Origin: Parcubacteria group bacterium LiPW_41
GTDB taxonomy: Bacteria; Patescibacteriota; Minisyncoccia; UBA6257; GWB1-50-10
Length of the DNA stretch: 64,000 bases
Assembly (NCBI GenBank): GCA_007375535.1
Contig: VMEM01000003.1
Location: 32,811-96,810, forward strand
Direction: 5' to 3'
Part shown: positions 1 to 64,000 of the stretch, in pieces
Layout: each line of letters begins with the position of its first letter
Position numbering within the stretch: the first letter of the stretch is position 1
Position numbers and translations under genes: made by a program
The notes under the pieces: model-generated
The model's input: the letters and a program-made list of their open reading frames with translations, nothing else
What the model was told of the DNA's origin: nothing
The model's database searches: none

Positions 1-5
1 GGAAG

Positions 6-1040
6 TTGGTTTCTGGGGGAGTTGTTATTGGCACAAAGAAAGGTAATTTGTGTCCGGTATCTATGACGATCAAAGAAGGAACACATCCATACCCTTCAGA
101 AACAAATATTAGCGTGACAAATGAAATGTTGGAGTCGTTACATGGACTTACCAATCGTGATCTCGTGATCGCTCTTATTTCTGGTGGTGGCTCAACATTA
201 TTGTGTAATCCGAAGAATATGACATGTGAGAACGAGAAAGATATCGTTCAAAAAATGTTCAAGGGTGGCGCAACTATTGAAGAGTTGAATACGATTCGGA
301 AGCATATTTCGGGTGCGCGTGGAGGAATGCTTGCGTTTCACGCATATCCTGCACGAGTGGTGTCATTCATTTTTTCAGATGTTCCTGGGAATGACATAAG
401 TATGGTTGCATCTGGTCCCACTGTAATGGACACAACCACAGTTAGTGATGCAAAAAAAATTGTAGATAAATATGGGCTTTCTAGTTTTTTTCCTGAGGGG
501 TCACTAATAGAAACAGTAAAAGATGAAAAATATTTTGAACGTGTGAGTAATCAAATTATTGTTTCCAATGATAAAGCGCTCGATGCCATGAAAGATGTTG
601 CAGAGCGTCTTGGATTTTCTACGGAAGTAGTTACGAATACGTTGCGTGGAGAAGCAAAGGAGATAGGAAAAAAAATTGTTGAAATGGTAACGATAGCTCC
701 ACCACATTCTGTTTATTTTTTAGGTGGAGAGCCAACGGTAACAGTGAGTCATGAGGGGAAGGGGGGACGCGAATTAGAACTTGTCCTTTCTGCTGTTTCA
801 CACATAAAAGATGATGCAATTATTGTTGGTTTTGCTTCAGATGGGCGCGACAATTGTGATTTTGCCGGTGCAATCTGTGATATAATGACTGCACAGAATG
901 CAAAGGAAAAGAAGATTGATCCTGATCAATATTTGAGAGAGAATGCCTCCTACAAGTTTTTTGAAACTGTGGGAGATTTTATTATGACCGGAGAAACTGG
1001 AGAAAATGTCTCGGATCTTATCTTTGCAATAAAAAAATAA
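6..1040 (+). CDS. Glycerate kinase (MOFRL/GckA family), C-terminal part. 5-prime end truncated by the window edge.
   Basis: Motif DLVIALISGGGSTLL and overall similarity to MOFRL glycerate 2-kinases. About 50-80 aa appear missing relative to typical length. The frame is open to nt 3. Confidence 0.6.
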   Translation: MVSGGVVIGTKKGNLCPVSMTIKEGTHPYPSETNISVTNEMLESLHGLTNRDLVIALISGGGSTLLCNPKNMTCENEKDIVQKMFKGGATIEELNTIRKHISGARGGMLAFHAYPARVVSFIFSDVPGNDISMVASGPTVMDTTTVSDAKKIVDKYGLSSFFPEGSLIETVKDEKYFERVSNQIIVSNDKALDAMKDVAERLGFSTEVVTNTLRGEAKEIGKKIVEMVTIAPPHSVYFLGGEPTVTVSHEGKGGRELELVLSAVSHIKDDAIIVGFASDGRDNCDFAGAICDIMTAQNAKEKKIDPDQYLRENASYKFFETVGDFIMTGETGENVSDLIFAIKK

Positions 1041-1050
1041 TTAATTATAT

Positions 1051-3498
1051 ATGTCTAACAAATTTATCGCATGGTTTGAAGAGGTGGGGATTAAAGATGT
1101 CCCAAGCGTTGGGGGAAAGAATGCTGCGTTGGGGGAAATGTATTCAAACCTTGTTCCGAGGGGAGTACGAATTCCTGATGGATTTGCGATTACTGCAGAG
1201 GGATACAGGCATTTTGTGAGAGAAACTGGGATTGATACAAAGATTGCGGAAATTCTTAAACCATTAGATACCAAGAATATTAAGCAGCTTCAAATGTGTG
1301 GAAAAACCATTCGGGAACTTGTGGTAAAAACTGAATTTCCTACTGACCTTCGAGATGCAATTATCAGTGCGTATGCAAAGATGCAAGAAAAATATGGAAA
1401 AAATACTGACGTTGCAGTGCGATCTTCTGCAACCGCTGAAGACCTTCCTGGAGCATCATTTGCAGGACAACAAGAGACATTTTTAAATGTTCGCGGTGAA
1501 CAGGAGGTTTTGCATTATGCAAGAAAATGTATTGCATCATTGTTTACTGATCGAGCAATTTCATATCGAGTTGATAAAGGATTTGAGCATACTGATGTAG
1601 CACTTTCTGTTGGTATTCAACGAATGGTGCGCTCGGATATTTCTTCTTCTGGTGTTGCATTTACCATTGATACCGAAACTGGATTTGATAAGGTCATTGT
1701 CATTAATGGTATTTATGGGCTTGGAGAATTTATTGTTCAAGGAATGGTAATTCCTGATGAGTTTATTGTATTCAAACCAACTCTTGAAAAAGGACATCGT
1801 GCAATTATTGCAAGAGATTTAGGAAAGAAACATATCAAATTGGTTTATGGAATGCATGGAACAAAACAAAAATCAGTTTCTTGGAAAGACGAACAGAAAT
1901 TTTCTCTTACTGATGACGAGGTGCTCCAGCTTGCACAGTGGTGTTTAGAAATTGAAAAATATTTTTCGGAAACTCATGGGAAATATCAACCAATGGATAT
2001 TGAGTGGGCAAAAGATGGAAACACAGGAGAGTTGTTTATTGTTCAAGCACGACCAGAAACAGTTCACTCATCTCAAGATAAATCGGTATATAAAGAATAT
2101 CGCTTGAATAAAAAAGGAGACATTCGAGTGAAAGGAATCGCAGTTGGGTCAAAAATTGCAAGTGGTGGTGTGAGAATTTTGAAGAGTGCGAGTCAACTTT
2201 CAGATTTCCAAAAAGGCGAGGTGCTTGTGACAGAAATCACTGATCCAGATTGGGAACCGATTATGAAAATTGCTTCTGCAATTGTTACAAACAAAGGAGG
2301 GAGAACATCTCATGCTGCGATTGTGTCTCGAGAACTTGGAATTCCTTGTATTGTGGGAACAAATAACGCGACAAAAGTATTAAAAAATAAAGAGGTGGTC
2401 ACTATCGATTGTTCTTCTGGAAATGAAGGAATTGTGTATGGCGGTGAACTACCATTTGAAATTATTGAGCACAAACTTGGAGAGGTTCCGAAAACAAAAA
2501 CGAAAATTATGGTGAACATTGGTGCGCCCGATGAGGCATTCAAAAGCCACTTTCTTCCGGTGCGCGGTGTTGGACTCGGACGTCTTGAATTTATTATTGC
2601 GTCACATATAAAGATTCATCCAAATGCACTTATTAACTATCAAAGTTTAAAGAAGGGGAGTAAAACTCGAGATACACGAAAACTTTTGAAATTAATAGAG
2701 GAAATGACAGTTGGGTATGAAGATAAGGCTGAATACTATACCAGTGAGCTTGCTGAAGGAATCGCAAAGATTGGAGCAGCATTCTATCCAAATGATGTTA
2801 TTATCCGTTTTTCTGACTTCAAAACGAATGAGTATTCAAAACTTGTAGGTGGATCGCTTTATGAACCACAAGAAGAGAATCCAATGTTGGGATGGCGAGG
2901 GGCATCACGATACTATGATCCAAAATTTGTTGATGCATTTGGGCTAGAATGTGAGGCGATGCGACGAGTGCGAGAAGATATGGGATTGCAAAATGTTATT
3001 CCAATGATCCCATTTTGTAGAACGCCGGAAGAAGGAAGAAAAGTTGTTTCTATTATGGCAGAGCATGGACTTGATAGAGCAAAAGATAAGAAGCTTAAGA
3101 TTTATGTGATGTGTGAGATTCCTTCAAATATTCTTCTTGCTGATGAGTTTCTCGATGTCTTTGATGGAATGTCGATTGGCTCAAACGATCTTACACAACT
3201 TACTCTTGGACTTGATAGAGACTCTGGGATTGTGACTCATGTTGCAAATGAAAATAATGCATCAGTAAAAAAACTTATTGCACAAATCATTGAGAAGTGT
3301 AGAGCACAAAAGAAATATATCGGAATTTGTGGGCAGGCTCCATCCGATTATCCAGAGTTTGCTGAATTTCTTGTTGAGGAGGGAATTGAGAGTATGTCAT
3401 TAAGCCCAGACTCAGTTATGAAGATGATAGGGGTGGTTCAGAAGAAAGAAAAGGAGGTGGCGAGTACAAGGAGAAAAGCGCAGCTTCCACAGAAATAA
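1051..3498 (+). CDS. ppsA: Phosphoenolpyruvate synthase (pyruvate, water dikinase)
   Basis: 815 aa. N-terminal ATP-grasp region. PEP-utilising mobile His domain GGRTSHAAIVSRELGIPCIVG. C-terminal PEP/pyruvate-binding TIM barrel. Confidence 0.9.
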   Translation: MSNKFIAWFEEVGIKDVPSVGGKNAALGEMYSNLVPRGVRIPDGFAITAEGYRHFVRETGIDTKIAEILKPLDTKNIKQLQMCGKTIRELVVKTEFPTDLRDAIISAYAKMQEKYGKNTDVAVRSSATAEDLPGASFAGQQETFLNVRGEQEVLHYARKCIASLFTDRAISYRVDKGFEHTDVALSVGIQRMVRSDISSSGVAFTIDTETGFDKVIVINGIYGLGEFIVQGMVIPDEFIVFKPTLEKGHRAIIARDLGKKHIKLVYGMHGTKQKSVSWKDEQKFSLTDDEVLQLAQWCLEIEKYFSETHGKYQPMDIEWAKDGNTGELFIVQARPETVHSSQDKSVYKEYRLNKKGDIRVKGIAVGSKIASGGVRILKSASQLSDFQKGEVLVTEITDPDWEPIMKIASAIVTNKGGRTSHAAIVSRELGIPCIVGTNNATKVLKNKEVVTIDCSSGNEGIVYGGELPFEIIEHKLGEVPKTKTKIMVNIGAPDEAFKSHFLPVRGVGLGRLEFIIASHIKIHPNALINYQSLKKGSKTRDTRKLLKLIEEMTVGYEDKAEYYTSELAEGIAKIGAAFYPNDVIIRFSDFKTNEYSKLVGGSLYEPQEENPMLGWRGASRYYDPKFVDAFGLECEAMRRVREDMGLQNVIPMIPFCRTPEEGRKVVSIMAEHGLDRAKDKKLKIYVMCEIPSNILLADEFLDVFDGMSIGSNDLTQLTLGLDRDSGIVTHVANENNASVKKLIAQIIEKCRAQKKYIGICGQAPSDYPEFAEFLVEEGIESMSLSPDSVMKMIGVVQKKEKEVASTRRKAQLPQK

Positions 3499-3508
3499 TC
3501 AATAAACA

Positions 3509-3535
3509 AAACCCGCAGTAAAAGCGGGTTTTTGT
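3509..3535 (+). terminator. Rho-independent terminator after ppsA
   Basis: Hairpin aacccgc-agtaaa-agcgggtt followed by a T-run. Confidence 0.6.
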
Positions 3536-3556
3536 GTTACAATGGGTATATAAACA

Positions 3557-4578
3557 TGGATGTACAAAATCAACCAAAAATTGGTTTCTTTGAACTTGAG
3601 GGGTGGGAGGAAAAACTTATTCGTGCAGAAATAATAAATGCAGAATGTCGTTTTTCAAATGATAAAATTGAAGAAGGAAAAATTCCCGCACAAACAGATT
3701 TTGATGCGATTTGTATTTTTGTTGACTCGGTAATTAATGAAAAGACGTTAGAATATTTTCCAAAACTTAAATTTATTGCAACCCGTTCAACGGGATATGA
3801 CCATATTGATTTAGCGGCCTGTAAAAAGAAGGGGATTGTTGTTACTAATGTTCCTGGGTATGGAGATAATACTGTTGCGGAGTTTGCGTTTGGGTTACTT
3901 CTTACTATGACAAGAAAGATTTATGATGCAATTGATCAGGTGAAAGAAACTGAATCGTTGTCTCATCTTCGTTTGCGTGGAATTGATTTAAATAATAGAA
4001 CAATTCTTGTTATTGGTACGGGAAGAATTGGAACACATGCAATAATGATTGCAAAGGGATTTTCAATGAATGTAATTGCGTTTGATCCAAAACCAAAACC
4101 AGAACTTGCGACAAAACTTGGATTTCAATATGTTTCTCTTGAGGATGGTTTGCGACAAGCAGATATTGTAACTATCCATTGTCCATTGAACGATCAAACA
4201 AAACATCTTCTGAACACTGAGACGATGCGATATGTAAAAAGGGGTGTTTATTTAGTGAATACTGCCCGAGGGGGAATTATTGAAACATTTGCATTGATTG
4301 AGGCGCTCCTTGAGGGAAGGATTGCGGGTGCCGCACTTGATGTATTAGAAGACGAGGAGCAGGTGAAGGATGAGGTTCAGTTCTTTAGTAAAAAAGGAGC
4401 AAAGGCAGAGGATTTACGATTAGTGCTTGCAAACCACAAACTAATGAGTATGCCGAATGTATTTATCACCCCACATACTGCATTTAACACGCAGGAAGCA
4501 TTGGAGAGAATATTAAAAACAACTCTTGAAAATATTCGTGGGTATATGAGTGGAAATCTAGTCCATATTGTTTCATAA
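3557..4578 (+). CDS. D-isomer-specific 2-hydroxyacid dehydrogenase (hydroxypyruvate/glycerate/D-lactate dehydrogenase family)
   Basis: NAD-binding GTGRIGTHAIMIAKGF and catalytic-domain similarity. The start is placed at ATG 3557 (MDVQNQ) because ATG 3532 lies inside the terminator and a -10-like TACAAT. The mRNA may be leaderless. Confidence 0.8.
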
Positions 4579-5260
4579 TCTTTGTATGTTTTCTTTTCTT
4601 TTAGAGGTATCAAAATATATACTTCCAGTAATACTTGTGGCTGTTTTTTTGGTTGCGTGTGCGCGGTATATATTTAAGTTTTCTTTTTTTAATACAAAAA
4701 GCGGATTGTTTTTTTCTTTTAGGAATTTAGCAATTATTGCTGTAGTAGGAAAAATATTTAATGCGGGATTGTTAACGTACTTGCAATATTCTGTGTGGAA
4801 GCAGAGCGGTGCGGTAGGTGAGGTATTTCTCAATTCCCCAATATCGAAAGATCTTCCTTTTTCTGCTGCGAAAAACTTTGAATGGTTATTGAATAATAAA
4901 TTTGGATATTTTCTTTTTTATTCATGGGGCAGATTTTGGTTGTCTGTGTTGATATCTCTATTGGTTGCGTATGTTTTTTATCTTTTATTGCGTGCTTTAA
5001 AGCTTAAAACCGAGCGTTTTTTTGAAGAGGGAGAGACCGAGTTGGGTTTTTTGTGTGCTCTCGTTGTTGGGTGGCCTGGATTTGTATTGTTTGTTCCATT
5101 TGTTTTTTTGAGTGTTGTGTTCATTTCAATTGTAAAACTATTATTTTTTAAAGAAAAATACACCACACTCGGTGCGCCATTCATACTTGCGACCGTTATA
5201 ACATCCATTTTTGGTAATTACCTTATTTTCTTGTTTGGATTGGGAGTTCTTAAGGTGTAG
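4568..5260 (+). CDS. Polytopic membrane protein, possibly a divergent A24-type prepilin peptidase-like protein
   Basis: Multiple TM helices. The segment GETELGFLCALVVGW resembles the GGGDVKLLAALG motif of PilD-type peptidases, with Asp replaced by Glu. Sits upstream of a pilin-like gene. Weak assignment. Confidence 0.3.
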   Translation: MFHNLCMFSFLLEVSKYILPVILVAVFLVACARYIFKFSFFNTKSGLFFSFRNLAIIAVVGKIFNAGLLTYLQYSVWKQSGAVGEVFLNSPISKDLPFSAAKNFEWLLNNKFGYFLFYSWGRFWLSVLISLLVAYVFYLLLRALKLKTERFFEEGETELGFLCALVVGWPGFVLFVPFVFLSVVFISIVKLLFFKEKYTTLGAPFILATVITSIFGNYLIFLFGLGVLKV

Positions 5261-5271
5261 AATTAGGGTAT

Positions 5272-6225
5272 ATGGAAATACAGAATATTGAACATCCAAA
5301 AGCTTCTCCGAAGGATGTTTTTTTGCATCTTGGATCTATTGTTGCACTTTATGGAAGTGCGATAGCGTTTTTGATTCTTACGTTCAATCTCTTTGATATG
5401 TGGATGCCTGATGTTGCTGAGTATTATAGCGCTCGAGGATCTGCGTCGTTAATCAGGGGGGCAATTGCTGCACTTATTGTTTTTTTCCCAATGTATATTG
5501 TTTCATTAAAAATGCTTCATAAAGCATACACAGAGGATGAGACACGAAAAAAGGTTTGGATACGAAAGTGGTTGCTCTATTTCACACTATTTGTGACAAC
5601 ATTCGTTATTGCGGGAGATCTTATTTCACTCATATATAATTTTTTAAATGGAGAGTTCACGGTGAGGTTTATTCTTAAAGTGTTGGTAGTGTTTTTTGTT
5701 GCTGTGTCTATCTTCTGGTATTATCGACGTGAGTTGAAAGACTTAATTGATAAAACTACTTTTTATGTAGGTATTGGTATTTCATCAATTATTCTAATAA
5801 GTATTGTTATTGGATTTATGTTTGCGGGCTCTCCAATGAAAGAAAGAACGCGGAAGCTTGATGAGCAGCGAATTTCTCATCTTTCAACACTTCAGATGAA
5901 TATTGTTGAGTATTGGCAAAACAAGGGAAAACTTCCTGAAAATCTTTCTGTATTGAGAGATGATTTGAGAAATATCTCCATTCCTCAAGATCCTGAAACG
6001 AGAACTGAATATGGATATGGAATAAAGGGAGAAGACACATTTATATTGTGTGCGGTGTTTGGAGGAGATAAAGAAAAGGAGAATGGAGTTTCCTATGATG
6101 ATTATTATTTTGGTATTAGGGGTGATCATTCCTGGAATTATAAGGCTGGAAAATCTTGCTTTGAAAGAACAATAGATGCTGATTTCTTTAACCAAAAGAA
6201 TGGCGTCAAAGCACTTCCTCAGTAA
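5272..6225 (+). CDS. DUF5671-like four-TM N-terminal domain fused to a type IV pilin/pseudopilin-like C-terminal domain
   Basis: N-terminal 150 aa have four TM segments. Then a hydrophobic helix followed by QRISHLSTLQMNIVEYWQNKGKLPENLS, which resembles GspG/pilin globular-domain openings. Confidence 0.45.
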   Translation: MEIQNIEHPKASPKDVFLHLGSIVALYGSAIAFLILTFNLFDMWMPDVAEYYSARGSASLIRGAIAALIVFFPMYIVSLKMLHKAYTEDETRKKVWIRKWLLYFTLFVTTFVIAGDLISLIYNFLNGEFTVRFILKVLVVFFVAVSIFWYYRRELKDLIDKTTFYVGIGISSIILISIVIGFMFAGSPMKERTRKLDEQRISHLSTLQMNIVEYWQNKGKLPENLSVLRDDLRNISIPQDPETRTEYGYGIKGEDTFILCAVFGGDKEKENGVSYDDYYFGIRGDHSWNYKAGKSCFERTIDADFFNQKNGVKALPQ

Positions 6226-6449
6226 TGAAAATAATCGTAAGGGTTGAACCACAAGCAAGGGAAAGAAAGGTTGAGAAGATTGGAGAGCGGTGTTTTAGGG
6301 TACGCACAACTAAACCAGCAAAAGAGGGAAAAGCAAATTCGGATGTTATTGAATTACTTTCGGATTATTTAGGTGTTTCAAAGTCAAATATTGAGATTAT
6401 TTCAGGTCATCGTGCTAAAGAAAAAATTATGATGATTGATGGGTTATGA
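6225..6449 (+). CDS. DUF167 (YggU/UPF0235) family protein
   Basis: 74 aa. Pattern RV-P-A-E-K-V...KPAKEGKAN...L-L--S-I-I-G similar to YggU. Start overlaps the upstream stop. Confidence 0.7.
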   Translation: MKIIVRVEPQARERKVEKIGERCFRVRTTKPAKEGKANSDVIELLSDYLGVSKSNIEIISGHRAKEKIMMIDGL

Positions 6450-6871
6450 AAAAGATAGTTGTTACAATTGTTTTCGCAGTGACAATCTTGTGTGTTTATT
6501 TTTTGGTTCAAGGTATAAAAAAAGAGGAAGCACAATATGGCAATACCAAACTTCCTGAAATTATTGTTGATTCTCCGAGATCGGGATCGGTAATTCAATC
6601 TCCACTTATGATTCGTGGAAAAGTAAAGGGTAGTTGGTTTTTTGAGGCAGTATTTCCGATTGTCCTAAAAGACAATGAGGGAAAAGAAATTACTTCTTCT
6701 CACGCACGAGCAGAAGGAGAGTGGATGACTGAAGGATATGTGCCTTTTTCTGCCGAACTTCTTTATCCTACGCAGAAGAGAGGAGAGGCTGGTTTTCTTG
6801 TCTTTAAGAGAGACAATCCATCAGGTTTGCCTGAAAATGATGCATCAGTTAGTATTCCAGTTATCTTCTAA
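6446..6871 (+). CDS. Gmad2 immunoglobulin-like domain lipoprotein/secreted protein
   Basis: Signal/TM at N-terminus. Pattern IVDSPRSGSVIQSPLMIRGKVKGSWFFEAVFPIVLKD...GEW typical of the Gmad2 domain. Confidence 0.6.
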   Translation: MKKIVVTIVFAVTILCVYFLVQGIKKEEAQYGNTKLPEIIVDSPRSGSVIQSPLMIRGKVKGSWFFEAVFPIVLKDNEGKEITSSHARAEGEWMTEGYVPFSAELLYPTQKRGEAGFLVFKRDNPSGLPENDASVSIPVIF

Positions 6872-6883
6872 TCCAAGATTTCA

Positions 6884-6910
6884 ATCTGTTGAGGTCCGAC
6901 CTCAACAGAT
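6884..6910 (+). promoter_or_regulatory. Perfect 13-bp-stem palindrome (ATCTGTTGAGGTC cg GACCTCAACAGAT) between the Gmad2 gene and uvrB. A third GACCTCAAC copy follows.
   Basis: Read directly from the sequence. No T-run follows on the + strand, so it is not a canonical intrinsic terminator. Possible operator or RNA hairpin. Confidence 0.4.
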
Positions 6911-6937
6911 TGAGACCTCAACGGATAAAAAAAACAT

Positions 6938-9019
6938 ATGGGGAAATTATTTGAATTAATTAGTGAAAACAAGCCAGCGGGTGACCAACCGAAAGCGATT
7001 GAGTCGCTTGTTTCTGGTTTAAAAAATGGAATGCATTCGCAGACTCTCTTGGGTGTCACTGGTTCTGGAAAAACATTTACGATTGCAAATGTGGTCGCAG
7101 AACTCGATACTCCAACACTAGTAATCGCTCACAACAAGACATTGGCGGCGCAGTTGTGCAACGAGCTTCGCGAATTGTTTCCCAATAACTCGGTGCATTA
7201 TTTTGTTTCATATTACGACTACTATCAACCCGAAGCATATATTCCAACCTCTGATACATATATAGATAAGGAAGCAATGATAAATGAAGAGATTGATAAG
7301 CTTCGTCATGCAGCAACAACTTCACTTCTCACTCGACGTGATGTGATTGTGGTTGCAAGTGTTTCGTGTATTTATGGACTTGGAACTCCAGAAATTTATA
7401 AAAAAAATATTTTCCACTTTAAAGAAGGAGATTCTGTAGATCGCGCAACACTTATCAAGCAGCTTATCGGATTGCAGTTTTCTCGCACCAACTCTGACTT
7501 AAAAAGAGGAACGTTTCGTGTGAGAGGTGATCAGTGGGAGATAATGCCAACAGACAAGGAAATTATTTTTTCGTTTGAGCTTGAAGACGGAATAATTAAG
7601 AAAATTTATGAAATTAATCCAGTAGAAGGATTTGTTCGCGGAAAAACAAAAGAACTAAAGGCGGTGTTCATTCCTCCTGCAAAACATTTTATTACAAAAA
7701 AAGAGGTTCGGGATAATGCGATAAAGGAAATAAAAAAAGAGCTAAAGCAACAACTTGCGAAGTTTGAGAAGGAGGGGAAATTACTTGAGGCAGAACGTCT
7801 TGAGAGAAGGACTAAATTTGATTGTGCGATGATTGAGGAGATTGGGTATTGCAATGGAATCGAAAACTATTCCCGTCATCTTTCTGGAAGGAATGCTGGC
7901 GAACCACCTGATACATTACTTGATTACTTCCCAAAGAAAAAAGATGGAAGCGCAGATTTCATTACAGTAATTGATGAATCCCACGTGACTGTTCCACAAC
8001 TTGGAGGAATGTATGCGGGAGATGCGGCTCGCAAAAAAACACTCATTGAATTTGGATTTCGACTTCCTTCTGCAGCAGATAATAGACCTTTGAATTTTAA
8101 AGAGTTTGAAACACGTGTTGGAAATACCATTTATGTTTCTGCAACTCCTGCAGAATTTGAGAAAAAGAAATCAAAAACAGAAGGTCAGATTGTTGAACAG
8201 ATTATCCGTCCTACAGGGCTCATTGATCCAAAAGTTACTATTTGTGGAGTTCGTGGGCAGGTTCAGGATTTAATTGGAAGAATTGAAGCACGAGAAAAAC
8301 TTCCTGATGGAACAAATCCACGTGTGCTGGTTACGACACTTACAAAACGGATGGCAGAAGACCTTTCGCAGTTTCTTGAGGAAAAAAATATAAAAGTTAC
8401 TTATTTACATAGTGATGTAAAGACTCTTGATAGAATAAAAATTCTTACGAAATTGCGAAGAGGGGAGATTGATGTACTTGTGGGAGTGAACCTTTTGCGT
8501 GAGGGACTTGATTTGCCAGAAGTAGAACTTGTTGCAATTTTAGACGCAGACAAAGAAGGATTTTTGAGAAGTGAGACTTCGCTTATTCAAACTATTGGAC
8601 GCGCTGCAAGAAATGTTCGTGGTGAAGTGGTGATGTATGCCGATTCAATTACTGGTTCGCTTGAACGTGCAATTCGGGAAACGGAGCGAAGAAGAAAAAT
8701 TCAACTTGCATATAATAAAGAACACAATATCACCCCAAAAACCATAATCAAAGAAATCAAAGATATTCTTCCGACTGGTGAGATTGCAGCAATTGAATTA
8801 AGTGTTGCGCCAAAAACAAAGAGGGGGATAGAGGAATTGTTGAAAGAGAAGGAGAAAGAAATGAGGGAAGCCGCAGAAGAATTAAATTTTGAGTTGGCCA
8901 CGCTTTTAAGAGATGAGATAAAAGAGCTTTCAAAACATCTTTCAGAAAATAAGAAGAAGGCAGTTAAAGTTGGAAAAGAGAAAAAAGAAAAGGCTCGAAA
9001 ACATTTTTCAGATAAATAA
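6938..9019 (+). CDS. uvrB: Excinuclease ABC subunit B
   Basis: 693 aa. Walker A GVTGSGKTFT, helicase motifs and a C-terminal UVR coiled-coil (EELNFELATLLRDEIKEL). Confidence 0.95.
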   Translation: MGKLFELISENKPAGDQPKAIESLVSGLKNGMHSQTLLGVTGSGKTFTIANVVAELDTPTLVIAHNKTLAAQLCNELRELFPNNSVHYFVSYYDYYQPEAYIPTSDTYIDKEAMINEEIDKLRHAATTSLLTRRDVIVVASVSCIYGLGTPEIYKKNIFHFKEGDSVDRATLIKQLIGLQFSRTNSDLKRGTFRVRGDQWEIMPTDKEIIFSFELEDGIIKKIYEINPVEGFVRGKTKELKAVFIPPAKHFITKKEVRDNAIKEIKKELKQQLAKFEKEGKLLEAERLERRTKFDCAMIEEIGYCNGIENYSRHLSGRNAGEPPDTLLDYFPKKKDGSADFITVIDESHVTVPQLGGMYAGDAARKKTLIEFGFRLPSAADNRPLNFKEFETRVGNTIYVSATPAEFEKKKSKTEGQIVEQIIRPTGLIDPKVTICGVRGQVQDLIGRIEAREKLPDGTNPRVLVTTLTKRMAEDLSQFLEEKNIKVTYLHSDVKTLDRIKILTKLRRGEIDVLVGVNLLREGLDLPEVELVAILDADKEGFLRSETSLIQTIGRAARNVRGEVVMYADSITGSLERAIRETERRRKIQLAYNKEHNITPKTIIKEIKDILPTGEIAAIELSVAPKTKRGIEELLKEKEKEMREAAEELNFELATLLRDEIKELSKHLSENKKKAVKVGKEKKEKARKHFSDK

Positions 9020-9030
9020 TTTGGGTAAAA

Positions 9031-9058
9031 AATGCCCCGCATAACGCGGGGTCTTTTA
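9031..9058. terminator. Bidirectional intrinsic terminator between uvrB (+) and the convergent minus-strand gene
   Basis: Hairpin gccccgc-ataa-cgcgggg flanked by an A-run upstream and a T-run downstream. Confidence 0.7.
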
Positions 9059-9060
9059 AT

Positions 9061-9720
9061 TTAATTAACAGTAATTCTCGCTCCAATGACAGCAATTTTT
9101 TCCTGCATGTAATAGGTACCATACAAATAAATTGCTTTATATGTTTCCTTTTCCGCAATTGAAATTTTGAATTCTCCATGGGCTCCAAAGCCCATATCAG
9201 ACTCAAATCTTCCTCCAACGGCAACAAGATCCAATAATGGAAAAAGTCCACGGACATCAATGTATGGGTCGGTATCAAATTGACCCTTTTCTATTCGATA
9301 ATAAATAAATACTTGTTTTTGTAAATAATAATTATCTTTCGTTACGTATCCGAGGAATCCTTCAACTCCAACGATCCAGCCGAGATCCTTGTTTCTTGGA
9401 TTCTCTCTTCTTTGAAGTCCCACCAGCGGTGCTATTTCAAAGAAACGTGTTGAATATGAGACACCAAGAAATCCGGCTTCTGATGGGCTTTTTTCTGGGT
9501 GAGAAACTGAAACTTCTCTCGACCTAGAAGATCTCCAAGAGCCAACAAGAGTTATTTGTTCGGAGATGCCGAAGCGTGTATATAGTCCCCAGGTTGACCA
9601 CTTTTCGGGTGTCGTACCGAATGGGGTGCCACACACATCGCCAGTTATGGCAACTTGTCCAAATGCAGTTGGTGCGATGAGTAAAAGAATTAGAAAAGCG
9701 ATTATTTTTGGCGCTTTCAT
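9061..9720 (-). CDS. Secreted hypothetical protein with a signal peptide
   Basis: N-terminal MKAPKIIAFLILLLIAPTAFGQ signal. No recognisable domain. Confidence 0.5.
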   Translation of the reverse strand: MKAPKIIAFLILLLIAPTAFGQVAITGDVCGTPFGTTPEKWSTWGLYTRFGISEQITLVGSWRSSRSREVSVSHPEKSPSEAGFLGVSYSTRFFEIAPLVGLQRRENPRNKDLGWIVGVEGFLGYVTKDNYYLQKQVFIYYRIEKGQFDTDPYIDVRGLFPLLDLVAVGGRFESDMGFGAHGEFKISIAEKETYKAIYLYGTYYMQEKIAVIGARITVN

Positions 9721-9792
9721 CTGTTTTTCTCCTATTTATTATTAGTAAAGAATTGTAACTATATTATACACAAATTTATAGAAATGTCAATA

Positions 9793-9820
9793 TAAAAAAT
9801 ACTCCGCATTAGCGGAGTAG
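9793..9820 (-). terminator. Intrinsic terminator for the minus-strand gene 9827-10237
   Basis: Hairpin tactccgc-atta-gcggagta. On the minus strand it is followed by a T-run (A-run 9793-9799 on the plus strand). Confidence 0.6.
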
Positions 9821-9826
9821 TGTTTA

Positions 9827-10237
9827 TTAGAAGTTTTGAGGGAATCTTTTATAGGTTGTTTTTTTTGAATTCCAACCCTCTGGATATTTGCTCTTTGGTT
9901 TTTCTTTTGCATCAACCTCAGGTTCTTCAATCTCATTTTTTTCGGGTTTTTCACCCTTAAGATCATTGATTTGAGATTGCAGATCTGTTATTGCGTCTGC
10001 ATCTTTTTCTTGGCGTTCTTCAACACCGGTTATTCTTTCTTCATGATTTTTTAAGGTTTTATCAACCTTCTTTTTCCACTGAGTGTGAGAATTTTTTGAA
10101 ACTGTTTCAATTTTTTTATTCTCGACTTCCTTGGAAGAAGGGGAGAAGATATTAGTGAGGCAGTACAATCCGAAAACGAAAAGCGCTAGAACCAAAATAA
10201 CGCCAGCAACAACTTGAAGAATTTGTCTTCCAGTCAT
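9827..10237 (-). CDS. Membrane-anchored coiled-coil protein (hypothetical)
   Basis: One N-terminal TM helix, then a charged K/E-rich helical region. Confidence 0.5.
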   Translation of the reverse strand: MTGRQILQVVAGVILVLALFVFGLYCLTNIFSPSSKEVENKKIETVSKNSHTQWKKKVDKTLKNHEERITGVEERQEKDADAITDLQSQINDLKGEKPEKNEIEEPEVDAKEKPKSKYPEGWNSKKTTYKRFPQNF

Positions 10238-10344
10238 AATGAGCTCCTTTATATATTTGTTTAAGATGAAAACATTGTATTATATATTGGTGATTTTGTC
10301 AACCACATGGAGAAATGTATAAACCTTGACAAATACGTCTAATA

Positions 10345-10373
10345 TTGACTTTTTCTCACTTTTGCGGTACAAT
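10345..10373 (+). promoter_or_regulatory. Sigma-70-type promoter TTGACT-N17-TACAAT for the first surface-protein gene
   Basis: Exact -35 TTGACT (10345-10350), 17-nt spacer, -10 TACAAT (10368-10373). RBS AAAGGAGAAAAA precedes ATG 10413. Confidence 0.5.
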
Positions 10374-10412
10374 TCAACCATTCTTTAATAACATAAAAAA
10401 GGAGAAAAAAAT

Positions 10413-12422
10413 ATGAAAAAGATAATCTTTTTCTTTTTATTTGCTGTAATGTTTTCAACCTTGGGTTTTGCCCAGGTGAGCAATGTTTTCAGAGATTACA
10501 ATTCTGTAAAAGGGGAAAAAATTGAAGTTTCTTGGATTACACCAAAGCTCGACGATATGTCTGAAATTCGTATATATGATGGAAAGATTTCATCTGTTGC
10601 GGATTTGAAAATGGCAAAACGAATAGAAACAGTTTTACCCATTCCAGGAGAGAGGCAATCAGTCTATTCTTCTAAGTTTGGTGATATAACAGTTGTTGTA
10701 ATTGGAACTTTTGGGGAAATTAAATCAATTAATATAATTTCTTCATCCTTATGCGAAACCTTTTATGTTGCGCCGTTAAATAGTGCATCTCTCAAAAAGG
10801 AAACTTCAGTTCAATCTATTTCTGGTGTCGATTTACCTGTTTTAGTTGGGTATGAAAACTTAACTGAAAAAGGAGTTGAACTCAGTGATATCGCACAAGA
10901 AGGAAAGTCGTTCAAATTCTTTATGAATACGACGACTCTTGCAGGTAATCGATATATGAAGCTGGCCGCACCGCTTGGTCGGGATATAACATTCCCTAAA
11001 GGGTCAAAAATTAGTGGAAATATGATGGTTCCTGCACCTCTTGGTGATGTTCAGTTATCGGTTACCCTTAAAAAAGCTGGTGTTGTCATTATGAACTCAG
11101 CACTCTACCAAATTTCGAAAGGTGATTGGAGAAGACAAAGTTTCCAATTCCCTGAGATTGATGGTGTGTTTGATGAGGTACAGTTAAATTTTTCTTATCT
11201 TCAGAATGAGTCAGGTCTTCGAAATTTGTTCCTTGATGGCGTTTACGTTGTTACTGGAACTACCGAAGTATTAATTGATGATTGTAATGGAACTGGATCC
11301 TCAGTTACAAAGCCCGGCGTGACGACATTAGGAAATCCATTAAATGGGATGACTGGTGTGAGTATCACACCAACATTTACTTACAATCAAACAATAAATA
11401 CAACACAGTACCAACTTCAAGTTTTAACGAAGAATGGAACTGTTGTATATGATCAAAAAAATGCTGCAGTAACTACTACACTAACTACTCCGCTTGCATA
11501 CAACACACAATATGATTGGCGTGTAAAATGCTGGAACGGAAGCACACCAAGTGATAATTGGAGTGCAACATTTAGTTTTACAACAATTACTCAGGTAGTT
11601 TCCGTGCCAGTATTCACCATTGCAAGTCGTGATGATTCTCAAAATTTCATCACGCTCAATTGGAGTGGTGGAGAAGTTGAATTTCAATTGATGAATATGG
11701 GTGGAACAGTTTTACAAAATCCATCTTCTTCAGTATCACCATTTGTATTCTCTAGTTTGGCTGACGGAGATTATCAACTAAGAGGAAGGTTCAAGAATCC
11801 TCAGAGTGATTGGAGTCAGACAATTTTGTTTAAGGTAAGAACACAGGTTGTTGTCATTCTTCCAACTATTCAAACCCCAACAAACAACAGTACCGGAAAT
11901 CCAGTTTTAACTGTTGTTTCTTTTACTGGAAATGCTCAGAGTTATGAAATTATGGTTGCAAGAAATTCAGAATTCACCAATGATCCTCGGACACATACAA
12001 CTACAACAAGTCCATTTTCGATCCCGGGCCTTGCTCCATCAACGACATATTATCTGAAGATGAGAGCAAAAATTGGAAATACATATTCTGCATATACTGC
12101 AACAATAAATTTCATGACGATCGGAACTACTGGAGTGGATGAAAATAATTCTTTGCCGACAAAATTTAATTTGTTGCAGAATTATCCAAATCCATTCAAT
12201 CCAAGTACACTTATTCAATTCTCCTTGCCTGCTTCTTCTTTAGTAAAAATATCAATATTTGATGTTGCTGGTAGGGAAGTGAAGCAGTTAATAAATCAGG
12301 AATTTTCTGGCGGTACTCACTCCGTACGTTTTGATGGAGTAGGAATGGCGTCTGGAATGTATATTTATGCTGTCCAGACAAGATTCGGGTTACTTTCAAA
12401 GAAAATGACCCTGGTAAAATAG
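10413..12422 (+). CDS. Secreted multi-domain surface protein with fibronectin type III-like repeats and a T9SS-type (Por_Secre_tail-like) C-terminal sorting domain
   Basis: Signal peptide MKKIIFFFLFAVMFSTLGFAQ. Three FN3-like repeats (YDWRVKCWNGS..WSATFSFTT pattern). C-terminus LLQNYPNPFNPSTLIQFSLP...ISIFDVAGREVKQL...GTHSVRFDG...SGMYIYAVQT...KKMTLVK matches the T9SS C-terminal domain consensus. Confidence 0.7.
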   Translation: MKKIIFFFLFAVMFSTLGFAQVSNVFRDYNSVKGEKIEVSWITPKLDDMSEIRIYDGKISSVADLKMAKRIETVLPIPGERQSVYSSKFGDITVVVIGTFGEIKSINIISSSLCETFYVAPLNSASLKKETSVQSISGVDLPVLVGYENLTEKGVELSDIAQEGKSFKFFMNTTTLAGNRYMKLAAPLGRDITFPKGSKISGNMMVPAPLGDVQLSVTLKKAGVVIMNSALYQISKGDWRRQSFQFPEIDGVFDEVQLNFSYLQNESGLRNLFLDGVYVVTGTTEVLIDDCNGTGSSVTKPGVTTLGNPLNGMTGVSITPTFTYNQTINTTQYQLQVLTKNGTVVYDQKNAAVTTTLTTPLAYNTQYDWRVKCWNGSTPSDNWSATFSFTTITQVVSVPVFTIASRDDSQNFITLNWSGGEVEFQLMNMGGTVLQNPSSSVSPFVFSSLADGDYQLRGRFKNPQSDWSQTILFKVRTQVVVILPTIQTPTNNSTGNPVLTVVSFTGNAQSYEIMVARNSEFTNDPRTHTTTTSPFSIPGLAPSTTYYLKMRAKIGNTYSAYTATINFMTIGTTGVDENNSLPTKFNLLQNYPNPFNPSTLIQFSLPASSLVKISIFDVAGREVKQLINQEFSGGTHSVRFDGVGMASGMYIYAVQTRFGLLSKKMTLVK

Positions 12423-12425
12423 ATA

Positions 12426-12453
12426 CAACCGCCCCAATGGGGCGGTCTTTTTA
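12426..12453 (+). terminator. Intrinsic terminator after the first surface-protein gene
   Basis: Hairpin accgcccca-atgg-ggcggt followed by a T-run. Confidence 0.7.
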
Positions 12454-12456
12454 TAC

Positions 12457-12485
12457 TTGACTTTTTTCTATTTATAGTATACAAT
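12457..12485 (+). promoter_or_regulatory. Sigma-70-type promoter TTGACT-N17-TACAAT for the second surface-protein gene
   Basis: Same hexamers and spacing as the promoter at 10345. Confidence 0.5.
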
Positions 12486-12493
12486 ATTGACAC

Positions 12494-14857
12494 ATGAAAA
12501 AATATTCAGTACTAGCATTTTTGGTCGGAATATTAGCACTTGTGCCAGTAACCTATGCGGCACCAGTGTCTCTTTCTGCGTCTGCAACGGGGCAGAACTC
12601 AGTATCTCTTTCTTGGACTACTGATGTTGATATTACTTCACACCAGGTATTTTATTCTACGAGCGCATTAAACGATTCAAACGTTTTATCCGCACAATCG
12701 TATAGTTCAATGCCACCATCAGCACCAAACGCTTCACAGTCAGTGACAATTTCTGGACTTACTGCAGGAACGACATATTACTTTGCATATCGTTTTGTTG
12801 ATACTATAGGAAATTCTTTTGTTTCTTATTCATCTGCACAAACTCAGCAAGCTTCTGGTGGTGGAGGAGGAAATGGGGGAGGAGGTGGAAGTGGAACGCC
12901 AGCACCAACACCTGTTGCAAACTTTTCTGCAACACCAGGATCAACATATGTTGATTTAAGTTGGGATACTCCTGTATCAACAGTGCTTTCTCAGTTTGAA
13001 GTTCACTATAGTACAAATCAAATGGTGGGAACTACATTCTCATCAAACTTTTCTCCAGCGGGAGTTCCATTACCGATATCGGGAACAAGACAAAGTGTTC
13101 GTGTTGATGGACTTACTGCAGGAACCACTTATTACTTTGGTATTCGCACTATAAACGTTGTTGGTGAAGCGTCTTCAATTAGTTATAGTTCAACACAAAC
13201 AACTGGAGGACAAAATGGTGGTGGAGGAACTACAATTCCTGATCCGATTGCTGTAACAAATATTACTGCGGTAAGATTTGGAACTTCTGCAACACTTGCA
13301 TGGGATACTCCAAATGTGACCATGCTTTCTCAGTTTGAAGTAAAGGGAAGCACAAGTGAAATAAATTCTACAAATATTTCTTCACTTTCAGTGATTTCTG
13401 GTGCCCCACTTCCAATCCCTGGAACACGACAATCGTTTGTTGTTTCAAATATTCCTGCAACCGGTGCATATTATTTTTCGATTCGTACTGTTAACACCGT
13501 TGGAAGGTTTTCTCCAATCACTACCGTTAATATACTTGATGATATAAATGGAGTTCGTCCAGTTTCAAATCTTACTGGAAATGGAGGAAATGCCTTTATT
13601 GACCTTGGATGGGATACTCCAACATCAACAAATTCTTCAATGTTTGATATTCGTTGTTCTTCTTCAGAACTTAATGCATCAAACTTTACTTCTGGAGCTA
13701 TTGTAAGTGGTGCGCCACTTCCAATTCCTGGAACTAAACAAGGAGTTCGCGTTCCAAGTCTTACTAATGGAACTAAATATTGGTGTGGAGTTCGCGTTCA
13801 AAATACCATTGGTGAATATTCTTCTATTGTATTTGTATCGGCAACACCTTCATCAGGTGGTGGAGGAGGCGGAGGTGGTGGCGGTGGAGGCGGGGGCGGA
13901 GGAGGGGGAACCCCGACAACGATTGGTTCGCCATCAATTGTTATTAATGATGGTGCAATAAAGACTGATCGAACACTTGTTACTCTCACTCTTTCAGCAA
14001 CAAATGCGAACGAAATGATGATTTCGAATAATGAAGATTTTCGTGATGCAAAGTGGGAGCCATACACAACAAAAACACAGTGGGTATTACCATGGGGAAA
14101 CGGTGGAAAAATTGTATATGCGAAATTTAGAAATTCATATACTGTTTCTGCAGGACCGGTATCTGATTCGATTATTTTAGAAATCGGAACGGTTACGCCA
14201 CCAGTTGTTCCGCCGGTAATTATCATTGAGCCAGTTGCTCCAGTGATTCCAGTTGGAAACCGACCATATACAACAATTATTTCTATTTCACCAAGTGAAA
14301 TATATATTCCAAGCGAAGACAAGGTTGTTGTTGTACTTACTGCTCATCCAGGTGAATCACCAAAATATGGAGCACATCTTGAGTTAGATTATCCAACCGA
14401 TATATTGACCGTTGATACTGTTGATTATGGTGATGGATGGGTGCCTGAATATGAGCCAGCATATAACTATGACAATGCTATTTCAGGAAGACTCATTAAA
14501 ACTGCAGGACATGGTTCATTTAACGAACCAATACATTTTGCAACAATAACATTTACTGTGAAGAAGTCGGGAGTGGGAATGTTTGATACAAACTCATTCA
14601 GTGCACTTCGAGAATTACCTGAATATAAAACTGGTACATATCTCACTCAAGCAAACTCATCTGTTATTGATTCAAATGTAGGGAAGACACGTCTTATGTT
14701 TGCAAATCTTGTTTCTCTTACGACTCAAGATAATACTATTGCAGTCTTAAGTGCATTCATATTCTTGTTCCTCTGTTACGTTGCATACGTTATTTCAATG
14801 CATCGCACTGGACGAAGAGAATTTGTATTGCCACTTCCACTTAAGAAACAAAAATAA
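12494..14857 (+). CDS. Large cell-surface protein with five fibronectin type III repeats, Gly-rich linkers and a C-terminal transmembrane anchor
   Basis: Signal peptide. Repeats of the form LSWTT/LSWDTP...LTAGTTYYF. Gly-rich linkers including an 18-residue poly-Gly. C-terminal hydrophobic helix IAVLSAFIFLFLCYVAYVISM plus a basic tail. Confidence 0.7.
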   Translation: MKKYSVLAFLVGILALVPVTYAAPVSLSASATGQNSVSLSWTTDVDITSHQVFYSTSALNDSNVLSAQSYSSMPPSAPNASQSVTISGLTAGTTYYFAYRFVDTIGNSFVSYSSAQTQQASGGGGGNGGGGGSGTPAPTPVANFSATPGSTYVDLSWDTPVSTVLSQFEVHYSTNQMVGTTFSSNFSPAGVPLPISGTRQSVRVDGLTAGTTYYFGIRTINVVGEASSISYSSTQTTGGQNGGGGTTIPDPIAVTNITAVRFGTSATLAWDTPNVTMLSQFEVKGSTSEINSTNISSLSVISGAPLPIPGTRQSFVVSNIPATGAYYFSIRTVNTVGRFSPITTVNILDDINGVRPVSNLTGNGGNAFIDLGWDTPTSTNSSMFDIRCSSSELNASNFTSGAIVSGAPLPIPGTKQGVRVPSLTNGTKYWCGVRVQNTIGEYSSIVFVSATPSSGGGGGGGGGGGGGGGGGGTPTTIGSPSIVINDGAIKTDRTLVTLTLSATNANEMMISNNEDFRDAKWEPYTTKTQWVLPWGNGGKIVYAKFRNSYTVSAGPVSDSIILEIGTVTPPVVPPVIIIEPVAPVIPVGNRPYTTIISISPSEIYIPSEDKVVVVLTAHPGESPKYGAHLELDYPTDILTVDTVDYGDGWVPEYEPAYNYDNAISGRLIKTAGHGSFNEPIHFATITFTVKKSGVGMFDTNSFSALRELPEYKTGTYLTQANSSVIDSNVGKTRLMFANLVSLTTQDNTIAVLSAFIFLFLCYVAYVISMHRTGRREFVLPLPLKKQK
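13858..13911 (+). repeat. Imperfect (GGN)18 trinucleotide tract encoding poly-glycine inside the surface-protein gene
   Basis: ggtggtggaggaggcggaggtggtggcggtggaggcgggggcggaggaggggga read directly from the sequence. Confidence 0.8.
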
Positions 14858-14884
14858 AAATTGTTGAGCGGCGCAGTCCGTAAC

Positions 14885-14920
14885 AATCCCGCACCTTTTA
14901 CAAAAGGGTGCGGGATTTTG
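14885..14920 (+). terminator. Intrinsic terminator after the second surface-protein gene
   Basis: Hairpin aatcccgcacc-ttttacaaaa-ggtgcgggatt followed by a T-run. Confidence 0.7.
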
Positions 14921-14988
14921 ACTTGTGTTAAACAAACACGTATTCTTCTTATATAAACCCCCTGATTTTTGGAAGTGGGGGGATTTCA

Positions 14989-17520
14989 ATGTATATGAAT
15001 GACAAAATTATTATAAAAGGTGCTCGAGAGCACAATCTAAAAAATATAAATCTAGAAATACCACGAAACAAATTAGTGGTATTTACTGGGCTTTCTGGAT
15101 CAGGAAAATCTTCACTTGCGTTTGATACTATTTTTGCTGAGGGACAACGAAGATATATTGAGTCACTTTCTGCATATGCGCGTCAGTTTTTGGGAAAGCT
15201 TGATAAGCCAGATGTTGATGAAATTGAAGGATTGTCTCCAGCAATTTCTATTGACCAAAAGAGTCACTCAGCAAATCCACGATCTACAGTTGCAACAATA
15301 ACGGAGATTTATGATTATCTTCGCGTCTTATTTGCTCGTGCGGGAAAACCACATTGTCCGAAATGTGGACATTTGATTGTGAGAAGAACAATTGAAGAAA
15401 TTGTTGATGCAACGATTCTTATAGCAAAAGAAAATAAGAGTGACAAAAATATTGTACTCCTTGCACCAGTGGTGAGGGGGAGAAAGGGAGAGTATTATCA
15501 AATGCTTTATGATTTTTTGAATATTGGATTTAGTGAGGTTCGTGTTGATGGAAAATATTATTCTTTGCGAGACAAGATTGAATTGTCACGATACAAACAA
15601 CACACTATTGATTTAGTCATCGATAGAATTCCAGCGCGCACTGATTTCAAGCAAAAAGATAACCGTTTGAGACTTTCTGAGGCGATTGAGTCAGCACTTA
15701 AACATGGAGGAGATACAGTAACCATTGTCACTGATAAGGAGACACCATTATCAGCACAATTTACCTGTCCGAATGATGGATTTTCATTTCCTGAAATTGA
15801 ACCACGACTTTTCTCATTTAACAGCCCATTTGGTGCCTGTGAAGCATGTAATGGACTTGGTACTGAGAGTATTTGGTCAGACAAGCCATGTCCGCAGTGT
15901 GCGGGGAAACGATTAAAAGAAGAGGCACTTTCGGTACTCATTGCTGATAAGAATATTGCAACAGTAGTTGGATATTCAGTTGAGCAGGCGATGGCGTTTT
16001 TTGAAAAAGTTGAGAAGACAAAAAATGAGAGATTTAAGGGAATTGCGGAAGTCCCACTTCGAGAAATAAAAAATCGTCTCAGGTTTTTATATGATGTAGG
16101 ACTCGAATATTTAACTTTGGATCGAAGAGCGGGTACTCTTTCTGGGGGAGAGGCACAACGAATTCGTTTGGCTTCACAAATTGGCTCTCGACTTGTTGGA
16201 GCGCTTTATGTGCTTGATGAACCAACCATTGGTTTGCATCAGCGCGATAATGATAAATTAATTCATACATTGAAAGAACTTCGTGATCTTGGAAATACTG
16301 TGCTTGTTGTTGAGCACGACGAAGAAACAATTCGTGAGGCAGACTATCTAGTTGATATTGGTCCTGGTGCGGGAGTGCATGGAGGATACATTATTGCGCA
16401 AGGAGAGATGCCAAAATTATTAAAAGACACAACACAGAAATCTCTTACATTAGATTTTTTGCGTGGAAAAGAATTTATTGAAGTTCCTAAAGAACGAAGA
16501 CGAGTAACAAAAGATCATGATTGCATAAAAATTAAAGGCGCAACAGAAAACAATTTAAAAAACATTGACGTACAGATTCCGCTTAGACGATTTACTGCAA
16601 TTACCGGCGTTTCTGGTTCTGGAAAATCAACACTTCTTTATGATGTGTTATATAAAGTTCTTGCAAATCGTTTTAATGGAGCTAATTTTCGACTTCATGG
16701 ATACAATCAAATTACTGGACTTGAATATATCAATCGCGTGATAAACATCGATCAGTCTCCGATTGGACGAACGCCGCGATCAAATCCTGCAACATATGTT
16801 GGTGCGTGGACGTATATCCGTGATTTATTTACCGCGACAGAAGATGCGCGTGTGAGAGGATACAAACCGGGTCGGTTTAGTTTTAATGTAAAAGGAGGGA
16901 GGTGCGAAAATTGTGAGGGACATGGACTTATTGCAATTGAGATGCACTTTTTACCAACGGTATATGTTACGTGTGATATATGTAAGGGAAAGCGATTTGA
17001 TAGAGAAACACTTGAAGTAAAATACCAAGGAAAAAACATTCACGAAGTACTTACAATGACAATTGAGGAGGCTGAAAAGTTTTTCCAAGACATTCCATGG
17101 CTTCACGACCGTTTGAAAATCCTTAACGAGGTTGGATTGGGATATCTACAACTTGGACAATCAGCAACAACACTTTCTGGGGGAGAGGCACAGCGAATAA
17201 AACTTTCAGCAGAGTTGGGGAAGAGAGATACGCAAAAAACTATTTATCTTCTTGATGAACCGACAACAGGACTTCATTTCGCTGATATTCAAAAATTGTT
17301 GGAAGTTCTCCAACGACTTGTAGCAAAAGGGAATACTATTGTGGTTATTGAACATAATTTAGATGTAATAAAATCAGCCGATTGGGTAATTGATTTGGGA
17401 CCTGAAGGGGGAGTAAAAGGAGGAGAGGTGGTGGTTGCGGGGACGCCAGAAGATGTTGCACGAAAGGGATTTAGTTTCACTGGGCAATATTTGAAAAAAG
17501 TATTAAATCCAAAGAAGTAA
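14989..17520 (+). CDS. uvrA: Excinuclease ABC subunit A. Compact form that appears to lack the insertion domain of ATP-binding module I.
   Basis: 843 aa. Two ABC modules ([28 protein letters not shown]), signature LSGGEAQRI twice, and zinc-finger cysteines. E. coli has about 120 aa between CxxC and the signature region of module I; here that is about 20 aa ([20 protein letters not shown]). Confidence 0.9.
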
Positions 17521-17542
17521 TTTGTGTTAGGATAATAATATA

Positions 17543-18412
17543 ATGGCAGCACAGAAACAGACTAAAAAAGTTGGTTTAGCTCTTGGTGGGGGTGGCGCAA
17601 AAGGCATTGCCCACATTGGTGTTATAAAGGAACTTGAGAAAGCAGGAATTGAAATTTCTTTTATTTCGGGAACTAGCATGGGCGCATTAGTTGGTGGGTT
17701 TTATGCGGCAACAAAAGATATTCAGTTTTTGGAAGATTTTTTCACCTCTATTCAAAAAGATGATATTTTTCCATCAACACACATGATGCGAAAAAAGGAT
17801 GGGGAAATGTTTAAACATAGCTTGTTGGAAAAAATAAAAGAAAAAATAAAGGGAGTAAATATTCAGGACACAAAGATTCCATTTTCTGCTATTGCAACAG
17901 ATGTTGAGGTTGGAGATGAAATTGTATTGCGCGAAGGGAATCTTCTCGATGCTATTCAAGCATCAACCGCACTTCCTTTTGTATTTCCTCCTGCGCGGAT
18001 TGATGGGCGAGTGCTGATGGATGGGGGATTTGTAAATCCAATTCCTGCAGATGTAGTTCGAAATATGGGAGCGGAATGTGTGATAGCCGTCGATGTTTCA
18101 AGTAAGTGGATTAATCTTGAAAAGGAGTCATTAAACCCAATAAAGGTATATTCAATGCTTCCTCATGCATTGTCTATTGTTGAATACCAACTCGCACGCA
18201 CTATTTTAAAAAACGCTGATGTAGTGCTTAATCCATCAGTACTTGAATATCATTGGAATGATTTTGAATTTGGAAAAGAAATTTTGAAACTTGGAATAAA
18301 GGAGACAAAAGAACATATGAGAGATATTTATAAAAGTGTTGGAATTATTCCACCAAAAAAGAAACCAATCGATACTTTTGCAGATCTTATTTTTTACGGA
18401 ATTGAAGAATAA
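17543..18412 (+). CDS. Patatin-like phospholipase
   Basis: GGGGAKGIAHIGV oxyanion motif, GTSMG nucleophile elbow and a catalytic DGG region. Confidence 0.8.
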   Translation: MAAQKQTKKVGLALGGGGAKGIAHIGVIKELEKAGIEISFISGTSMGALVGGFYAATKDIQFLEDFFTSIQKDDIFPSTHMMRKKDGEMFKHSLLEKIKEKIKGVNIQDTKIPFSAIATDVEVGDEIVLREGNLLDAIQASTALPFVFPPARIDGRVLMDGGFVNPIPADVVRNMGAECVIAVDVSSKWINLEKESLNPIKVYSMLPHALSIVEYQLARTILKNADVVLNPSVLEYHWNDFEFGKEILKLGIKETKEHMRDIYKSVGIIPPKKKPIDTFADLIFYGIEE

Positions 18413-18436
18413 AAAATCCCCACATAGGTGGGGATT
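18410..18436. terminator. Bidirectional terminator hairpin between the patatin gene (+) and tdk (-)
   Basis: aaaaaatccccacataggtggggattt. The A-run gives a T-run on the minus strand, serving tdk. Confidence 0.6.
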
Positions 18437-18439
18437 TCA

Positions 18440-19057
18440 TTACGCTGTTGGTGGTTTTTCTGGTAGCTCATGGTGTTTATGGCAACGCGCCTCATAACAT
18501 TCAGCTCCACCGACGAGTTCGACCGCATCAGAATATTTTGCTGGTTTTCCATCAATAATTCGTTGAGGAAGCTGTGCTTCTTCTCCGCAGATCTTACAAC
18601 ATGAAGTAAGAAGTAAAAGATCGTATGTCGTTTCAACAAGTCCTAAGAGCGATACGCTGTGTGGAAATGGCTCTCCTCTAAAATCTAACTTTAGGCCGGC
18701 AGCAATGACGTCATATCCATTATTAAGTAGGTGATCAATTACTTGATAGATATTGCACGAGAAAAATTGAACCTCATCAATTCCTACGACATCAAGTTTC
18801 CTTCCAATTTCCCATTCTCTCAATTTAATCTTTTTAAGAATTTCATATGCGTCTCCTTCAAGAATATCAATTGCTGGAAATGTGACATCTTTGGCAGTTT
18901 TTAATAATCCAGTTCCGCTTCGTGTGTCTTTTGCAGGTTTAAATGCACATACTATTTTATGTTTATATTCTCGAGAGCGAACCAAGCGGTTGATGAGTTC
19001 CTCTGTTTTCCCAGCAAACATATTACCGAGAATAAGGATAAATTTTCCTCTTTCCAT
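18440..19057 (-). CDS. tdk: Thymidine kinase
   Basis: 205 aa. P-loop GNMFAGKTEEL and C-terminal zinc ribbon CCKICGEEA...CHKHH. Confidence 0.9.
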   Translation of the reverse strand: MERGKFILILGNMFAGKTEELINRLVRSREYKHKIVCAFKPAKDTRSGTGLLKTAKDVTFPAIDILEGDAYEILKKIKLREWEIGRKLDVVGIDEVQFFSCNIYQVIDHLLNNGYDVIAAGLKLDFRGEPFPHSVSLLGLVETTYDLLLLTSCCKICGEEAQLPQRIIDGKPAKYSDAVELVGGAECYEARCHKHHELPEKPPTA

Positions 19058-19152
19058 AACGTTTCTCCTAATTTGTGAATGTTTCTACTTCTAATAAACC
19101 AAAAAAATAAAAAGCGTGCAAAGGTGACAAACTATGTGTAGAATGGCGATAT

Positions 19153-20376
19153 ATGTCTAGTGTGGCGAATAAGAAGGGCTTGTATAAAGATATATCGGAA
19201 AACCCAGGTGTCTACATTATGAAAGATACCGAGGGGGAGATTTTGTATATCGGAAAGGCTGGGAATTTAAAACGACGTGTTTCAAGTTATTTCTTGCGAC
19301 CGAACAACGTTCGTATTGAGACGATGGTGTCGCACATTCAATCAATTGAAACGAGAGAAACTGATTCAGCACTTGAAGCGCTTATTTTAGAATCTGCGCT
19401 GATTAAAAAATATCAACCACCATTTAATATTCGAGAAAAAGATGACACAAGTTTTTTGTTTGTTGTAGTAACGTGCGAACAATTTCCTCGTGTACTTCTT
19501 GTTCGCGGAAAGGATTTGGGAGCAGTGAAAGGAATACAATTTGGTCCGTATGTGTCTTCCTCAAGTATTCGTGAAGCACTTCGGATTTTACGAAAGATTT
19601 TTCAATGGAGCGTTCATGAACCAGAAAGAGTTGGCACTTACAAAAAGCCTTGCTTCGAATATGAGATTGGGTTGTGTCCAGGAACTTGTGTTGGAAGTGT
19701 AGATGGTAATGAATATAAAAAAACAATAAAAAAGTTGGTTTTGTTTTTTGAAGGAAAAAAAGACTTGATTATTGCTGAACTCGAAAAAGAAATGAAGACA
19801 GCAAGTAAACAATTAGAATTTGAACGTGCTAATAAGTTAAAAAAGCAGATTTTTGCATTAACTCATATTCGCGACACTGCTCTCATCTCTTCCGAATCAT
19901 TCGAAATTCGAAATTCGAAATTCGAAATTTCCGCAACGCGGGTTGAGGGTTATGACATTTCAAATATTTCCGGAACTTCTGCGGTGGGAAGTATGGTGGT
20001 GTTTGTAAATGGGGTACCAGCAAAAAATCAGTATAAGAAATTCAAAATAAAAACAGTTGAGGGGCCAAATGACGTGCGGATGTTGCGGGAGGTTTTAATG
20101 CGGAGATTTAAACACACCGAATGGGAATTTCCTCAATGTATTTTGATTGATGGGGGAAAGCCACAAGTAAATGAAGCAAAAGAGGTGCTAAAGGAGATCA
20201 ATATTTCAATTCCTATTGTAGGAATTGCAAAGGGGGAGAAGAGGAGAAAAAATGAGTTCATTGGAGCTATTCCTAAAGGGATAGAAGATAAAACACTTAT
20301 ATCAGTTCGTGATGAGGCGCATCGATTCGCTATTAAATATCACAAAGAGGTGAGGAAAAAAGCCACATTTTCATAG
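19153..20376 (+). CDS. uvrC: Excinuclease ABC subunit C. Short form lacking the C-terminal (HhH)2 domain.
   Basis: 407 aa versus about 600 typical. GIY-YIG module (GVYIMKDTEGEILYIGKAGNLKRRV). UVR helix (LEFERANKLKKQIFAL). Endonuclease domain (GYDISNISGT...DGGKPQ...RDEAHRFAI). The protein ends right after the endonuclease domain. Confidence 0.8.
   Translation: MSSVANKKGLYKDISENPGVYIMKDTEGEILYIGKAGNLKRRVSSYFLRPNNVRIETMVSHIQSIETRETDSALEALILESALIKKYQPPFNIREKDDTSFLFVVVTCEQFPRVLLVRGKDLGAVKGIQFGPYVSSSSIREALRILRKIFQWSVHEPERVGTYKKPCFEYEIGLCPGTCVGSVDGNEYKKTIKKLVLFFEGKKDLIIAELEKEMKTASKQLEFERANKLKKQIFALTHIRDTALISSESFEIRNSKFEISATRVEGYDISNISGTSAVGSMVVFVNGVPAKNQYKKFKIKTVEGPNDVRMLREVLMRRFKHTEWEFPQCILIDGGKPQVNEAKEVLKEINISIPIVGIAKGEKRRKNEFIGAIPKGIEDKTLISVRDEAHRFAIKYHKEVRKKATFS
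19901..19928 (+). repeat. Four perfect tandem copies of the heptamer TCGAAAT inside uvrC (a degenerate fifth copy lies upstream)
   Basis: tcgaaattcgaaattcgaaattcgaaat read directly. The unit length is not a multiple of three. Confidence 0.9.
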
Positions 20377-20378
20377 TA

Positions 20379-20407
20379 TTGACTTTTTAATAAAATAGTG
20401 CTATAAT
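20379..20407 (+). promoter_or_regulatory. Sigma-70-type promoter TTGACT-N17-TATAAT
   Basis: Exact consensus hexamers with 17-nt spacing upstream of ORF 20439. Confidence 0.5.
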
Positions 20408-20438
20408 TATCTCATTAATAACATAATAGAGGTTTGCG

Positions 20439-20690
20439 ATGGCAAGTCGGTATAAAGAATATTTAAGAATGAAATCAGAAAGAGAGTGGGTAATTATTCT
20501 ATTAATTGGATTTTTTCTATCTCTTCCATTGATATCAACCCTTACCTTTTTCACTCTTTTACATTTGGAGTGGAGAAGTGTAGTATTTACTTTACTGTTC
20601 TCGTCCGGTTGTTCATTTTTTCCTTATATGATCTCCACATCTTGGAGAGAATATAAGAGAATGAAAAAAGCATTTAGGCCCTCAATATGA
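20439..20690 (+). CDS. Small membrane protein (hypothetical)
   Basis: 83 aa with two predicted TM helices. Consensus promoter upstream and terminator downstream. Confidence 0.4.
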   Translation: MASRYKEYLRMKSEREWVIILLIGFFLSLPLISTLTFFTLLHLEWRSVVFTLLFSSGCSFFPYMISTSWREYKRMKKAFRPSI

Positions 20691-20704
20691 GGGTTCTTTT
20701 TTTG
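20677..20704 (+). terminator. Intrinsic terminator overlapping the stop codon
   Basis: Palindrome ccctca-ata-tgaggg followed by ttcttttttttg. Confidence 0.6.
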
Positions 20705-20727
20705 TCCTAAAATGATAGGATGAATGT

Positions 20728-21135
20728 ATGATTCGAAAGGTAATTCATTTTTTTGATAAGTTAGAAGATCATGTTCGGGGGTCTTTAAGTCATTTTCCTA
20801 TTCTTTATGCGTTTGTGGGTGGAGTTGGAGTTGTATTGTTTTGGAAGGGAGTTTGGGAGACCGCAGAACTTTTCCCATCACTTTTTGGTCCAGGTTCAAT
20901 ACTTTTGAGTGTTATCATCTTGCTTATGACAGGAGTTTTTGTTTCCTCATTTATTGGAAATGAGATTTTAATTTCGGGTTTAAAGTCACAAAAGAAAATT
21001 GCTGAAAAAACAGAAGAGGAAGTTAAAGTTGAAGAGAGTGATATAACAAAAATTTACAAAAGAACAGAGAAAATTGAGAAAGACATCGAAGAATTAAAAG
21101 AATTGATACATAAGCATTATGAAAGAAAAAATTAA
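20728..21135 (+). CDS. Membrane protein with a C-terminal coiled-coil (hypothetical)
   Basis: Two TM helices, then a charged helical tail EKTEEEVKVEESDITKIYKRTEKIEKDIEELKEL. Confidence 0.4.
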   Translation: MIRKVIHFFDKLEDHVRGSLSHFPILYAFVGGVGVVLFWKGVWETAELFPSLFGPGSILLSVIILLMTGVFVSSFIGNEILISGLKSQKKIAEKTEEEVKVEESDITKIYKRTEKIEKDIEELKELIHKHYERKN

Positions 21136-21700
21136 TACAAAAAAACGTATTACGTTGTTTATTATTGCATTACTCATTGTTGGTGTTGGGGTTGTTGCTG
21201 TTTCTCGATATGAAACACGACGAATGATAGAAAAAATTACAAAAGAAGAAATTTCGAAAAATCGTGCGACAGTAGGTGATGATCTTGTTGGGGGAGCTGG
21301 GAATACAATGCAGGTTTCCGTATTTTTTCAAAATCCAATTTTGGCGAATGATCCTGATTTAATTGACTGCGGAAAGGTTTTTTCTGTAGTACGAACCGTA
21401 GAAAAAGTTCCTGGTGTCGCACGACAAGCACTTCAAGAATTATTACTTGGACCAACTGAGACAGAACGTGGTGCCGGGTATCAAACTGCAATTTCGAAAG
21501 AAATTGGATTACATATTGATTCAGTGAATCTTAATGATGGAGTTCTTACTATTGAATTTAATCGCTCGCCTTTTTTGGGTGGTTCGTGTGCGCTTGCAGG
21601 AGTTGTTTCTCAAATTCGATCTACTGCAAAACAATTTTTATCGGTGAAGGAAGTAAAAATGTTGGTAAATGGAACTGAGGAGTGGGCTATGAATCCATAG
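21119..21700 (+). CDS. GerMN domain protein (sporulation/germination-associated lipoprotein-like)
   Basis: N-terminal TM. Motifs ALQELLLGPTETERGAGYQTAIS and VLTIEFN typical of the GerMN fold. Confidence 0.6.
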   Translation: MKEKINTKKRITLFIIALLIVGVGVVAVSRYETRRMIEKITKEEISKNRATVGDDLVGGAGNTMQVSVFFQNPILANDPDLIDCGKVFSVVRTVEKVPGVARQALQELLLGPTETERGAGYQTAISKEIGLHIDSVNLNDGVLTIEFNRSPFLGGSCALAGVVSQIRSTAKQFLSVKEVKMLVNGTEEWAMNP

Positions 21701-21708
21701 TTTAACCT

Positions 21709-21877
21709 TAGCTTTGAATTACGAAATAGTTTTTGACTCTTTTTTGCCAATTTTTGTTCCGTGCAGTTTTTCGCTCCTCGCTGTATACTGCCTGTATACA
21801 GTTTCGTCGTGAGAAAACTGCACTCACTTAAAATTATCTAAAAAATAATTTGAAAACTATTTCGTAATTCAAAGCTA
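21709..21877. repeat. 169-bp rod-like inverted-repeat element filling the GerMN-nfo intergenic region
   Basis: Outer perfect 25-bp IR: tagctttgaattacgaaatagtttt at 21709-21733 and aaaactatttcgtaattcaaagcta at 21853-21877. Inner 10-bp IR: gtgcagtttt and aaaactgcac. Central hairpin ctgtatac-tgcc-tgtatacag. Ends 3 nt before the nfo ATG. Confidence 0.7.
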
Positions 21878-21880
21878 TCT

Positions 21881-22729
21881 ATGAAAAAGATTATCATTGG
21901 GGCTCATGTTTCCACGGCTGGTGGATTATATACTGCATTTGATCGCGCTCAATTAATTGGTGCGGAGGCAGTACAGATTTTTGGCTCTTCACCACGTGCG
22001 TGGCGCGCAAAGATGCCTACTAAAGAAGAGTGTGAAAAATTTAAAAAAGAGAGGGAAAAATATTCAATTTCACACGTTTTCTTACATGCTGCATATTTGG
22101 TAAATCTTGCAAGTGGAAATAGTGATATTTTTTTGAATTCAAAACAGAGTTTAATTGACCATCTTTCAATCGCTGAGATGATTGGAGCAGATGGACTCAT
22201 TTTTCATATTGGCTCATCAAAGGGAATCACACGAAGCGAGGCACTTTTACAAGAGATTGAAGCGATGAGAGAGATTATTAGTAGGGTTCCTGGGAAGGCA
22301 AAACTTATTATGGAAAATACCGCAGGAGGAGGAGACAAGGTTGGAGATTCAATAAAAGAAATGGGTGAATTATATAAAAAAACGGGGTCAGATCGACTTG
22401 GAATTTGTTTTGATACTGCACATGCATTTGAAGCAGGGTGGGTTGAGTCGTATACAAAAGATTCGGTAAAAAAGTTATTCGATGAGTTTGATAAAGAAAT
22501 TGGAATTGAAAATCTTTGTGCAATACACGCGAATGATTCAATGACCGATTCGGGTTCGTATCATGACCGTCATGCGAATATCGGTGAGGGGAAGGTTGGA
22601 GAAACTGGATTCCGTGCATTATTTTCCGATAAACGATTGCATTCAATTCCATGGATTTTGGAAGTCCCAGGTGTTGGTGATGGGCCTGATAGAAAAAACA
22701 TTGATGAATTAAATAAAATTTTCAAATAA
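21881..22729 (+). CDS. nfo: Endonuclease IV (AP endonuclease family 2)
   Basis: 282 aa. GAHVSTAGG opening and conserved His/Glu/Asp metal-ligand pattern (HAAYLVNL, IFHIGS, CFDTAHAFEAG). Confidence 0.9.
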   Translation: MKKIIIGAHVSTAGGLYTAFDRAQLIGAEAVQIFGSSPRAWRAKMPTKEECEKFKKEREKYSISHVFLHAAYLVNLASGNSDIFLNSKQSLIDHLSIAEMIGADGLIFHIGSSKGITRSEALLQEIEAMREIISRVPGKAKLIMENTAGGGDKVGDSIKEMGELYKKTGSDRLGICFDTAHAFEAGWVESYTKDSVKKLFDEFDKEIGIENLCAIHANDSMTDSGSYHDRHANIGEGKVGETGFRALFSDKRLHSIPWILEVPGVGDGPDRKNIDELNKIFK

Positions 22730-22736
22730 AAAATCT

Positions 22737-23072
22737 ATGAAGGTAGTAAATAAAACAAAAAACAAAGTTTTGCATGAAAACATAAAGGATGCAAAAACAT
22801 TTGAAGAAAAAACACGAGGACTACTGGATTCAATAAATGGAGATGCGATGATGTTTGATACCCGATGGGGGATACATACGTTTGGGATGAAGTTTCCTAT
22901 TGATTGTGCAATTTGTGATGACTCAAATAAGTTACAAGTACTAAAAACAAATATTCCAAAAAGAAGATTTTTCTTTTGGAACCCAAAGTATAAAAAGGTA
23001 TATGAATTTCCTGTCGGTACACTGGTGAGGACGGGTACAGAGGTTGGAGATGAGATAGTGGTTGAATATTAA
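22737..23072 (+). CDS. DUF192 (COG1430) domain protein
   Basis: TRGLLD...MMFDTRWGIHTFGMKFPIDCAI pattern typical of DUF192. Confidence 0.6.
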   Translation: MKVVNKTKNKVLHENIKDAKTFEEKTRGLLDSINGDAMMFDTRWGIHTFGMKFPIDCAICDDSNKLQVLKTNIPKRRFFFWNPKYKKVYEFPVGTLVRTGTEVGDEIVVEY

Positions 23073-23093
23073 AAACGTTTCGGAATTCAAGGT

Positions 23094-23615
23094 GTGATAC
23101 AATTACAATTAATGAACAATAAAAAAACAACATTAATTATTGTTGCACTTGTCATTGTGGGGGTTGGTATAGTCCTTTGGACTCAAACACCACGAGAGAG
23201 CGTAACACAAGAGTCACAAATACCTGAATCAAATCAACAAATACAAACATCTATGCCAGAACAAACAAATATAACAATGCAGACATTACCAAGTGGACTT
23301 CAGATTGGAGATGAGGTGGTTGGAACGGGTGCGGAAGCGGTTGCAGGAAAAATGGTGGCGGTACATTACACAGGAACGCTATTAAATGGAACGAAGTTTG
23401 ATAGTTCGCTTGATCGGGGTGAGCCATTTGAGTTTTCTTTAGGTGCTGGATATGTAATTAAAGGATGGGATGAAGGGGTTCAGGGAATGAAGGTGGGAGG
23501 AAAGAGAAAGCTTATTATTCCTTCTGATCTTGGATACGGATCTCGTGGAGCGGGGAGTGCTATTCCACCAAATGCAACATTAGTGTTTGATGTTGAACTT
23601 CTAGGAGTGAAGTAA
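23094..23615 (+). CDS. FKBP-type peptidyl-prolyl cis-trans isomerase with an N-terminal membrane anchor
   Basis: C-terminal FKBP domain [62 protein letters not shown]. Confidence 0.85.
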
Positions 23616-23617
23616 AA

Positions 23618-23642
23618 AAATCCCCACATCTGTGGGGATTAA
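23618..23642 (+). terminator. Terminator hairpin after the FKBP gene
   Basis: aaaaaaatccccacatctgtggggatt. Near-identical to the hairpin at 18415. Confidence 0.6.
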
Positions 23643-24040
23643 ACATATAAAAACAAACTTTGGTTTTGGTTTAGCTTATGCTCTCTTTTTCGCTCGTTAG
23701 AACTTAGTTTTGAGATCGCATAGATTCGGGTTGTTTTTGTGCGCACAACAACAACCTTACTTGGGAATTACACTTTTCGTAGAAGGGTAAAACAACGAGA
23801 AGATACCTTTTTACTTAGTAATCCCACAACCCCACTATTCAGTGGTTTTTCTAACTATGGTCGGTTCGTTAGTCCGCATAGACGCTCTTTCCTTTCGAGG
23901 GAAATCGATTGTACTCTTTCTTCCATTTCCAAAGCTTATTTCAAGAAACTGTTTTTATTCTAATTTTTGTTTGGTATTTGTCAACTCATGTATTCCTTGA
24001 TAGGATGACGATAGAAAGTTAATAACAACTGGAGAAAATT

Positions 24041-24553
24041 ATGAAAGAGTCAGAAATGAAATTTGAGGTAAAGGATTTTAGTCGCGTTAAAGAGCGTCTT
24101 GAAGCAATTGGCGCAAGACTTATTTGGAAGGGAATGGAAGAAACACAATATTACGATTTCCGTAATGGATCTTTAAAAGATCGTGGTATTTCGTTGCGCA
24201 TACGAGATCGAAAAAAAATAATTTTTATAACCTGTAAGCGTGATTTAAAAAATGGTGCAAATACAAAAAATCGCGATGAGTTTGAAATCACTATTACCGA
24301 CAAAAAACAAGTGGAGGGTATTCTTAATTGTCTTGATTTGGTTCCAAAGTTTTTTTACAAAAAACGAAGAGAACATTGGGAAATTAACAAAAACACTCAT
24401 GTTGAATTGGATGAACTCGAAACTGGGCAGAAGTTTGTTGAGATTGAGGGTTCGGAACGAAACATTATCAAATTTTCAAAAGTGCTTGATGTATTTGACT
24501 GCCCAAAGTCATTCAAGTCATATCCAGAGATTTTAAAAGAAAAAAGGAAATAA
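24041..24553 (+). CDS. CYTH domain protein (class IV adenylate cyclase / CyaB-thiamine triphosphatase fold)
   Basis: MKFEVK...ISLRIRD...TCKRDL..NTKNRDEFEITI...ELDELETGQKFVEIEG pattern of the CYTH triphosphate tunnel. Confidence 0.7.
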   Translation: MKESEMKFEVKDFSRVKERLEAIGARLIWKGMEETQYYDFRNGSLKDRGISLRIRDRKKIIFITCKRDLKNGANTKNRDEFEITITDKKQVEGILNCLDLVPKFFYKKRREHWEINKNTHVELDELETGQKFVEIEGSERNIIKFSKVLDVFDCPKSFKSYPEILKEKRK

Positions 24554-24555
24554 CA

Positions 24556-24590
24556 ATCCCGCCCCCCATTGGGGCGGATTTTTTACTTGA
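24556..24590 (+). terminator. Intrinsic terminator after the CYTH gene
   Basis: Hairpin aatcccgcccc-ccatt-ggggcggatt followed by ttttt. Confidence 0.7.
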
Positions 24591-24623
24591 GATTTTGTTC
24601 AGTCGGTGGTTAAGTGAGTAGGT

Positions 24624-25844
24624 ATGGATTTTTTTACTATCACTACACGTGATAAAAAAACAAAAGCAAGAGTTGGAATGTTAAAGACTTCACATGGTGG
24701 CGTAGCTGAGACTCCGTCATATGTTGTTGTTGGAACTCGTGCAAAGGTTAAAACGTTAACCACAGAAGATATAAAGAAATCAAAAACGCAGATGATAATT
24801 TCAAATACATATCATCTGTTTCGTGAGCTTGGAGATTCAGTGAAAGAATTTGAAGGGTTGCATAGCCGATTAGGATTTGATGGAGTTGTTATGACAGATT
24901 CCGGTGGTTTTCAGGTGTTCTCACTTGGGTTTTCAAGGGAGCACAATGTTTCGAAAGTTGGTTTTTTTTCTCACAAAAAAAATAGTTTTGTCGCGGATCT
25001 CATTTTGGCATTGCGTGCGAAAATTGGTTTGAGAAACAAAAGGAATTCAGTACGTATAACAAACAACGGGGCTTGGTTCAAAGATGAATCATATAGTGAT
25101 AAAAAACCAATTTTTCTTACTCCAGAAAAATCAATTGAAATACAAGAGTCTCTTGGTGCTGATATTATTCTTGCATTCGATGAATGCACATCTCCAAAAC
25201 ACGGATTTTGGTATAACAAGTGGGCAATGATTCGTACTCACCGATGGGCGCTTCGATGTATAAAAGCAAAAAAGAAAAATTCACAGGCATTATATGGAAT
25301 AGTTCAAGGTGGAGACTATGAAGAATTACGAAAAGAAAGCGCTCGTGTAATTGGTAAGATGCCTTTTGATGGATTTGCTATTGGTGGTTCTTTTGGGAAA
25401 GAAGAAATGAGAAATGTTATTGATTGGAGTGTTCCATTTTTACCAGAGGAAAAACCAAGACACCTTTTAGGAGTTGGACGAATCGAAGATATTCTTGATG
25501 GTGTTGAGAGGGGCATTGATACATTTGATTGTGTTATCCCAACACGAGAAGGGCGACATGGGGGAATTTGGACCAAGAAGGGGAGGTATGACGTAACAAA
25601 AACAAAATTTTTAGGAAATAATGAATTATTAGAAAACGGGTGTATGTGTCCCGCGTGTAGTTCTGGGATTACAAAAGGAGTGTTGTGTAATCTTTTTAAA
25701 GAAAAAAATGAAGAAGCGGGGCGATATGCGACGCTGCACAATGTATTTTTTTTCAATTCGTTTATGGAGCATCTTCGTACATCAATAAAAAATGGAACAT
25801 TTTCCGAATTTAAAAAACAGGTTTTACTAGATTTGCATTTATAA
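24624..25844 (+). CDS. tgt: Queuine/preQ1 tRNA-guanine transglycosylase
   Basis: 406 aa. TIM-barrel TGT motifs (VMTDSGGFQV, AFDEC) and zinc site CMCPACSS...H. Confidence 0.9.
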   Translation: MDFFTITTRDKKTKARVGMLKTSHGGVAETPSYVVVGTRAKVKTLTTEDIKKSKTQMIISNTYHLFRELGDSVKEFEGLHSRLGFDGVVMTDSGGFQVFSLGFSREHNVSKVGFFSHKKNSFVADLILALRAKIGLRNKRNSVRITNNGAWFKDESYSDKKPIFLTPEKSIEIQESLGADIILAFDECTSPKHGFWYNKWAMIRTHRWALRCIKAKKKNSQALYGIVQGGDYEELRKESARVIGKMPFDGFAIGGSFGKEEMRNVIDWSVPFLPEEKPRHLLGVGRIEDILDGVERGIDTFDCVIPTREGRHGGIWTKKGRYDVTKTKFLGNNELLENGCMCPACSSGITKGVLCNLFKEKNEEAGRYATLHNVFFFNSFMEHLRTSIKNGTFSEFKKQVLLDLHL

Positions 25845-25847
25845 TGA

Positions 25848-25956
25848 ATCCCGTTAGAAAACGGAACATTCATAAATAGTCTACTAATATGTATGTATGC
25901 AAAAACAAATAACAAAAATGTCGAATAACCAAAATTGTCAGGTCTTCTAACGGGAT
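25848..25956. repeat. IR-bounded intergenic element, copy A (ATCCCGTTAGAA ... TTCTAACGGGAT). Its last two bases are the AT of the queA start codon.
   Basis: Perfect 12-bp terminal inverted repeats, 109 bp overall. Begins 3 nt after the tgt stop. No SD-like sequence upstream of the queA ATG. Confidence 0.7.
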
Positions 25957-26974
25957 GAATCAGTATTTTTATGAATTGCCACGTGAGCTAATTGCACAAA
26001 AACCGGCAGAACCAAGAGATTCTTCACGTTTATTTGTGTACGATACAAAAACGGATGAAATTTTTTTTGATGTATTTCGAAATTGTGGAGAATATATTCC
26101 TTCGGGGAGTACATTAATTCTTAATAAGACAAAGGTTGTTCCTGCCCGTGTCTACATGGAAAAGGAAACTGGTGGAAAGATTGAGGTGTTATTTTTAATA
26201 AATGAATATGGAGGTGGAAAAGAGTTCTTGGTGATTGTGGATAGGAAATTAATAATTGGGCAGAAGTTATTTTTTCCCAATAGAAAAGCATTTGAAGTTA
26301 TTGATCAGAAGGATCAGTTTTTTACATTGAAATGTCTTTTTGATGAAAGTGAGATTTTTTCATTATTGGAAATATTCGGGACCACACCAATACCGAAATA
26401 TATACATGAACACAATCTTTCCGAATCGGTAATTAAAGATCGCTATCAAAGTATTTTCGCTGAAACGCCTGCTTCAATTGCGGCGCCAACGGCCTCATTA
26501 CATTTCACTAACGAAGTATTTGAATCGTTAAAAAAGAAGGACGTTATAACAGCGGAAATTCTCTTACATGTTGGTATGGGAACTTTTGCTCCAGTGAGTG
26601 ATGTTCAGATTCAGAGCGGAATGTTGCATAAGGAGTGGTATTCGATTCCAAAAGAGACTGAAGAAGTGATAAAGCTTTGCTCACAAAAATCCATCATTCC
26701 TGTTGGGACCACTGCAATGCGTGCATTGGAGTCGTTTGCAAAAACAGAAAAAAATGAAGGTATAACCAACTTATTTATAAAAAGGCCATTTCAATTCAGA
26801 GTTGCTTCTGGTCTTATCACTAATTTTCACGTTCCAGAGTCATCACTTATGTTTCTTGTTGATGCATTTCTAGAGTATAAGCATTCAAAACGAACAATTC
26901 TTGATTTATATAAAATTGCAATAAAGGAGAAGTTCCGTTTTTATTCATTTGGGGATGCGATGTACATAAAGTAG
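25955..26974 (+). CDS. queA: S-adenosylmethionine:tRNA ribosyltransferase-isomerase
   Basis: 339 aa. N-terminus YELPRELIAQKPAEPRDSSRL matches the QueA consensus. Confidence 0.9.
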   Translation: MNQYFYELPRELIAQKPAEPRDSSRLFVYDTKTDEIFFDVFRNCGEYIPSGSTLILNKTKVVPARVYMEKETGGKIEVLFLINEYGGGKEFLVIVDRKLIIGQKLFFPNRKAFEVIDQKDQFFTLKCLFDESEIFSLLEIFGTTPIPKYIHEHNLSESVIKDRYQSIFAETPASIAAPTASLHFTNEVFESLKKKDVITAEILLHVGMGTFAPVSDVQIQSGMLHKEWYSIPKETEEVIKLCSQKSIIPVGTTAMRALESFAKTEKNEGITNLFIKRPFQFRVASGLITNFHVPESSLMFLVDAFLEYKHSKRTILDLYKIAIKEKFRFYSFGDAMYIK

Positions 26975-26989
26975 TACTACAATAGATAG

Positions 26990-27826
26990 GTGAAGAGATT
27001 GTCTTTATTTCTATTGTCTTTTTTTGTGCCATTGTTGGTTTTTGGTTCTGTGAAACCGTCCCTTACGTTGTCTACGAACGTCCCATATCAAGGAGATGTT
27101 GTGAAGGTAACACTTCGTAATGCGGAAATTAAATCAGCAACATTTAAAAAAAAGCCGATCACATTATTTCCTTTGGATGGTGCCCTTGTGGCATTTCTTC
27201 CAATTTCAGGAACTGAGATTCCTGGCGCATATACGCTAAAAACCACTTTTACTAATGGATCACTTGCAACTCGGACAATTTGGGTAAAATCAAGAAAATT
27301 TGCTCGTGTTTCACTTGGTATTCCAACGGGATCAACACTTACTCCTGCAACACTTATTGCACAATTACAAAAAGAGAAAATTGAGCTTGATAATGTAGTA
27401 AAGACAAAGACAGAAGAAGTATATTTTGAAAGCAAATTTCAGTCTCCGCTTTCGATAAAAGAAAATATTGCAAGTCCTTTTGGAGAAATACGAAAAACAG
27501 GATCGTCGATTATCCGACATTGGGGGATTGATTATAAAGCACCAAAGGGAACAGATGTTTCATCAATTTCTGGTGGTATTGTTGCAAAATCATATTTAGA
27601 TACAACGTATGGAAACACGATTATTATCAATCATGGACAGGGAGTATTTTCTCTTTATATGCATCTTGATGAACGTTTGAAAAATGAAGGGGATACAGTT
27701 TCAAAAGGTGAAATAATTGGACGTGTTGGAAATACAGGATATTCATTTGGTCCACATCTTCACCTTTCTTTGAAAATTAATGGTGTTTCTGTAGATCCAC
27801 AGAAATTTATTGGTTTAATGAAATAG
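26990..27826 (+). CDS. M23 family metallopeptidase (LytM-like) with a signal peptide
   Basis: HWGIDYKAP...GNTIIINHGQG..SLYMHL...GNTGYSFGPHLHL zinc-binding motifs. Confidence 0.85.
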   Translation: MKRLSLFLLSFFVPLLVFGSVKPSLTLSTNVPYQGDVVKVTLRNAEIKSATFKKKPITLFPLDGALVAFLPISGTEIPGAYTLKTTFTNGSLATRTIWVKSRKFARVSLGIPTGSTLTPATLIAQLQKEKIELDNVVKTKTEEVYFESKFQSPLSIKENIASPFGEIRKTGSSIIRHWGIDYKAPKGTDVSSISGGIVAKSYLDTTYGNTIIINHGQGVFSLYMHLDERLKNEGDTVSKGEIIGRVGNTGYSFGPHLHLSLKINGVSVDPQKFIGLMK

Positions 27827-27859
27827 TAGTGTTTTCATTTTGCAATCTTATAACTCTCG

Positions 27860-29149
27860 GTGTACACTATTTCTTGTATGAAATATGAGCGAAATCGCTT
27901 AAAACTTTTTTTGTCGCTTATTGTGGTTGCTTCAATTGTCGCCGGTGTGTTTGCATATGAGCCGGTTTGGCAAAAAATAAGTGGAGCACGACCATGGAAT
28001 TTAGGATTAGATCTTGCGGGAGGAACACTTCTCACGTATGAAATAGATCTTTCCCAAGTAAAAGATGCAGACAGAGATGCGGTAGCACGAGGACTTCGTG
28101 ACGTTATTGAAAAACGTGTCAATTTATTTGGAGTGAGCGAACCAAAAGTATATGGAGAAAAAGTAGGGGAATCCAATCGACTTGTAGTAGAGCTTGCAGG
28201 AATAAAAGATGTTGATCAGGCAGTGAAAATGATCGGAGAGACTCCGTTCTTAGAGTTTCGTGAGATTCAAGAGGAGAAACTTCCAAACGGATCAAGTACT
28301 GCCGCATTTATCCCAACAGCACTTAATGGACGTTTTGTTACTCGTGCATCTTTGGGAAGGGATCCACAGACAAATGTAATAGAAATTAATTTTTCTTTGA
28401 ACGAAGAAGGTGCAAGTCATTTTGAACAAATAACAGGGAAAAATATTGGAAAACCAATTTGTTTGTTTCTTGATGGGCAACCAATCATTCCGGATGACAT
28501 AAACGATAGCTGTCCAAATGTACAATCAAAAATTTCTGGAGGAAATGCTCGCATTACCGGTCAGTTTTCTGTAGATCGTGCAAAGCAAATTGTTGAACGT
28601 TTCAATGCTGGGGCATTGCCAGCTCCAGTGAAGCTTATCAACCAGCAGACAATTGGTGCTGACTTTGGTAAGGATTCATTGAATAAAGCAATATTTGCTG
28701 GAGCGATTGGAACTCTTATCGTGATGTTGTTTATGATGGGGTATTACCGAAAACTTGGAGTATTCGCTGCGATAGCACTTCTTTTTTACGTTGCTCTTAC
28801 GCTTGGAATATTCAAGCTTCTAGGGGTGACAATGACGCTTTCAGGTATTGCAGGATTTATTCTTTCTATTGGTATGGCGGTTGACGCAAATATTTTGGTG
28901 TTTGAGCGAACAAATGAAGAATTTAAGAAGGGCCTTTCGCATCCTGTAGCAATTAATGAAGGATTTCATCGCGCATGGACGTCAATTAGAGATTCAAACA
29001 TATCGACCATGATTACGTCTGGAGTGCTTTATTTCTTCACCTCTGGGTTTGTGCAGGGATTTGCTCTTACGCTTTTTGTTGGAGTTGTCGTAAGCATGTT
29101 TAGTGCAATTACTACGACACGCATGATGCTTAAAGTTTTTGTTAAATAA
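27860..29149 (+). CDS. secD: Protein translocase subunit SecD
   Basis: 429 aa. N-terminal TM, periplasmic domain, C-terminal six-TM SecD/F core. The true start may be Met at 27878. Confidence 0.85.
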   Translation: MYTISCMKYERNRLKLFLSLIVVASIVAGVFAYEPVWQKISGARPWNLGLDLAGGTLLTYEIDLSQVKDADRDAVARGLRDVIEKRVNLFGVSEPKVYGEKVGESNRLVVELAGIKDVDQAVKMIGETPFLEFREIQEEKLPNGSSTAAFIPTALNGRFVTRASLGRDPQTNVIEINFSLNEEGASHFEQITGKNIGKPICLFLDGQPIIPDDINDSCPNVQSKISGGNARITGQFSVDRAKQIVERFNAGALPAPVKLINQQTIGADFGKDSLNKAIFAGAIGTLIVMLFMMGYYRKLGVFAAIALLFYVALTLGIFKLLGVTMTLSGIAGFILSIGMAVDANILVFERTNEEFKKGLSHPVAINEGFHRAWTSIRDSNISTMITSGVLYFFTSGFVQGFALTLFVGVVVSMFSAITTTRMMLKVFVK

Positions 29150-30053
29150 CAATATGAAAAATTTTAATTTAATTAAATATAAAAATTATTTCCTTGGTTT
29201 TTCTGGGATAATGATTGTTCTTTCCTTTATTCTTGTTGGTGTGTTGGGGCTCAAACAAGGAATAGATCTTCGAGGAGGAATGCAGTGGGAAATAAAATTT
29301 TCAGACACTGCAGCGAACGAGAACGCAATAAAGCAAGCACTTCGTTCGGTAAAACAGGAAGGAGAACAGTCAGTGAGGGGAGTTGGTGAGGGAACGTTCT
29401 TTATTCGATTACCAAATGCAACACAAGAAGAGTATGACGCATACAGAGTTGCTTTAAAAAATATTGGGGACTATACCGAATTAAATTTTTCAAACATTGG
29501 TCCAACCATTGGTGACGAACTTCGAAAGCGGGCGATTACTGCAATTCTTTTGGTGTTGTTGGGAATTTCTCTATACATTGCATATGCATTTAGAAAAGTT
29601 TCCAAACCAATTTCTTCTTGGAAATATGGATTTGCAACACTCATTTCATTGTTTCACGATGTTGTAATTCCTACAGGACTTTTAGCGATATTGGGTGCGT
29701 GGAAGGGGATTGAAATTGATACCAATTTTATTGTGGCACTTTTAGTTGTTATGGGTTTTTCAGTTCATGATACGATTGTGGTGTTTGATAGAATTCGCGA
29801 GAATCTCATTGTTCGTCGTGGAAAAGATGATTTTGCTGAGATAATAAACATAAGTGTTCGGGAAACGTTTGCTCGTTCAATTAATACAACGCTTACATTA
29901 ATTATTGTATTGGTTGCTCTTCTCATTTTTGGGCCATCATCGCTATTTTACTTTGTGCTTACTATTCTTGTGGGAACTATATTTGGAACATATTCCTCAA
30001 TCTTCCTTGCAAGTCCAATCCTTTATCTTTGGTCAAGAAAGAGCGCAAAATAA
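29139..30053 (+). CDS. secF: Protein translocase subunit SecF
   Basis: 304 aa. SecF core motifs (GIDLRGG, FHDVVIPTG, FDRIREN). Overlaps the secD end. The true start may be Met at 29154. Confidence 0.85.
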   Translation: MLNNNMKNFNLIKYKNYFLGFSGIMIVLSFILVGVLGLKQGIDLRGGMQWEIKFSDTAANENAIKQALRSVKQEGEQSVRGVGEGTFFIRLPNATQEEYDAYRVALKNIGDYTELNFSNIGPTIGDELRKRAITAILLVLLGISLYIAYAFRKVSKPISSWKYGFATLISLFHDVVIPTGLLAILGAWKGIEIDTNFIVALLVVMGFSVHDTIVVFDRIRENLIVRRGKDDFAEIINISVRETFARSINTTLTLIIVLVALLIFGPSSLFYFVLTILVGTIFGTYSSIFLASPILYLWSRKSAK

Positions 30054-30057
30054 TCAA

Positions 30058-30088
30058 AAAAGAGCCCTTTTCAAGGCTCTTTTTTTGT
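30058..30088 (+). terminator. Intrinsic terminator after secF
   Basis: Hairpin aagagcc-cttttcaa-ggctctt followed by tttttt. Confidence 0.7.
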
Positions 30089-30165
30089 TGGAACGAGCAA
30101 AATATACCATATGGTCAGACTAAATCTCAAGGGTCCCCATATGGGGCGTTTCTTCTAGGGAGTGC

Positions 30166-30194
30166 TTGACTTGACACTTGGAATAGTGTATATT
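30166..30194 (+). promoter_or_regulatory. Sigma-70-type promoter TTGACT-N17-TATATT with an extended -10 TG
   Basis: ttgacttgacacttggaatagtgtatatt upstream of ORF 30227. Confidence 0.45.
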
Positions 30195-30226
30195 AACATA
30201 GTAAAACAAAACAATATTTACGCACT

Positions 30227-31237
30227 ATGGTCCAGAATATCGATCAATTTATAAATACTCTTTTCGAGGATTTTAACCCAAAACAAAAGAAAGTTGCTTT
30301 TGGCCGTTTTGGTTTAAAAAATGGGAAGCGTCTTACTCTTCAAGAAATTGGAGATGAACTTGGAATTACCCGAGAGCGCGTCCGTCAAATAGAGGAGCAG
30401 TTACTTTCAAAGCTTCGTGATCGAGTGCGTAAAGATGCGAAGGAGTTGATTGATATTGCAACAAAGCGTCTTGATTCAATGCATGGAGTTGAGTTGGATG
30501 AAACATTCATTTCCGCAATGAAAGAGAAGCTTCCTAGTACTGATGTGAAATATATAACAGAAAAACTTCGATTTGTTTTTCTTGCAGCAGGAATTCCACA
30601 GTACGCAAAAGAAGACGACACAATGAATGCGTATTGGTTTTCAACAAAAGAATCAAAAGAGAATTTTATTTCTTTTGTAAAACGAATGACACAGTTTTTC
30701 AAAGGGGGAGACCGCAACCAAATACTTCGTGAGAAATCATATCTCTCAGAATGCAAGGGATGCGAACATCTTCTTAAGATTCCTAAACATTTTGGCGTGA
30801 ACGTATTTGGAGATCTTGGACTTCGTGATTGGGCAGAAATTGAACCAAAGACAATTCGTGATAAGGCATATCTCGTGTTAAAGAAACATGGACAGCCACT
30901 TCACTTTGTTTCGGTGGCAAAGAATATCAATGAGTTCGGACTTGATAAAAAGAAAGCACACACACAGACCGTACACAATGAATTAATCAAAGATAATCGT
31001 TTTGTACTCGTCGGTCGTGGTATTTATGGTCTTAAGGAGCATGGATTTGAAACCGGAACTGTTCGTGAGGTAATTACTACATTGCTTAAGAAGCACGGAC
31101 CATTAACTTCAAACGAAGTAGTAACCTTGGTAAACAAACAGCGTTTTTTGAAAGAAAATACCATTTTGTTAAGTTTGCAGAATCGTAAATATTTTTCTCG
31201 AATTGAAAACGGAAAATATCACACCAAGCAGGCATAA
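30227..31237 (+). CDS. Sigma-70 region 4 (HTH) domain protein with an uncharacterised C-terminal extension
   Basis: N-terminal RLTLQEIGDELGITRERVRQIEEQLLSKLR matches the sigma-70 region 4.2 helix-turn-helix. The remaining 250 aa have no recognisable family. Confidence 0.6.
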   Translation: MVQNIDQFINTLFEDFNPKQKKVAFGRFGLKNGKRLTLQEIGDELGITRERVRQIEEQLLSKLRDRVRKDAKELIDIATKRLDSMHGVELDETFISAMKEKLPSTDVKYITEKLRFVFLAAGIPQYAKEDDTMNAYWFSTKESKENFISFVKRMTQFFKGGDRNQILREKSYLSECKGCEHLLKIPKHFGVNVFGDLGLRDWAEIEPKTIRDKAYLVLKKHGQPLHFVSVAKNINEFGLDKKKAHTQTVHNELIKDNRFVLVGRGIYGLKEHGFETGTVREVITTLLKKHGPLTSNEVVTLVNKQRFLKENTILLSLQNRKYFSRIENGKYHTKQA

Positions 31238-31272
31238 TAGATAGGGATTAGGGTTTAGTGACTAGAAAAAAT

Positions 31273-31300
31273 CCTCAGGTAATTGGGGATTTTTGTTTTA
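31273..31300 (+). terminator. Weak terminator after the sigma r4 gene
   Basis: Short hairpin aatcc-tcaggtaattgg-ggatt followed by tttttg. Confidence 0.35.
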
Positions 31301-31331
31301 TAAAGATGCTCTTGATGCTACAATATAAGTA

Positions 31332-32720
31332 ATGTTGAATGAGGTTTCAGGACATTTTGGAGATACGTTAACAGAACTTTTAGGAAAGGCTGAAATTTGG
31401 ATATTTCTTGTTCTTGTTGGGGTTTCTATTGCCGTTCCTTTTATTGCTCCACAAGAAGTAGTAAATATTTTTATTCGTTTCCTTGAGCTTACGTGGCCAA
31501 TTTGGTTATTCTTTTTTCTTTTTGAGATAGCAAAACCGCTTTATCTATTTATCAAACAGGAACAGTTTAAAGAAAAAGAGATGGCGGGAGAAAAAAATGC
31601 TCTTCTCGAACTCAGAATCCCACGAGCTCTTGAGAAGGGTCCACAGGCAATGGAGCAGATTCTTTTAGCAATACATGGAATGACTGGATCTCCAGGTGAT
31701 TGGAATAAAATCTGGCTTGATGGAGAAACGATGCTTTGGTTTTCACTTGAAATGGTGAGTATCGGGGGAGAGGTACATTTTTATGTACGAATTCCTAAAA
31801 GAAGTAAGAATCTTGTTGAAGCGGTCATTTTATCAAGTTATTCAGATATTGAAGTCGTTGAGGTTCCAGATTATATTTCGATAATTCCAGAAACAACTGC
31901 TGATTTATATGCTGAAGAAAAAGATATTTGGGGGACTGAAATAAAACTTGCGAAGGATTCAATGTATCCAATTAGAACATATGCATCTTTTGGTACTTCA
32001 GAAGAAAATGCAACTGCACTTGATCCGGCATCATCGTTTCTTGAAATACTCGGCAAATTAAAGACGGGAGAATTTGCTGGGGTCCAAATTGTTATTCAAC
32101 CTGCAGCGAAAGACTGGGGAAAACAATGGGCTGAGGCGTTAGATAAATTAAGGACGCCAAAAGTTGTTGGAACAACTCAACTTACTGATCCAAAAGAAAC
32201 AACCGCAACGATTGATGCAGTTGCACGAAATCTTGCAAAGTCTGCGTTTAAAACGTTAATTCGGGTTATGTATGTTGGTCCAACTACAGTGTTTAAAGAT
32301 GGTTCTGGATTTGTGCGTGGTGGAATTACTGGTGCATTCAATCAATATAGCTCTCCAACATTGAATGCATTTAAAGCAAATGGAGCTGTTGGTACTAGTG
32401 TTGATAAGTGGAAGAAGCCATATATTTTAAATGATGTAAGACTTGAAATGAAAAAACAGAGAATGTTGTGGAATTATCGAAAAAGAAAACTTGCGCCACA
32501 GTCATTTGTTGAAAAGTTTTTCACGTCATTTTCAACAAATGGAAATAATTCTGAGAGTTTTGAGCTCGCACTTGATGGGGTAGCAACAATCTTCCATTTG
32601 CCAACTTCTGTTGTTCTCACCACTCCACACATGCGAAGAGTTGAAAGTAAGAAATCTGGTCCTCCTGTTGGACTTGCAATATTTGGTGAAGAGTCGCAAT
32701 TGGAAAAATTTGGAGGGTGA
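31332..32720 (+). CDS. Module gene 1: membrane protein with two N-terminal TM helices and a large soluble domain (uncharacterised)
   Basis: 462 aa. TM helices around residues 20-70. No recognisable catalytic motif. First gene of a tightly packed, partly overlapping five-gene set. Confidence 0.5.
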   Translation: MLNEVSGHFGDTLTELLGKAEIWIFLVLVGVSIAVPFIAPQEVVNIFIRFLELTWPIWLFFFLFEIAKPLYLFIKQEQFKEKEMAGEKNALLELRIPRALEKGPQAMEQILLAIHGMTGSPGDWNKIWLDGETMLWFSLEMVSIGGEVHFYVRIPKRSKNLVEAVILSSYSDIEVVEVPDYISIIPETTADLYAEEKDIWGTEIKLAKDSMYPIRTYASFGTSEENATALDPASSFLEILGKLKTGEFAGVQIVIQPAAKDWGKQWAEALDKLRTPKVVGTTQLTDPKETTATIDAVARNLAKSAFKTLIRVMYVGPTTVFKDGSGFVRGGITGAFNQYSSPTLNAFKANGAVGTSVDKWKKPYILNDVRLEMKKQRMLWNYRKRKLAPQSFVEKFFTSFSTNGNNSESFELALDGVATIFHLPTSVVLTTPHMRRVESKKSGPPVGLAIFGEESQLEKFGG

Positions 32721-32731
32721 CATTCTAGTTT

Positions 32732-33283
32732 ATGAATATTGATCGAATTATATATGGAACTTGGGACTCTATTGTAGCTTTTTTCTCGCTTCCGTGGGAT
32801 ATGTATTTTACTGTTTTGCGTAATATTTTTGTTATTATTGATGTTGCGCTTGTTGTTCTTATAGTTTCCCTTTTTGTAAAAGCAAGAACATTTGCCCCTC
32901 CACTTTCAAAGAAGTTCTCACAACCTTCTCTTGTGGGTCTTTTGAAGAGAAAGGGTTTAATTCAAAAGTATGTTTCGATGTGGGAAAAGATTGTTGAAGA
33001 TTCTGAAAGCGCTCCGCCACATTCGTATACAACTGCGATTGTGAATGCTGATATTTTAATCGATGAATTATTAAAAGATGCGGGATTTGAAGGAAAGGAT
33101 ATGGGAGAGCGCTTGGGAAAACTTAATGGACTTCGAATCAAATCTCTTGATGGAGTTTGGAGTGGGCACCGTTTGAGAAATAAAATTGTTCACACATCTG
33201 GATTTGAGGCTTCAAAAAAGGCAAAAGATGAAGCACTTAAGGTGTATGAGGAATTTTTGAAGGAGGTAAAAATACTCTCATAA
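32732..33283 (+). CDS. Module gene 2: single-TM membrane protein. Candidate detached membrane anchor of the downstream ATPase.
   Basis: 183 aa. TM helix VIIDVALVVLIVSLFV. Its stop overlaps the start of the ATPase gene by 1 nt, suggesting translational coupling. Confidence 0.45.
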   Translation: MNIDRIIYGTWDSIVAFFSLPWDMYFTVLRNIFVIIDVALVVLIVSLFVKARTFAPPLSKKFSQPSLVGLLKRKGLIQKYVSMWEKIVEDSESAPPHSYTTAIVNADILIDELLKDAGFEGKDMGERLGKLNGLRIKSLDGVWSGHRLRNKIVHTSGFEASKKAKDEALKVYEEFLKEVKILS

Positions 33284-34626
33284 TGACAAAAGAAGGGAAG
33301 ATACAACTTATAAAATATGCTCCGCCACCGCCGGAGCTTCCAATGCTTGGAAAGGTGCAATCAAGTGACGTTTCTTTTATTGGAAGGACAAACTATGTTG
33401 CTGGACTCGAAGAGAAGCGATTTGTTTTTGGTATAAAGAGAATTGATAGAAAAAGACACATATATACCATAGGGAAGAGTGGTGTTGGAAAATCAAAGTT
33501 TTTAGAATTACTCATACGACAAGACATCGCACACAAAAAAGGGGTATGCGTTATTGATCCTCATGGTGACATAACTAGTAATATTTTAGATTGTATTCCA
33601 GAAGACAGAGTTCGCGATGTGTGTATAATTGATCCATCGGATGCTGAGTTTCCTGTATCATTCAATCCATTTTCAAATATTGATCCTATGTTCAGGCATC
33701 AACTTGCTCAAGGATTTATTGAGATAATGAAGAAACAATTTGATGTTAATTGGACCCCTCGAATTGAGCACGTTTTTCGCTTTTCTATTCTTGCACTTCT
33801 TGATTATCCTGATGTCGCAATGATGGGTATGGTCTCCATTCTTACTGATAGCGAATACCGATCTCTGGTGATTCCACATATTAAAGATGCAATGGTAAAA
33901 AAGTTTTGGAGTGTTGAGTTTCCTGAGTATTCAGAAAAGTATGAAAATGAAGCAATTATTCCTTTGGTAAATAAATTAAGTCAATTTCTTTCAAATCCTT
34001 TATTGCATAATATTTTTACACAAAAAGAAAATAAAATTGATTTTGAGGCACTAATGAATGGAGAAAAAATAATTCTCATTAATCTTTCGAAGGGAAAACT
34101 TGGAGAAGAGAATGCGAATTTTTTGGGTTCTATTTTTATTGCAAAAATAAAACAAGCGGGGATGATGCGTGCGGCAATACCAGAGTGGGCCCGAAAGGAT
34201 TTTTATGTTTATATTGATGAATTTCAAAATTTAGTTACTGAAACATTTGAAAATCTTCTTTCTGAGTCAAGAAAATATGGAATTTGTCTTGCTATTTCTC
34301 ATCAATATATGGGGCAACTTTCTAATAAAATGCAGGCAGCCATTATTGGTAGTGTCGGATCGATAGTTATATTTCGTGTTGGGGGAGAGGATGCTGAGCG
34401 ACTTGAGGTTGAAATGACTCCGATATTTAAAGCGAAGGATATGATCAATTTGGGTGTTCAGGAATTTTACATAAAAATGACAATTGATGGCGAAACTCAT
34501 GATCCATTTTCTGCCGATACATTGAAGGTTCTCCCGTTTCCTGGTTCATCGTTTCGAGAATTAATTACAGCTACATCTCGAGAACATTTTGCGATAACGC
34601 GCGCTGAAGCAGAGATGGTGATATAA
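33283..34626 (+). CDS. Module gene 3: P-loop ATPase of the VirD4/TraG - HerA/VirB4 (FtsK-HerA) superfamily, lacking its own TM segment
   Basis: 447 aa. Walker A TIGKSGVGKS. VIDPHGD motif typical of HerA/VirB4/VirD4. Walker B VYIDEFQNL. C-terminal RKYGICLAISHQYMGQL resembling the VirD4/TraG QSxxQL and HerA TQRPS motifs. Confidence 0.65.
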   Translation: MTKEGKIQLIKYAPPPPELPMLGKVQSSDVSFIGRTNYVAGLEEKRFVFGIKRIDRKRHIYTIGKSGVGKSKFLELLIRQDIAHKKGVCVIDPHGDITSNILDCIPEDRVRDVCIIDPSDAEFPVSFNPFSNIDPMFRHQLAQGFIEIMKKQFDVNWTPRIEHVFRFSILALLDYPDVAMMGMVSILTDSEYRSLVIPHIKDAMVKKFWSVEFPEYSEKYENEAIIPLVNKLSQFLSNPLLHNIFTQKENKIDFEALMNGEKIILINLSKGKLGEENANFLGSIFIAKIKQAGMMRAAIPEWARKDFYVYIDEFQNLVTETFENLLSESRKYGICLAISHQYMGQLSNKMQAAIIGSVGSIVIFRVGGEDAERLEVEMTPIFKAKDMINLGVQEFYIKMTIDGETHDPFSADTLKVLPFPGSSFRELITATSREHFAITRAEAEMVI

Positions 34627-35738
34627 TGGTTGTAATGAAGGTATCGCGCGTTATAAAAAAAATTGTGCAGAGAGGGAGAGAGCGCGTGTTACTCGTTGAA
34701 GAAACTGAACGAGGATATTTGGGAAGTGAATTAAATGTTCGAGGAGAGGATCTTGTAATAAAGAAGCAAAAGAAAATAAAAACGCTTACCGATATATCAA
34801 AGTCAATTGTACCTGAATTGATGTATGATCGTATTATTCTTGCGCTTCGAGCAGAGAATGTTGCAACAATTGAAAGTTCTGTTTCGGTATTTCGTGTACA
34901 TCAAGATGAACTTATTGATGATGGAGAATTAGATAGTTTGTTGTTTCATGCTCTCTGGAGTTTTCTCAATAAATTTAGACCTCTCGCGGCAAAGAAGCTC
35001 AACGCATCAGAGCTTGATCTTGTGATTGCAAATATTGCTGTGTTTGGAGTGAAGCTTCAAGGACACAATGTGTTTAATCCACTGGGTTTTTCTGGGAAAG
35101 AGATTGAATTTTCTTTTCGTGTATCATTCATCTCTCGTTCTTTACTCCCTATACTCGAACGAATTGCGAGGCGTTCAGAGTCTGGTCCGATTGTTACGGA
35201 GCGTGGAGCAATTCTTGCAAGTATGATTTCAAGACCAGGTATCCTTTTTGATGTAGATAAAACAAAGACACTTTGGTACGAAATTGGAGATGAGTGTGGA
35301 TTTAGGGGTTCTATTGATTGGGGATATTCGAATATTTACACCTCATTAGGAGAGGTATTTGGTGTTTCTTCAGAATATATATACGAACTTCTTCCTCGTT
35401 TTTCTTCTCATAGAATATCCTTGAGGGTAAAAGGAATTGTTGAGAAAATAATTAGAGATGAATATAAGCAATTTAAAGAATTTGCAGACACATCATTAAA
35501 AGCAGAACACCACGAATCGCTTCGGGGTGAGGGAAGAATAATACACTTTGAAGATGAAAATATCGCATCGGTTTTTTCATCTGACGAGCGATATAAGATA
35601 TCTGATAAATCATTTTTCCTTGGGCAAAAAACATCTTTGGCGCTTGCATCGTTTCCTTTTGTACATCCACAATATGAATATTTAAATCAGCTTTTGCGAC
35701 GAAGGGCAAAATGGCTCGTCCCATTAAATAGTGAATAA
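34626..35738 (+). CDS. Module gene 4: cytoplasmic protein of unknown function
   Basis: 370 aa. No TM segment and no recognisable motifs. Start overlaps the ATPase stop. Confidence 0.45.
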   Translation: MVVMKVSRVIKKIVQRGRERVLLVEETERGYLGSELNVRGEDLVIKKQKKIKTLTDISKSIVPELMYDRIILALRAENVATIESSVSVFRVHQDELIDDGELDSLLFHALWSFLNKFRPLAAKKLNASELDLVIANIAVFGVKLQGHNVFNPLGFSGKEIEFSFRVSFISRSLLPILERIARRSESGPIVTERGAILASMISRPGILFDVDKTKTLWYEIGDECGFRGSIDWGYSNIYTSLGEVFGVSSEYIYELLPRFSSHRISLRVKGIVEKIIRDEYKQFKEFADTSLKAEHHESLRGEGRIIHFEDENIASVFSSDERYKISDKSFFLGQKTSLALASFPFVHPQYEYLNQLLRRRAKWLVPLNSE

Positions 35739-35780
35739 CGCGTTTCTGTGTTTTTGTTTATGTTAAGATGAAATAGAACA

Positions 35781-37403
35781 ATGGAAAAAAAGATATTTCT
35801 TGAAAAAAATGATGGGTTAGAAGTTGCTGTTGAAAGTCTTATTGAAACAAAATCTGACACTGTTATTTTGAATGTTCCAAAAGATTCAGTTTTAGGAAGA
35901 TCGGTAAATAATTTTCATGTATTAAAGCGAGAGGGGAATACTGCAGGAAAGGCTCTCATGATTGAGTCGGTTGATGATCATATTCTTGAACTTGCATCTC
36001 TTGCAACAATTACTGCAATTAATCCTGTGTTTAAAAAAACAGAGCGGGCGGTTTCTGATATTATTCCTCGTGCCGCAGTAATTTTAAAAAAAAGTACATT
36101 TGGTTTAGAAAAAAAAGAGACACAGACAAAGGAAGAGGTGACAAAAGAAAAAGAAGAGTCGGAAGTTCCACCATCTTCAAGGACTCCAGCGGTCACATTT
36201 TATACGCAGCCGAAGTTATCAGAAAAAGCCAATTCCAATTTTTCGGTAGAGAAGAAGGTTATTAATAAGACGATGTTTATAATTGGAGGATTGGTTTCTA
36301 TTGGTGTTTTTTTGTTCATCTATTTAGGTTGGTTTGTTCTTCCAAAAGCTTCAATTGTGATCACCATGAGGCAAAAAGCAGTCCAATTTGATGAGACTGT
36401 ATTGGTGTCGCAGAATTATGCAAAAACTGAGGTCACGGACTCAAAAATTCTTTTAAGGGGGCAATTAGTTTCCTCGAATGGGAATATTTCTTTGCCGGTT
36501 TCTGGGGTAAAACAAGCAGAGGGAGGCGCAACAAATGCAAGGGGAATAATTAAGGTGTTTAATGCTTATGGAACAACACCTCAAAAATTAGTAGCAACAA
36601 CAAGATTTCAGGCGCCTGATGGAAAAATATTTAGAACACAATCTGACATAGTGGTACCTGGTGGAATCATGGTTAAAGGGGTGTTAAAACCAGGGAGTAT
36701 AAATGTTGATGTTGTTGCAAGTGAAGCAGGAGATTCATATAATCTTCCTCCGATTGAAAAGTGGGTAATTCCTGGATTTAAAGGAACTCCACGATACGAA
36801 AAATTTTATGGTACCTCTGAATCTGCTATGGAGGGGGGAGGAAGTGGTGTGACAATTGCTGTATCATCATCAACTGAGGGTGAAACTGAAGAAACGGTAA
36901 TTGAGAAATTGAGAATCTCTCTTGAGGAAAAAAAGAAAATTGTTAATACGGTTGGATTGAAGGTTCCTGAGGGCGCGGTGTCTTTTGTGGTGACAAAAAA
37001 AGATTTACAGTATTCTTCTTCGTCTGATTCGTTGTTATACGTTGAAGGAACACTTAGAGAAATTGGGTTTAGCGAAGAAGATCTGAAATCCGCAATTTTT
37101 GAACAAACAAAAGAAGAGGCTGGCGAGAAAATGAGGATGCGTGTAGTAAATATATCGTATGGAACATCAACTCCTGATTTTTCTGCTGGGTCACTTTCAA
37201 TGAAAATAAAAGGGTCTATTATTTTTGAGGAAGATATTGAAGTTGATTCTCTAAAACCTTTAATCTTAGGAAAAAAGACCGATGAGGTTCGTTCATATAT
37301 TTTGTCTCTTCCGTGGGTCGAATCGGCAAAGATATCATTCAGATTTCCTTGGCTTTCTAGAATCCCAACGAATCCTGAAAAAGTAGAGTTAAAACTTGAG
37401 TAA
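35781..37403 (+). CDS. Module gene 5: bitopic membrane protein (cytoplasmic N-domain, one TM, large extracytoplasmic C-domain)
   Basis: 540 aa. Acidic linker. TM MFIIGGLVSIGVFLFIYLGWFVL at about residue 200. C-terminal 320 aa predicted outside. Confidence 0.5.
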   Translation: MEKKIFLEKNDGLEVAVESLIETKSDTVILNVPKDSVLGRSVNNFHVLKREGNTAGKALMIESVDDHILELASLATITAINPVFKKTERAVSDIIPRAAVILKKSTFGLEKKETQTKEEVTKEKEESEVPPSSRTPAVTFYTQPKLSEKANSNFSVEKKVINKTMFIIGGLVSIGVFLFIYLGWFVLPKASIVITMRQKAVQFDETVLVSQNYAKTEVTDSKILLRGQLVSSNGNISLPVSGVKQAEGGATNARGIIKVFNAYGTTPQKLVATTRFQAPDGKIFRTQSDIVVPGGIMVKGVLKPGSINVDVVASEAGDSYNLPPIEKWVIPGFKGTPRYEKFYGTSESAMEGGGSGVTIAVSSSTEGETEETVIEKLRISLEEKKKIVNTVGLKVPEGAVSFVVTKKDLQYSSSSDSLLYVEGTLREIGFSEEDLKSAIFEQTKEEAGEKMRMRVVNISYGTSTPDFSAGSLSMKIKGSIIFEEDIEVDSLKPLILGKKTDEVRSYILSLPWVESAKISFRFPWLSRIPTNPEKVELKLE

Positions 37404-37418
37404 TTTCTAGTCGAGTGC

Positions 37419-37447
37419 TTGACTCTTTTTGTTTTTCTTCATATAAT
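37419..37447 (+). promoter_or_regulatory. Consensus sigma-70 promoter TTGACT-N17-TATAAT upstream of the infA-rpmJ-rpsM ribosomal operon
   Basis: ttgactctttttgtttttcttcatataat. Exact hexamers, 17-nt spacer. Confidence 0.55.
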
Positions 37448-37467
37448 TGAAACCGTATTACAAATTC

Positions 37468-37691
37468 ACATGGATTCTGAATCAAGAGTAGTGAAGCGAG
37501 ATGGAATCGTGGAAGAGGCTCTTCCCGGTTTGCTTTTCCGCGTACGAATTGAAGGTTTGGAGGAGAATGTCCTTGCCCATTTGGGTGGGAAGCTCAAAAT
37601 CCATAGAATTAGGGTAATCCCGGGGGATCGGGTGACGGTCGAGATGACCACATACGACAACCGAAGGGGGAGGATTATCAGAAGGTTGTAA
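37468..37691 (+). CDS. infA: Translation initiation factor IF-1
   Basis: MDSESRVVKRDGIVEEALPGLLFRVRIEGLEENVLAHLGGKLKIHRIRVIPGDRVTVEMTTYDNRRGRIIRR: S1-like OB fold matching IF-1. GC content about 50%, versus about 36% in flanking genes. Confidence 0.85.
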
Positions 37692-37766
37692 TTTTTCAAG
37701 TATTCCTGTATGCTTGAGAAACACTCCTTGAGAGTCGTTTTTTAATGTCTTAACACAACGTTATTT

Positions 37767-37880
37767 ATGAAAGTACGCGCATCAGTACGAAAAATTTGTT
37801 TGAAATGCAAGACCGTTCGCAGAAAGGGGCGTGTGTATGTTATTTGTGAAAATAAAAAGCACAAACAACGCCAAGGATAA
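37767..37880 (+). CDS. rpmJ: 50S ribosomal protein L36
   Basis: 37 aa [37 protein letters not shown] with the zinc-ribbon C..C..C..H pattern. Below the 60-aa cutoff of the ORF track, so found by reading the sequence. Confidence 0.85.
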
Positions 37881-37905
37881 GCGGACATTTTTAATACTAA
37901 ACATT

Positions 37906-38289
37906 ATGAGAATAATTGGTGTAAATATCCCTGATAACAAAACCGTTGAATATGCTTTGCCATACGTTTATGGCATTGGAAAGAAAACTGCCCTTGATAT
38001 TTTGAAAGAGGCAGGCGTTGATTTAAAGAAAAAAGCAAAAGATCTTACTCCTGAGGATATAAGTAAAATTCAAGGAGTGCTTGAAAAGAGTTTTAAAGTT
38101 GAAGGAGAACTTCGCCAAATTATTCGTCAAAATATCGGACGAATGAAAGAAATAAAAGCGTATCGTGGACTTCGACATGCACGACGCCTTCCTGTTCGTG
38201 GTCAGAGAACAAAAACGAATTCAAGAACTGTTCGTGGAAACGTTCGAAAGACTGCAGGAAGCGGAAAGAGAAAAACTGAACTCAAATAA
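37906..38289 (+). CDS. rpsM: 30S ribosomal protein S13
   Basis: MRIIGVNIPDNK...YRGLRHARRLPVRGQRTKTNSRT. The true start is ATG 37906 inside the longer tracked ORF. Confidence 0.9.
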   Translation: MRIIGVNIPDNKTVEYALPYVYGIGKKTALDILKEAGVDLKKKAKDLTPEDISKIQGVLEKSFKVEGELRQIIRQNIGRMKEIKAYRGLRHARRLPVRGQRTKTNSRTVRGNVRKTAGSGKRKTELK

Positions 38290-38302
38290 TAAATAAATTA
38301 TC

Positions 38303-38752
38303 ATGGGAAAGAAAAAAGTAGCAGCAAAAAGCAAGGAAGAACTTATAAAAGAATCAGAGAGCGTTGAGCAGGCAGTTGCCTCAGCAAAGCAATCTGGTAA
38401 GCTTCGCATTGAAAAAGGATGCGTGTATATTCAAGCATCTTCAAACAACACAATAATGACTGTTACTGACGAGAAAGGAAATACGATTGCGTGGCTTTCT
38501 GCTGGTTCTGTTGGTTTTACTGGACCAAAGAAGGCGACTCCATTTGCGGCATCAAAGGTTTCTGAAGCAATTGCAGAGAAGGTAAAGCGTTCCGGGCCAA
38601 TCAAAGTTGATGTGTTTGTGCGTGGTATTGGAAAGGGAAGAGATTCTGCGGTTCGTACTCTTGCAACAAAAGGATTTGAAATTATGTCGATCAAAGATGT
38701 GACGCCGGTTCCACACAATGGCCCACGTCCAAGAAAAGTACGAAGAATATAA
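38303..38752 (+). CDS. rpsK: 30S ribosomal protein S11
   Basis: CVYIQASSNNTIMTVTDEKGN...PHNGPRPRKVRRI. Confidence 0.9.
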   Translation: MGKKKVAAKSKEELIKESESVEQAVASAKQSGKLRIEKGCVYIQASSNNTIMTVTDEKGNTIAWLSAGSVGFTGPKKATPFAASKVSEAIAEKVKRSGPIKVDVFVRGIGKGRDSAVRTLATKGFEIMSIKDVTPVPHNGPRPRKVRRI

Positions 38753-38758
38753 TTAATT

Positions 38759-39361
38759 ATGCGAAGAATTAAAGAAAAAAAGGAACGATCACTTGGAACA
38801 AAGCTTTTCTTAAAAGCTGATCGTTGTTCTTCACCAAAATGTGTTACTGTTCGTCGCTTGGGGAAGCCGGGTCAACATGGTGCCCGTCGTTCTCAGGTTA
38901 CTGAATATGGAAAACAACTTCAGGAGAAGCAAAAAATTCAAATATTTTTTGGTTTAAATAACAAGCAGGTTCAAGTTATTTTTAATCGTGAGGATGACCC
39001 AGAAAAAATAAAGGCAGCACTTCGTGAGCGCCTTGATTTTGTTGTGTATCTTCTTGGTTTTGCAAAATCACCTCGTATTGCTCGTCAGATGGTTTCACAC
39101 GGACATATTGTAGTAAATGGAAGAAAGGTAACTATTGGTTCATTTCGAGTTAAGAAAGGAGATGTTGTTGGAATTCGTCCAGAATCTCGCGATTCGAAAC
39201 TTTTTGAAGGTATTAAGGATAGACTACAACACATCGCACCTCCTTCGTGGCTCAAACTTGATTCAAGTGATTTGAAAGGTGAGTGTGTCGCTTCTTCGGT
39301 ATCGGACACTTCTGAGTTCCCATTTAACGTCGCATTGGTTGGTCAATTTTATTCCCGATAA
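38759..39361 (+). CDS. rpsD: 30S ribosomal protein S4
   Basis: N-terminal zinc-finger-like C..PKC and an S4 RNA-binding domain (ARQMVSHGHIVVNGRKVTIGSFRVKKGD). Confidence 0.9.
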   Translation: MRRIKEKKERSLGTKLFLKADRCSSPKCVTVRRLGKPGQHGARRSQVTEYGKQLQEKQKIQIFFGLNNKQVQVIFNREDDPEKIKAALRERLDFVVYLLGFAKSPRIARQMVSHGHIVVNGRKVTIGSFRVKKGDVVGIRPESRDSKLFEGIKDRLQHIAPPSWLKLDSSDLKGECVASSVSDTSEFPFNVALVGQFYSR

Positions 39362-39389
39362 AATACGGGAAATAGTGTATAGTTAAATT

Positions 39390-40127
39390 ATGAAATATTC
39401 TCATCTTAGCGAGACGGTATCAATAAAGAAAGTTTCAGAGAAAGACAATGTCGGTCTTTTTCATGTTGAAGGTTTATATACTGGATATGGAACAACATTA
39501 GGAAATGCGCTCCGCCGTGTATTACTTTCTTCGCTTCCTGGTGCTGCAATTACGCAAATAAAGATCAAGGGTATTGATCATGAATTTTCAGCGATTCCTG
39601 GAATGATGGAGGATGTTGTTGAATTTTCTTTAAATTTAAAAAAAGTTCGTTTTCATTTTTTTGCAGATGAACCACAAGTAATTCGCCTTCACACAAAGAA
39701 AGAGGGGAAGGTGCTTGCAGGTGACATTGAATCAAATACATTCGTTCAGGTAATCAATGAAGATGAATATCTTGGAACACTTTCAAAAAAGAATGCAGAA
39801 TTTGATATGGAACTTACTGTTGAAAAAGGACTCGGATATGTTCCTGCAGAATCAAGAAAGTTAGAGCGTCTTCCAATTGGCACTATCGTTCTTGATGCAA
39901 TATTTTCTCCAGTAACAAGAGTTGCATTTTCTGTTGAAAACATGCGCGTAGGAGATCGAACTGATTACAACCGATTAATTGTTGAAGTGGAAACCGATGG
40001 ATCAATTACCCCATCTGATGCATTTCACAAGAGTGTGAATATTTTGAAGGATCATTTTGAAAAAATCTCAGCAGTTGAGGTTATGAAAATCGAAAAACCA
40101 GCAGAAAAGAAGTCAAAGAAAAAATAA
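39390..40127 (+). CDS. rpoA: DNA-directed RNA polymerase alpha subunit. N-terminal (assembly) domain only; no alpha C-terminal domain.
   Basis: 245 aa versus about 330 in classical bacteria. Alpha-NTD motifs (GYGTTLGNALRRVLLSSLPGAAIT). Ends in a short Lys-rich tail with no DNA-binding CTD. Confidence 0.85.
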   Translation: MKYSHLSETVSIKKVSEKDNVGLFHVEGLYTGYGTTLGNALRRVLLSSLPGAAITQIKIKGIDHEFSAIPGMMEDVVEFSLNLKKVRFHFFADEPQVIRLHTKKEGKVLAGDIESNTFVQVINEDEYLGTLSKKNAEFDMELTVEKGLGYVPAESRKLERLPIGTIVLDAIFSPVTRVAFSVENMRVGDRTDYNRLIVEVETDGSITPSDAFHKSVNILKDHFEKISAVEVMKIEKPAEKKSKKK

Positions 40128-40141
40128 TTATCTGATATAGT

Positions 40142-40492
40142 ATGCGTCACGCAAATCAAGGAAGAAAATTTGGAAGAGAGAAAGGGCAAAGACAGGCATT
40201 TTTAAAGTCGCTTGCAAACAATCTCGTTCGTCATGAATCAATCGTGACAACTGAAGCTCGAGCGAAGGAAATTAGAATGCTCGTTGAGCGTTTGGTTACC
40301 TACGGAAAAAAGCAAAACGTTGCTGGACTTCGTGTTATCATGACCTATCTTCCAAAGACATCTGCATATAAGGTGTATCATGATCTTGCGTTACGATATG
40401 TGGAGAGAAAGGGGGGATACACTCGCATAATAAAAATTGCAAAGCCACGAAAAAATGATGCGTCAAAGATGGCGAAGATTGAATTTGTTTAA
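40142..40492 (+). CDS. rplQ: 50S ribosomal protein L17
   Basis: MRHANQGRKFGREKGQRQAFLKSLANNLVRHESIVTTEARAKE. Confidence 0.9.
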   Translation: MRHANQGRKFGREKGQRQAFLKSLANNLVRHESIVTTEARAKEIRMLVERLVTYGKKQNVAGLRVIMTYLPKTSAYKVYHDLALRYVERKGGYTRIIKIAKPRKNDASKMAKIEFV

Positions 40493-40497
40493 TTACT

Positions 40498-40839
40498 ATG
40501 GAATATAATATTGATGTAAAAGGAAAACCGATGGGACGTGTCGCTTCAGAAATTGCGATTATTTTGCAAGGAAAGAAAAATGCAAGTTACAACCCTAAAG
40601 ATGCAGGAACCGATTCAGTTTCGGTAACTGGAATAAAGGGATTAGTGCTTACTGGCAAAAAGACTCGCCAGAAGATGTATTACAAGCACACAGGACCATT
40701 AGGTCATTTAAAGGAGAGAAAATTTGTTGATGTATTTGAAAAGAATCCAGCGTGGGTATTGCGTCATGCAGTTCGCCTTATGCTTCCAAAAAACAAACTT
40801 CAAGCAGTTCGATTAAAGCGTCTTAAAATTGTTGATTAA
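40498..40839 (+). CDS. rplM: 50S ribosomal protein L13 (short form)
   Basis: GRVASEIAIILQGK...MYYKHTGPLGHLKE...AVRLMLPKNKL. 113 aa. Confidence 0.85.
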   Translation: MEYNIDVKGKPMGRVASEIAIILQGKKNASYNPKDAGTDSVSVTGIKGLVLTGKKTRQKMYYKHTGPLGHLKERKFVDVFEKNPAWVLRHAVRLMLPKNKLQAVRLKRLKIVD

Positions 40840-40841
40840 TT

Positions 40842-41276
40842 ATGACTATTAAAGTAAAAGAGGCAGGAAAGCCAACAAAAGGAAATAAATATTTTGAAGC
40901 AGTAGGGCGCAGAAAAACTGCAGTTGCGCGCGTTCGTTTATTTACCGGAAAATTTGATAAAGGAGAGGTTACTATAAACGAGAAGAATTTTACAAAATAT
41001 TTTGGTACTGATCGTTTAAAGAAGATTGTTATTGATCCATTTACCACACTTTCGCTTGATTCATATAAAGTTTCAGTGAATGTTGTTGGAGGAGGAGTAA
41101 ATGCGCAAGCAGAAGCAATTCGACTTGGAATTTCGCGAGCACTTATAATGCTCAATCCAATTTGGAGGACAAATTTGAAAGTACTTGGATTTTTGAAGAG
41201 AGATCCACGAATGGTGGAACGAAAACATCCAGGACTCCGCAAAGCTCGCAGACCACAGCAATGGCGTAAACGTTAA
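40842..41276 (+). CDS. rpsI: 30S ribosomal protein S9
   Basis: YFEAVGRRKTAVARVRLF...GGGVNAQAEAIRLGISRAL...PGLRKARRPQQWRKR. Confidence 0.9.
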   Translation: MTIKVKEAGKPTKGNKYFEAVGRRKTAVARVRLFTGKFDKGEVTINEKNFTKYFGTDRLKKIVIDPFTTLSLDSYKVSVNVVGGGVNAQAEAIRLGISRALIMLNPIWRTNLKVLGFLKRDPRMVERKHPGLRKARRPQQWRKR

Positions 41277-41282
41277 AAAAGA

Positions 41283-41306
41283 AAAACCCGAAAGGGTTTT
41301 CTTTTT
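41283..41306 (+). terminator. Intrinsic terminator after rpsI
   Basis: Hairpin aaaaacccg-aaa-gggtttt followed by cttttttaaa. Confidence 0.7.
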
Positions 41307-41312
41307 TAAAAC

Positions 41313-41690
41313 GCCATTGCTGTGAGGGATGGGTGATGGGAAGGTCTCTCAATGTGGAATATAACACTTGCGTATTTTTATGCTTTTATATACTATCTCT
41401 ATAGTACTTTGATCTTCCAGAAAACCGGATTTTGGAATAGAGGTATCGTCTTTTACTGAGGTGGTTCAGATAGCCCCTTAATAATGGATATTGTTGGTGA
41501 AAGAAGACAAATGCGATGGGAAATCACCTTCCCTTAATGTGTCCCGGACATTGGACTCAAGCGCGCCTTATTTGAACTCGTGACGTATCACTTGTTCTAA
41601 TAGGTAGGGTTATGGTTGCGGGAGCCATACACTCGAATATTTTCGTTGTTCTTTATATATAAATCTAATCGCACATATTGTGCGATTTTT
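41313..41690 (+). ncRNA. Candidate structured non-coding RNA of unknown class (about 350-380 nt) between convergent genes
   Basis: No plausible ORF. Bounded upstream by the rpsI terminator and downstream by a plus-strand hairpin and T-run at 41667-41692. I could not match RNase P, tmRNA or SRP RNA signatures by eye. Confidence 0.25.
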
Positions 41691-41692
41691 TT
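41667..41692 (+). terminator. Plus-strand intrinsic terminator (hairpin and T-run) with no upstream plus-strand CDS
   Basis: aatcgcaca-tat-tgtgcgatt followed by ttttttt. Overlaps the stop of the minus-strand gene. Confidence 0.5.
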
Positions 41693-43064
41693 ATTCTTCA
41701 ATTGTTGTCTTAAGAAATTCACCACCATCAGTAAGAACAAAGAGATCTCCACTAATAAGGAGTGATTTTTTAACCTCCTTTGCAATCGTTGCAACATTTC
41801 TTGGTTGTCTAATATCGGTTTCTTCAATGCGGATATTTTTTCCTACTTTTATCATGAAGTAGTTTTCAGCAAACGGAATCCATTCAAAAGTGTTTAAGTC
41901 AGCACCAGAAGAGATAGAAAATGAGTCAATTGATCCCTCTGGTTTCATCACATCTCCTTCGTAGTCCTCGAGGTAGAGAATGGATGCGATGTGGTTTGTA
42001 TCAATGAAGGCAGCGCGGAGACTATCTGGAGAAAATGTTGCATACTCGATATTTGTTCCTATTCTTTCTACTGTTTGGGCTGTACGATTGAATAAATCGA
42101 GTGTCTTGTCTGAATTGAGAAGGAATGCATACGAACCATCTTTACTTGGTATTATTTCTTTTGTAGTTGAGGCATTTATTGGAAACACATATTTTGAATC
42201 AAGAATAAGGTTTCTGATTACGAGATCTCCTTCTTTGTTTGTAACAAACAATTCTTTTGCTCCAAGTCCAATTGCCTTTGGTGTTCCTTCGGTTTCAATG
42301 GTTCCGATGGAACTTTTCTTTAGATCAAAAATATAGAGATTTTTGGCGGTTTGTATGAGGAGTTTTGTTTTGCTGAATGGATGAAACGATATTTTTTGAA
42401 TCTGAGTGAGATCTGTTATGTCTTCTGATTCGATGATTGTTCTAAATAAGACAGAAAAATCGCGGGCAACTGTTGGGTTTGTTAGATCAATTAAAAATAG
42501 TGATGAACCTTTTCTTGTGACAATATAAGAAGAGCTCATGTCGTATGCTTCCACTTTTGATCCTTTTATTGTCTTCTCGTCTTCGAGTAAGAGTGTTGAG
42601 CTTGTTGTTTCAAAGATAAAACCCTGAGATGTTGGAAATACATTGTTTATGTTTTTATTGAGTGTCTCGAATTCTTGAGTAATTTTCCAGAGTGTTATGC
42701 GAGCAGAGACTGAAACTTTTCCTGGAGTTACTTCGAGAGTTTTTGTAAATGGTGTGTACCCATCTTTCATTATTGAGATTGAGTAGTTTCTTGGAACGAG
42801 GTTCGAAATAAGAATTCCACCACCGAACATGCCTTGTGTTTTTGGATATTTTTTCCCATCAATGAATATTGAGGCATCCGTTGGGGTAAAGTGTACAAAA
42901 ATTGAGCCAGATTTTGTTAATCGGAAATGCTCTGTATCAAAAACAAGTCCCTGCATAGCAAGTACTGCATATGTCCCTGCAACAATAAAAATAATCGTGC
43001 AGAGCACGAAAAGCATCGTTCTTGTGGTTTTTCTAACAACCATAATTCTTTTATATGATACCAT
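41691..43064 (-). CDS. PEGA domain membrane protein with a C-terminal beta-propeller-like domain
   Basis: N-terminal TM. PEGA-like segment ASIFIDGKKYPKT...PRNYSISIMKDGYTPFTKTLEVTPGK. Repetitive beta-rich C-terminal 300 aa. Confidence 0.6.
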   Translation of the reverse strand: MVSYKRIMVVRKTTRTMLFVLCTIIFIVAGTYAVLAMQGLVFDTEHFRLTKSGSIFVHFTPTDASIFIDGKKYPKTQGMFGGGILISNLVPRNYSISIMKDGYTPFTKTLEVTPGKVSVSARITLWKITQEFETLNKNINNVFPTSQGFIFETTSSTLLLEDEKTIKGSKVEAYDMSSSYIVTRKGSSLFLIDLTNPTVARDFSVLFRTIIESEDITDLTQIQKISFHPFSKTKLLIQTAKNLYIFDLKKSSIGTIETEGTPKAIGLGAKELFVTNKEGDLVIRNLILDSKYVFPINASTTKEIIPSKDGSYAFLLNSDKTLDLFNRTAQTVERIGTNIEYATFSPDSLRAAFIDTNHIASILYLEDYEGDVMKPEGSIDSFSISSGADLNTFEWIPFAENYFMIKVGKNIRIEETDIRQPRNVATIAKEVKKSLLISGDLFVLTDGGEFLKTTIEE

Positions 43065-43151
43065 GTTTCTTTACTTTTGAAAAGCTTTGTGTTTCTTTTT
43101 TATTTCTTTGCATTTTTAAATAAAGGATAGTAAAGTGAGAGTGTTGATTTT

Positions 43152-44189
43152 TTGAGGGTTGGTAGAAGATTGATACTTTTATTTATGTTTACACGAAAAA
43201 TTGGAATAGATCTTGGAACAACAAATACACTTGTGTTTCTTCCTGAACGGGGGATTGTTATTAACGAACCGACGGTAGTTGCACTTCGAAAGCCAGACAA
43301 TACTGTGCTTGCGGTAGGAGCCGAAGCAAAAGAGATGGTAGGAAGAACCCCTGATGATATTGTGACATACCGACCGCTAAAAGATGGAGTAATTGCGGAG
43401 TATTTTATTACTCAAGCGATGTTAAAATATTTTATTTCAAAGAGTATTGGTAAATTTAATATTGTTAAGCCTGAGGTTGTCATTTCTGTTCCTGCGGGAA
43501 TTACATCGACAGAATATCGTGCGGTTATGAACGCGGCGAAAGAGGCTGGGGCACGAGATGTGTATTTGGTGAAGGAGCCACTTCTCGCTTCTCTTGGCGC
43601 GGGAATTCCAATTCATTCTGCTGAAGGAAACATGATTGTAAATATTGGTGGTGGAACAACCGAGGTTGCTGTTATTTCCTTAGGAGGAATTGTTACATGG
43701 AATAGTTTGCGTGTTGCGGGAAACAAACTTGATAATGCTATTTCTGAATATATAAAGAAGAAGTATGCCCTTGCGATTGGTGAAAATACCGCTGAAAACA
43801 TCAAAATTACCATTGGAACTGCGATGCAGAATCGAAACAAGATGGAAATGAAGATCAGGGGACGTGACCTTCATACGGGACTTCCAAAGGATATGACAGT
43901 GAATTCAAATGAGATTGCTGAAGCGATAAACCCACATCTTGTTGAAATTATGAATGCAGTTCAAGGAGTGTTTAATGTAACCCCACCAGAGCTTGCGGCG
44001 GATATTATGGAGAAGGGAATTATTCTTTCTGGAGGAAGCTCGAACTTAAGAGACTTAGAAGAATTTTTTAAACGCTCACTTGGTGTTTCGGCATATCTTG
44101 CCGAAGAATCAATTCTTTGTGTTGCAAAAGGAACTGCGACTATTTTGAATCACCTTGATATTTATAAGCGCACTTTACTTAGAAAATAA
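43152..44189 (+). CDS. mreB: Rod shape-determining actin homologue MreB (copy 1)
   Basis: [10 protein letters not shown] phosphate-1 motif, NEPTVVA, and GGGTTEVAV phosphate-2 motif. The likely true start is Met at 43182. Confidence 0.85.
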   Translation: MRVGRRLILLFMFTRKIGIDLGTTNTLVFLPERGIVINEPTVVALRKPDNTVLAVGAEAKEMVGRTPDDIVTYRPLKDGVIAEYFITQAMLKYFISKSIGKFNIVKPEVVISVPAGITSTEYRAVMNAAKEAGARDVYLVKEPLLASLGAGIPIHSAEGNMIVNIGGGTTEVAVISLGGIVTWNSLRVAGNKLDNAISEYIKKKYALAIGENTAENIKITIGTAMQNRNKMEMKIRGRDLHTGLPKDMTVNSNEIAEAINPHLVEIMNAVQGVFNVTPPELAADIMEKGIILSGGSSNLRDLEEFFKRSLGVSAYLAEESILCVAKGTATILNHLDIYKRTLLRK

Positions 44190-44203
44190 ATCAATTTTGA
44201 TTT

Positions 44204-44962
44204 ATGTATTTCAATAATAATAACCGCGACTTATTTATAAAAGCATTTGAAAATAATACACTTAGTGCTTCATATTGTTTTTTTGGAGATGATGGCGTTG
44301 GAAAGATGACATGTGCACGAGCAATTGCATCATATATTGAAACAAAAACCTTTGATTCAAATTTTGTTGATGCGCGAATCTTTTTTCCAAATGAAAAAGG
44401 AACATTTGGTATTGATGAGGCGCGTGGAGTAAAGAACTTTTGTTCAAGCGCTCCTCTTGTCTCAAAAAGAAAGACTGCAATTATACGATGTGGAGAAAAT
44501 ATAACGGATCAGGCGCAATCCGCACTTCTTAAGTTGCTTGAAGAACCACCAGCGCATACATTAATTATTCTCATCGTGAGAAACAGAGAACTGCTTTTTG
44601 CTCCGCTTCTTTCTCGTTTACAGTGTATTTATTTTTCGCGATACACGCGAAAACAAATCGTTGATTTTCTTGTGTCGGAACATAAGATTTTAGGAAGTGA
44701 AGCAGAGAAAATTGCAGAGTTTTCGTTTGGGAGTCTAGGAAGGGCACTTTCGATAGCAAAAAAAGAAATAGAGGTCACTGATCATATAGAGGGGTATATT
44801 GAGAGAGAAATTGAGCGATATTATAAAGATAGCGCATTAAAGAATTCTTCAGTATTGGCGAAACTCCTTAAGAAAGAAGCAGATATAAAGGAATTTGTTG
44901 TAAATGGACCATTGCAAAAAAAGGCGATTCAATATCTTGAGAATGAAACTCAGGTCTCGTAA
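44204..44962 (+). CDS. holB: DNA polymerase III delta-prime subunit-like clamp-loader protein
   Basis: 252 aa. Degenerate P-loop GDDGVGKMT. Clamp-loader motif SALLKLLEEPPAHTLIILIV and SRLQ arginine-finger region. Confidence 0.6.
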   Translation: MYFNNNNRDLFIKAFENNTLSASYCFFGDDGVGKMTCARAIASYIETKTFDSNFVDARIFFPNEKGTFGIDEARGVKNFCSSAPLVSKRKTAIIRCGENITDQAQSALLKLLEEPPAHTLIILIVRNRELLFAPLLSRLQCIYFSRYTRKQIVDFLVSEHKILGSEAEKIAEFSFGSLGRALSIAKKEIEVTDHIEGYIEREIERYYKDSALKNSSVLAKLLKKEADIKEFVVNGPLQKKAIQYLENETQVS

Positions 44963-44997
44963 TTCGATGGTAATTATGCGAGAATAAGAAATATTAT

Positions 44998-45549
44998 ATG
45001 CATCAAAGTTTAATTGAATTTAAAGAAACGGCAAAAAAAATTGTTGAAGATTTCAAAAAAGAAATTTCTGGAGTACGAGCAAATCGTCCTTCGGCAGCCT
45101 TGATTGAAGAAATAAAAGTTATTTATTACGGCAATCCAACACCATTGAAACATGTTGGTACTATTTCCGTGTTACCACCCCGTGAGCTTCAGGTTCAATT
45201 TTGGGATAAGGAAGCGGTTGCACCTTCAGCGAAAGCAATTGAATCATCTGCTTTGGGGCTTACTCCAAATATCGAAGGAAATACTATTCGTATTTTTCTT
45301 CCCGAACTTTCAAGTGAACGAAGGGATGAGTTAGCAAAATATGCAAAAAAAATATCTGAAGAATACAGAATTTCACTTCGTCATTCGCGCGATGAGGCAA
45401 ACAAAGGTGCTCAGGCGGCATTTGATGAAAAAGAGATTGGAGAGGATATGAAATTTAAATTAAAAGAAGAGATTCAGAAACAAACTGAAGAAACAAACAA
45501 ATTAATTGAGGAGGTATTGGATAAGAAGATTGCAGAAATTCACGAATAA
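44998..45549 (+). CDS. frr: Ribosome recycling factor
   Basis: 183 aa. IRANRPSAALIEEIKVIYYGNPTPLKHVGTISV and a C-terminal charged helix. Confidence 0.9.
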   Translation: MHQSLIEFKETAKKIVEDFKKEISGVRANRPSAALIEEIKVIYYGNPTPLKHVGTISVLPPRELQVQFWDKEAVAPSAKAIESSALGLTPNIEGNTIRIFLPELSSERRDELAKYAKKISEEYRISLRHSRDEANKGAQAAFDEKEIGEDMKFKLKEEIQKQTEETNKLIEEVLDKKIAEIHE

Positions 45550-45554
45550 TTTCA

Positions 45555-46595
45555 ATGATTACTTTTATTGTTATTGTAGGAATTATATTTCTCATTCTTG
45601 CGCATGAATGTGGACATTTTTTTGTGGCGCGAAAGTTTAAGGTAACCGTTGAAGAGTTTGGTATTGGATATCCTCCTCGTATATGGAGCAAAACAAAGGA
45701 TGGGGTGGTATGGAGTATTAACGCGCTTCCTTTTGGTGGGTTTGTGAAGATTCTTGGAGAAGATGGAGGAAATAATGATCCAAACTCATTTTCAAAACAA
45801 AAAATTTGGAAAAGAATTTCTATTTTGTCTGCAGGGGTTCTTATGAACATCCTTGTCGGTTGGATTTTTTTCTCTGGGGTGTATATGACTGGGAGTCCTG
45901 AGCGCGCCATTGTAATGGACGTAAAACAAAATACTCCCGCGGCGATTGCGGGAATAGAAAAGGGGGACATAGTACTTGCACTTGAGTCTTCTGATGTAGG
46001 AATAGTAAAAAAACCAAACGCAGATGAATTTATTTCATTTACTGGAAAAGCGGTAGGTAAGGAGATGGTAATTGAAGTATCTCGACAGGGTAACAATAAA
46101 ATGTTTACCGTCATACCAAGAATAAATCCACCAGAAGGAGAGGGGGCATTAGGTGTTTCGATAACAAATGCAGGGTTCCCACGACAGTCATTTTTTTCTT
46201 CAATTCTAAGTGGATTTACAACAACTATTAGTGTTATTGGTGCGATTGTTGTGGGTTTGTTTAGTTTTTTTGCTCACATCTTTTCTCCTAATGGATTTGA
46301 TGCTGTTGCGGGTCCAATTGGGGTTGTGAAGATGGCATCAGAGATGGGAACATTGGGACTTTCTTATGTATTTCAAATTATTGGACTTATTTCCATTAAT
46401 CTTGCGATTCTTAATTTAATTCCATTTCCTGCACTTGATGGGGGGCGAATACTTTTCCTTATTATTGAAAAATTTAGGGGGAAGCCAGCACCAGAAAAAA
46501 TTGAGCAATGGGTAAATATGGCGGGATTTTTTATACTTATTGCACTTATGATCGCGGTTACATTTAAAGATTTGTCGCGGTTGTTTTCGGCCTAG
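45555..46595 (+). CDS. rseP: RseP-like site-2 zinc metalloprotease (M50) with a PDZ domain
   Basis: HExxH motif ILAHECGHFFVARKF, PDZ region, and C-terminal LDGGR motif. Confidence 0.85.
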   Translation: MITFIVIVGIIFLILAHECGHFFVARKFKVTVEEFGIGYPPRIWSKTKDGVVWSINALPFGGFVKILGEDGGNNDPNSFSKQKIWKRISILSAGVLMNILVGWIFFSGVYMTGSPERAIVMDVKQNTPAAIAGIEKGDIVLALESSDVGIVKKPNADEFISFTGKAVGKEMVIEVSRQGNNKMFTVIPRINPPEGEGALGVSITNAGFPRQSFFSSILSGFTTTISVIGAIVVGLFSFFAHIFSPNGFDAVAGPIGVVKMASEMGTLGLSYVFQIIGLISINLAILNLIPFPALDGGRILFLIIEKFRGKPAPEKIEQWVNMAGFFILIALMIAVTFKDLSRLFSA

Positions 46596-46623
46596 TTTAG
46601 ATATCTATTTGAAAAAAAGGCAT

Positions 46624-46658
46624 AAACCGTTCTATACTGTGATATAGAGCGGTTTTTA
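46624..46658 (+). terminator. Intrinsic terminator after rseP
   Basis: 12-bp stem aaccgttctata / tatagagcggtt (one G-U pair) followed by ttttt. Confidence 0.6.
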
Positions 46659-46665
46659 TATATTT

Positions 46666-46790
46666 ATCCCGTTAGAAACCGCGATCGCTTTGAGGGATAG
46701 GAAAATAATAAAACTATGAACCTTAGTCGAAACAATAAATTTATTCAACATGTCGCATCATTTTCGATTGCGATCTGTTTCTAACGGGAT
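46666..46790. repeat. IR-bounded intergenic element, copy B (ATCCCGTTAGAAAC ... GTTTCTAACGGGAT). Its last two bases are the AT of the proS start codon.
   Basis: Perfect 14-bp terminal inverted repeats, 125 bp overall. Same terminal sequence as copies A and C. Confidence 0.7.
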
Positions 46791-48489
46791 GCGACAATCT
46801 CACTATTTTTTGAAGACAAGCAAGACATTTTCCGAGGAGGATTCGATCATTTCAGCTCGTCTTTTAAAACAGGCAGGCTTTATTCAGGAGTCAGTGGCTG
46901 GCCGATATTATTTTTTACCAATTGGATATAAGGTCCAACAGAATATTATGAAGGTGGTAAAAGAGGAAATGGATAGGGTGGGGGCACAGGAAATGATTGC
47001 TCCAATTTTGCATCCACTTGAATTATGGAAAGAAACAAATAGGACTAACACTACTGGGTTTGAATTAATGAAGGTGAAAGATCGCCGTGGATCAGAGTTC
47101 GCCTTAGGAGGAACAGCCGAGGAAATGTTTGTTGATTTGGTTCGAAAATATGAATTGAGTTATAAAAATCTTCCATTTCATTTATATCAATTTTCTCCAA
47201 AATTTCGGGATGAGATTCGTGCGCGCGGAGGATTACTTCGAGTGCGTGAATTTATCATGAAAGATGGATATTCATTTCATAGAAATGAGGATGATTTTAA
47301 AACAACATATGAGGAGATGAAGAATGTGTATTCAAAGATATTTGAGAGAATGGGGCTCAAAACTGTCATTGTTGAAGCAGATAATGGATACATTGGTGGT
47401 GAATATTGTCATGAATTTATTGTTGAAGCCGAGAACGGAGAAAGTAGATTTTTTGTGTCGGAAGACGGGATATATGCCGCACACGAAGACATTGCAAAAT
47501 TTAAGCGCGATCCGGCAAATGCTAACGAAAAAGAATTGCCGTTTGAAATTATCTCACAACCTGAATGGGTGCAAACGATGGATGATAATGTAAAACATTA
47601 TCAAAAAGACAAAAAACATTTTCTAAAGAATGTAGTGTATAAAAATAGTACAACTGGGGAACTTATTATTGCTGTAGTGACAGGGGACTTAGAGGTGAAT
47701 CAGACAAAACTCGAACATGTACTAAAGATGGTTGGACAGCTTTCTCCTGCGGAAGATGCTGATTTAGAGAAGTTAGGAACGAAACACGGATATGTCCACT
47801 CATGGGGGCATAACGCGCGGTACATCGGAGATATTGTTCTTGCTGAAGCCAAAAATCTCATTGGAGGATTAAAGGAAGATACAACCGACTCAATTAATGT
47901 AAATCATGGGAGAGACTTCACTTGTGAGTTTCTTGCGGATATTGCATCAGCGAAGCCAGGCGATAAGTCAGAGGGTGGAAGTGTATTAGTAGAGAAGCGA
48001 GGAATAGAGGTAGGAAACACTTTCCAGCTTGGGTATCATTACACCACCCTTATGAAGGGGGCGACCTATAAAGATGAGGATGGTACTGAGAAGCCATTTT
48101 ATATGGGATGTTATGGAATAGGTATTGGTCGCACCATGGCAACATTGGTTGAGCAGTTTCATGATGCAAGGGGAATACAATGGCCAGAAGTAATTGCTCC
48201 ATTTAAGGTTCATCTGATTGCATTGCTTACAAAAGACGAAGATTTGAAAAAGGAGGCAGAATTACTCTATACTAGGCTTGTTGCATTAGGGGTAGAGGTA
48301 TTATTTGATGATCGAGAAGGAGTTTCTGCTGGTGAAAAACTTGCCGATGCAGACCTTGTTGGAATCCCTTATCGAGTGCTTATAAGTGAGAAAACAAGAA
48401 AAGAGGGAAAATTGGAATTGAAAAAGAGAATAGAAACTGTCGCACAATTATTGAGTGAGGATGAAATAATAAAAATTGTTACAAAATGA
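46789..48489 (+). CDS. proS: Prolyl-tRNA synthetase
   Basis: Class II aaRS motifs and a ProRS anticodon-binding domain. Start placed at ATG 46789 (MRQSHYFLKTSKTF...), which aligns with ProS N-termini. The tracked ORF start at 46750 lies inside the repeat element. Confidence 0.85.
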   Translation: MRQSHYFLKTSKTFSEEDSIISARLLKQAGFIQESVAGRYYFLPIGYKVQQNIMKVVKEEMDRVGAQEMIAPILHPLELWKETNRTNTTGFELMKVKDRRGSEFALGGTAEEMFVDLVRKYELSYKNLPFHLYQFSPKFRDEIRARGGLLRVREFIMKDGYSFHRNEDDFKTTYEEMKNVYSKIFERMGLKTVIVEADNGYIGGEYCHEFIVEAENGESRFFVSEDGIYAAHEDIAKFKRDPANANEKELPFEIISQPEWVQTMDDNVKHYQKDKKHFLKNVVYKNSTTGELIIAVVTGDLEVNQTKLEHVLKMVGQLSPAEDADLEKLGTKHGYVHSWGHNARYIGDIVLAEAKNLIGGLKEDTTDSINVNHGRDFTCEFLADIASAKPGDKSEGGSVLVEKRGIEVGNTFQLGYHYTTLMKGATYKDEDGTEKPFYMGCYGIGIGRTMATLVEQFHDARGIQWPEVIAPFKVHLIALLTKDEDLKKEAELLYTRLVALGVEVLFDDREGVSAGEKLADADLVGIPYRVLISEKTRKEGKLELKKRIETVAQLLSEDEIIKIVTK

Positions 48490-49511
48490 TATTAAAGAAA
48501 ATAATTGGAATAGATCTTGGAACCGATACGACTCAAATTTATTTGAAAGGTTCTGGAGTTGTGGTGAATGAACCAACAATCGTTGCGTGCAACAATCGAA
48601 CAGATCGTGTTGTTGCAGTGGGGAATGAAGCAAAAAAAATGCTTGCACGGACACCTGCACATATTACTGCGCTTCGTCCAATTATGAATGGAGTCATTGC
48701 AGATTTTGATATGGTGAAGGAATTGCTTCAAAGTTTTTTGAAGCGAGATGATATTCCATGGTCTTGGATTACTGAAACAATTGTAAGTATTCCAACAAAT
48801 CTTACCGAAGTAGAAAGGAAATCAGTTGAGGATTTATTAAAAGAATCTGGAGCAACTTCTGTGTATCTAATTGAGCAACCACTTGTGGCAGCGTTTGGAA
48901 GTCGATTGGATATAAATCTTCCTTCGGCATTTCTTGTTGTTGATATTGGTGCAGGAACTACTGATATGGCAATTATTTCAATGAATGGAATTGTCGTCTC
49001 TCGTCGTCTCAAGATTGCTGGGGATTATCTCAATCAAGAAATTATAAAAGGAGTACGTGATGAATTACGTTTGCATATTGGAGAGCCAACCGCTGAAGAA
49101 ATAAAGATTGCAGTAGGTTCAGTTATTCCGACTGGCGAACGTCTCGAGCTTACCGTTCGCGGAAGGGATGTGGCCTCTGGACTTCCAAGAGAAATTTCAA
49201 TTCGTGACACACAGGTTCGTTTGTGGCTTGTTCGACCCGTAAAACAAATCATTGAAGCAATAAAAGATTTAATTGAATCAGCTCCACCAGAGCTTGTTGG
49301 AGATATTTACAAAAATGGAATGTATTTTTGTGGTGGGGGAAGTTTGCTTCGGGGAATCGATCAGGTTGCGGAAAAAGAAATTGGTGTGCGTGTTCAAATT
49401 GTTGAAGATCCTTTAGCGTGTGTAGCTCGTGGAACTGGTCTTGTGTGTGAGAAATTTGATACACACAAACACTTGTTAAATAACTTTTCACGTTTGAAGC
49501 TTGATGAGTAG
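48486..49511 (+). CDS. mreB: MreB-like actin homologue (copy 2), first gene of the mreBCD-mrdA cluster
   Basis: IGIDLGTDTT, NEPTIVA, DIGAGTTDMAI motifs. Overlaps the proS stop. Confidence 0.8.
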   Translation: MILKKIIGIDLGTDTTQIYLKGSGVVVNEPTIVACNNRTDRVVAVGNEAKKMLARTPAHITALRPIMNGVIADFDMVKELLQSFLKRDDIPWSWITETIVSIPTNLTEVERKSVEDLLKESGATSVYLIEQPLVAAFGSRLDINLPSAFLVVDIGAGTTDMAIISMNGIVVSRRLKIAGDYLNQEIIKGVRDELRLHIGEPTAEEIKIAVGSVIPTGERLELTVRGRDVASGLPREISIRDTQVRLWLVRPVKQIIEAIKDLIESAPPELVGDIYKNGMYFCGGGSLLRGIDQVAEKEIGVRVQIVEDPLACVARGTGLVCEKFDTHKHLLNNFSRLKLDE

Positions 49512-49543
49512 TCGAAATAATAAAATAGGGTTTTTCTAATAAG

Positions 49544-50239
49544 ATGAAAACAACTCGCATATTAGTTCAGGTGTTATTACTCATTTCTCTTATAGTTGCA
49601 CTCCTTATGTTTCGTAGTGAAATAGGTGATTTTATTGTTGGACTTCGTTCCGTTGTGTTTGGTGTGCTTGGTCCCTCATGCGAAGTACAAAAAATGAAAG
49701 ACGTTCAAGCAGAGAATGTATCACTCAAAAAACAAATTGAATTACTTTCACTTAAGATGGGAATAAAGGAGAATAGTGGAGAGCTTGTAGCAAATGTTTA
49801 TTCATCTTATCCATTTAATGACAAAGTTCATATTGTGGTTGATAAGGGGAGTAATGATGGAGTTAACGTTGGAATGCCGGTAATGGTACAAAAAAACATT
49901 GTTATCGGGAAAGTCATTTCAGTTAAAAAAACGCAAAGTGAGATTCAAACTATTTTTGATCCAGAATGGAAAACAAGTGTAGTGATTGGTACCTCGACAG
50001 TAAAGGCGGTTTTGAAAGGGGGAAATACTCCTGAGGTTCAATTTATTCCTAAAGATGCACACATTGTCTCTGGTGAGGAAGTATTAAATATCGCACAGGA
50101 ATTTCCAATTCATACTATACTTGGATCAATTAAATCGGTTCGGGAGGATGAGAAGAAGTTATGGCAGGTCGCGAGTATTGAATTGCCAGTTTCTTTTGAT
50201 GCACTTCGTACGGTAACTATACTTACGACATTTCCATAA
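49544..50239 (+). CDS. mreC: Rod shape-determining protein MreC
   Basis: N-terminal TM and coiled coil, then MreC beta-barrel motifs (VVIGTSTVKAVLKG, IVSGEEVLNIAQEFP). Confidence 0.75.
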   Translation: MKTTRILVQVLLLISLIVALLMFRSEIGDFIVGLRSVVFGVLGPSCEVQKMKDVQAENVSLKKQIELLSLKMGIKENSGELVANVYSSYPFNDKVHIVVDKGSNDGVNVGMPVMVQKNIVIGKVISVKKTQSEIQTIFDPEWKTSVVIGTSTVKAVLKGGNTPEVQFIPKDAHIVSGEEVLNIAQEFPIHTILGSIKSVREDEKKLWQVASIELPVSFDALRTVTILTTFP

Positions 50240-50242
50240 TTT

Positions 50243-50719
50243 ATGAAAAATTTTTCTTCCTTTCTCTTTCTTCTTTTAATTGGAGTTATTGCGCTCATTC
50301 TTATGAATTCGGGCGCACTTCGTTTTTTTAATATAAACCCTAATTTATTTCTCTTATTTATAATTGCGCTCATTGCTACTCGCGCTAAAAACAGTATTAT
50401 CGTTTCCTTATTGTTTTTTAGTCTATTTGTTGGATTTGTTTTGTATCCCTTTTGGATTTTAGAATATTCACTTTTGTGTCTCGTTGGGTTTTTATTACTT
50501 TTCTTTCGTTCACGACTTACTGGAAATCAAATAAGTGACTCACTAATTCTTTCTTTTTCCGGTTCTCTCTTTTTCTCACTTTGTTTGTGGTTTTTTTCTC
50601 ATTCGTCATTTTCTATATCCCAATTACTTTATCAACTTATTTATGACTTGATATGTGGGTTTATTTTTGTATTGTTGCTTCGACCGATAATTAAAAGGGG
50701 AGGAATTTCAAAGCTATGA
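50243..50719 (+). CDS. mreD: Rod shape-determining protein MreD (polytopic membrane protein)
   Basis: 158 aa, five TM helices, positioned between mreC and mrdA. Assignment by context and topology. Confidence 0.5.
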   Translation: MKNFSSFLFLLLIGVIALILMNSGALRFFNINPNLFLLFIIALIATRAKNSIIVSLLFFSLFVGFVLYPFWILEYSLLCLVGFLLLFFRSRLTGNQISDSLILSFSGSLFFSLCLWFFSHSSFSISQLLYQLIYDLICGFIFVLLLRPIIKRGGISKL

Positions 50720-52581
50720 GATCAAGAAAGAATATTGAATTTGAAGAAATACTTTCTGACAAAAGCGTCGAGGGAAGTGTGCGAGAGGTTCCTGTTTCTG
50801 AAAGGACTTTTTTTGTCTTTGTTTCTTTTGTTGTTTTGATAGTAGGAATAGCAATCGTTGAACTTTTGTGGCTAAATGTTGGAAAGCGAGATCAGTATGT
50901 TGAAAGAGCACTTGATAATGTTTCTGACTCAAAGGTAAAACATTCTCCTCGAGGTATTATTTTTGATAGGTTTGAAAAAGCAATGACTGAAAACGCGCCA
51001 GCATTCAATGTGTATCTTATTCCTCAAAAACTTCCCATTGATATAGTTCAACGCGAAGAAGCAATAAAACGGATTGCAGATATTTTGAAGATGTCAGAGT
51101 GGGAACTTGTGCAGAAAATTGGAGACAGGGATTGGTCATTGTCTGGGAAAATGCTTTTAAGTGACGACATTACTCAGGATCAACTTGTTGAACTTTCTTC
51201 TTCTGAACATCTGGGCATTTCTATTGAGGAAAGTTTTCGACGAATTCATTCGGTCCCGTATGCATTTTCTGAATTTATTGGATATACAGGGCTTGTGAAC
51301 AAAGAGGATATTTCAAATGACTCCAATCTTACTATTGATGATCAGATTGGTCGTTCTGGACTTGAAATGTATTATGATCAATTTCTACGTGGAATTAATG
51401 GAAAAGACGTTGTGTATAAAACAGCAAGGGGAGAGATAAAAAATGAGCGCATAGAGCGAGAGCCAAAACCAGGAAAGAATGTTATTACATATATTGATTC
51501 TGAGCTTCAAACCGTTTTTTATAATAGTTTAAAGAAACAACTTGAATTTCTTGGAAGGGATGTTGGTGTTGGTATTGCAATTGATCCTAGAAATGGAGAA
51601 GTTCTTGCTCTAACCTCTGTTCCTGGATTTGATCCACATAAAATAGGAAGTGCGTTAGTTGATTCTCGGAGACCTTTGTTTAATAGAACCATTGCGGGGG
51701 TATATAACCCAGGATCAACAATAAAACCGCTTGTTGCTGTTGCTGCCCTTACGGAGAATATAATAACTCCAGTTTCAAGTTTTTTTTCTTCTGGAATGCT
51801 TGAAATACCAAACCCATACAATCCTTCACTTCCTTCCCGTTTTCCTGACAACAAAGCGCATGGATGGGTGAATGTTCGGTCTGCGATTGCTCGTTCGAGT
51901 AATGTGTTTTTTTATATTGTTGGAGGTGGATATCAGAACCAGAAAGGACTTGGAATCTACAAACTTAAGGAATGGTGGGGAGCTTTTGGGCTTGCAGAAA
52001 GAACTGGCATTGATATTCCCGGAGAAAAAGTTGGATTTCTTCCTGATCCAGAGTGGAAAGAAAAGGCAACAGATGATCCTTGGCGTTTAGGAGATACTTA
52101 CCATGTATCAATTGGACAGGGAGATTTTTCAGTAACTCCAATTGAACTATTAAATTACATTTGTGCAATTGCTAACGGGGGAACTCTCTACAAACCAAGA
52201 GTTGTCGATCGTATTAATGGTGTTGATGGAAGTGAATTGTTAAAAACATATCCAAGTGTTATAAGAGATTTAAAAACGAAAATTTCTTCGAGTGCACTTC
52301 ATGAGGTGCAAGAAGGAATGAAGGACACAATCGAAATGTCATACGGAACTGGATATTTACTTCATGATATTCCAATGCGCATTGCGGCAAAATCAGGAAC
52401 AGCACAGGTTCAAAATAACGCAAAGACAAATGCATTTTTTGTAGGATATGCCCCAGCGGAAGATCCAAAGATTGCTATACTCGTACTTGTCGAGAACTCA
52501 CGAGAAGGGAGCTTGAACGCAACTCCAGTAGCCAGAGAGGTTCTCCTATGGTACTATAATAATCGTCTCAAGGAGTTATAA
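50716..52581 (+). CDS. mrdA: Penicillin-binding protein 2 (elongasome transpeptidase)
   Basis: N-terminal TM and dimerisation domain. Transpeptidase motifs STIKP (SxxK), SSN (SxN) and KSGTA (KTG). Confidence 0.85.
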   Translation: MRSRKNIEFEEILSDKSVEGSVREVPVSERTFFVFVSFVVLIVGIAIVELLWLNVGKRDQYVERALDNVSDSKVKHSPRGIIFDRFEKAMTENAPAFNVYLIPQKLPIDIVQREEAIKRIADILKMSEWELVQKIGDRDWSLSGKMLLSDDITQDQLVELSSSEHLGISIEESFRRIHSVPYAFSEFIGYTGLVNKEDISNDSNLTIDDQIGRSGLEMYYDQFLRGINGKDVVYKTARGEIKNERIEREPKPGKNVITYIDSELQTVFYNSLKKQLEFLGRDVGVGIAIDPRNGEVLALTSVPGFDPHKIGSALVDSRRPLFNRTIAGVYNPGSTIKPLVAVAALTENIITPVSSFFSSGMLEIPNPYNPSLPSRFPDNKAHGWVNVRSAIARSSNVFFYIVGGGYQNQKGLGIYKLKEWWGAFGLAERTGIDIPGEKVGFLPDPEWKEKATDDPWRLGDTYHVSIGQGDFSVTPIELLNYICAIANGGTLYKPRVVDRINGVDGSELLKTYPSVIRDLKTKISSSALHEVQEGMKDTIEMSYGTGYLLHDIPMRIAAKSGTAQVQNNAKTNAFFVGYAPAEDPKIAILVLVENSREGSLNATPVAREVLLWYYNNRLKEL

Positions 52582-52602
52582 ACCCTTGGGTTTTCTAAAA
52601 TT

Positions 52603-53073
52603 ATGTCAACAAAGAAAAACTACCTCACAAAAGAGCGATACGAAGAGATTGTTACTGAGCTTGAGTCATTGAGGCTTGAAGGACGTCGTACGGTTGCAGA
52701 GCGTTTAAAACACGCAAAGGAACTTGGTGATTTATCGGAAAATTCAGAATATCAAGAAGCTCGCGACGAGCAGGCACGTCTTGAGGGAAAAATTGCAGAA
52801 CTAGAAGATCTTCTTCGAAATTCGGCTATTATTGAAAAAACTGGAAATGGAACGGGTGGAGTTCGCGTTGGTTCAAAAGTGACAGTAAAGAAGGGAAGTG
52901 AAAAAAGAGTTTTCACAATCGTTGGTTCAAATGAATCAAAACCAACCGAAGGGTTGATTTCAAATGAATCACCAATTGGACAGGCACTTATTGGAAAAAA
53001 AGATGGAGACAAAGTAACCGTTGTTACCCCAACAGGTCTTACTGTTGATTACACAATACTTTCTATTGAGTAA
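52603..53073 (+). CDS. greA: Transcription elongation factor GreA
   Basis: N-terminal coiled coil with a DLSENSEYQEARDEQ acidic tip and a C-terminal FKBP-like domain. Confidence 0.9.
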   Translation: MSTKKNYLTKERYEEIVTELESLRLEGRRTVAERLKHAKELGDLSENSEYQEARDEQARLEGKIAELEDLLRNSAIIEKTGNGTGGVRVGSKVTVKKGSEKRVFTIVGSNESKPTEGLISNESPIGQALIGKKDGDKVTVVTPTGLTVDYTILSIE

Positions 53074-53079
53074 CTATTT

Positions 53080-54522
53080 ATGATTGAAGATATCATTGAA
53101 GAGCGAAAGAAAAAACTTGCTGAATATTCAAAAACGGCAGGTGCATATCCTGCGCGTGTTTCGCGCGATATGGTAATTTCAGATGCGATTTCGAAATTTG
53201 ATGAATTATCTGAAACAAAAAAACAAATTTCTCTTGTTGGAAGAGTGACAGCACTCAGAGATCAGGGAAAGATATTGTTTTGTGATTTGAAAGATGAGAG
53301 TGGAAAAATTCAAGTGGTAGTGAATGAGGCTGAAATAAAAGATTTTGGACTTATTCAGAGCACACTTGATATTGGTGATTTTTTTGAGGTTTCAGGATCA
53401 TTGTTTGCAACAAAACGTGGAGAAAAAAGTATTTTACCAACATCTGCTCGAATTGTTGGAAAAAGCATTCGTCCTCTTCCTTCGGAGTGGTATGGATTGG
53501 AGGACACTGAGATACGTTTGAGAAAACGATATCTTGATATGCTCACACATCCCGAGATCCGTGATTTATTTATAAAGAAAGATATTTTTTGGACAACAAT
53601 TAGAAACTTTTTAAAGACTGAAGGATTTCGAGAAGTTGAAACCGCAGTACTTGAGCCAGTTCCTGGGGGAGCAGAGGCGGAACCATTTGTTACTCATCAT
53701 AACGCACTTGATACCAATTTCTATTTACGTATTTCTCTTGAACTTCCACTCAAGCGATTGCTTGTTGGTGGATATGAAAAAGTATTTGAAATTGGAAGAA
53801 TTTTTAGAAACGAAGGAATTGATCGAGAACATCTTCAGGACTATACGCAGATGGAATGTTATTGGGCATATGCTGACTATAACAACATGATGGATCTTAC
53901 TCGAAAGATGTATCAAGAGGCAGTAAAAAATGTAACAGGAGGATATGTGACAACATATCAAGATATGGAAATTGACTGGAGTGGTGAATGGCCAATGGTT
54001 GATTACTATGAGGTATTTAAAAAAGAGACGGGATTAGATTTAAAAACTACAACTATAGAAGAGTTACAAAGGAAAGCAGAAGAGGTACGAGCCAGAATTG
54101 AACCAAATATGGGACGCGGTCGTCTCATTGATTTGGTATACAAAAAAGCAGTTCGTCCATTATTACTTCAGCCATGTTTTCTAGTAAATCCTCCAGTGGA
54201 CATTGAACCACTTGCAAAGCGAAGCGAAGAAGACAGTGGAAGAGTTGAACGGTTTCAAATTATGGCGGGAGGAACAGAACTTGGAAAGGGATTTTCAGAA
54301 CTCAATGATCCACTTGATCAGCGCGCTCGATTTGAAGAACAAATGAAGCTTCGAGAAGCAGGAGATAGTGAAGCACAAAGAATTGATGATGATTTCCTTG
54401 AGGCGCTTGAATATGGAATGCCACCTGCTGCAGGATTTGGACTTTCCGAACGTTTATTTTCAGTGATTATGAATAGGCCGATTCGAGAAACAGTTATCTT
54501 TCCTCTTATGAGGCAAGAATAA
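53080..54522 (+). CDS. lysS: Lysyl-tRNA synthetase, class II
   Basis: N-terminal OB anticodon-binding domain and class II motifs (FRNEG, GGTELGKGFSELNDP, GFGLSERL). Confidence 0.9.
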   Translation: MIEDIIEERKKKLAEYSKTAGAYPARVSRDMVISDAISKFDELSETKKQISLVGRVTALRDQGKILFCDLKDESGKIQVVVNEAEIKDFGLIQSTLDIGDFFEVSGSLFATKRGEKSILPTSARIVGKSIRPLPSEWYGLEDTEIRLRKRYLDMLTHPEIRDLFIKKDIFWTTIRNFLKTEGFREVETAVLEPVPGGAEAEPFVTHHNALDTNFYLRISLELPLKRLLVGGYEKVFEIGRIFRNEGIDREHLQDYTQMECYWAYADYNNMMDLTRKMYQEAVKNVTGGYVTTYQDMEIDWSGEWPMVDYYEVFKKETGLDLKTTTIEELQRKAEEVRARIEPNMGRGRLIDLVYKKAVRPLLLQPCFLVNPPVDIEPLAKRSEEDSGRVERFQIMAGGTELGKGFSELNDPLDQRARFEEQMKLREAGDSEAQRIDDDFLEALEYGMPPAAGFGLSERLFSVIMNRPIRETVIFPLMRQE

Positions 54523-54524
54523 TT

Positions 54525-54866
54525 ATGACGCTTAAAGAATTAAGTTTATTTATCAAAGCTGAAGACGCACGATTGCGTACTATGCATGGAAATTCTGAAG
54601 ATACAGAAAAAAGACTTCTTGCACACTCAGTTAAATTATCTGAAGAAGTGGGAGAGTTAAGTGAGATTGTTCTCTCTTATTGCTCACTTCAACGAAAAGA
54701 AAAATTAAATAAGTTTGATAAGGAACACATTCCAGGAGAATTTGCTGATGTGATTATTGTGTGTGCATTACTTGCAAATGCAATGGATGTTGATCTTGAG
54801 GATGCAATTGAGAAAAAAATAAAAGTCATTGAGGAAAGGCATAAAAAACATTTAGAAACAGTATGA
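54525..54866 (+). CDS. MazG-like nucleotide pyrophosphohydrolase (small single-domain)
   Basis: EExxE-type motif LSEEVGELSE and a second acidic cluster EFADVIIVCALLANAMDVDLEDAIEKK. Confidence 0.6.
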   Translation: MTLKELSLFIKAEDARLRTMHGNSEDTEKRLLAHSVKLSEEVGELSEIVLSYCSLQRKEKLNKFDKEHIPGEFADVIIVCALLANAMDVDLEDAIEKKIKVIEERHKKHLETV

Positions 54867-54962
54867 GATTAGGAAAATTACGATCATTTATTGATGCGGT
54901 TGACTCACGAAAGCTAAATTAAAGCATCATTATTTTAGTCGTAGCAATAAATCAAAAAAATT

Positions 54963-56225
54963 ATGTTAGATATTCAATATATTCGTGAGAACGTAGAAAA
55001 AGTAAAAAAAGGGATGGAGAAAAAACGACAAGACCCGAAACTTGTTGATAAATTTTTGCATGCTGATGAAGAACTTCGAGCAAAAATTCTTGCATTTGAA
55101 ACATTAAAAGCAGAACAAAATGCACTTTCAAAGCAACTTTCTGCAGGACGAAGTGAAGACTTGGTGAATAAGGCACAAGTGATGAAAAAGAGACTTTCTG
55201 AACTTGAAACAGAGCGAGAAGAACTTGAGAAGAAGAGAAGTGATATTCTCTCTCGTATTCCTAACTTACCATTTGAAGATGTAATAATTGGAAAAGACGA
55301 GACAGAAAATAAAGTATTAAGAGAAGTGGGGGAGAAGCGTAATTTCGAAAAGGAAGGATTCAAACCGCTTGATTATCTTGAACTTGGAGAAAAATTAGAA
55401 ATTATTAATGTAAAAAAAGCAGCGGAGGTTTCTGGAAGCAGGTTCGGATATTTATTAAAAGATGCAGTACTTTTGGAATTTGCATTGGTAAAACTTGCAA
55501 TGGATGTATTACTTGAAAGAAGCTTCACTCCAGCAGTTCCCCCAGTAATGATTAAACCAGATGTGTATGAAGGAATGGGGCGTCTTGCAGCAGACCAGAA
55601 AGACGAGCGATATTATTTTGAAAAAGATGATTTATATCTCGTTGGAAGTTCAGAACACACGATGGGTCCGATTCATATGAACGAGGTATTGGAAATTGAA
55701 ACACTCCCACGACGTTATGTAGCATTCTCAACCTGTTTCCGAAGAGAAGCGGGAACATATGGAAAAGACACTAAGGGAATTTTGAGAGTACATCAGTTTG
55801 ATAAGGTTGAAATGTTTGCATTTTCAAATCCAGAAAAATCGGAGGAAGAACATAAATTCCTTTTGGATTGTCAGGAAACATTATGGAAGAAACTTGAAAT
55901 TCCTTATCGTGTGATTGAATTATGTACGGGAGATATGGGATGGACCGATGCGCGACAATTTGATATTGAGGCATGGATGCCAGGACAGGGAACATATCGA
56001 GAAACCAATTCGTGTTCAAATACTACTGATTTCCAGTCACGAGGAACAAATATAAAGTACAAGACAAAAGACGGAAAGAAAGAATTAGTACATATGTTGA
56101 ACGCAACCGCATTTGCAATCGGAAGAACAATTATTGCGATTATTGAAAATAATCAGCAGAAAGACGGAACGATAAAAGTACCAAAGGCATTGCAAGCGTA
56201 TCTAGGGAAGGAATTTATTAGTTAA
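54963..56225 (+). CDS. serS: Seryl-tRNA synthetase
   Basis: N-terminal coiled-coil arm and class II catalytic motifs (FRREAG, GQGTYRETNSCSN, AIGRT). Confidence 0.9.
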   Translation: MLDIQYIRENVEKVKKGMEKKRQDPKLVDKFLHADEELRAKILAFETLKAEQNALSKQLSAGRSEDLVNKAQVMKKRLSELETEREELEKKRSDILSRIPNLPFEDVIIGKDETENKVLREVGEKRNFEKEGFKPLDYLELGEKLEIINVKKAAEVSGSRFGYLLKDAVLLEFALVKLAMDVLLERSFTPAVPPVMIKPDVYEGMGRLAADQKDERYYFEKDDLYLVGSSEHTMGPIHMNEVLEIETLPRRYVAFSTCFRREAGTYGKDTKGILRVHQFDKVEMFAFSNPEKSEEEHKFLLDCQETLWKKLEIPYRVIELCTGDMGWTDARQFDIEAWMPGQGTYRETNSCSNTTDFQSRGTNIKYKTKDGKKELVHMLNATAFAIGRTIIAIIENNQQKDGTIKVPKALQAYLGKEFIS

Positions 56226-56240
56226 AAGCTACTATAAAAA

Positions 56241-56267
56241 ACTGAATTATTAACATTCAGTTTTTTG
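56241..56267 (+). terminator. Intrinsic terminator after serS
   Basis: Hairpin actgaat-tattaa-cattcagt followed by ttttttg. Confidence 0.7.
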
Positions 56268-56404
56268 TCATTATGGTTATTAAATAGGACATTGGTAGAG
56301 CTATATACTGGAAAGGAGTAGCTCTACCAATGGAATTTTTGTTTGTGGGTACTGGGGGAAGAGATGGTGTTTTGTGAGAGAAAATGCGCTTATTTCCGGT
56401 ATAT

Positions 56405-56433
56405 CTAAACTGGTTGCATTTTCTGTAATAGTG
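56405..56433 (+). promoter_or_regulatory. Promoter TTGCAT-N17-TATAAT with an extended -10 TG
   Basis: ttgcattttctgtaatagtgtggtataat upstream of ORF 56476/56524. Confidence 0.4.
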
Positions 56434-56475
56434 TGGTATAATATCAAAATCATTTAAAACGGTTATTTTGGGTCT

Positions 56476-57171
56476 TTGCGAACGTCAAAGATGAGGAATA
56501 GCCACCATATATGGAGGTATGCTATGCAAAGCATATTCACAAAAGCAATTGATTTAATTTCAAATTTCAACATCAAATTCAGAACGAGTGCGATGAAGCA
56601 AGAAATTACTGACGAGGGCTTTCAAATTCTTATTAGTAGTGATGATTTTATTGATCTTGTTGCTCGGGAAGGGAAAAGATTTTTAAAAGAATCTAAGAAA
56701 TTTTTATCCACATTTAAAGAATCGATCTCAATAACAACATCAGCATTCGGCAAATCACTATTTACAACAAGTATTAATCCTAGATACTTCATTTGGGAAA
56801 ACTTTCAGAAACGGATGTTAAACAAAGCATCTGATCTTATCCCCGAATTCAAAGGAGTGTTGAAATCAATGAGGCTTACCAAAAGCATAAAAGATTATGA
56901 AATCCTTGCAGAAATTGGTGAATCAAATATTTTCTCTATTGACGAAGCATGCGCCATTTTCAAGGCACTTACCGAACGTCAGCCAAATGGTGAAGCGGGT
57001 GATCTTCTAAACGACAGATATGCAAACATCATCTATGTTCGATTAGACGAAGAAACGGTTGTTCCCTCGTTTGTGTGTTGGGATTCTAGCGATTGCAAGT
57101 GGCGTTTGGCTGCATTCTCGTTTGATGACAGATCGTGGGATGCTGGCCCTTGTGTTCTTGTTCGGGGCTAA
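56476..57171 (+). CDS. Hypothetical cytoplasmic protein
   Basis: 231 aa with no recognisable motifs. The true start may be Met at 56524 (MQSIFTKAID). Confidence 0.4.
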   Translation: MRTSKMRNSHHIWRYAMQSIFTKAIDLISNFNIKFRTSAMKQEITDEGFQILISSDDFIDLVAREGKRFLKESKKFLSTFKESISITTSAFGKSLFTTSINPRYFIWENFQKRMLNKASDLIPEFKGVLKSMRLTKSIKDYEILAEIGESNIFSIDEACAIFKALTERQPNGEAGDLLNDRYANIIYVRLDEETVVPSFVCWDSSDCKWRLAAFSFDDRSWDAGPCVLVRG

Positions 57172-57281
57172 TCGTCTTGAACACTGATATATTAATTTGA
57201 TTATTGTTTTATTGACCCTGTTTCCGAATGGAGATGGGGTCGTTTTATATTTGTTAATTTATTTCGTGCTAAAATAGAGGG

Positions 57282-57980
57282 GTGAATGGATTTGTGAAAT
57301 TTATATTGTGGACAGTTGTTCTCTCTGCGTTGGGGTATTTTGGATATCAAGCATATACAAAATGGTGGGATGCAGATGTATTCAATCAGAAAAAAGATCA
57401 GATTACTGAAACACTAGGAAACACCGCGAGTAGCACCAAGGGAGTGCTAACAGAGAAGGCAGGAGAAGCAAAAGAAAAAATAGGAGAATATACCAATCAA
57501 GTTGTGGGAGAGGCAAAAGAGGGAGCTCTGCAATTTATTCAAAGAAAAATTGGAGAGGGAATTTCGGCACTTGGGGAGAGTATAAGTGGTGTTGGAGGAA
57601 CTGTTGGTGGTGCTACCACTACAATTCAATATGTTCCTGTCTCAATTCCTTCTATTGTTTCTTCATATAGTAATAGTGCGACACAAAGTTCTCCGCAGAT
57701 TTCTACGTTCCCAAATCCAACAAGTACTGGGTTTTTAAACCCTCCTCCACCTACTGCTATCAGCACAAAGGAAAATGTTCCGTTAATATTTTCAATAAAT
57801 ACTCCTGTGCATTATCATGTAGATTGGGGTGACGGATCAAAGGAAGAAGGAACAGAAACAGCTGGTGTGGTGAAATTGATTAGTCACACATGGAATATAA
57901 AAGGAGACTATATTGTGACAGTAACTATTGAAGAAGGAACGCCAAAAGGAAATACGGTCTTTCCAATTAGGGTATACTAA
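57282..57980 (+). CDS. Membrane-anchored protein with a C-terminal PKD-like domain
   Basis: N-terminal TM. Ser/Thr/Pro-rich linker. PKD signature YHVDWGDGS...[13 protein letters not shown]. Confidence 0.6.
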
Positions 57981-58054
57981 CAGAAGTGCGAATCTCAAAA
58001 GTCAAAGTTCAAAAGTTATATCAATTTTGAAAAACCAGTGAACTTCCAAACAAG

Positions 58055-58843
58055 ATGAAAGAGCAGGTATTTATAAAAACAGACAAATCAGGAGTAAGAA
58101 GAAAGTACTATTATGGTGCTCTGATTATTGTTGGAATTATAATTATTGCTATCGGAGCGAGTACTTATTTTTATTATTGGAGTCCGACATTACAGGTTGG
58201 TGAATTTTCTGTTGTTGGTACTAATTCAAAAGAGGAAGCGAAGGTTGCAATTGTTAATTATTTCAATTCATCGCGGTCATTTTTTTCACCAGCCACCGAT
58301 AGAATTGTTTTTTGGACGCAACACAATGAAGAACTTATTCAGTCTCCTTCATTTCTTCCTTATGCCTCATCAATTAAGCTCGTGAGCAATTTTTCAGAGA
58401 AAAAAGTAACTGCAGAGATTACTCCTCGGGTGATGAGTGGGGTGTGGTGTATAACAGAAAAGTGTTATGTGTTTGATGACAATGGGATTCTTTTTTCTGA
58501 GTCACCAAATGTTTCTGGTTCAATTATTTTAAAAATAAGAGATGAAAATAATAATCCTGTATCTTTGGGAAATGCAGTATTAAGTCAGGATGAATTTAAT
58601 TCTATAAAAAAGGCGATACAGAGCGTACAAAGAAATAAAATTCCTATATCAGAGGTACTTATACAAAATGTTGAATTAAAAGAATGGGCAACGGTTGCTC
58701 CAAATGGATTTTCAATAAAATTTAGTTTTAATTCAATTCCTGAAGATCTTGATTCGGTGTTTCAAGGAATTCTTGAAAGGACAAGTATTGAGAAGCTTTC
58801 GTATATTGATTTGCGTGTTCCAAACAGAGTTTATTTTAAATAG
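58055..58843 (+). CDS. FtsQ/DivIB-like cell-division protein (POTRA-containing), tentative
   Basis: Short cytoplasmic N-terminus, one TM, extracytoplasmic domain. C-terminus YIDLRVPNRVYFK resembles FtsQ termini. Confidence 0.4.
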   Translation: MKEQVFIKTDKSGVRRKYYYGALIIVGIIIIAIGASTYFYYWSPTLQVGEFSVVGTNSKEEAKVAIVNYFNSSRSFFSPATDRIVFWTQHNEELIQSPSFLPYASSIKLVSNFSEKKVTAEITPRVMSGVWCITEKCYVFDDNGILFSESPNVSGSIILKIRDENNNPVSLGNAVLSQDEFNSIKKAIQSVQRNKIPISEVLIQNVELKEWATVAPNGFSIKFSFNSIPEDLDSVFQGILERTSIEKLSYIDLRVPNRVYFK

Positions 58844-58889
58844 AGTTTAGTTGTTTGTGGTGATGTTATACTAAATATAGAGAAACGTG

Positions 58890-59078
58890 TCCCGTTAGAG
58901 ACGGTTTGTGAATGCATAACAAGTATTCTCACTATTATCTTTACCTGACACATAAGGAATAACAACAACGGAAATGGTTATTTATAACACTTACAATTAT
59001 ATCAATACACTGGTCGCACATACTACAGAAAATGGCTGTGACTCTACTCACATAACCATTTCCTGTCTCTAACGGGAT
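58890..59078. repeat. IR-bounded intergenic element, copy C (TCCCGTTAGAGAC ... GTCTCTAACGGGA[T]). Ends at the start codon of the pilin gene.
   Basis: 13-bp terminal inverted repeats, about 189 bp overall. Carries a compensatory change relative to copies A and B (GAAAC/GTTTC becomes GAGAC/GTCTC). Internal 10-bp hairpin ggaaatggtt / aaccatttcc. Confidence 0.7.
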
Positions 59079-59889
59079 GAAGAATCTATTAAAAGATAAT
59101 AATTCTGGATTTACCCTTATTGAGCTTCTTATTTATGCAGCAATTTTCTCAGTAAGTGCTGTTTTTTTGGTGAACATTCTAACTTCAATCACACAGACAC
59201 AAATTAAGCAGACTTCTGCAAATGAAGTTGGTCAGCAGGTTTCTTTTGTCAGTAATACAATTCAGCGATTAGTTCGAGAGGGAAGTGTTATTGAAAACGA
59301 TTCTGGAGTTGCAAGTTCAACGATCAAAATCAGAACAACGGCGTCTTCAACTGATCCAACACTTATTTATTGGGATCAAACGAATAACACTATTCAATTA
59401 AGACAAGGATCAAGTTCGCCAATACAACTTACCAATGAGAAGGTTGTGGTAAGTGCATTTTCTGCGACAAAATACGAAAATCCTGGAGGAAATGCAGTTG
59501 TACAAGTGGATTTTGCGCTTGCGGTTAACACAACGGTGGAGAGAGCTAAGGTTACGAAATTTTGGAGGGGTGCAATAACAAGAATTTCTGCCGCAACATT
59601 TGATTCTGATTTACTTCCAAATACTTCAAACGCATTAAATCTTGGTGGCGCAGGATCAACATGGAAAGATGGTTTTTTTAATGGCGCAGTGAATATAATT
59701 GGAAAGCTAGGAGTAAGTACACAGCCATCTGATATCTCTGGTATGGCTTCGGGGATAAAAGTAAATGGAGATGTCTCATTTATGGCTTCAGCAAACGGAG
59801 TAATATTAAAAGCGCCAAATGGAACTTGTTATAGGGTTACTGTGATAAATGGGGGAACGCTTGCCACGGCAACTGCGACGTGCCCGTAG
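59077..59889 (+). CDS. Type IV pilin-like protein (long, 270 aa) with a class III signal peptide
   Basis: MKNLLKDNNSG followed by FTLIELLIYAAIFSVSAVFLV: a prepilin leader, cleavage-site Gly, then Phe+1 and Glu+5. Confidence 0.7.
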   Translation: MKNLLKDNNSGFTLIELLIYAAIFSVSAVFLVNILTSITQTQIKQTSANEVGQQVSFVSNTIQRLVREGSVIENDSGVASSTIKIRTTASSTDPTLIYWDQTNNTIQLRQGSSSPIQLTNEKVVVSAFSATKYENPGGNAVVQVDFALAVNTTVERAKVTKFWRGAITRISAATFDSDLLPNTSNALNLGGAGSTWKDGFFNGAVNIIGKLGVSTQPSDISGMASGIKVNGDVSFMASANGVILKAPNGTCYRVTVINGGTLATATATCP

Positions 59890-59943
59890 AAAACTCAAAT
59901 CTCAAAGCGCAAACATCAAAAGTGAAACGCAAAGGTCAAAAGT

Positions 59944-60297
59944 ATGGATACCTCAACCAATTTAAAACAAAGGTGTTATAGGTTCGGACTTTTAATAATT
60001 CAGTTGTGCGACACGCTACCACAGAAGAGAAGCGCATGGATAATTAGTGACCAATGTATCCGTTCAGCCACAAGTATTGGCGCCAATCTTATAGAAGCAC
60101 GCGCTTCAAGCTCTCGCTTAGAATTCAAGAAGTTCTTCGAAGTCGCCCTTAAGAGCGCAAATGAAACAGTCTATTGGTTATCCCTGTTAAAAGATTCTGG
60201 ATTAGCGAGTAACGAAAAGATTTCTCCACTTATCCAAGAGTGTGAAGAACTTGCAAAGATGTTAGGAAAGAGTGTACTAACACTTAAGAAGAAATAA
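59944..60297 (+). CDS. Four-helix-bundle protein (23S rRNA intervening-sequence protein family)
   Basis: 117 aa. Pattern IRSATSIGANLIEA...EF..F..ALKSANETVYWLSLL characteristic of this family. Confidence 0.65.
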   Translation: MDTSTNLKQRCYRFGLLIIQLCDTLPQKRSAWIISDQCIRSATSIGANLIEARASSSRLEFKKFFEVALKSANETVYWLSLLKDSGLASNEKISPLIQECEELAKMLGKSVLTLKKK

Positions 60298-60351
60298 CTA
60301 ATTACTTTTATGTTTCATTTTTGCACTTTGAGTTTTGAACTTTGAGCTAAA

Positions 60352-60378
60352 TTGGCACTTGACACTGTCGAGTGCTAA
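60352..60378 (+). promoter_or_regulatory. CIRCE-like HrcA operator (TTGGCACTT-N9-GAGTGCTAA) embedded in the hrcA promoter
   Basis: Right arm identical to the CIRCE consensus GAGTGCTAA; left arm 7/9 to TTAGCACTC; 9-nt spacer. TTGACA at 60359-60364 and TATAAT at 60381-60386 flank and overlap it. Confidence 0.6.
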
Positions 60379-60384
60379 TTTATA

Positions 60385-61071
60385 ATGAGCGGGATGAGGG
60401 AAAGGACTCAATCAATTTTAGAGGCATCAGTAAGAGAATTTATTAAAACGGGGAAGCCAATTACCTCGGAAATTTTGTATGAAATTTATGATTTTGGGAT
60501 AAAACCTGCAATGATTCGTCTAGAGCTTGGTGACCTATCCCATGAGGGTTTTTTGTACCAAATTCACCCTTCTGGGGGGCGATATCCAACTGACAAGGCA
60601 TATAGACACTTTGTAGACAGTGTCATTGAAAAGAAGGCAAAGACAGAGCCTAAATGGATTGATGAGGACAAGATTGATGAAGATTTAAAAGGTTTTATGG
60701 ATGATATTTCTCACCATCTTGGAGTGTTGTCGGTAGGGTTTGATGTTCATAAAAATACTGTTGTTGATTCTGGTCTTTGTGAGCTTCTTGAAAGAATTCC
60801 AATAAGTGCAAAAGAGGAATTACTTTCGATCGTAAGTGATTTCGAGGCGATTGAAGAACGGTTACAAAAACAAAAGGAATGGATTATAAACGAAGTGGTT
60901 TGTCCAAAAGTTTTTATTGGCGAGAGTCCAATAACAAAGAGTAAGGAACTTTCAGTAGTTGCGGGGAGAATAAACAATAGTGAGAATGATGTGATTATTT
61001 TTTCAATTGGACCCAAACGTATGGATTATGAAAGGGCGATAGGGATTATGAAACTATTATCAGATGATTAA
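60385..61071 (+). CDS. hrcA: Heat-inducible transcription repressor HrcA (short form)
   Basis: N-terminal winged helix SILEASVREFIKTGKPITSEIL...HPSGGRYPTDKAYRHFVD and C-terminal IIFSIGPKRMDYERAIGIMKLLSD match HrcA. The true start may be ATG 60394, giving a leaderless transcript. Confidence 0.75.
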   Translation: MSGMRERTQSILEASVREFIKTGKPITSEILYEIYDFGIKPAMIRLELGDLSHEGFLYQIHPSGGRYPTDKAYRHFVDSVIEKKAKTEPKWIDEDKIDEDLKGFMDDISHHLGVLSVGFDVHKNTVVDSGLCELLERIPISAKEELLSIVSDFEAIEERLQKQKEWIINEVVCPKVFIGESPITKSKELSVVAGRINNSENDVIIFSIGPKRMDYERAIGIMKLLSDD

Positions 61072-61076
61072 ATAAT

Positions 61077-61559
61077 ATGGAAGAAGAAAAAAAAGAAATC
61101 ACGGAAAAAGAATTAGATATTGAGACAATTCAAAAAGAACGAAACGAATATCTTGAAGGATGGAAGCGAGCAAAGGCAGACTTTATAAATTATAAGAATG
61201 AAGAAACTGAACGAACAAAACGATTTAGTGCAATAACAAAAGAAATGATTGTTGCTGATATACTTCCTGTTCTTGATAGTTTCGAGTTGGGGATTATGTC
61301 ATCAAAGGATGAACAATCAAAGAAAGGAATGGAATTAATTCGGATGCAGTTAGAAGAAGTGTTGAGACGAAATGGATTAGAAAAAATTAACGCGAGTCCG
61401 GGAGATCAGTTCAATCCTTTATATCATGAAGCAATTGGAGAAAAGGAATCAGAATATGCAGAGGGGACAATTGCAGAAGAAGTCGGAATTGGGTATACAC
61501 TTGATGGACGCATAGTGCGACCAACAAGAGTAAAAATATCAAAAGAGTCAAAAAAATAA
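61077..61559 (+). CDS. grpE: Nucleotide exchange factor GrpE
   Basis: Coiled-coil N-terminus, four-helix bundle, and C-terminal beta domain (PLYHEAIG, GYTLDGRIVRPTRVKI). Confidence 0.85.
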   Translation: MEEEKKEITEKELDIETIQKERNEYLEGWKRAKADFINYKNEETERTKRFSAITKEMIVADILPVLDSFELGIMSSKDEQSKKGMELIRMQLEEVLRRNGLEKINASPGDQFNPLYHEAIGEKESEYAEGTIAEEVGIGYTLDGRIVRPTRVKISKESKK

Positions 61560-61582
61560 ATAATAACTAAATAAAAAAATAT

Positions 61583-63481
61583 ATGTCAAAAATTTTAGGA
61601 ATAGATCTTGGTACAACAAACTCGGCGATGGCAATTATGGAGGGTGGAGAACCAAAGGTGCTTGAGAACCATGAAGGAAATCGTACCACTCCTTCGATCA
61701 TTGCACTTTCAAAAGCAAATGAACGTCTTGCGGGATTACTTGCAAAGCGTCAGGGTGTTGTAAATCCAAAAAATACTATTAACTCAGTAAAGCGTCTTAT
61801 TGGAAGGAAGTGGACTGATGCGGAAGTACAACGTGACAAGCAGTGGCTTTCCTATGACATCCGTGAATCAGCTCATGGTGGTGTTGAAGTAAAACTTGGA
61901 GATAGGTGGCACACTCCAGAAGAAATCTCTGCAATGGTGTTGCAAAAACTTAAGGCGGATGCAGAGGCAAAAACAGGGGAAACAATTAGTGAAGCAATTA
62001 TTACTGTTCCTGCGTATTTTGATGACACACAGAGACAAGCAACAAAAAATGCGGGAGAAATTGCTGGATTTAATGTTCGTAGAATTATTAATGAGCCAAC
62101 CGCTGCAGCGTTTGCGTATGGGGTGAATAAAATGAAGAACGAGAAAATAGCTGTGTATGATTTTGGTGGGGGAACATTTGATATTTCAGTTCTTGAAATT
62201 GGATTTGATCCGGAAACAAAAGAACAGACGGTTGAGGTAAAAGCGACGGGAGGTGATACTCATCTTGGAGGTGATGATTTTGATAAAAAAATTATTGAGC
62301 ATTTAGTATCTGAATATAAGAAAGCAGAGGGAGTTGATATTTCAAATGACCCACTTGCGATTCAGCGTTTAAAGGAAGCGGCAGAGCGTGCAAAACACGA
62401 GCTTTCAACTGCAATGGAAACCGAGATAAATCTTCCATATATTACTTCTGATGCATCGGGTCCAAAGCATTTTATGATGAAGCTTACCCGTGCAAAATTA
62501 GAAGATTTGGTACGCGAATATATTGATCGTTCAATTGCGCTAGTAAAAGAAGCAGTAACTGCACCAGCACCAAAAGGAGCAGGATTGAAACTTTCTGATA
62601 TTGGAGAAGTAGTATTGGTTGGAGGGCAAACACGAATGCCAGCAATTGAAGAGGCGGTGAAGAATTTATTTGGAAAAGAACCACACAAAGGAATCAATCC
62701 CGATGAGGTTGTCTCAATTGGGGCAGCAGTTCAAGCGGGTATCCTTCAAGGAGATGTAAAAGATATTCTCTTGCTTGATGTAACTCCACTTACACTTTCA
62801 ATTGAAACACTGGGAAGTGTTGCAACTCCAATGATTCCAAAGAATACGACTATTCCAACAACAAAATCTCAGGTGTTCTCAACTGCAGCAGACAATCAGA
62901 CGTCGGTTGAAATTCATATCGGTCAAGGAGAACGTCCAATGATGGCAGACAACAAAACACTTGCGCGGTTCATTCTTGATGGTATTCCACCATCACCACG
63001 TGGAGTTCCTCAGGTTGAGGTTACATTTGATATTGATGCAAATGGGATTTTGAATGTTTCAGCAAAGGATAAGGCAAGTGGAAAAACACAATCAGTTCGT
63101 ATTGAGGCATCAACTGCGCTTTCAAAAGAAGAAATTGAACGTTTGAAGCAGGAAGCAATGGCACATGCTGCAGAAGATGAAAAGAAGCGTGGGGTTATTG
63201 AGGCAAAAAATCATGCTGAGACTCTCATTTATACTGCAGAAAAAGCAATGAAAGATGCGGGAGAGAAAGTCCCACAAGAATTGAAAGATTCAATAAATAC
63301 AAAAATTACAAATCTTAATGCAGTTAAAACTGGAGAAGATAAAGAGGCAATTGAAGTAAAGACACAGGAACTTTCAGAAGAGCTACAAAAGATTGGAGAA
63401 ATCATGTATAAAGAGAATAAGGCTGGAGATACTCCAACTGATCAAACAAATCATGATCAACCAAGCACCGGAAATAATTAG
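61583..63481 (+). CDS. dnaK: Chaperone DnaK (Hsp70)
   Basis: [18 protein letters not shown], and substrate-binding domain and lid. 632 aa. Confidence 0.95.
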
Positions 63482-63566
63482 TCAGTCAAAAATCGAAGAA
63501 ACTGATTATAACGCACTGAAGATAACACTACTTGGTGTTATTGGGGTCGCCGCAAGCATCTTCACT

Positions 63567-64000
63567 GTGTATGAGTTTGACCAGTTTCTTCTTACATTCC
63601 AATACGCATTTCTTTGGTTTGCACTATCAGGAATGTTGGCGTTTCTTGTTATAAATATTTTGCTTGCATTTTTTGTAAAGCACTTTACCATCACATTCGG
63701 AATTATTCTTGTAGAAACTTTCGCCCCTATTGTTTTCTTTATCTCAAAATTTTCTAAACCAAATATTGAGATTTTACTTATTGGGTTTTTCCTTTTCTTC
63801 CTCTTTACTATTCTTGGAGTGGGAAGGGGGGTGAGTAGGTTTCGAAATAGTATAAAGATGCGTTTTTTTGAAATTGCGAAAACAATTACACCAAAACTAG
63901 TTACGGGAGTTTTGATTCTTGCGAGTGTATTGTTTTACGGAGAATATTTTCTTTGGGGTTCAATAAATGAGACAATGACACGAACAATCTTTAATGAAAC
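63567..64000 (+). CDS. Partial ORF for a polytopic membrane protein, running off the window end. Start uncertain.
   Basis: The frame is open from about 63480 to the window end and encodes several hydrophobic helices. No ATG at the beginning; GTG at 63567 is a possible start. Absent from the ORF track because it has no stop. Confidence 0.3.
   Translation, partial: MYEFDQFLLTFQYAFLWFALSGMLAFLVINILLAFFVKHFTITFGIILVETFAPIVFFISKFSKPNIEILLIGFFLFFLFTILGVGRGVSRFRNSIKMRFFEIAKTITPKLVTGVLILASVLFYGEYFLWGSINETMTRTIFNE

Follow-up and report, generated by a model that had tools for sequence, protein, structure and literature searches.

The window analysed here, 64 kb of a contig of Parcubacteria group bacterium LiPW_41, carries between uvrB and uvrA a cassette of four genes whose sequences mark them as encoding cell-surface proteins: a predicted beta-barrel, a small transmembrane (TM)/coiled-coil protein, a protein ending in a C-terminal sorting domain (CTD) of the class belonging to type IX secretion systems (T9SS), and a TM-anchored FN3 protein. 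The gene order is uvrB, a protein of about 219 residues, a membrane protein of about 130 residues, the CTD protein, the FN3 protein with the TM anchor, and uvrA. Every gene of the cassette has a promoter-like and a terminator-like site of its own. The features are as follows:

9034–9052, no strand: terminator-like hairpin where uvrB and the barrel gene converge
9061–9720, minus strand: gene of the 219-aa orphan protein, with a signal peptide (…TAFG/Q) and then a predicted 12-stranded transmembrane beta-barrel of the outer-membrane (OM) type
9763–9790, minus strand: promoter-like TTGACA-16-TATAAT upstream of the barrel gene, a perfect match (12/12) to the consensus
9800–9819, no strand: terminator-like hairpin separating the 136-aa gene from the barrel gene
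9827–10237, minus strand: open reading frame (ORF) coding for 136 aa, whose product has a single TM helix at its N-terminus, a coiled coil and a C-terminal motif (KY.KGWD…FPENW) conserved in the alignment with syntenic homologues
10274–10302, minus strand: promoter-like TTGACA-17-TACAAT upstream of the 136-aa gene (11/12 consensus matches)
10345–10373, plus strand: promoter-like TTGACT-17-TACAAT upstream of the CTD gene, identified by consensus match only
10413–12422, plus strand: ORF of the CTD protein, 669 aa, with Pfam and NCBIfam matches
10413–10472, plus strand: predicted Sec/SPase I signal peptide MKKIIFFFLFAVMFSTLGFA, read from the sequence, with the inferred cleavage site placing Gln at +1
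12183–12419, plus strand: type A T9SS-class CTD, residues 591–669, placed by PF18962, TIGR04183, invariant columns and AF2 strands
12428–12446, no strand: terminator-like GC-rich hairpin with a T run, bidirectional, directly 3' of the stop codon of the CTD gene
12457–12485, plus strand: promoter-like TTGACT-17-TACAAT upstream of the FN3/TM gene, by consensus match
12494–14857, plus strand: gene of a 787-aa protein with FN3 repeats (fn3, 81.8 bits, four stretches) and a C-terminal TM anchor

The genomic context is that of Parcubacteria/CPR, both by the name in the NCBI record and by lineage-typical families in the window, namely DUF5671 (78 bits), Gmad2, Germane, an N_methyl long type IV pilin, a VirD4-like coupling protein, MreC and PBP2. 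Profile search of the 64-kb window found no OM or T9SS family. There are no OM-biogenesis or LPS genes within the 64 kb, and no component of the T9SS core (GldK/L/M/N, SprA/Sov, PorV, PorU, PorZ/Q, PorT/E) was found in the window or in the 20-kb flanks of the relatives' loci. The CPR-like context drawn in the preliminary description of this DNA thus stands, including DUF5671, Gmad2, Germane and the long type IV pilin. Its statement that everything else in the window is Gram-positive-like holds for these families and for the lack of OM genes in the window, but not for the predicted 12-stranded barrel at 9061–9720 on the minus strand. It had also taken the 787-aa protein for a paralogue of the CTD protein with a C-terminal TM helix and the same promoter architecture. 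The TM anchor is present and TTGACT-17-TACAAT precedes both genes, whereas the paralogy is loose: the two proteins have FN3-type repeats in common, but the best BLASTP segment is 29% identical (E 2e-4). The 136-aa protein gave weak coiled-coil-type Pfam matches alone.

The CTD protein and the predicted barrel

The residues at the C-terminus of the ORF translation agree exactly with those quoted in the preliminary description, and positions 12150–12422 are the codons for the final 90 residues of the protein and the stop codon. From the N-terminus, the protein consists of the signal peptide, an FN3-like extension, a "head" which is a family-specific beta-sandwich (about residues 140–290), an FN3/Ig-like stalk and the CTD. 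The AF2 model is a row of all-beta domains (pLDDT 68), and its Foldseek matches are strings of FN3/Ig domains, adhesins and the T9SS-secreted GhpA. The end of the signal peptide, F[AG]Q, is invariant in the alignment of all ten family members. Gln stands at +1 past the signal peptide in both secreted families, the CTD protein and the barrel, in the style of Bacteroidota and Ignavibacteria; this is the Q-rule of Bacteroidota, and for Ignavibacterium album a Q-value of 77% is given (PMC5837995). At its N-terminal end the CTD protein has no obvious means of being anchored to the cell of the Parcubacterium.

The assignment of the tail to the type A sorting domain, which was the central claim of the preliminary description, is borne out by both profile models it had named. 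PF18962 (Por_Secre_tail) matches residues 591–664 over profile positions 2–72 of 75 with 38.8 bits (E 1.1e-9) against a gathering score of 27 bits, and TIGR04183 matches with 36.4 bits on the whole protein and 42.0 bits on the isolated 90-aa tail against a cut-off of 23 bits, so that both curated cut-offs are exceeded within residues 591–665. Related members of the family score 39.6–51.4 bits with TIGR04183, and the GenBank name of one relative is 'T9SS C-terminal target domain-containing protein [Candidatus Parcubacteria bacterium]'. For type B CTDs (the class of TIGR04131 and PF13585 CHU_C), CHU_C stays below its cut-off, giving 16.2 bits, or 13.4 bits on the tail alone, against 27 bits; since PF18962 and TIGR04183 are above theirs, the domain is of type A. 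FlgD_ig also matches the CTD below its threshold (25.9 versus 27 bits). The sorting domain lies at the extreme C-terminus, the profile match stopping four residues before the stop codon.

[quoted passage not shown] Sequence search of the PDB returned no solved CTD relative at E ≤ 1. The motifs NYPNPFNP, G648-x-Y650-x-Y652 and K664-M665-x-L667-x-K669 are invariant in the ten members. Motifs B, D and E of the CTD have been defined as mediating the contacts with PorV and PorM, and the lysines of motif E, which belong to the last ~13 residues, are needed for secretion (PMC10202324); the motifs which contact PorV in real T9SS do not vary within the CTD-protein family. In the ten-member alignment the CTD has 25 invariant columns out of 88 (28%) compared with 48 out of 581 (8%) elsewhere in the protein, that is, 3.4 times denser. 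The CTD, the best-conserved part of a fast-evolving protein, is under clear constraint at the sequence level, and for this reason the "vestigial" sorting domain considered in the preliminary description is disfavoured. Taken together, the predictions and profile matches show the protein to be a putatively Sec-exported FN3/Ig-like chain ending in a genuine type A T9SS-class CTD.

The 64-kb window contains one CTD motif, as does each of the loci L002–L004, while loci of the FCB type hold two to three CTD genes within 4–23 kb. According to the TIGR04183 description, organisms with a T9SS have on average about twenty or more CTD-bearing genes, and no such multiplicity is seen in the sequence available (the 64-kb window and the L002–L004 loci).

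The 219-aa protein, overlooked in the preliminary description, is the most surprising of the neighbours. It is predicted from a shallow alignment of 12 sequences to be a closed antiparallel barrel of about 200 residues, in which 12 strands of about 10 residues each, preceded by the signal peptide, alternate between hydrophobic and polar residues, the polar face being charged. All members of the family end in …V-x-G-x-R-I-x-V-N; Asn is the last residue, so there is no terminal aromatic beta-signal of the BAM type, and there is no BamA-like gene in the 64-kb window. Neither its sequence nor its closest structural match places the protein among the known OM barrels of T9SS (PorV, PorP/SprF, PorQ, PorT/PorG); the PorP/SprF, PorV, PorQ and PorT models gave no sequence match. 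The family is an orphan confined to a few close genomes; no homologue outside it was found by k-mer search, by profile search of 1.84 billion representatives, or among PDB sequences and viral contigs. We know of no lipid environment in CPR for such a barrel.

Synteny and divergence of the locus

The position of the cassette between uvrB and uvrA is fixed in a narrow clade of Paceibacteria, in which the relatives bear the names Candidatus Parcubacteria or Paceibacterota. The layout recurs in an independent Logan assembly and on at least seven contigs from other metagenome samples, including Ga0394679_009643 of 303 kb, Ga0272380_10000027 of 401 kb and Ga0074198_1000007 of 746 kb (746,631 bp), and the synteny holds in the loci L002, L003, L087–L090, L094 and L095. 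The 787-aa FN3/TM gene is found in every syntenic locus. In a more distant relative, L004, the CTD protein is kept between uvrB and uvrA and the barrel is absent. Across the loci, UvrA/B are 84–95% identical, while the barrel reaches 42–54%, the small TM protein 33–47% and the passenger of the CTD protein 39–63%. The nucleotide alignment collapses over 9.03–12.45 kb, and synonymous sites are saturated at 67–72% nucleotide identity. These identities show the cassette to consist of the fastest-diverging genes within a conserved UvrA/B backbone. The pairwise similarities of the barrel and the CTD are weakly correlated (rho 0.43, 10 pairs), and this co-variation is left out as evidence. Moreover, the whole neighbourhood is syntenic in the clade, so the adjacency of barrel and CTD is weak evidence of a functional link.

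The composition at 9–12 kb is typical of the window (GC3 0.27–0.30, tetranucleotide z +0.1 to +0.6), and the repeat-rich FN3/TM gene at 12–15 kb alone departs from the window in composition. A recent island of horizontal transfer is ruled out, as GC, GC3 and tetranucleotide use at 9–12 kb are all window-typical. A chimera or mis-binning, in which a Bacteroidota or Ignavibacteriota fragment would be fused to a CPR contig, had also been considered in the preliminary description; nothing but the taxonomic oddity of the domain speaks for it, and it is refuted by the identical order in the independent assembly, by the location between CPR-type uvrB and uvrA on the contigs of different samples, by the window-typical composition and by the promoter form common to the neighbouring genes.

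Origin and role of the sorting domain

The FN3 stalk and the CTD align at 27–33% identity over 300–370 residues with proteins of Melioribacteraceae/Ignavibacteria, among the matches listed, and the CTD is 53–66% identical to Ignavibacteria CTDs, among the matches listed in an FCB set that was chosen for similarity to the query and underlies the inference of the donor. A scan of a genome collection with the family alignment was swamped by FCB CTDs through NYPNPFNP, so that it yielded the nearest FCB relatives among the matches listed rather than a census of CPR. The phylogeny of the sorting domain proposed in the preliminary description was obtained by neighbour joining: among 147 CTDs of FCB bacteria, those of CPR do not form a single clade, but with an FCB set pre-selected by similarity and a domain of just 88 residues, multiple transfers do not follow from this tree. 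Horizontal acquisition with repurposing of the domain, one of the possibilities raised there, is the best-supported explanation. We assume, with a probability of roughly 0.45, an old acquisition from an Ignavibacteriota-like donor, after which the CTD would have been retained for docking independently of a T9SS. From this donor, a member of the FCB group resembling Ignavibacteriota, the lineage would long ago have gained the signal peptide and its Gln at +1 along with the FN3 stalk and the CTD, and the acquired sequence would since have been ameliorated to the composition of the host genome. A T9SS is not expected in the lineage, and therefore the CTD protein, once Sec-exported, would not be sorted via SprA/PorV/PorU. 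Instead, the CTD may be kept as a small beta-sandwich docking module whose T9SS recognition surfaces (motifs B, D and E) would continue to engage a partner. The simplest candidate for this partner would be the co-encoded, predicted 12-stranded barrel, and such a pairing would resemble the binding of the CTD to PorV, or the holding of a type B CTD by a neighbouring PorP/SprF barrel. The occurrence in L004 of the CTD protein without the barrel speaks against the barrel as partner. Together with the TM-anchored FN3 protein, the docked CTD protein could form a variable adhesin or contact structure for host or phage interactions.

The CTD could also be a leftover or generic Ig-like end-cap, in which case an FCB-derived gene product would be exported by Sec only, the sandwich would stabilise the stalk and the barrel would be functionally unrelated. 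The Ig-like sandwich with its sub-threshold FlgD_ig match is consistent with this, as are the state of L004, the separate promoter and terminator of each gene, and the fact that synteny by itself is no proof of a link. We nevertheless consider it unlikely, because invariant positions reach 3.4 times the density in the CTD that they have in the rest of the protein and lie on the surface-exposed motifs B, D and E, including the terminal K-M-x-L-x-K, and not in the core alone, and because this constraint persists despite the very rapid divergence of the remaining protein.

A conjecture that is inferential throughout, and that we regard as rather improbable, is that the ultra-small Parcubacterium is an epibiont of an FCB host (e.g. 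Ignavibacteriota) and displays the CTD as a counterfeit T9SS cargo tag, captured along with an OM-type barrel that inserts by itself. The CTD would dock from outside on the surface-exposed PorV/PorU/PorZ attachment machinery of the host, or would even be ligated by it, and the secreted barrel might insert in the host outer membrane; the result would be a fast-evolving, host-specific tether or conduit, with the variation of the cassette following the host variants. In sequence the CTD does lie inside the range spanned by real Ignavibacteria CTDs (up to 66% identity among the matches listed), the motifs expected to touch PorV at its extracellular loops do not vary, and no part of the neighbourhood evolves faster than the cassette. 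CTDs are reported to be species-specific enough for T9SS incompatibility (PMC11285876), which would give a reason for diversification under such mimicry. Furthermore, a self-contained barrel without the BAM-type terminal aromatic (…R-I-x-V-N) has no obvious home in a monoderm. However, the recognition of CTDs by T9SS normally takes place on the periplasmic side, and the CTD protein lacks an evident anchor at its N-terminus. If true, this would be the first time that a sorting signal of secretion has been turned into a means of attachment between species, and the first OM-type barrel used by a CPR bacterium.

Finally, we give very little credence to a Paceibacteria clade with an outer layer or membrane of its own, in which the barrel would reside and which the CTD protein would cross or be anchored in by a minimal T9SS-like or type V/FapF-like route. 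The predicted barrel resembles autotransporter translocators, FapF and KdgM, its gene has a strong promoter-like site of its own, the CTD is retained, and the envelope architecture of most CPR is undescribed (PMC8871954); but the few CPR described so far are monoderm (PMC8871954). OM-biogenesis, LPS and T9SS genes are all absent from the 64 kb, the barrel family is an orphan of a few close genomes and missing in L004, and each locus has a single CTD gene. If a T9SS or an outer layer turned up in these genomes, the assumptions on CPR envelopes would change.

Comparison with known systems

CPR bacteria are taken as monoderm and host-dependent, and their mechanisms of attachment are mostly unknown. 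T9SS and the CTD signal are taken to mark the diderm FCB superphylum (PMC11205867, PMC10202324). In the literature collection searched, no paper connects T9SS CTDs to Patescibacteria, CPR or Parcubacteria; where the terms occurred together the context was an unrelated one, and the names of the LiPW genomes did not occur. New here are the fastest-diverging cassette, the invariant PorV-contact motifs and the Gln at +1 in both secreted families.

Like the T9SS cargo of FCB bacteria, the CTD protein has a Sec signal with Gln at +1, an Ig/FN3 passenger and a C-terminal sandwich of about 75 residues and seven strands, with motifs B/D/E and terminal lysines, above the curated cut-offs. Unlike this cargo, it is encoded in the genome of a Parcubacterium, as one CTD gene in 64 kb compared with many in FCB genomes, and no T9SS or OM genes are nearby. 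PorU cleavage and A-LPS attachment are not to be assumed. A CTD annotation in metagenome-assembled genomes does not by itself imply a T9SS.

The clustering of a gene for a CTD surface protein with a beta-barrel gene is also seen for type B cargo and PorP/SprF (e.g. SprB-SprF), where such barrels from neighbouring genes hold the cargo on the surface (PMC10202324, PMC11205867). In contrast, the CTD here is of type A, the predicted barrel has about 200 residues and 12 strands with no sequence match to PorP/SprF, PorV, PorQ or PorT, and the two genes are transcribed divergently from separate promoters. In predicted fold, number and length of strands, and alternation, the barrel is similar to 12-stranded OM barrels such as the translocators of BrkA, Hbp and NalP, KdgM/NanC, intimin and FapF. 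It differs from them in having no detectable sequence homology, in ending in Asn and not in an aromatic residue, in standing alone with no passenger or plug, and in occurring in a lineage for which neither an outer membrane nor BAM is known.

Fibrillar adhesins of monoderms have FN3/Ig stalks and are anchored at the C-terminus, for example by LPxTG or by a TM helix. The CTD protein likewise combines an Ig/FN3 rod, a distinct head and a C-terminal anchoring element, and the neighbouring 787-aa protein uses a TM anchor as such adhesins do; the difference is that the CTD as anchor domain belongs to a diderm-specific secretion system. Por_Secre_tail is listed among the anchor domains of fibrillar adhesins, mostly in Bacteroidetes (PMC8286594). 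Beside an orphan, predicted OM-type barrel, the constrained CTD makes this cassette a concrete and testable candidate for a surface or host-contact structure of CPR bacteria.

The sorting domain and the protein that carries it

The cassette lies between uvrB and uvrA, and in the window every one of its four genes has its own near-consensus promoter-like site, the genes being set apart by strong hairpin terminators.

9061..9720, minus strand: 219-aa orphan secreted protein (the barrel), signal peptide ending …TAFG before Q; TTGACA-16-TATAAT, 12/12 consensus matches, perfect sigma-70
9827..10237, minus strand: 136-aa protein, TM helix and coiled coil; TTGACA-17-TACAAT, near-consensus
10413..12422, plus strand: 669-aa protein with a T9SS-class C-terminal domain (CTD protein); TTGACT-17-TACAAT, near-consensus
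12494..14857, plus strand: 787-aa protein of FN3 repeats with a C-terminal TM anchor (FN3/TM protein); TTGACT-17-TACAAT, near-consensus

The promoter form shared by the last two genes had been pointed out in the preliminary description, which had also quoted the C-terminus of the 669-aa ORF, identically to the sequence found here, and assigned it to the type A sorting domain. The profile searches it had called for bear this out. PF18962 (Por_Secre_tail) matches residues 591-664 (E 1.1e-9, 38.8 bits, gathering score 27; profile positions 2-72 of 75) and TIGR04183 (NCBIfam, 'T9SS type A sorting domain') scores 36.4 bits (cut-off 23), while the 90-aa tail alone gives 35.3 and 42.0 bits, respectively. 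The type B model CHU_C (16.2 bits, cut-off 27) and FlgD_ig (25.9 bits, cut-off 27) remain sub-threshold. Since the curated cut-offs are exceeded by the first two models and not reached by the other two, the match is not marginal and the domain is of type A.

The N-terminus is predicted to be a typical signal peptide (…LGFA before Q). The AF2 model, built with 10 family members, contains only beta domains arranged in a row: a small domain at the N-terminal end, a well-predicted 'head' that is specific to the family (a beta-sandwich of ~150 residues, about residues 140-290, pLDDT ~80), FN3/Ig-like stalk domains in the middle, and, at the C-terminus, a unit made of seven short strands (residues 586-667, pLDDT ~76-86). 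Foldseek against the PDB returned strings of FN3/Ig domains, including receptor ectodomains, adhesins, an S-layer protein and GhpA, a T9SS-secreted 'grappling hook'. Its sequence, its position, its predicted fold and its motifs all place the domain in the type A CTD family; as T9SS cargo the protein is a candidate only. Many copies of the domain, a criterion for such cargo, were not found in the sequence read, and each locus carries a single CTD gene, whereas FCB-type loci hold 2-3 within 4-23 kb.

An extra N-terminal domain (residues 34-112; 10512..10748) occurs only in this protein and one close relative (P0002), whose version lacks a few residues. Its sequence is similar to the FN3-like repeats encoded by the 787-aa gene next to it (29% identity, E 2e-4, motif LPIPGxRQS), which suggests domain shuffling between neighbours.

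The cassette at a fixed locus

The identical protein is recorded as LiPW41_399 and is encoded on a 230-kb contig of 'Parcubacteria group bacterium LiPW_41'. The reduced-genome context described earlier holds for the window: DUF5671, Gmad2, Germane, a long N_methyl pilin and a VirD4/TrwB-type coupling protein are present, together with MreB/C/D, PBP2, SecD/F, ribosomal proteins and tRNA synthetases, and there is no gene for outer-membrane biogenesis, LPS or T9SS among the genes of these 64 kb. Neither tRNA genes nor Rfam families at gathering score were found in the 64-kb window. The coupling protein (33283..34626; PF10412, E 1.4e-10) lies amid five mostly unannotated genes (31332..37403, plus strand), which probably encode a monoderm-type type IV secretion system as described for Patescibacteria. 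Directly after the gene for the long type IV pilin (270 aa, N_methyl motif) comes one that encodes a 23S rRNA-intervening-sequence protein (PF05635, 85 bits; 59077..60297, plus strand, for the pair); there is no rRNA within the window.

A chimera had been considered as an explanation. It is excluded by an independent Logan assembly (run SRR8863432) with matching order (uvrB, 219 aa on the minus strand, 136 aa on the minus strand, 669 aa, 787 aa, uvrA, patatin, TK) and by the window-typical composition of 9-12 kb (GC3 0.27-0.30, tetranucleotide z +0.1 to +0.6). Only the FN3 gene at 12-15 kb, which is rich in repeats, stands out in tetranucleotide use (z about -4.8, GC3 0.197). Across 9-14 kb the plus-strand GC skew goes from about 0.2 to 0.01-0.06, with GC% unchanged.

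All relatives of the 669-aa protein carry PF18962 (TIGR04183 at 39.6-51.4 bits) and are encoded on other Parcubacteria/Paceibacterota contigs. One of them, RJQ26043.1, already bears the name 'T9SS C-terminal target domain-containing protein [Candidatus Parcubacteria bacterium]', so GenBank annotation had flagged the domain; our literature search found no paper on T9SS CTDs in Patescibacteria. What is new is that a known sorting domain occurs in a lineage, and in a genetic setting, in which one would not expect its known machinery. The same layout is found on further contigs, at least seven of them from other metagenomes (L002, 303 kb; L003; L087, 401 kb; L088; L089; L090; L094; L095, 746,631 bp).

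Gene order at the syntenic loci
1: uvrB
2: 215-221-aa protein, opposite strand
3: 111-140-aa protein
4: CTD protein, 526-735 aa
5: FN3 protein with C-terminal TM helix, 661-787 aa
6: uvrA

The TM anchor of the neighbouring gene, as stated earlier, is kept across these loci, and the surrounding genes are as in the window (glycerate kinase, PEP synthase, DUF5671, Gmad2, patatin, TK and uvrC). In L095 (JGI contig Ga0074198_1000007), whose size approaches a complete CPR-size genome, the cassette lies near the contig end (175..7717). A more distant relative, L004 (JGI contig Ga0172373_10000221, 7400..9385; UvrB 74% identical), has retained, between uvrB and uvrA, genes for a CTD protein and an FN3-like protein, and has neither the 219-aa barrel gene nor the small TM gene; the upstream gene (138 aa) is unrelated. 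Thus, the barrel is not universally coupled to the CTD protein.

Divergence, constraint and origin

Percent identity of relatives' proteins to those of the window
UvrA, UvrB: 84-95%
Other cytoplasmic neighbours: 69-89%
Envelope proteins (DUF5671, Gmad2, 230-aa membrane protein): 52-75%
CTD: 47-76%
CTD-protein passenger: 39-63%
Barrel: 42-54%
136-aa protein: 33-47%

Against L003 and L087 (UvrA 95%), nucleotide alignment is lost across 9.03-12.45 kb and in the middle of the FN3 gene, and returns in the flanks at 74-85% identity; the 9.03-12.45 kb stretch is a hypervariable island within a highly conserved syntenic backbone. The FN3/TM protein is hypervariable in its middle and conserved at both ends, and has an 18-residue poly-Gly run (about 13.86-13.92 kb) and further Gly-rich linkers. 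Cassette similarity is out of step with the UvrA/UvrB backbone: the window and L003 share 95% in UvrA and 47% in the CTD, the window and L002 85% and 76%. As read from these comparisons, the mismatch suggests strong diversification (diversifying selection) or allele exchange, and such divergence is the expected behaviour of exposed contact structures.

The CTD is the most constrained portion of this fast-evolving protein, with 25 of its last 88 columns invariant (28%) versus 48 of 581 elsewhere (8%), among them NYPNPFNP, G-x-Y-x-Y and the terminal K664-M-x-L-x-K669. In genuine T9SS cargo, motifs A, B, D and E lie exposed on the surface; secretion depends on the lysines of motif E within the final 13 residues, and models place B, D and E in contact with extracellular loops of PorV (PMC10202324). 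Horizontal acquisition of a repurposed or vestigial domain had been proposed; because the domain is constrained and its recognition motifs are invariant, 'vestigial' is unlikely, while the transfer itself is favoured by FCB affinity and by the signal peptides. Among the matches listed, stalk and CTD align to proteins of Melioribacteraceae/Ignavibacteria in stretches of 300-370 residues with 27-33% identity. Compared with single CTDs of Ignavibacteria or Bacteroidota, the family's CTDs show 53-66% identity, a level also seen between family members; this indicates only a general FCB affinity, since the comparison set was pre-selected by similarity to the query. Furthermore, every member of the CTD-protein and barrel families has Gln at the predicted +1 position (…F[AG]Q; 10413..10475 on the plus strand and 9655..9720 on the minus strand, and homologues in L002, L003, L087 and L089), which is absent from the other exported proteins of the window (FN3/TM protein, M23 peptidase). 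Such a 'Q-rule' characterises the Bacteroidota; outside that phylum, the top reported Q-value, 77%, belongs to Ignavibacterium album (PMC5837995). The simplest history would be a single old transfer by which the clade's ancestor received an FCB secreted protein, followed by local diversification.

The predicted barrel and a possible docking role

The 219-aa neighbour, not flagged in the preliminary description, has no match in Pfam or NCBIfam. Among 5.8 billion proteins, 12 belong to its family; searching 1.84 billion cluster representatives with a profile recovered only its own cluster, and PDB sequences and viral contigs gave no match. The AF2 model has 12 strands of about ten residues each (pLDDT 81, pTM 0.77), all top Foldseek matches are outer-membrane barrels, and in the strands of all family members taken together a hydrophobic face (mean Kyte-Doolittle +1.69) alternates with a polar, charge-rich one (-1.05). 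The three lines of evidence concur, from a shallow alignment, in predicting an outer-membrane-type barrel fold. The C-terminus of the family is an invariant …R-I-x-V-N with no aromatic end residue, and the protein belongs to none of the known T9SS barrel families. The pairing of a sorting-domain protein with an orphan barrel of this predicted type is also new.

The predicted export signal, domain identities, cassette structure, CTD constraint and rapid divergence elsewhere are firm. Our overall reading, to which we give a probability of about 0.45, is that Sec would export the CTD protein and that the CTD, lacking a SprA/PorV/PorU pathway (no T9SS or outer-membrane genes occur in the sequence read), may act as a docking module that still binds a partner through its T9SS recognition surface. 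The co-encoded barrel would be the nearest candidate partner, and the TM-anchored FN3 protein and the small coiled-coil protein would complete a variable surface structure. It is unlikely, if the best of the alternatives, that the CTD is merely a structural cap. Less probable still, the CTD and perhaps the barrel might act on the surface PorV/PorU machinery and outer membrane of an FCB host. Few CPR bacteria have a described envelope, those being monoderm, and for most the architecture is not described (PMC8871954); an outer layer of the clade's own with a minimal export route is slightly more doubtful again. An artefact can practically be dismissed. Within the docking scheme, the docking module is more likely than the specific partnership with the barrel, which is weakened by the barrel-less L004 and by the synteny of the whole region. 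That partnership is proposed by analogy with PorV, which binds CTDs, and with the PorP/SprF barrels, encoded next to type B CTD cargo, that hold it (PMC10202324, PMC11205867).

Follow-up and report, generated by a model that had tools for sequence, protein, structure and literature searches.

Insertion sequences (ISs) of the IS982 family are about 1 kb long, carry one open reading frame (ORF) and produce short, AT-rich target duplications; IS1187, ISAba4 and ISAba825 are members known from the literature. Inverted-repeat elements of about 100-155 bp are known from Neisseria as Correia elements (NEMIS), which are often located just upstream of genes, are co-transcribed with them and display a TA target duplication. 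Correia hairpins are reported as RNase III targets and some Correia elements provide promoters, while to our knowledge no parent IS is known for them. In invertible promoters (invertons), inverted repeats surround a short segment directly upstream of a gene. In the Cardinium endosymbiont cOegib, an IS982-derived MITE of about 240 bp, found in many copies, has inverted repeats that match the resident IS982-family ISCca4 (PMC9769881). Literature searches returned no description of MITEs in Patescibacteria.

The locus studied here is a 169-bp nested palindrome located between a GerMN (Germane) domain gene and nfo (Table 1), within a 64-kb window, i.e., the whole 64,000-nucleotide stretch of Parcubacteria group bacterium LiPW_41 DNA that was analyzed. 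The nfo protein was 100% identical to the deoxyribonuclease IV of this bacterium. Like the cOegib MITE, the element is short, lacks a transposase gene and displays IS982-type inverted repeats. It differs by its unrelated sequence and host phylum, its smaller size, its nested-palindrome interior and the lack of a target duplication; moreover, the parent IS is resident in Cardinium, while none was seen in the 64 kb of the window. Should the element act on nfo, its nearest functional parallel would be the Correia elements, of unrelated sequence, and with invertons it shares inverted repeats around a short segment directly upstream of a gene. Taken together, the element was most probably (probability of about 0.85) a non-autonomous derivative (MITE) of an IS982-family IS circulating in Parcubacteria/Patescibacteria.

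Table 1. Features of the GerMN-nfo locus and location of the second inverted-repeat family (window positions unless another locus is named)
Feature	Position	Strand	Remarks
GerMN (Germane) domain protein, upstream gene	21119..21700	+	Pfam PF10646, E = 1.1e-11
Left flank TTTAACCT	21701..21708	+	resembles the entire 8-nt GerMN-nfo spacer TTTTACCT of L014
Nested-palindrome element, 169 bp	21709-21877		8 nt past the GerMN stop, 3 nt ahead of the nfo ATG
Left terminal inverted repeat TAGCTTTGAATTACGAAATAGTTTT	21709..21733	+	perfect 25-nt complement of 21853-21877
Left-arm family consensus core CTTTGAATTACGAAATAGT	21712-21730		within the left terminal inverted repeat
Element interior, 119 bp	21734..21852	.	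non-coding imperfect palindrome
Inner repeat GTGCAGTTTT / AAAACTGCAC	21761-21770 / 21814-21823		
Central hairpin CTGTATAC / GTATACAG	21781-21788 / 21794-21801		loop of 5 nt
Right terminal inverted repeat	21853..21877	+	core 21856-21874; 3 nt ahead of the nfo ATG
TCT between element and nfo start	21878..21880	+	left flank not directly repeated here, so no target-site duplication
nfo (deoxyribonuclease IV / AP endonuclease 2)	21881..22729	+	Pfam PF01261, E = 5.6e-39
Tentative solo-arm remnant GTTTCGGAATTCAAGG	23077..23092	+	DUF192-FKBP spacer, just upstream of the extended -10 TGATACAAT
ATCCCGTTAGA copies in the window	25848-25956, 46666-46790, 58889-59078		
ATCCCGTTAGA-family loci elsewhere	L014 341-617 and 2417-2522; L045 594-703; L016 6676-6690		

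The anatomy that had been described from the letters of the window was recovered in full: the perfect 25-bp outer repeat, the inner 10-bp repeat and the central hairpin were all present in the sequence. So was the placement against both neighboring genes, the GerMN ORF ending at 21700 and the nfo ATG being located at 21881, with a GerMN-nfo spacer of 180 nt. All 25 positions of the outer repeat paired, longer pairing extended to 37 nt at 86% complementarity, the central hairpin stem reached 9 bp once a G-U pair was counted, and the interior was 74% like its own reverse complement. Folded as RNA, the region 21701-21883 formed one rod on the plus strand (-67.1 kcal/mol, z = -11.6) and reached -64.7 kcal/mol (z = -10.3) on the minus strand; none of 200 shuffles matched this fold, and the hairpin structure of 21709-21877 is far above chance. 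The 119-nt interior by itself folded at -31.3 kcal/mol (z about -4.6 to -4.8). The only listed ORF at the element (46 aa, minus strand, 21610-21750) overlapped the end of GerMN.

No known RNA or signal class was recovered at the element. At gathering thresholds the entire window was devoid of Rfam matches, and relaxing the E value to 1 in 21600-24100 yielded none on the element; a tRNA/tmRNA scan of the window found no gene, and a terminator scan of 21000-23200 found no terminator-like site, with no T run after the stem on either strand. Promoter-like matches were as frequent as the background predicts, and nfo could use none of them. Two candidate identities were set aside: a LexA/SOS box at CTGTATAC...GTATACAG, the spacing of which does not suit CTGT-N8-ACAG, and a 6S-like RNA, as the terminal stem is perfect, with no central bubble and no Rfam match. 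Comparison of the interior with the IS, the canonical family interior, the rest of the window and the fetched loci revealed no similarity. A Logan contig (L001) carried the identical locus in the same orientation, possibly from the same sample and hence not an independent proof.

The arms of the element were found elsewhere as the ends of complete transposons. A 1024-bp element with the same termini (L051, 1846-2869) encoded a 282-aa DDE transposase, which scored 134.2 bits against the NCBIfam model NF033520 (IS982; cut-off 130), with IS5 as the next best model (52 bits), and which matched Pfam DDE_Tnp_1_3 (E = 3.6e-30). Two further elements, of 1013 bp (L059) and 1017 bp (L060), had the same termini, transposases 70-72% identical and 6-bp target duplications (TAATAT and TTATTA, respectively). 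The three ISs, each with a single ORF of 267-284 aa, open with C[T/C]TTGAATTACGAAA and close with the complement; the terminal inverted repeats of the window element (CTTTGAATTACGAAAT...) were identical to theirs. By length, ORF content and target duplications this type fits the IS982 family. IS982-family ends start with AC and those found here with CTTTG, a mismatch that may count against the assignment. Unlike these ISs, the window element lacks the ~280-aa DDE transposase and the internal IS sequence and is not self-mobile. The L051 transposase had more than 2,200 homologues, located mostly on ~1-kb contigs. A tblastn search with the IS982 transposase recovered nothing in the 64-kb window. 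L060, which carries an IS982 copy with the same ends, belongs to an assembly labelled Deltaproteobacteria (GCA_016208255.1), and a close transposase homologue, P0136, is labelled Negativicutes; these labels outside Patescibacteria may indicate either a broad host range or mis-binned contigs.

The arms were also dispersed without a transposase gene. The sequence-only reading had pointed to a search for further copies of the 25-bp repeat: in the 64-kb window the arm 25-mer occurred at two sites, both being the arms of the element itself (0 expected), while the arm core was dispersed in other Parcubacteria. In a scan of a genome collection, an arm 20-mer matched Parcubacteria GW2011_GWA2_40_143 (L012). 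The matching element is located there between a tRNA-Thr gene and a 139-aa ORF, and its arms, with the same sequence, form a perfect inverted repeat of 22 bp around 97 nt of unrelated interior. Matches of the 20-mer in Campylobacterales (L011) and in a virus (L013, lacking a partner arm) looked like chance. In a metagenome scan the shared arm 19-mer was found at 41 loci; several of these, mostly in apparent coding sequence, were likely chance matches (the groups L018/L021/L038/L042/L052/L058 and L032/L033/L041/L048, plus L046 and L057). Across all fetched loci, 22 inverted arm pairs were obtained with mismatches allowed. The terminal repeat consensus was CTTTGAATTACGAAATAGT, to which each window arm was identical at 19 of 19 positions, and the pairing of the window arms stayed perfect for 3 nt more on either side of it, at the outer end (TAG/CTA) as well as at the inner one.

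The sources of the family were Parcubacteria and groundwater metagenomes. Its canonical element of 141-143 bp, with a conserved interior, was found in both orientations and between many different flanks. Several loci held more than one copy: three within 4 kb in L031, two plus a solo arm in L037, and several arm pairs on one contig in L056. Variants sharing only the arms ranged from 39 bp (arms alone, L034) through 127-132 bp (L024, L045, L055, L044) to 194 bp (L019, L025) and 233 bp (L031, with a nested insertion). A flanking direct repeat of at least 6 bp was present in 11 of 21 copies, while randomly re-paired flanks gave a mean of 1.1 and a maximum of 6 in 2000 trials. The target-site duplications of the family, found in about half of the copies, were AT-rich and 6-8 bp long (e.g., TTATGGAC, TAGGATAT and TATATGA). 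Interiors folded to different degrees: z-scores of variants reached -9.2 (L024), -6.0 (L019) and -5.3 (L045), while canonical interiors were not clearly structured (L012, z = -1.2; L026 and L056, z about -3). Some variants, and not the arm family as a whole, are thus rod-shaped.

Termini shared with IS982-type ISs, dispersed arm pairs and target duplications together point to a transposon family with miniature derivatives, whose two arms would be the transposase-binding terminal inverted repeats of an IS982-family IS. The window element combined a length of 169 bp (prokaryotic MITEs measure less than about 500 bp), no transposase gene, terminal inverted repeats, termini shared with an IS, and presence or absence at orthologous sites. 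Some observations run counter to the MITE reading: the window held only one copy and no IS982 transposase, and the 119-bp interior matched no other family member. In addition, the target duplication seen in the family was not found at the window copy, where the flanks GTTTAACCTTAG and CTATCTATGAAA displayed no direct repeat of 4 bp or more with offsets tried (context ...AACCTTAG on the left and CTATCT... on the right). We infer that the window copy arrived by transposition, as we do the age of its insertion and its neutrality; it would be mobile only if the cognate IS982 transposase were made elsewhere in the cell. An alternative origin, with the right arm as ancestral spacer and the left arm as its local inverted duplication, was dropped because the same arms occur at unrelated loci and on ISs. 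The rod had been read as an element of unrelated sequence placed immediately 5' of a start codon. With arms that also form the terminal inverted repeats in an IS982-family IS and in a multi-copy MITE family, it is a transposon derivative and not a device built for that position. A puzzling hairpin can now be annotated as a transposon relic, a known kind of element and not a new regulatory device, and this MITE/IS982 family, widespread in groundwater Parcubacteria, has apparently not been described yet.

The same intergenic site was compared among relatives. Seven of them encoded nfo proteins 82-88% identical to that of the window, and one outgroup about 60%. Gene order was shared (135-aa ORF, GerMN, nfo, DUF192, FKBP), and GerMN-nfo spacers were 4-51 nt long (loci L002-L010 and L014-L017). 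Those of 4 nt in L016 (acat) and 8 nt in L014 (ttttacct) looked empty, and arm remnants were found in those of 11 nt (L007), 21 nt (L002), 29 nt (L004) and 51 nt (L008 and L015). The full element is confined to the lineage of the window, none of the seven sampled relatives having it whole; the presence/absence polymorphism that had been proposed as a check was therefore observed.

The remnants took several forms. The L002 spacer contained CTTTGAATTAC-AAAG, in which the initial 11 nt of the left arm run straight into the terminal bases of the right one. L004, L007, L008 and L015 displayed diverged right-arm remnants, ...(TTTCG)TAATTCAAAG, followed by 4 nt and the ATG. The L007 spacer looks like the product of a microhomology deletion, CGTAAT being present in the flank of the stop codon and in the right arm. 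L008 held two arm pieces with CAACCTCTAG between them, resembling the left flank of the window, as well as AACCT(C)TAG, similar to 21701..21708; this layout may reflect repeated events at the site. Judged by the identity of GerMN and nfo, the closest relative of the window was L002, the others branching at similar depth. At four-fold sites, L002 was 49-63% and L004 and L008 34-47% identical to the window, and the arm remnants were about 75-85% identical to the consensus, better kept than neutral decay predicts.

Shared junctions and remnants in the relatives argue for an invasion of the site that predates the split of these lineages. The spacer may first have been invaded in an ancestor of the clade, possibly more than once given arm remnants at the same place, most lineages having later lost most of the element by deletion. 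In a gene-dense genome, the GerMN-nfo spacer would be one of the few insertion sites that spare reading frames, and the element would touch both the upstream stop and the nfo start because it entered a spacer of no more than a few bases. Any effect on nfo, through a hairpin in a read-through transcript or a weak outward promoter, would be a by-product and not a purpose. The perfect arms sit uneasily with an apparently old insertion: by a rough estimate, the chance that fifty neutral arm bases stay perfect and identical to the consensus for so long is below 1e-5. Recent replacement or re-insertion by a fresh copy at a hot spot, gene conversion among copies or concerted evolution, or selection on the arm adjoining the nfo start could each possibly account for it.

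Placement directly ahead of a start codon, proposed as an organizing principle of such elements, was partly borne out. Inverted-repeat elements did recur at this position, about 9 of about 16 loci having one family end at a distance of 3-15 nt to a start codon, but the principle was not specific to starts, stop codons being abutted as often (family end at 0-13 nt in about 10 of about 16 loci). Family copies take up entire spacers that measured just a few bases before insertion. Since an insertion almost anywhere else in such a gene-dense genome would break a gene, surviving copies abut gene ends, and the apparent principle is largely the survival of transposons in extremely short spacers. Small transposons in genomes as compact as these would persist almost only in spacers of a few bases, tight against stop and start codons. 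A long hairpin found at a gene start there should accordingly be examined as a transposon relic before a regulatory role is considered.

A second MITE-like family in the window, the ATCCCGTTAGA/TCTAACGGGAT elements, had ends CCCGTTAGA and a 5-6-bp target duplication (Table 1). The termini of the 169-bp element are unrelated to it, as had been noted at the outset. In L045, its copy was 110 bp long with target duplication (G)TCAAC. The L014 copy was inserted at the FKBP start, where ATGAA was doubled, and the window copy between tgt and queA had ATGAAT doubled, while L002 kept the intact overlap ATGA. By duplicating an ATGAA(T) target, ATCCCGTTAGA insertion thus regenerates the downstream start codon, and the tgt-queA and FKBP duplications show that the ATG after TCTAACGGG is the doubled target and not part of the element. 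Also in L014, ATCCCGTTAGA ends enclosed a 94-aa GIY-YIG ORF, the TGA of which overlapped the GerMN ATG, and in L016 a solo end of this family was located directly ahead of the queA ATG.

The lack of a Shine-Dalgarno sequence at nfo was confirmed, but not as a trait linked to the element. No GGAGG-like sequence was found ahead of nfo in the window, and none was recognizable in any relative either, including those without the full element, which makes this trait independent of the rod. Many window start codons were preceded at 6-8 nt by a -10-like box (TAnnAT, e.g., TAGAAT, TACAAT or TAGGAT) (e.g., at 5272, 17543, 19153, 20728, 23112, 26990, 31332 and 39390), which suggests frequent leaderless mRNAs. 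Other window genes had a clear GGAG-type Shine-Dalgarno sequence.

Recruitment of the element, or at least of its nfo-proximal arm, for nfo expression appears unlikely. In a putative form, the rod in a read-through transcript could put the GerMN stop (8 nt) and the nfo AUG (3 nt) at the base of a helix and preserve re-initiation independent of a Shine-Dalgarno sequence; alternatively, the rod could be an RNase III-type processing site, leaving an nfo mRNA almost devoid of leader. Consistent with recruitment, the arm end followed by 4 nt and the ATG (ATTCAAAG-[T/C]A[A/C]T-ATG) was kept in L002, L004, L007, L008 and L015 despite four-fold sites near saturation (34-63% identity among these genomes), nfo has no recognizable Shine-Dalgarno sequence in any relative, and the boxes 6-8 nt ahead of many window ATGs make leaderless or very short-leader translation plausibly common. 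The window arms, perfect over 25 bp and 3 nt beyond the consensus at each end, count on the same side, and on the opposite side in that they are unchanged from the transposon consensus, where a constraint on RNA pairing only would predict compensatory changes. The full rod, furthermore, occurred in one lineage only, the closest relative L002 maintaining the same operon with a 21-nt spacer, canonical family members had no simple rod, and the window variant is single-copy, which precludes a covariation test. A related putative scenario, in which the nfo-proximal arm of an old MITE was domesticated clade-wide in the start region of nfo and the LiPW_41 rod was kept by selection for re-initiation or RNase processing, is an outside chance. 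If true, it would explain both the perfect, consensus-identical arms and remnants decayed far less than synonymous sites, and relics joining translation-start regions would bear on the expression of Patescibacteria genes that are leaderless or lack a Shine-Dalgarno sequence.

Two further readings fared worse than the MITE reading. Complete or fusion outward promoters have been reported for IS982-family elements (PMC9330008), and canonical copies of the present family carried TGATACTAT, an extended -10-like motif, 14 nt inside one end. In L026, L031 (three copies) and L019/L047 this end faced a start codon at a distance of 3-15 nt. Donation of such a promoter to nfo, by the terminal repeat itself or by its inner border, is nonetheless very improbable for the window copy, where the counterpart of TGATACTAT amounts to AACTAT and lacks a properly spaced TG, and where the sole scan match in the element (TTCAAA, 18 nt, TATCAT) would start transcription inside nfo; the orientation bias of canonical copies (5/6) was not significant. 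A recombinase flipping the 119-bp interior at the 25-bp repeats, and thereby switching nfo on and off, is hardly credible. The geometry would suit it, given that inverted repeats of 20-30 bp bracket some 120 bp immediately ahead of a gene and that the same repeats are found at many loci, but the repeats are the ends of an IS with a DDE transposase and with target-site duplications, the interior is so close to its own reverse complement that a flip changes little, and, in contrast to invertons, no internal promoter was found and no invertase or other recombinase gene was seen beside the element. Both assemblies displayed the same orientation.

Under the preferred MITE reading, other traces of the arms may persist nearby. 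The sequence GTTTCGGAATTCAAGG in the DUF192-FKBP spacer differed from the 16-nt arm core at 3 positions and was found at the same place in L002, L007 and L008; a search of the window at this level gave four matches including the two arms of the element, for 1.4 expected, which alone is not above chance. Judging from its position and similarity, it may be an old solo arm. At the FKBP start, the extended -10 TGATACAAT was followed by 7-8 nt and the ATG, and the arm motif was discarded as a -35 element of an FKBP promoter because the spacing does not suit.

Further along the window, the FKBP-CYTH spacer was 425 nt long against 85-144 nt in relatives, with only its last ~50 nt conserved. It held about 330 nt of lineage-specific non-coding DNA (23640-23990), which contained a 28-nt palindrome at 23729-23756 and had no Rfam match. 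In L002, an extra acetyltransferase gene, lacking in the window, was located between nfo and DUF192 (4843-5349). In L012, the first ~25 nt of tRNA-Thr (TTGCCACCTTAGCTCAGCGGTAGAG) were doubled (5039-5063 and 5110-5134), the partial duplicate being located about 70 nt upstream of the real gene, directly after the MITE copy. In L007, bAvd and reverse transcriptase (RVT_1) genes were found side by side (1266-3013) between uvrC and the 135-aa ORF, a pairing typical of a diversity-generating retroelement.

Follow-up and report, generated by a model that had tools for sequence, protein, structure and literature searches.

Why do three intergenic units of one bacterial genome share the same termini and end exactly on the start codon of the gene that follows, and how can these genes be expressed? 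The question arises in a 64,000-nucleotide stretch of contig VMEM01000003.1 of Parcubacteria group bacterium LiPW_41 (hereafter the window), where three units bounded by TCCCGTTAGA...TCTAACGGGA precede queA (copy A), proS (copy B) and a pilin gene (copy C), their right ends being the A of the three ATGs. We propose that they probably belong to a family of non-autonomous DNA transposons (MITEs) that settle in start codons, and that host genes tolerate them by translational coupling and by unmasking of the stem. The family is apparently undescribed and widespread in ultra-small Patescibacteria (CPR); no description of such an element was found in the literature on MITEs, on start-codon insertion and on Patescibacteria/CPR, including Saccharibacteria.

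The shared terminal inverted repeat reported for the three copies in the preliminary description is real. The window contains the motif TCTAACGGGATG at exactly three positions, and the two-arm pattern matched 2 units per strand, compared with 0.00 matches in 100 shuffles, so that none is expected by chance. The final base of the right repeat is shared with the downstream ATG at queA, proS and the pilin gene (last A at 25955, 46789 and 59077 in copies A, B and C, respectively). The interiors, said to differ in length and composition, are unrelated sequences; measured from the outer T to the outer A, they span 107 nt in copy A, 123 nt in copy B and 188 nt in copy C.

All features given here lie on the plus strand. 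Alignment with the empty site of the relative L002 (...TTTAGGATGAATCAA) identifies the ancestral tgt/queA junction with ATGAAT of copy A. The old queA ATG (25844-25846), which overlaps the tgt stop TAA (25842-25844), now opens an 11-codon upstream ORF (25844-25879; ATG AAT CCC GTT AGA ... TAG) that crosses the left repeat. The left target-site duplication, TGAA (25845-25848), is followed by the left terminal inverted repeat (25849-25861; TCCCGTTAGA plus three covarying positions), an interior that is variable, rich in A/T and devoid of promoter-like sites (25862-25942) and the right terminal inverted repeat (25943-25955), whose last base opens the rebuilt ATG of queA (25955-25957). This start matches that of QueA homologues. 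The right TGAA (25956-25959) is bases 2-5 of queA. The core repeats (25849-25858 and 25946-25955) extend to a stem of 13 positions with one A⋅C mismatch. The TGAA direct repeat around copy A had been missed in the preliminary description.

In copy B, the left repeat (46667-46679; TCCCGTTAGAAAC) precedes CGCGATCGC, which forms the 5′ side of a second helix, and the right repeat (46777-46789; GTTTCTAACGGGA) ends with the first base of the proS ATG. All 13 positions are paired (14/14 when the flanking A/T is counted). The left flank, ATTTA, has no recognisable duplication; it looks like a decayed ATGCG, from which it differs by three substitutions, unless copy B was inserted with no duplication at all. 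The interior (46680-46776) contains an in-frame ATG at 46750, which is the publicly annotated proS start. ProS homologues (566 aa) align from the ATG whose A is 46789, and the public model (579 aa) starts 13 codons early, inside copy B. Pipelines that expect a Shine-Dalgarno (SD) sequence, or that extend to the first ATG, will mis-call such starts. A promoter-like site upstream of copy B (TTGAAA-18-TATACT, over a terminator-like hairpin; 46609-46655) is kept in relatives without the unit, and probably gives rise to the transcript that carries it.

In copy C, the left repeat (58890-58902; TCCCGTTAGAGAC) pairs at 13/13 positions with the right repeat (59065-59077; GTCTCTAACGGGA), the last base of which is the A of the pilin ATG. 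The interior (58903-59064) places the unit in the ∼190-nt size class, and a second helix of 12 bp (58970-58981 with 59052-59063) abuts the closing stem. The left flank (...TATACT N17, ending in CGTG) has no recognisable duplication. The outermost G-U-compatible pair previously counted as part of this copy lies outside the element and is flank or target sequence. A fourth copy is left as a degenerate right repeat (TCTAATAAG-A; 49535-49544) that abuts the mreC ATG, a site at which the element is complete in the close relative L126. L126 also carries an element before rseP, and at these two genes the window has no element or a remnant only. Gain, loss and remnants are all visible among close relatives.

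Each of the three insertion sites of the window is empty in at least one close relative: L002 at queA; L128, L126 and L130 at proS; and L126 at the pilin gene, reading TATACTaaatatatagagaATGaag. Four pairs of elements with 88-100% identity lie at different genes, each with its own duplication; elements 95% identical to each other carry TGAA and TGAG, respectively, and tandem and nested insertions into the same TGAA were observed. The element thus moves. A MITE-like mobile role with a preference for start-codon-proximal sites, one of those first suggested, is borne out by the target-site duplications, the three empty sites and the identical elements at different genes. The suggestion of a conserved functional RNA failed, since orthologous spacers of relatives lack the element and keep the same gene starts. 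Because of these spacers, and because the host genes are functionally unrelated, the element is not a gene-specific regulator. The units have terminal inverted repeats and a target-site duplication (in copy A and the family, not in copies B and C), are small and non-coding, and occupy many unrelated loci, as MITEs do.

The family was searched with a pattern that fixed the 10 outer bases of the termini, and the census sets are lower bounds. At the least, species-representative genomes contain more than 120 stretches with these termini and JGI metagenomes likewise more than 120, or more than 240 further stretches in all. The units are not a regulatory RNA private to one lineage. One copy (L124) lies in the 694-kb genome RAAC4_OD1_1, and L110, L119 and L230 carry copies that were recently active. 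The listed matches came mostly from Patescibacteria, and some from records labelled Omnitrophota or Planctomycetota. As to carriage by phages, only one stretch was detected in 2.9 million viral contigs. The units are ∼100-200 bp long, with modes near 120 and 190 bp and a range of 74-211 bp among the matches listed. Variant termini (CCCCG..., ...TAATGGG) were also found; because variants exist and the search pattern fixed the termini, the invariance of the 10-bp terminus is partly a product of ascertainment. Interiors are unrelated to one another across the family. The upstream-frame peptides share only the repeat-encoded MxPVR, and there is no conserved coding capacity.

A long autonomous unit bounded by the terminal repeats and free of internal ones was not found in 1.7 Mb of flanking DNA. 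Repeat pairs 300-4000 bp apart with matching duplications were rejected as candidates for an autonomous element: all enclose further repeats, and they are therefore neighbouring MITEs. When flanking ORFs of at least 180-200 aa were clustered (1.0, then 1.7 Mb), only housekeeping families recurred, with no recurrent transposase, recombinase or integrase.

The typical junction is A-TGRR/TCCCGTTAGA...TCTAACGGGA/TGRR (slashes mark the element ends), with a target-site duplication that is usually 4 bp and made of start-codon bases. Among the 148 listed units, a 4-bp direct repeat was present in 101, and GGGA+TG opened an ORF of at least 60 codons in 121. The left flank of the listed genome units has A in 85%, T in 82% and G in 76%, followed by R and R. 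The metagenome replicate gave A in 77%, T in 78% and G in 63% of its listed units, with TGAA (36), TGGA (7) and TGAG (3) as duplications. The duplication can differ in length (a minority of units have 3 bp), and it is absent from window copies B and C and from ∼20% of the listed family. This pattern defines A/TGRR, the first bases of an ORF, as the preferred target. Insertion at this site would duplicate TGRR, and the end A of the element, with TG, would remake ATG. The end base is A, sometimes G, and the duplicated target starts with TG; therefore, an intact ATG is formed exactly at the right end, leaving the host ORF uninterrupted. The gene survives insertion because the last base of the element rebuilds its ATG. 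The 121 listed hosts, with 151 Pfam families among them, are unrelated, and hosts include essential genes (proS, topoisomerase, ribosomal proteins).

Target preference for ATGRR with purging of intragenic insertions predicts that ∼43% of units lie at start codons (33 start vs. 43 intergenic sites in the window), but ∼91% did so (85/93 listed units with an intact ATG-type duplication; P = 2e-22). A factor beyond preference and purging therefore acts. Polarity relative to the gene was 66:6 and 58:1 in two listed sets. A transposase that works on two identical inverted repeats would not be expected to give so strong a bias in orientation, which needs strand-specific insertion or strong selection. 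We infer that the start-codon bias arises from target preference plus selection. In the listed units, −10-like hexamers are most frequent at 6-7 nt upstream of the old ATG. A specific preference for leaderless genes or for transcription starts was considered and rejected: 28% of hosts were leaderless-like and 12% SD-like, no different from 803 control genes (21% and 15%). The absence of SD sequences from the three host genes had been set against AGGAG-like sites at other genes of the window; this contrast does not hold in so SD-poor a genome, where an SD-like site precedes only 15 of the 62 window genes.

Base pairing of the element ends is under selection by statistical criteria. In the family alignment of the listed units, stem positions 11-13 were paired in 99.1% of cells, and 125 cells carried double changes, compared with 42 ± 4.6 in shuffles (0/500 shuffles reached the observed value). 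The GAGAC/GTCTC double change first noted in copy C is genuine, and is one instance of this family-wide covariation. A second helix stacks on the 13-bp closing stem: a perfect 7-bp partner was present in 43/121 and 48/88 listed units, compared with 14 and 5 in controls, and the sequences of this helix are many and distinct. The early proposal of selection for base pairing is thus supported and generalised, by the covariation at positions 11-13 and by the second helix. Of the rod-like shape described for the units, only the base stands (the 13-bp closing stem with a stacked helix of at least 7 bp); the apical parts are variable. A 1-nt bulge or a C⋅U mismatch is fixed at position 14, and closing and second helix together span ∼21 bp. 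Since the ends pair into a 13-bp stem with a stacked helix, the rebuilt AUG lies at the foot of a stable helix. The bias towards G⋅U in imperfect repeats, which would distinguish pairing at the RNA level from pairing at the DNA level, offered too few clean cases; three C-to-T changes give a sense-strand G⋅U.

The reading frame opened by the old ATG is also under selection, as judged statistically. The old ATG is kept in ∼80% of the gene-associated listed units, and its frame is open through the interior in 33/89 listed units; each of the other five frames is open in 8-15 units, and shuffles gave 8.5 ± 2.7. Open upstream frames end at the TAA of the right repeat (23 cases) or in an ATGA overlap (9 cases). 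In-frame fusion to the host ORF was never seen, with an open frame in 0/19 units of the in-frame length class. A subfamily of ∼105 nt has GGAG sequestered in the stem, and its upstream frame is fully open in 7/8 units. The upstream ORF stops early in 56/89 listed units, copy A included, and full read-through coupling is for this reason not the general mechanism. Transcripts initiated inside the element, as once suggested, have no support: no promoter-like site was found inside copy A, B or C.

These data suggest how the MITE may be tolerated. The old ATG remains upstream in its native initiation context (leaderless-like, SD-led or stop/start-coupled) and opens a short ORF (M-N/S/D-P-V-R...) across the left repeat. 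Ribosomes that start at the old AUG would melt the closing stem. In many copies, they would translate on as far as the UAA of the right repeat, which lies 4 nt upstream of the AUG (UCUAACGGGAUG), or up to an overlap of the type AUGA, and would then re-initiate. If the ribosome melts the stem and re-initiates in this way, expression of the host gene would remain tied to the signals of its original start. Where copies are older (e.g., B and C), the upstream ATG may have decayed, leaving the element as a plain 5′ UTR.

A bolder version of this proposal, which we hold to be possible but doubtful, takes the start-codon bias and the near-absolute polarity not as plain survivorship but as the mark of an insertion that reads strand and initiation-site information, with the element being a portable translational-coupling cassette that is recruited repeatedly. 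Insertion could read the strand at, e.g., replication forks or melted promoter/start regions, by machinery yet to be recognised as a transposase. The stem, the built-in UAA and, in one subfamily, the sequestered GGAG would be the parts of the cassette. If this is true, Patescibacteria and neighbouring phyla recruit the cassette to tune the expression of arbitrary genes.

Removal at the RNA level is unlikely. Here, a mobile insertion would be tolerated mainly because its ∼21-bp helix is cut by a double-strand RNase (e.g., RNase III), as in rRNA intervening sequences and Correia elements, leaving a near-leaderless mRNA with its 5′ end at or just before the rebuilt AUG. The conserved, quasi-continuous helix of about two turns with its fixed irregularity at position 14 is consistent with such cleavage, as are the poverty of the genome in SD sequences and the many hosts that look leaderless, with −10-like hexamers 6-7 nt before the old ATG; copies with no upstream ATG (B and C) also need another way of freeing the AUG. 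Cleavage, however, leaves unexplained both the open upstream frame with its end at the TAA of the repeat and the retention of the old ATG.

The covariation in the stem, the conserved second helix, the AUG at the stem foot and folding z-scores of −3 to −6 would also suit a vertically inherited cis-regulatory 5′-UTR RNA (a riboswitch, thermosensor or protein-binding leader) that occludes the AUG. This is very improbable, being largely refuted by the orthologous spacers of close relatives that have the same starts and no element. The breadth of the hosts (151 unrelated Pfam families), the mutually unrelated interiors, the target-site duplications and the identical copies at different genes also argue against it, and a search of Rfam 15, riboswitches and leaders included, gave no match at the gathering threshold or at E ≤ 1 for any element. 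Self-cleaving ribozymes (hammerhead, twister, pistol, hatchet and HDV-like) were rejected on the same search (no match at E ≤ 1); the closing helix is fully paired and, except for YCU-R, has no conserved junction motif.

The chance that the units are invertons, with a master invertase flipping promoter- or UTR-bearing segments before phase-variable genes, is slighter still. Shared inverted repeats do surround segments of 100-190 bp directly upstream of genes, one of them for a pilin, but the segments contain no promoter-like site, their polarity is near-fixed (66:6 and 58:1), direct repeats flank them and their hosts include essential genes. Moreover, a second contig of the source organism is identical and in the same orientation (two contigs compared), and no recombinase recurs in the 1.7 Mb of flanks. 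That the units are integron attC-like sites bounding gene cassettes has a negligible probability: imperfect palindromes of 60-140 bp with GTTAGA/TCTAAC resemble the GTTRRRY/RYYYAAC core sites, but the reading is refuted by the reversed motif order (GTTAGA 5′ and TCTAAC 3′ on both strands, vs. RYYYAAC...GTTRRRY) and by the location of the units at the starts of housekeeping genes whose synteny is conserved, whereas attC sites lie downstream of cassette ORFs with an integrase nearby. No integrase recurs in the 1.7 Mb of flanks.

IS200/IS605-derived palindromic elements have no terminal inverted repeats or target duplication; they have subterminal hairpins and a fixed tetra- or pentanucleotide target on one side. 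An origin from this class was rejected, since terminal repeats and variable duplications are present here and only the strict polarity resembles it. The piggyBac and IS1380-type transposons also make a 4-bp target duplication, and piggyBac has the terminus TTAA/CCCTAGAAAG.... The 4-bp duplication and termini that start with CCC and contain TAGAAA are a likeness we take as a lead only; the piggyBac target is TTAA rather than the TGRR found here, and a transposase of any family was not found in the 1.7 Mb of flanks. The chemistry of transposition may be of the DDE type. The Ty3 retrotransposon inserts at Pol III start sites, tethered by transcription factors. It shares with the MITE family insertion within a few bases of the functional start of a gene, but the common denominator here is the ATGRR start codon sequence and not the transcription start.

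Translational coupling in operons works by termination-reinitiation or by unmasking of structure. The upstream frame that ends 4 nt before the AUG or overlaps it (UAAcgggAUG or AUGA), and the AUG (in one subfamily also GGAG) locked in a helix that needs melting by a ribosome, resemble such coupling. The difference is that the module is brought ready-made by a mobile element, with its upstream frame derived from the duplicated start of the gene itself.

Among described MITEs, the Correia elements of Neisseria (CREE/NEMIS) form an RNA hairpin of their repeats that is cut by RNase III (PMC10969869). Like these (and the ERIC, BOX and RUP MITEs), the element is ∼100-200 bp, non-coding, bounded by terminal inverted repeats with a target duplication, gene-adjacent, co-transcribed and able to form an RNA hairpin, and its presence is polymorphic between relatives. 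Correia elements, however, have a TA duplication, 26-bp repeats, promoters and an IHF site, a variable distance to genes and a range of one genus, whereas the element described here has a 4-bp TGRR duplication and 13-bp repeats, with no internal promoter found. Its last base completes an ATG, its orientation to the gene is nearly fixed, and its termini recur in many Patescibacteria phyla and also outside them. Rickettsia palindromic elements (RPEs) are mobile palindromes that persist in essential genes because the host ORF can still be expressed (PMC10969869). RPEs insert in frame and are translated within the protein, whereas the element here stays outside the host ORF, as an upstream ORF or UTR.

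Genomes that are ∼90% coding offer almost no harmless landing site for a transposon. Landing in a start codon and rebuilding it appears to solve this problem, a strategy absent from the review of prokaryotic MITEs, in the text of which the phrase "start codon" has no instance (PMC10969869). The family is an abundant and easily recognised marker of recent strain-level genome change in uncultured Patescibacteria. Because the rebuilt AUG lies at the foot of a 13-bp helix with no SD sequence, the elements also probe initiation in SD-poor, leaderless-rich bacteria.

Complementarity between the interior and the 5′ coding region of the host (a guide or anti-start function) was considered and rejected for the family: a match of at least 8 nt was present in 13% of 121 listed units and in 8% of mismatched pairs. 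Each window copy does contain 9-10 nt of interior sequence that could pair without mismatch with the first 10-25 nt of the host ORF, which we treated as chance or lineage-specific.

Three inverted-repeat-bounded units had been placed in the window by the preliminary description, upstream of queA (copy A, ~25848–25956), proS (copy B, ~46666–46790) and a type IV pilin gene (copy C, ~58890–59078), and this placement was borne out. The window contains exactly three occurrences of the right repeat TCTAACGGGATG (at 25946, 46780 and 59068), each with its inverse CCCGTTAGA 87–168 nt upstream, and the two-arm pattern was absent from shuffled window sequence. In every copy the right repeat ends in the A with which the ATG of the downstream gene begins, and the starts of queA and proS at this ATG were confirmed by QueA and ProS homologues. 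The public (NCBI) proS model of LiPW_41 (579 aa) begins at an in-frame ATG at 46750, inside copy B and 13 codons before the ATG at 46789, but the homologues (91–93% identity) are 566 aa long and align from 46789. Genes bearing the element are likely to be mis-started by gene callers. In the interior of each window copy, a stretch of 9–10 nt is also the perfect complement of sequence at the start of the host gene or early in its coding region (copy A, 25868–25876 with 25968–25976; copy B, 46751–46759 with 46788–46796; copy C, 58933–58942 with 59092–59101). This complementarity was absent family-wide and was discarded as a family feature; in the window copies it may be due to chance or be specific to the lineage.

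Relatives provided empty sites. In the relative L002 (84% identity in QueA), the stop codon of tgt and the ATG of queA overlap with zero spacer, and in the alignment the ancestral ...ATGAAT is present at the left junction of copy A and repeated at the right one. By this alignment, the junctions of copy A are a TGAA duplication flanking TCCCG...CGGGA. The element is missing before proS in the relatives L128, L126 and L130 (ProS identity 93, 91 and 77%, respectively), and the pilin gene region of L126 reads TATACT-N13-ATGAAG without it. The reverse was also observed: L126 carries elements with ~90% alike interiors upstream of rseP and mreC. At the mreC site L126 has a full ~100-nt element (12737–12838), of which the window keeps no more than a single degenerate right arm, TCTAATAAG-ATG (49535–49546). 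An element whose termini are degenerate (CTCGTTAGAA...TTCTAACAAG), with a duplication of ATGATT, lies between frr and rseP in L126 (8755–8864) and L128 (1133–1225); the window junction (45549–45557) has zero spacer and no element. In L004/L005, a relative at greater distance, queA is preceded by a solo right arm. Such remnants are most naturally read as showing that deletions can strip all of the element except the bases that bear the start codon.

Two further features were recorded in these comparisons. The TTCTAAAATT-ATG upstream of greA (window ~52590–52605) resembles the right-arm remnant at mreC. A diversity-generating-retroelement (DGR)-like cassette (RVT_1 reverse transcriptase and bAvd-family protein) is inserted between rseP and proS in the relative whose ProS is 93% identical (L128, 3868–5279; L129, 311–1362), and is missing in the window and L126.

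When one genome per species was scanned with the pattern TCCCGTTAGA-N71-131-TCTAACGGGA, of which the ATG is not part, at least 120 stretches with both arms were recovered. At least 120 were found in JGI metagenomes for the 151–211-nt class, and viral contigs yielded one match. Among the matches listed, record titles are overwhelmingly Patescibacteria, including Saccharibacteria, many Parcubacteria/Paceibacterota lineages and Levyi-, Kerfeld-, Doudna- and Kazan-type groups; Omnitrophota, Planctomycetota, Desulfobacterales or WOR-3 appear in the titles of some long contigs (labels as given in the records). Element lengths in these matches show modes at ~117–122 nt and ~185–195 nt, copy C belonging to the second class. 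A regulon or a known RNA was ruled out: 121 host proteins among the matches listed match 151 different Pfam families (e.g., T2SS F, L17, topoisomerase, tRNA synthetases, SecDF, glycosyltransferases), and Rfam returned zero matches on the elements at gathering score or E ≤ 1. Two units in Elusimicrobia-labelled stretches (L065, 4658–4764; L115, 5271–5412) share the 10-bp termini, have G+C-rich, mutually similar interiors (GGCGCACCGGA...) and show neither an ATG at the junction nor a duplication. They may represent a different element with shared termini, or chance matches.

Among the matches listed, GGGA+TG runs into an ORF of ≥60 codons in 121 of 148 units, and a 4-bp direct repeat flanks 101 of the 148. 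In the gene-oriented units listed, the left flank has A in 85%, T in 82% and G in 76% at the first three of its five positions and R at the last two, with duplications such as TGAA, TGGA, TGAG, TGCA and TGCG; the metagenome set reproduced this junction pattern. As read from these junctions, insertion is after the first base of the start codon with duplication of TGRR, and the terminal A of the element restores the right-hand TG to ATG. Variants with a terminal G, in which the outer pair is C-G, restore GTG. Insertions away from ORF starts occur (duplications TAAA, CATA, TTGA, CTGA, CTTA and others), and about one third of those among the matches listed are still of the ATGRR type, so the sequence preference is real but not absolute. 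Repeats of 3 bp were seen in a minority of units. Approximately 20% lack a duplication, and their left flanks are often ATAAA, ATAGA, ATTAG or ATTTA, which are 1–3 changes away from ATGRR, with loss of the old ATG (the original start of the host gene). Copies B and C, with left flanks ATTTA and ACGTG, no duplication and a lost old ATG, appear to be of this kind. In four pairs, elements 88–100% identical occupy sites at different genes, each element having a duplication of its own, and tandem double insertions into one and the same TGAA were also seen.

ATGRR occurs 630 times within genes, 43 times in intergenic regions and 33 times as a start in the window. Sequence preference together with loss of intragenic insertions would predict a start-codon share of ~43%; the observed share among the matches listed was ~82% overall and ~91% in those units whose ATG-type duplication is intact (P = 2e-22). 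This excess may in part reflect (i) ascertainment, because perfect 10-bp termini were demanded by the search; (ii) retention, because imprecise deletion is impossible for a copy at a start codon, with which the remnants agree; and (iii) real targeting. Among the matches listed, the gene-proximal side is the YCT-RNY side in 66 of the 72 genome-set units that could be classified and in 58 of 59 metagenome-set units. Identical terminal repeats alone would not orient a transposase, and two explanations of the polarity remain, strand-specific insertion and selection against the reverse orientation. As 58 of the 62 window genes lie on the + strand, a replication-strand insertion bias would mimic a gene-strand bias.

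We consider the finding real. Empty sites, duplications and near-identical copies at different genes support well the earlier proposal of a MITE-like mobile element, and in kind it is a bacterial MITE. The 4-bp duplication and the CCC...TAGAAA termini are reminiscent of piggyBac/IS1380-type elements. In 1.7 Mb of flanks no transposase was found, and neither was a long TIR-bounded unit without internal repeats nor a recurrent non-housekeeping protein. Most similar to the element are Correia elements, which are co-transcribed hairpins subject to RNase III, and Rickettsia palindromic elements, which survive within essential genes (PMC10969869). In contrast to both, the window-type element nests in the start codon and rebuilds the ATG, has a nearly fixed polarity, provides a built-in stop for the upstream frame and ranges across a superphylum. 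Literature searches, with subscription journals mostly outside their scope, returned no description of such an element, and an earlier one may exist; "start codon" is absent from the text of a MITE review (PMC10969869), and both "start codon" and "Patescibacteria" from that of a NAR survey of MITEs.

Selection for base pairing, proposed in the preliminary description, was upheld by covariation, a second helix and folding. Stem positions 11–13 covary strongly (A-U, G-C, U-A, C-G and G-U are all present), with 125 double-change cells vs. 42 in shuffles; the signal collapses in slid controls. A C·U mismatch is conserved at position 14, and the 3′ half of the second helix adjoins it immediately 5′ on the 3′ strand. 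A perfect 7-bp partner was found in 43 of 121 and 48 of 88 units, compared with 14 and 5 in shuffled controls, with 31 and 21 different helix sequences in the two sets of matches listed. The partner may form a local hairpin (e.g., GGAAATC-TAAA-GATTTCC), adjoin the left repeat (copy B, CGCGATCGC/GCGATC) or be distant (copy C, 58970–58981/59052–59063). The closing stem appears in the minimum-energy folds of all tested copies (z-scores −3 to −6); the "rod-like" shape applies to the basal ~21 bp and not to the remainder of the element. Right repeats TTTAATGGG or TCTAATGGG occur in L012 (3853–3950), L018 (7173–7240) and L025 (1130–1235), all on the − strand. Their C-to-T changes keep G·U in the sense-strand RNA and would give A·C on the opposite strand, which may indicate that in these three copies selection acts on pairing of the RNA.

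The lack of Shine-Dalgarno (SD) sequences in the hosts, previously regarded as special, is not distinctive: only 15 of 62 window genes have an SD-like site ≤22 nt upstream, and family-wide the hosts resemble background genes for SD-like sites and -10-like boxes. TACAAT/TAGAAT/TATACT-type -10 boxes lie 6–8 nt before the ATG in several window genes (e.g., 31332, 19153, 23112, 12494), suggesting that leaderless mRNAs are frequent in this genome. Among the matches listed, the old ATG is kept in ~80% of gene-associated units, and its frame is open across the interior in 33 of 89; each of the five remaining frames is open in 8–15, and shuffles give 8.5 ± 2.7, with a maximum of 17. In 23 cases the frame of the old ATG closes at the right-repeat TAA, 4 nt ahead of the rebuilt ATG, and in 9 cases in an ATGA overlap; element lengths favour multiples of three (55:39:27), and in-frame fusion to the host protein was seen in 0 of 19. 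In a ~105-nt subfamily (units of ~102–133 nt in L014, L029, L037, L071, L077, L093, L107; labelled Omnitrophota, Planctomycetota and Saccharibacteria), extended as TCCCGTTAGA-ACTCT...TTTGGAGT-TCTAACGGGA, a GGAG resembling an SD is positioned 10 nt ahead of the rebuilt ATG and paired into the closing stem, and the upstream frame is fully open in 7 of 8 members.

From the retained old ATG and the open frame we infer translational coupling. Ribosomes would initiate at the old AUG, whose native initiation context persists, unwind the left repeat and so expose the rebuilt AUG, and in about one third of copies would terminate beside it. For the majority, with early-stopping upstream frames, including copy A (11 codons, 25844–25879), only the stem-melting part would apply; copies B and C, which have no upstream ATG, are covered by neither part. 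A double-strand RNase that cleaves the ~21-bp helix may act instead of coupling or alongside it. No promoter-like sites were found inside copies A, B and C. The probable promoter for copy B is TTGAAA-18-TATACT at 46609–46638, a site conserved in relatives. A conserved hairpin with a T-run follows rseP (46624–46655), and its 5′ arm holds a good -10 box, TATACT, with TTGAAA 18 nt upstream; immediately upstream of proS in the window, L126, L128 and L130, a terminator and a promoter appear to overlap.
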